Virus record (IMG/VR): IMGVR_UViG_3300020030_000021
Coordinates: 1-5,063 of that record
Source: a virus
DNA length: 5,063 nt
Reading direction: 5' to 3' (one strand)
Shown here: piece after piece, positions 1 through 5,063 of the stretch
How the letters are laid out: every line of letters starts with the position of its first letter
Position numbering within the stretch: the stretch's first letter is position 1
Made by a program: the position numbers and the translations under genes
The notes under the pieces: generated by a model
The model's input: only the letters and a program-made list of their open reading frames with translations
Databases searched by the model: none
Told to the model about the DNA's origin: nothing

Positions 1-70
1 AACACAAAAATAGGCGTCACCGAAGCCAGTTACTTACTTGATGTAACTGGCGTAGGTGACGCAAAAATAA
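1..70. repeat. Terminal direct repeat, most likely the assembly overlap of a circular genome; identical to 4994..5063
   Basis: Base-by-base comparison shows 1..70 equals 4994..5063 (offset 4993). The repeat ends exactly at both window edges, as expected for a circular contig written linearly. Confidence 0.95.
14..62 (+). other. Imperfect stem-loop in the VP3-VP1 intergenic region; function unknown (candidate origin or structural element)
   Basis: GCGTCACC (14-21) pairs with GGTGACGC (55-62). GCCAGTTAC (25-33) pairs with GTAACTGGC (43-51). There is a 3x3 internal loop (GAA/GTA) and a 9-nt loop TTACTTGAT (34-42). It starts right after the VP3 stop codon (position 5006, equivalent to 13). No T-tract follows on the + strand. 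Confidence 0.8.
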
Positions 71-137
71 ACTAAAACCTAAGAATGATTTGCTTTAGGA
101 TAATTCTTAGGTTTACACTTCTAAAGAAGGTGAAAAA

Positions 138-1859
138 TTGGCTCGAAAAATTAGAGTTAGAGGACATCGTTTCAGTGATGCTCCTGCAATGTATATGCGC
201 CGGACTAAATTCGACCGCTCGCATGTCTATAAGACAACTTTCAATTCAGGTAAGCTTATACCTGTTTTCGTTGACGAGGTGCTGCCTGGCGACACTACTA
301 GGATGTCTATTAATTATTTCGCTCGCCTGGCTACTCCTATTAAGCCTATCATGGATAATATTTATCTCGACTGGTTTTTCTTTTTTGTGCCAAACCGCCT
401 TGTGTGGAACCATTGGCAGAATTTCTGCTTCGAGCAGGAAGACCCTGATGATAGTACTGATTATGTCATCCCTACTGTTACTGCTACTGGTAACGCTGAA
501 AATGGTTATGTAGGCTCTCTATGGGACTATTTCGGATTGCCCGTGAATACGTCTGGTAACTTGTCTAGTATTAACGCTCTTCCATTCCGCGCTGTCTACC
601 TCATTTGGAACGAATGGTTTCGTGACGAGAATCTCCAGAAATCCGTTAAGATCCAGAAAGGCGATACCAATGAAGTATTGGATTCTTCTCGCGCTTCTGA
701 TCAGCCTTCTTGGGTTTTCAAATCCGGTACCAATATTGTTCCCGGCTTAGCCTGTCCACCTCGCGGTAAACGTCATGATTACTTTACTTCTGCTCTTCCC
801 TGGACGCAGAAGGGACCCGGTGTATCTGTAGGCCTGGCCGGTACCGCTACCTTAGTCGACCCTTCGCCTGTTTCGGGCTATTTCGTTCAGCAATCTAATA
901 ATAGCTTGGGTGCTGCTCAGTTTTCGAAAGATGGCGGTGTTCATGATGTATTCACTGGAAACGGTTCGTTGCGGTATCAAGGTGGTTATTCCACTGCTAT
1001 AGCTGGTCACTCTGTTAACAGTTCTGGTGTTTCTACTGTTACTGCTCAACCTGGTTCTTCGTGGCTTTCTAAATCTGCTTATGCTGATTTAGATTCTTCT
1101 AGCATTTTCACCATTAACAGTCTTCGTACGGCTTTCCAAATGCAGAAGTTCTACGAACGCCTTGCTCGCGGTGGTAGTCGGTATACTGAAGTTCTTCGCT
1201 CTTTCTTCGGCGTGGTTTCTCCTGATGCTCGTCTTCAGCGTCCGGAGTTCCTGGGGTCTTTCACTAAAATGGTTAACGTCAATCCAATAGCTCAGACTTC
1301 TGCAACCGATAACACCTCTCCTCAAGGCAACCTCTCTGCTTATGGTGTTACTGCTGCTAAGTTCCATGGATTTACTAAATCTTTCGTTGAGCACGGCTAT
1401 ATTATAGGCTTCGTTTCTGCCCGCGCCGACCTAACCTATCAACAAGGCATCAATAAGATGTGGCTTCGTTCTACTGTTTACGATTTCTATTGGCCTACAT
1501 TCGCTCATCTTGGTGAGCAGGCCATTGAGCTTCGCGAGATTTACGCTCAAGGGACTGAATCTGATACTACTGTTTTCGGTTACCAGGAGCGTTATGCTGA
1601 ATATCGTTATAAACCTTCACAGATCACTGGTAAATTCCGTAGTTCTGTAACTGGTGGTAACCTTGACGTATGGCACTTATCCCAGTTTTTTAGCAATGCT
1701 CCTACTCTGAATGAGGAATTCATTATGGAAAATCCACCTATTGAGCGTATTATCGCTGTTCCCAGTGAGCCTGAGTTCCTGCTCGATGTAGGCTTCCGTT
1801 ATACTACCGTGCGTCCTATGCCTATGTTCGGTACGCCCGGTCTTGTTGATCACTTCTAG
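138..1859 (+). CDS. VP1: Major capsid protein VP1 (Microviridae F-family, gokushovirus type), 573 aa, TTG start
   Basis: Longest ORF in the window. The N-terminal block HRFSDAP..RRTKFDRSHVYKTTFNSGKLIPVFVDEVLPGDT matches the conserved gokushovirus VP1 N-terminus as I recall it. The C-terminus ..PMPMFGTPGLVDHF and the overall size fit. GAAGGTGA (126-133) lies 4 nt upstream of TTG 138. An in-frame stop sits at 108-110 and no ATG or GTG occurs before the conserved block. Stop is TAG 1857-1859. Confidence 0.95.
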   Translation: MARKIRVRGHRFSDAPAMYMRRTKFDRSHVYKTTFNSGKLIPVFVDEVLPGDTTRMSINYFARLATPIKPIMDNIYLDWFFFFVPNRLVWNHWQNFCFEQEDPDDSTDYVIPTVTATGNAENGYVGSLWDYFGLPVNTSGNLSSINALPFRAVYLIWNEWFRDENLQKSVKIQKGDTNEVLDSSRASDQPSWVFKSGTNIVPGLACPPRGKRHDYFTSALPWTQKGPGVSVGLAGTATLVDPSPVSGYFVQQSNNSLGAAQFSKDGGVHDVFTGNGSLRYQGGYSTAIAGHSVNSSGVSTVTAQPGSSWLSKSAYADLDSSSIFTINSLRTAFQMQKFYERLARGGSRYTEVLRSFFGVVSPDARLQRPEFLGSFTKMVNVNPIAQTSATDNTSPQGNLSAYGVTAAKFHGFTKSFVEHGYIIGFVSARADLTYQQGINKMWLRSTVYDFYWPTFAHLGEQAIELREIYAQGTESDTTVFGYQERYAEYRYKPSQITGKFRSSVTGGNLDVWHLSQFFSNAPTLNEEFIMENPPIERIIAVPSEPEFLLDVGFRYTTVRPMPMFGTPGLVDHF

Positions 1860-1878
1860 AAGAGGAGGAGTTGGTTAT

Positions 1879-2565
1879 ATGTCATGGCTTTCCGATACAT
1901 TAGGTAGTGTTGCTGGTTCTGTTCTTGGATCTGCAGTTCAAAATCATTACAATTCCGCTAATGCCGCACAGGCTAACGCGTGGAATGTTGAAAATTACAA
2001 GCATCGTTATCAATGGGCTGTCGATGATATGCGTGCCGCTGGTCTCAATCCTATTCTTGCTGCGACTAATGGTATAGGCGGTTCTATAGCTGGAGCTTCA
2101 GCTGCTTCCGTAGGCATGAGTGATATCGGTTCTACCATGAACTCTGCTAGATCCGCTAGTGCCGCTGAAAGGCAGGCTAAGAACGTCGAGCATCTCGCAG
2201 CGTCTCAGATTGATAGAAACTTTTCAGAAGCCAATTACTTTCGTCAGAATGCCCATGGAGTAGTTATTGACAATGGCATTAAGGCTAATAATCTGAATCT
2301 TCTCGAGCAGACCTATGAAAAACGTCTGGGCTATGAGCTTCAACGCATGGATCAGGAGTTGCAGAATCTAAGGCTTCAAGGGTCCTATCTTTCTTCAGGC
2401 ATACTTTCTAATATAGCCTCAGCTAATCAGTCTAATTCTGCCGCGGGCTTCGCGGCTCAAAATGCTCGTCTTTCGAAGCAGGAAGCTGATTTCTATGACT
2501 CATTAGGTGTTGGCAATTCAGGCCTTGGTCACATTCTTCGTGGTATTGGCTATTTATTCAAATAA
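1879..2565 (+). CDS. VP2: Minor capsid / DNA pilot protein VP2, 228 aa
   Basis: ATG 1879 is preceded by AGAGGAGGAG (1861-1870). The motif YQWAVDDMRAAGLNPILAA resembles the conserved AGLNP block of gokushovirus VP2. The protein is Ala/Ser/Gly/Asn-rich and sits immediately after VP1. The ORF-track start at 1843 (TTG) lies inside VP1 and has no SD. Confidence 0.88.
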   Translation: MSWLSDTLGSVAGSVLGSAVQNHYNSANAAQANAWNVENYKHRYQWAVDDMRAAGLNPILAATNGIGGSIAGASAASVGMSDIGSTMNSARSASAAERQAKNVEHLAASQIDRNFSEANYFRQNAHGVVIDNGIKANNLNLLEQTYEKRLGYELQRMDQELQNLRLQGSYLSSGILSNIASANQSNSAAGFAAQNARLSKQEADFYDSLGVGNSGLGHILRGIGYLFK

Positions 2566-2578
2566 AGGAGTGCGTAAC

Positions 2579-2818
2579 ATGTCTAACAAAACTACTATGA
2601 TTCTGACTTTCATCGTCACTGTTGTTGTTCCCTTTATTCAAGAAGTTGTGGATTTAATTGAAGCTCTTAAAGGTCGCTCTACTGCTTCTACTCAGCTTGT
2701 CAGTAAAGTCGCATCCGACTTTTCGCACGATGTTGACAAACTTGTTGAGCCAACTTCTAATAAGAATGATTCTAAAAAAACTAGCCGTTTTTTCGGTTCT
2801 TGGAGGGACGCTAAATGA
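2579..2818 (+). CDS. Hypothetical small membrane protein, 79 aa, N-terminal transmembrane helix
   Basis: ATG 2579 lies 8 nt after AAGGAG (2565-2570), which overlaps the VP2 stop. The sequence is MSNKTT-MILTFIVTVVVPFIQEVV- followed by a hydrophilic tail with a basic end. T-ending codon bias matches the neighbouring genes. It occupies its own non-overlapping slot. Its TGA stop overlaps the next ATG (ATGA, 2815-2818). I recognise no family. Confidence 0.6.
   Translation: MSNKTTMILTFIVTVVVPFIQEVVDLIEALKGRSTASTQLVSKVASDFSHDVDKLVEPTSNKNDSKKTSRFFGSWRDAK
2733..2761 (+). promoter_or_regulatory. Weak candidate sigma70 promoter inside the 79-aa ORF, upstream of the VP8-like gene
   Basis: TTGACA (2733-2738), 17-nt spacer, TCTAAT (2756-2761; 5/6 to TATAAT). 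It lies inside coding sequence and has no TG extension. Confidence 0.3.
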
Positions 2819-2925
2819 AACGTCGAAGATTGTCTAAGCGTGGTTCTCGTCGCCTTTTTCGGCGTACTTCCAGATCTCGTCGCAAAAATTTCAAAAGAGT
2901 AGGACGTGGTGGTTTTAGGATTTGA
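2815..2925 (+). CDS. VP8: Arginine-rich small DNA-binding protein, 36 aa (gokushovirus VP8/ORF8-like, analogue of phiX174 protein J)
   Basis: My own translation, since this ORF is not in the supplied track: MKRRRLSKRGSRRLFRRTSRSRRKNFKRVGRGGFRI. 18 of 36 residues are K or R. GGAGGG (2802-2807) lies 7 nt before the ATG. The ATGA overlap with the upstream ORF suggests translational coupling. The SRRLF core and the RGG-aromatic-basic-hydrophobic C-terminus resemble Chlamydia-phage ORF8 as I recall it. Confidence 0.75.
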   Translation: MKRRRLSKRGSRRLFRRTSRSRRKNFKRVGRGGFRI

Positions 2926-2936
2926 CAATTTGACAA
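2921..2936 (+). repeat. Exact 8-bp tandem duplication TTTGACAA x2, giving two phased -35 boxes
   Basis: TTTGACAA at 2921-2928 and again at 2929-2936, followed by the related TCTGAC. The pair is bracketed by the 7-bp inverted repeat AGGATTT (2917-2923) / AAATCCT (2944-2950). Confidence 0.9.
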
Positions 2937-2958
2937 TCTGACTAAATCCTGATACAAT
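2930..2958 (+). promoter_or_regulatory. Near-consensus sigma70 promoter with extended -10, upstream of VP4
   Basis: TTGACA (2930-2935), exactly 17 nt, then TG-a-TACAAT (TG 2950-2951; -10 at 2953-2958). The predicted start near 2965 leaves only about 11 nt of leader containing AGGTGA before ATG 2976. Confidence 0.6.
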
Positions 2959-2975
2959 CAGTACAGGTGATAAGT

Positions 2976-3887
2976 ATGGTTTGTTATAATCCGATATTAA
3001 TGTACCCAGTCGAAGGAGCGTTTACAAAAAATGGTAAGCAACACTATTCCTTCTACGGCAGCCTTTCCTCTCACCCTGAACTTGCTAACGATAGCCGTTT
3101 CATTCGTTGTTCTTGCAAACAATGTATCGGCTGTCGGCTCGAAAACTCTCGTCAATGGGCTGTCAGAGCTGTTCACGAAGCCCGTACTTCGTCTTCAGCT
3201 TATTTCGTTACGTGTACCTTCGACGATTATCATCTGCCGCATGATAGAAGCTTAAGCAAAAAATTTCATCAGACTTTCATGAAAAATCTTCGTCGAGAGT
3301 ATGGCAGTGGTATTCGCTTCCTCGGCTGTGGTGAATATGGTGAACTTCATGGTCGCCCCCATTATCATTACATATTGTTTAATATTGATTTCGCTGACAA
3401 AATTTTTCGGTTCCGTACAGACGGTTATAATACTTATACTTCTTCTCGCTTTTCCAAAATATGGAAATACGGTATGCATCTTATTGGCGAGTTTAGTTAT
3501 GATTCTGCTGCCTATGTCGCGCGTTACATAGTGAAGAAACAGACTGGCAGTAATGCTGCTGCTCATTATAAAGGCCGTACGCCTGAGTTTATGCTCGCAT
3601 CCAATCGTCCCGGTATAGGCGGAAAATGGCTTGAAGAGCATGGTGAGGAGTGTTATGCTAATGATTTCGTTGTCATCAACGGTAAGAAGATGCGTCCTCC
3701 TCGTTACTATGACAATAAGTTTGATGAAACCCATCCTCACTGGATGGAATATATTCGTAATAATCGTATTGAGAAGATGCTTCATAACTTGGAGAACAAT
3801 ACTTTCGAACGCTTAATCGACCGCTGCCGCGTTCAGGAAGGTAAGTATAAGCATTTTCTCGGCAGAAAGCTTGACAAAGTATTGTGA
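2976..3887 (+). CDS. VP4: Replication initiation protein VP4 (HUH rolling-circle endonuclease), 303 aa
   Basis: Motif I FVTCTF (3204-3221). HUH motif RPHYHYILF (H-Y-H at 3360-3368). Tyrosine motif YVARYIVKK (3513-3539). Cys cluster CSCKQCIGCRLENSRQWAVR is typical of gokushovirus VP4. ATG 2976 lies 5 nt after AGGTGA (2965-2970) and gives the N-terminus MVCYNP. The in-frame GTG at 2967 has no SD. Stop is TGA 3885-3887. Confidence 0.93.
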   Translation: MVCYNPILMYPVEGAFTKNGKQHYSFYGSLSSHPELANDSRFIRCSCKQCIGCRLENSRQWAVRAVHEARTSSSAYFVTCTFDDYHLPHDRSLSKKFHQTFMKNLRREYGSGIRFLGCGEYGELHGRPHYHYILFNIDFADKIFRFRTDGYNTYTSSRFSKIWKYGMHLIGEFSYDSAAYVARYIVKKQTGSNAAAHYKGRTPEFMLASNRPGIGGKWLEEHGEECYANDFVVINGKKMRPPRYYDNKFDETHPHWMEYIRNNRIEKMLHNLENNTFERLIDRCRVQEGKYKHFLGRKLDKVL

Positions 3888-3899
3888 CTGTGTTATTAT
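3871..3899 (+). promoter_or_regulatory. Near-consensus sigma70 promoter with extended -10, overlapping the VP4 3' end
   Basis: TTGACA (3871-3876), exactly 17 nt, then TG-t-TATTAT (TG 3891-3892; -10 at 3894-3899). The architecture is the same as the 2930..2958 promoter. Confidence 0.6.
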
Positions 3900-3917
3900 T
3901 AAGTCAGAAACGAGGTG

Positions 3918-4157
3918 ATGCTTATTAGTGAACTTGAAGCTATTGAAAATTTCTGTAGAAAACGTGATATTTTTTTTAATTACTCTTTTCGTGGGAGTAA
4001 ATATGCCGCTTACCGCCTTAAACCTGATGATTCCAGAGTTATTCGCCTTGATAATGACTATTATGTCATATCAGCTACGCTATATCTCATGATTCGTAGG
4101 TATTTAGTCGCATTTAGAAAAGGAGATGGTTCCGATAAGACTATATTCCATTTATGA
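3918..4157 (+). CDS. Hypothetical protein, 79 aa from ATG 3918 (80 aa from GTG 3915); no recognised family
   Basis: Open frame between VP4 and VP5. By my count about 52% of third positions are T, against about 26% of first and 32% of second positions, which supports coding in this frame. It lies downstream of the 3871..3899 promoter. Weak points: GAGGTGA (3912-3918) overlaps the start codon, so SD spacing is poor, and the 3' end overlaps the VP5 start by 32 nt. Confidence 0.5.
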   Translation: MLISELEAIENFCRKRDIFFNYSFRGSKYAAYRLKPDDSRVIRLDNDYYVISATLYLMIRRYLVAFRKGDGSDKTIFHL

Positions 4158-4416
4158 CAACAAGGCTGAACAGTTCAGCCCTCCGCAGGTCTACCACAAT
4201 GACATGCTCGCTCTGCGAGCTTTCGAAGGTTTGGTTAATGATGATAAGACTCTTATTAACAGTTATCCTGAAGATTTCAGTCTTCATTATGTCGGTAACC
4301 TTGGCGATTCTGATGGCCGTTACTATATTGATGGTTCTGACGAAACCCGCGTTCCTGTACTGGTTGGTCGCGCCGTAGATTACGTGCAGGATGTTGACAA
4401 AGACGCTATTAAATGA
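4126..4416 (+). CDS. VP5: Non-structural protein VP5 (gokushovirus ORF5 family), 96 aa
   Basis: The N-terminus MVPIRLYSIYDNKAEQFSPP matches the conserved ..YD.KAE.f.pP.. signature of gokushovirus VP5 as I recall it. The PEDF/Y..h.lG block (YPEDFSLHYVGNLGD) is also present. Size and position (after VP4, before VP3) fit. AGGAG (4121-4125) directly abuts the ATG, an unusual zero spacing. Tandem stops TGA TAA at 4414-4419. Confidence 0.8.
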   Translation: MVPIRLYSIYDNKAEQFSPPQVYHNDMLALRAFEGLVNDDKTLINSYPEDFSLHYVGNLGDSDGRYYIDGSDETRVPVLVGRAVDYVQDVDKDAIK

Positions 4417-4444
4417 TAAACTGATATAGAGCGTATCAGAAAAA

Positions 4445-4475
4445 GGACGGTCTCGCAAGAGATCGCCCTTTTTTT
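4445..4475 (+). terminator. Rho-independent terminator after VP5
   Basis: GGACGGTCTC (4445-4454) pairs with GAGATCGCCC (4459-4468): 10 positions with one A.C mismatch and one G.T wobble. The loop is the GNRA tetraloop GCAA. A T7 run follows (4469-4475). It is preceded by an A-tract (4440-4444), so the element looks symmetric. Confidence 0.8.
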
Positions 4476-4477
4476 GT

Positions 4478-4503
4478 GCGCCACGCCCGCCGCGTCTAGG
4501 CGC
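4478..4503 (+). other. GC-rich stem-loop between the terminator and the VP3 ribosome-binding site
   Basis: GCGCC (4478-4482) pairs with GGCGC (4499-4503). An inner stem CGC (4484-4486) pairs with GCG (4492-4494). 27 of the 33 nt in 4476-4508 are G or C, in an otherwise AT/T-rich genome. The region contains the 8-bp palindrome AGGCGCCT (4498-4505). Confidence 0.55.
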
Positions 4504-4523
4504 CTGCGAAAGGAGGTGAAACT

Positions 4524-5006
4524 ATGAAGTTTAGAACAGCTTACGATCCTGTCGAAGAACATGACCATTGCGGCATTGAATTCACCATGCCCTCCCTCAC
4601 GGTTCAGGACGAAAAGGATGAAACTGATATTAACTACATCGTTAATAAGTATGCAGATGGTCAGAAAGGTATAGCCACTCTGGACCTCGGCGATAGTTCG
4701 CAATACGCTTATCTACAGTTCGGAGATGCAACGCTCCCTGGCGACTACAGCACAGCGTTAGAGCTTGTGTCCGGAGTTCGTGAAGAATTCTACAGTCTTC
4801 CCGCTTACGTTCGAGCTAAATTCGGTCACGATCCCATGAATTTCATCCAACAATTAAATGATCCTGCAACGCTCGAATATCTCCAACAACAAGGTCTGTA
4901 TGGTAGTGAATATACCTTTGATGAACCACAACAGTCCGTAATTAATAAACAAACACAAGAAAAAAGTAACACTTTAGAACAAAATAATGAAGAAACACAA
5001 AAATAG
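4524..5006 (+). CDS. VP3: Internal scaffolding protein VP3, 160 aa
   Basis: PSLTVQDEKDETDINYIVNKY matches the conserved PS.T.Q.f.de.DIN.Iv..f block of gokushovirus VP3. The later blocks F..LPA.vR..F..dP..F and the acidic/Gln-rich tail also fit. AGGAGGTGA (4511-4519) is a full 9-nt match to the anti-SD and ends 4 nt before the ATG. Stop is TAG 5004-5006. Confidence 0.85.
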   Translation: MKFRTAYDPVEEHDHCGIEFTMPSLTVQDEKDETDINYIVNKYADGQKGIATLDLGDSSQYAYLQFGDATLPGDYSTALELVSGVREEFYSLPAYVRAKFGHDPMNFIQQLNDPATLEYLQQQGLYGSEYTFDEPQQSVINKQTQEKSNTLEQNNEETQK

Positions 5007-5063
5007 GCGTCACCGAAGCCAGTTACTTACTTGATGTAACTGGCGTAGGTGACGCAAAAATAA
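4994..5063. repeat. Second copy of the terminal overlap (identical to 1..70), including a second copy of the intergenic stem-loop at 5007..5055
   Basis: Identical to 1..70 by direct comparison. It contains the last 13 nt of VP3 plus the stem-loop. Confidence 0.95.

Follow-up and report, generated by a model that had tools for sequence, protein, structure and literature searches.

Genome Organization Around the VP2-VP8 Junction

The analyzed window, i.e., the whole stretch of 5,063 nucleotides taken from IMG/VR record IMGVR_UViG_3300020030_000021, represents a gokushovirus genome that is circular and complete, with a terminal redundancy of 70 nt and a unit length of 4993 nt (Table 1). Its nearest GenBank records are gokushoviruses from human, pig and dog gut with a nucleotide identity of ~86%, in which the homolog of the small gene studied here, termed ORF79, is either unannotated or listed as "hypothetical protein". 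The ATG of ORF79 occupies positions 2579-2581 and its TGA positions 2816-2818, and direct reading of its 79 codons yields the protein MSNKTTMILTFIVTVVVPFIQEVVDLIEALKGRSTASTQLVSKVASDFSHDVDKLVEPTSNKNDSKKTSRFFGSWRDAK. The upstream gene, VP2, probably starts with the ATG at 1879, a start that is supported by inspection of the Shine-Dalgarno (SD) region (GAGGAGGAG precedes it), and the downstream gene product, VP8, ends in RGGFRI, a C-terminus common to the VP8 proteins of other gokushoviruses.

A first-pass annotation made from the sequence had described ORF79 as a gene with its own well-spaced SD, a genome-typical codon bias and a dedicated slot rather than an overprinted position, coupled to the next gene by an ATGA overlap. 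All of these features were found again in the present analysis. The AGGAG element is separated from the ATG by an 8-nt spacer, and since VP2 ends at 2565, ORF79 occupies a separate slot. The share of T at third codon positions amounts to 0.52, compared to 0.46-0.53 in most other genes (0.33 in VP3), and a CAI-like score with the core genes as reference reaches 0.70 vs. 0.39 and 0.52 in the two off-frames. The coupling holds for the window, where the ATG of VP8 (2815-2817) overlaps the stop codon of ORF79 as ATGA (2815-2818), but it is restricted to the close clade: among the more distant family members, L085 shows a TGATG overlap, and gaps of ~40-100 nt separate both genes in L087, L086, and L084. 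Strong SDs, which are carried by the genes of this genome in the form of AGGAGG-type sequences, also precede distant members of the family (TAGGAGGT, TGGAGGAG, TTGGAGGGA). Taken together, the strong SD and the close-clade coupling to the abundant VP8 suggest that ORF79 is highly expressed.

No promoter-like site was found immediately 5′ of ORF79. The only promoter-like match nearby (2574-2601, 9/12) straddles the ORF79 start codon, and near-consensus sigma-70 sites with extended -10 elements are located at 2930-2958, 3871-3899, and 4394-4422. As a promoter directly in front of ORF79 appears to be missing, the gene is probably transcribed together with VP1, VP2, and VP8 on one message. ORF79 is a genuine late gene within a VP1-VP2-ORF79-VP8 block.

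Searches with PHROG and Pfam profiles yielded no muralytic or E-like domain in any ORF of the genome. The profile searches likewise revealed no endolysin or peptidase gene within the 4993 nt, so that ORF79 lacks the endolysin partner, usually encoded next to it, that a holin would have. ORF79 is the sole stand-alone ORF of the genome with a hydrophobic helix; the additional ORFx does not contain one.

Table 1. Positions in the window of the genes of the genome and of the features in and around ORF79.
Feature	Position	Strand	Basis
VP1, major capsid	138-1859		profile search
VP2, DNA pilot protein, directly upstream of ORF79	1879-2565	+	phrog_8693 at 1.8e-77
Shine-Dalgarno AGGAG of ORF79	2566-2570	+	sequence; 8 nt before ATG
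ORF79, 79 aa plus stop, PHROG 23638	2579-2818	+	phrog_23638 at 2.2e-43; dN/dS 0.15; intact in 95/96 loci
Residues 5-22, predicted transmembrane helix (hydrophobic core T6-I20)	2591-2644	+	hydropathy; AF2; pN/pS; family invariants
Residues 23-33, acidic amphipathic juxtamembrane helix VVDLIEALKGR	2645-2677	+	alignment; hydropathy; AF2
Residues 34-64, variable linker, low-confidence prediction	2678-2770	+	pN 0.13-0.19; alignments A2, A3; pLDDT 48-60
Residues 65-79, basic-aromatic C-terminal tail SKKTSRFFGSWRDAK	2771-2815	+	alignments A2, A3
Stretch nearly invariant in nucleotides (close clade), over ORF79 3′ end	2745-2815	+	pS 0.10-0.16
VP8, 36 aa, Arg-rich, J-like DNA-binding protein	2815-2925	+	sequence; weak phrog_10695 match
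VP4 (Rep)	2976-3887		profile search
ORFx, extra 80-aa ORF	3915-4157		
VP5	4126-4416		profile search
VP3, scaffold	4524-5006		profile search

Purifying Selection on ORF79

ORF79 is open in all 83 loci first fetched, with a length of 79 aa in 82 and of 78 aa in one of them, and intact in 95 of 96 when all fetched loci are considered. The sole exception, L161, carries a 55-nt tandem duplication, by which the product is truncated just past the C-terminal SRF motif described below. In the annotated frame, a dN/dS of 0.15 was obtained (Nei-Gojobori), compared to 1.2-2.0 in four of the five off-frames and 0.24 in the antisense frame sharing third positions. The same method gave values of 0.156 for VP1, 0.227 for VP2, 0.109 for VP8, 0.075 for VP4, 0.170 for VP5, 0.121 for VP3, and 0.32 for ORFx. 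The constraint on ORF79 hence equals that of the capsid gene VP1.

The constraint differs along the gene. Within codons 1-25, pN is as low as 0.01-0.02 at a pS of 0.4-0.5, and residues 1-30 are almost unchanging across relatives, with L9, L26, and L30 each being encoded by six codons for one and the same residue. The middle part shows a pN of 0.13-0.19, and over the last 25-30 codons it is the synonymous rate that falls, to 0.10-0.16. Column identity in this 3′ stretch ranges from 0.96 to 0.99, with an invariant run at 2777-2799, and the SD of VP8 (GGAGGG, 2802-2807) lies inside of it. An RNA hairpin behind the invariant 3′ end is unsupported (fold z = +0.52). Two further candidates were rejected as well, namely a frameshift fusion of VP2 and ORF79, for which the ORF79 frame would have to be open upstream (from GTG 2507), as it is in only 9-13 of 85 relatives, and an ORF in the third frame (2658-2837), which only 30 of 82 relatives keep open.

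That ORF79 is merely a chance open frame, or is kept only through an overlapping nucleotide element, as might be suspected from its final ~25 codons being nearly invariant in nucleotides within the close clade, has a negligible probability and is effectively refuted by the many synonymous and almost absent amino-acid changes in codons 1-50, by a dN/dS that is low in frame and above 1 off-frame, and by the retention of the motifs via different codons in divergent members. ORF79 is a real gene beyond reasonable doubt.

A Protein Family Confined to One Clade of Gut Gokushoviruses

ORF79 belongs to PHROG 23638, with residues 1-79 aligning to profile positions 1-79 of 79, and seven divergent homologs match the same profile at 1e-20 to 6e-10. 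A search of 5.8 billion proteins yielded 494 protein clusters at 90% identity, IMG/VR contains 235 loci, and an exhaustive profile search of 50%-identity representatives resulted in 31 matches. Apart from the long repeat proteins P0134 and P0149, all representatives inspected were small microvirus proteins, fragments or assembly chimeras. PHROG 23638 is confined to one clade of animal-gut gokushoviruses.

Family members at 36-55% identity comprise 75-100 aa and share the N-terminus MSNKTTxILTF..S...PFIQE.VDFI..LK. Residues I8, L9, F11, P18, F19, D25, R70, and F71 are invariant down to 36% identity, and the family as a whole retains the N-terminal helix, a linker variable in both length and sequence, and a C-terminal SRF[FL] motif. 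As the SRF motif is encoded by different codons in distant members (AGC CGT TTT, TCG AGA TTT, AGT CGC TTC, and others), selection acts on the protein. The genomic position is retained as well: in L084, L085, L086, and L087 the gene follows directly after VP2, precedes a VP8-like gene and carries a strong SD, and across members it is either separated from VP2 by 2-14 nt or overlaps it slightly. Furthermore, the VP2 type and ORF79 are found in nearly identical sets of records.

Homology searches of the kind that had been proposed for ORF79 led to no characterized protein, but to PHROG 23638 and to records named "hypothetical protein". Among the latter is ARQ16029.1 from Human gut gokushovirus SH-CHD9, which belongs to the same family; in KX513872, MG945759, and others the family gene is likewise located after VP2. 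The existence of ORF79 is thus already documented in databases, as hypothetical protein and as unnamed PHROG, and is not new. Matches in Pfam, NCBIfam, PADLOC, the PDB sequence profiles and BFVD (Foldseek) were at chance level; the one PADLOC hit, to a 4TM effector model, was weak (E = 0.004, 14 bits) and far below the level of a real family match.

With regard to the host, the strong AGGAGG-type SDs argue against a member of the Bacteroidota. A scan of genome collections gave a single hit, a 5.5-kb microvirus contig that represents a distant relative and had been binned with a Clostridiales MAG. As evidence for the host this is weak, and host assignments of this kind that are based on binning are error-prone (PMC9239249). 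In a CRISPR study, the clade to which the phiMH2K relatives from the gut were assigned is one that Firmicutes target (PMC8530359). Longer IMG/VR contigs turned out to be concatemers and not prophages.

Occupancy of the VP2-VP8 Slot in Other Gokushoviruses

A survey for small transmembrane ORFs in the VP2-VP8 gap, as suggested by the first-pass annotation, was performed on 78 annotated gokushovirus genomes. The automated output includes many spurious off-frame ORFs, and conclusions were drawn only from families that had been re-checked. In genomes with the order VP1-VP2-[slot]-VP8-VP4, the slot is occupied by the ORF79 family in some cases and by different small ORFs in others. The MID-32 family (32-36 aa, MIDTILKFVNVLLNSGSAIWEAFKAVKKLFKK), whose ATG overlaps the VP2 stop codon, was present in eight genomes with a pN/pS of 0.17, and the MNKWF-26 family (25-26 aa, MNKWFSALCVAIGAAATYLGQFLFGK) has a strong SD and a pN/pS of 0.30. 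In L091, the MNKWF-26 ORF is located in the VP1-VP2 gap instead of the VP2-VP8 gap. A single 39-aa hydrophobic ORF was found in the slot of L107. In EC6098, L113, and L132 the slot is empty. Chp2 and phiMH2K show a different gene order, with VP3 following VP2. Profile comparison detected no relationship among the ORF79, MID-32, and MNKWF-26 families. Late-operon junctions are hence a recurrent home of unrelated small hydrophobic proteins under purifying selection.

Anatomy of the ORF79 Protein

The best reading of the sequence is that ORF79 is a small single-pass membrane protein composed of four parts (positions in Table 1), namely four N-terminal residues including one lysine, an almost invariant helix of ~18 residues that runs on into an acidic amphipathic helix, a flexible and fast-evolving linker, and a basic-aromatic C-terminal peptide. 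The first-pass annotation had anticipated an N-terminal helix containing a proline and a tail that ends in basic residues. Both are borne out by hydropathy, alignments and AlphaFold2, the helix being hydrophobic and its proline invariant. The proline itself, which had been described as central, is instead located toward the C-terminal side of the hydrophobic core: Pro18 (2630-2632) is residue 13 of the 15-residue core T6-I20, and is accompanied by the further helix invariants I8, L9, F11, and F19. For a transmembrane helix, this core is short and of marginal hydrophobicity, with a summed Hessa-scale dG of -0.5 kcal/mol over 15 residues, compared to -3.4 over 19 residues for phiX174 E. On the Kyte-Doolittle scale, the highest mean over 19 residues is 2.07 for ORF79 and 1.78-2.07 for the family members tested.

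In the juxtamembrane helix, D25 is invariant and I27 and L30 are near-invariant. AlphaFold2, run with a 39-sequence alignment, predicted one long helix over residues 3-56 followed by a disordered C-terminus, with a pLDDT of 90-97 for residues 1-30 and of 48-60 beyond. The conserved residues K4, I8, F11, V15, P18, E22, D25, and A29 are spaced 4-3-4-3 and form a stripe along one helix face that spans both the hydrophobic core and the acidic segment. Judged from the alignment and the model, this face resembles a specific helix-helix interface.

The helix is preceded by K4 and followed by E22, D25, and E28, a charge distribution that, by the positive-inside rule, favors an N-in/C-out topology. A conserved signal-peptidase site (AxA-type, 3-7 residues past the core) was not seen on inspection of alignment A2. 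The core is followed by QEVVD.I, and the only small residue, A29, lies nine residues beyond it at a position that is A, D, S or M within the family.

At the opposite end, the family motif [SG]RF[FLIW] covers residues 69-72 (2783-2794). R70 is invariant in both alignments, A2 and A3, whereas F71 is invariant in A2 and almost invariant in A3. The final 15 residues contain five K/R and one D. The conservation of the SRF[FL] motif at the end of the chain points to a docking partner.

Comparison with Known Lysis Proteins

[quoted passage not shown] The first-pass annotation had noted a broad likeness of ORF79 to E in the absence of sequence similarity. The lack of similarity is substantiated by our searches, in which Pfam at E ≤ 0.1 gave two chance matches only and no E family, and hhalign of the ORF79 family profile resulted in probabilities of 0.3% for phiX174 E, 0.6% for phiX174 K, and 0.3% for phiMH2K OrfN.

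The likeness itself stands in part. Like E, ORF79 is a small microvirus protein whose N-terminal helix is hydrophobic and bears a conserved proline and whose C-terminal part is basic, its gene is located directly 5′ of a J/VP8-type gene (E ends at 843 and J starts at 848, 5 nt apart), and its genome is without endolysin, as is that of phiX174. In contrast to E, which is overprinted in the +1 frame of D, ORF79 is free-standing, gokushoviruses having no D gene. Moreover, its core is shorter and weaker than that of E, its proline is located at the end rather than in the middle, its acidic juxtamembrane helix suggests the opposite topology, and it possesses a conserved C-terminal motif and a strong SD.

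A similar mixture of shared and deviating features emerges for the Sgls of ssRNA phages. These proteins (MS2 L, LysM of phage M and metagenomic ones) are unrelated small proteins, mostly with one transmembrane domain, that have originated repeatedly (PMC7693330), and the VP2-VP8 slot with its several unrelated small hydrophobic ORFs is comparable in this respect. ORF79 likewise has the general traits of an Sgl, as it comprises 79 aa, has no enzymatic domain and is encoded by a phage lacking an endolysin. However, ssRNA-phage Sgls are usually embedded and poorly conserved, whereas ORF79 is free-standing and constrained like a capsid gene. Small hydrophobic accessory proteins of microviruses also include phiX174 K and phiMH2K OrfN, the latter being annotated as "similar to phiX174 E and K"; unlike ORF79, both are overprinted. 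The positional analog of OrfN in the window is not ORF79 but an ORF at 3301-3531 inside VP4.

Possible Functions of ORF79

The reading favored here, to which we assign a probability of roughly 0.35, is that ORF79 is an effector of envelope disruption or egress of the single-gene-lysis type. Its helix would insert into the cytoplasmic membrane of the host, where the conserved face of the helix might contact a specific partner in the membrane, and the tethered peptide at the C-terminus (SRF[FL]G.WR) might dock to a second one. ORF79 would then block a conserved membrane step of cell-wall synthesis or perturb the membrane, in a manner analogous to phiX174 E without being homologous to it. Several observations are in line with such a role. 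The genome contains no muralytic or E-like domain and ORF79 is its sole stand-alone hydrophobic ORF; the unrelated hydrophobic ORFs in the slot resemble the repeated independent origin of Sgl genes; and phiX174 E ends 5 nt before J, the analog of VP8. In other microvirus families, lysis-associated accessory genes are located between VP1 and VP4 (PMC9239249). For gokushoviruses, the literature consulted names no lysis genes beyond occasionally acquired peptidases (PMC7062461, PMC3394797), which agrees with the earlier statement that no E-like gokushovirus lysis gene is known. ORF79 can be regarded as the best stand-alone candidate for the lysis function of this virus.

Other observations count against a lysis function. 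ORF79 has no homology to any lysis protein, its 15-residue core is marginal, and its residues 1-30 are far more conserved than is typical for the fast-evolving Sgls. The high expression suggested by the strong SD and the close-clade coupling to VP8 would be unusual for a timed lysis toxin, and the combination of a flexible tether with a conserved docking motif at its C-terminal end would fit a scaffolding or tethering role at least equally well. Furthermore, the six-gene gokushovirus EC6098 lyses E. coli (PMC7062461) while its slot is empty, which indicates that gokushoviruses have another lysis route. A rival candidate for the lysis gene is the overprinted hydrophobic ORF at 3301-3531. This ORF corresponds to phiMH2K OrfN in relative position, its frame is open in all 68 relatives (with an ATG in 67 of 68), and it coincides with a dip in the synonymous diversity of VP4, but the length of its open run in the +1 frame corresponds to chance under shuffling of synonymous codons (84 observed, 84 ± 22 expected, p = 0.45), so that it is a possible but unsupported lysis gene.

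A somewhat unlikely, though still sizeable, alternative is that ORF79 serves as a membrane-tethered accessory of morphogenesis, packaging or DNA delivery. The helix would reside in the membrane or against VP2 and the SRF[FL] peptide would dock to VP1, VP2 or VP8, by which assembly or packaging might be localized at the membrane, or the VP2 conduit might be aided at the next infection. Docking of this kind has precedents in the phiX174 proteins B and J, whose C-terminal aromatic peptides dock on the coat protein. The build of ORF79, with an anchor, a flexible linker and a terminal motif, would suit such a role, as would its position between structural genes and directly after VP2 in every member, the close-clade coupling to VP8, the strong SD, a constraint matching that of structural genes, and its co-occurrence with one VP2 type. 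Against this, many gokushoviruses, e.g., EC6098, L113, and L132, assemble and infect without ORF79, which moreover is unlike any virion protein, and its replacement by unrelated small ORFs in sister clades would be unusual for a part that fits a conserved capsid.

Less probable, but still to be taken seriously, is a role as membrane protein of superinfection exclusion or host takeover, in which an external C-terminal domain would block genome delivery or alter the envelope. The flanking charges, by favoring an N-in/C-out type II orientation, and the family-wide lack of a conserved signal-peptidase site would be compatible with this, and so would the status of ORF79 as clade-restricted accessory gene. 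Carriage of EC6098 confers superinfection immunity (PMC7062461); however, it does so without an ORF79 gene. In addition, purely lytic genomes of 5 kb would be expected to dispense with an exclusion gene more frequently than the loss in one of 96 loci indicates, and the weak 4TM effector match is all that PADLOC offers. Functions outside the readings listed here are, at a comparably low level, improbable as well.

Lower still ranks the assumption that ORF79 is soluble and that its N-terminal helix is buried in a protein interface, e.g., through coiled-coil oligomerization or through association with VP2 or VP3, which we consider to be rather remote. A core of only 15 residues that is rich in beta-branched residues and has a marginal dG could be explained in this way, as could the heptad-like 4-3-4-3 stripe continuing into the amphipathic helix. 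Nevertheless, the 19-residue hydropathy mean exceeds the usual threshold of 1.6 in all members tested, and membrane helices commonly pack through a face that contains threonine, serine and proline. The first-pass annotation had put ORF79 forward as a candidate lysis or membrane-targeting protein and had called other roles equally possible; that caution is appropriate.

Implications for Gokushovirus Biology

New in this study are the strong selection on ORF79, its domain anatomy and family motifs and its restriction to one gut clade, as well as the presence of unrelated small hydrophobic genes at the same junction in sister clades. In guts and oceans, few ssDNA phages are as abundant as gokushoviruses. 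For their exit from the host, ORF79 represents a short, clonable and strongly conserved candidate, for which P18, F11, D25, and the SRF motif are obvious mutational targets.

More speculatively, and in our view doubtful, ORF79 might be a new Sgl "protein antibiotic", the first lysis protein identified outside the phiX174-like microviruses, and the VP2-VP8 junction a hot-spot of lysis genes. The invariant transmembrane face of ORF79 would then block a conserved step of cell-wall synthesis in a host that may be a gut Firmicute, and ORF79, MID-32, and MNKWF-26 would be unrelated lysis proteins that were repeatedly acquired at this junction. To our knowledge, there is no Sgl known for gut Firmicutes, and if ORF79 were one, it would reveal through its target a new vulnerable point of cell-wall biogenesis. 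Should it prove to be no Sgl, ORF79 would still be a clade-defining membrane protein that is constrained like a capsid protein, and together with the unrelated small ORFs of this slot it marks a functional module that is so far unstudied in gokushovirus genomes.

Conservation at the 3′ end of ORF79

Across the last ~25 codons of ORF79, the gene for a small predicted membrane protein between VP2 and VP8, pS was only 0.10-0.16 and column identity reached 0.96-0.99 within the close clade (window 2745-2815). The SD of VP8 falls inside this stretch, where RNA folding showed no significant structure (z = +0.52). The sole family member with a broken ORF was the related database locus L161 (approximately 4868-5180), in which a 55-nt tandem duplication close to the 3′ end shifts the frame past ...SRF. 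Either an artefact of assembly or natural variation may account for this disruption.

Sequence features of the window and small ORF families of related loci
Feature	Window coordinates	Location	Properties
Invariant run	2777-2799	within 2745-2815	AAAACTAGCCGTTTTTTCGGTTC
Sigma-70 promoter	2930-2958, within 2917-2959	upstream of VP4	near-consensus, TG-extended -10
Sigma-70 promoter	3871-3899	upstream of ORFx/VP5	near-consensus, TG-extended -10
Sigma-70 promoter	4394-4422	upstream of VP3	near-consensus, TG-extended -10
Terminator-like hairpin with T-run	4448-4465	just downstream of promoter 4394-4422	
Overprinted ORF	3301-3531	+1 frame inside VP4	76 aa, very hydrophobic
ORFx	3915-4157	between VP4 and VP5	80 aa, second extra gene
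DNA hairpin	5007-5055, again at 14-62	VP3-VP1 intergenic region	loop 5027-5035; -19.7 kcal/mol, z = -7.6
MID ORF family		VP2-VP8 slot of L099-L105, L090, L092	MIDTILKFVNVLLNSGSAIWEAFKAVKKLFKK; 32-36 aa; pN/pS 0.17
MNKWF ORF family		VP2-VP8 slot of L139, L142, L149, L165	MNKWFSALCVAIGAAATYLGQFLFGK; 25-26 aa; pN/pS 0.30

Expression signals and start codons

The promoter preceding VP4 lies within a nearly invariant stretch bearing the inverted repeat AGGATTT...AAATCCT (2917-2952). Mechanical ORF calling placed the starts of VP2 and VP4 at TTG 1843 and GTG 2967, respectively. These codons are probably not the real starts; both ATG 1879 of VP2 and ATG 2976 of VP4 have a properly spaced SD in front (GAGGAGGAG and AGGTGAT, respectively).

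Additional small ORFs

Two more small hydrophobic ORF families were observed at late-operon junctions of other gokushoviruses. For the MID ORF no annotated function was found and its only PHROG match was at chance level (phrog_2556, E = 0.03), and the MNKWF ORF, which in L091 occupies the VP1-VP2 gap (3713-3793), yielded neither an annotated function nor a PHROG match.

The ORF overprinted on VP4 is open in 68/68 relatives, with the ATG kept in 67 of them, and a dip in VP4 synonymous diversity was seen at window 3267-3440. It shares its relative position within Rep with OrfN of phiMH2K, a gokushovirus of different gene order, which is labelled 'similar to phiX174 E and K'; comparable +1 ORFs are present in the E. 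coli-lysing gokushovirus EC6098 and in L087 and L090. However, in codon shuffling an open stretch this long in the +1 frame is what chance would predict (p = 0.45).

ORFx is intact in 69/69 relatives (dN/dS 0.32) and its 3′ end overlaps the start of VP5 by 32 nt. Neither a hydrophobic helix nor a family match was found for it.

Genome ends and candidate origin

Window positions 1-70 and 4994-5063 form an exact terminal direct repeat of 70 nt. The window represents a circular genome with a unit length of 4993 nt, its ends overlapping in the assembly. Longer IMG/VR contigs from the same clade are concatemers rather than prophages.

The loop of the strong VP3-VP1 intergenic hairpin reads TTACTTGAT; its ACTTGAT also occurs in CAACTTG/ATATTAATAAC, the site nicked at the phiX174 origin. 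The 12-mer ACTTGATGTAAC was found on the + strand in 124/178 fetched loci, EC6098 among them, as a single copy in 117 and in two copies in seven longer or terminally redundant contigs. This site is a likely nick site for Rep, or an origin.
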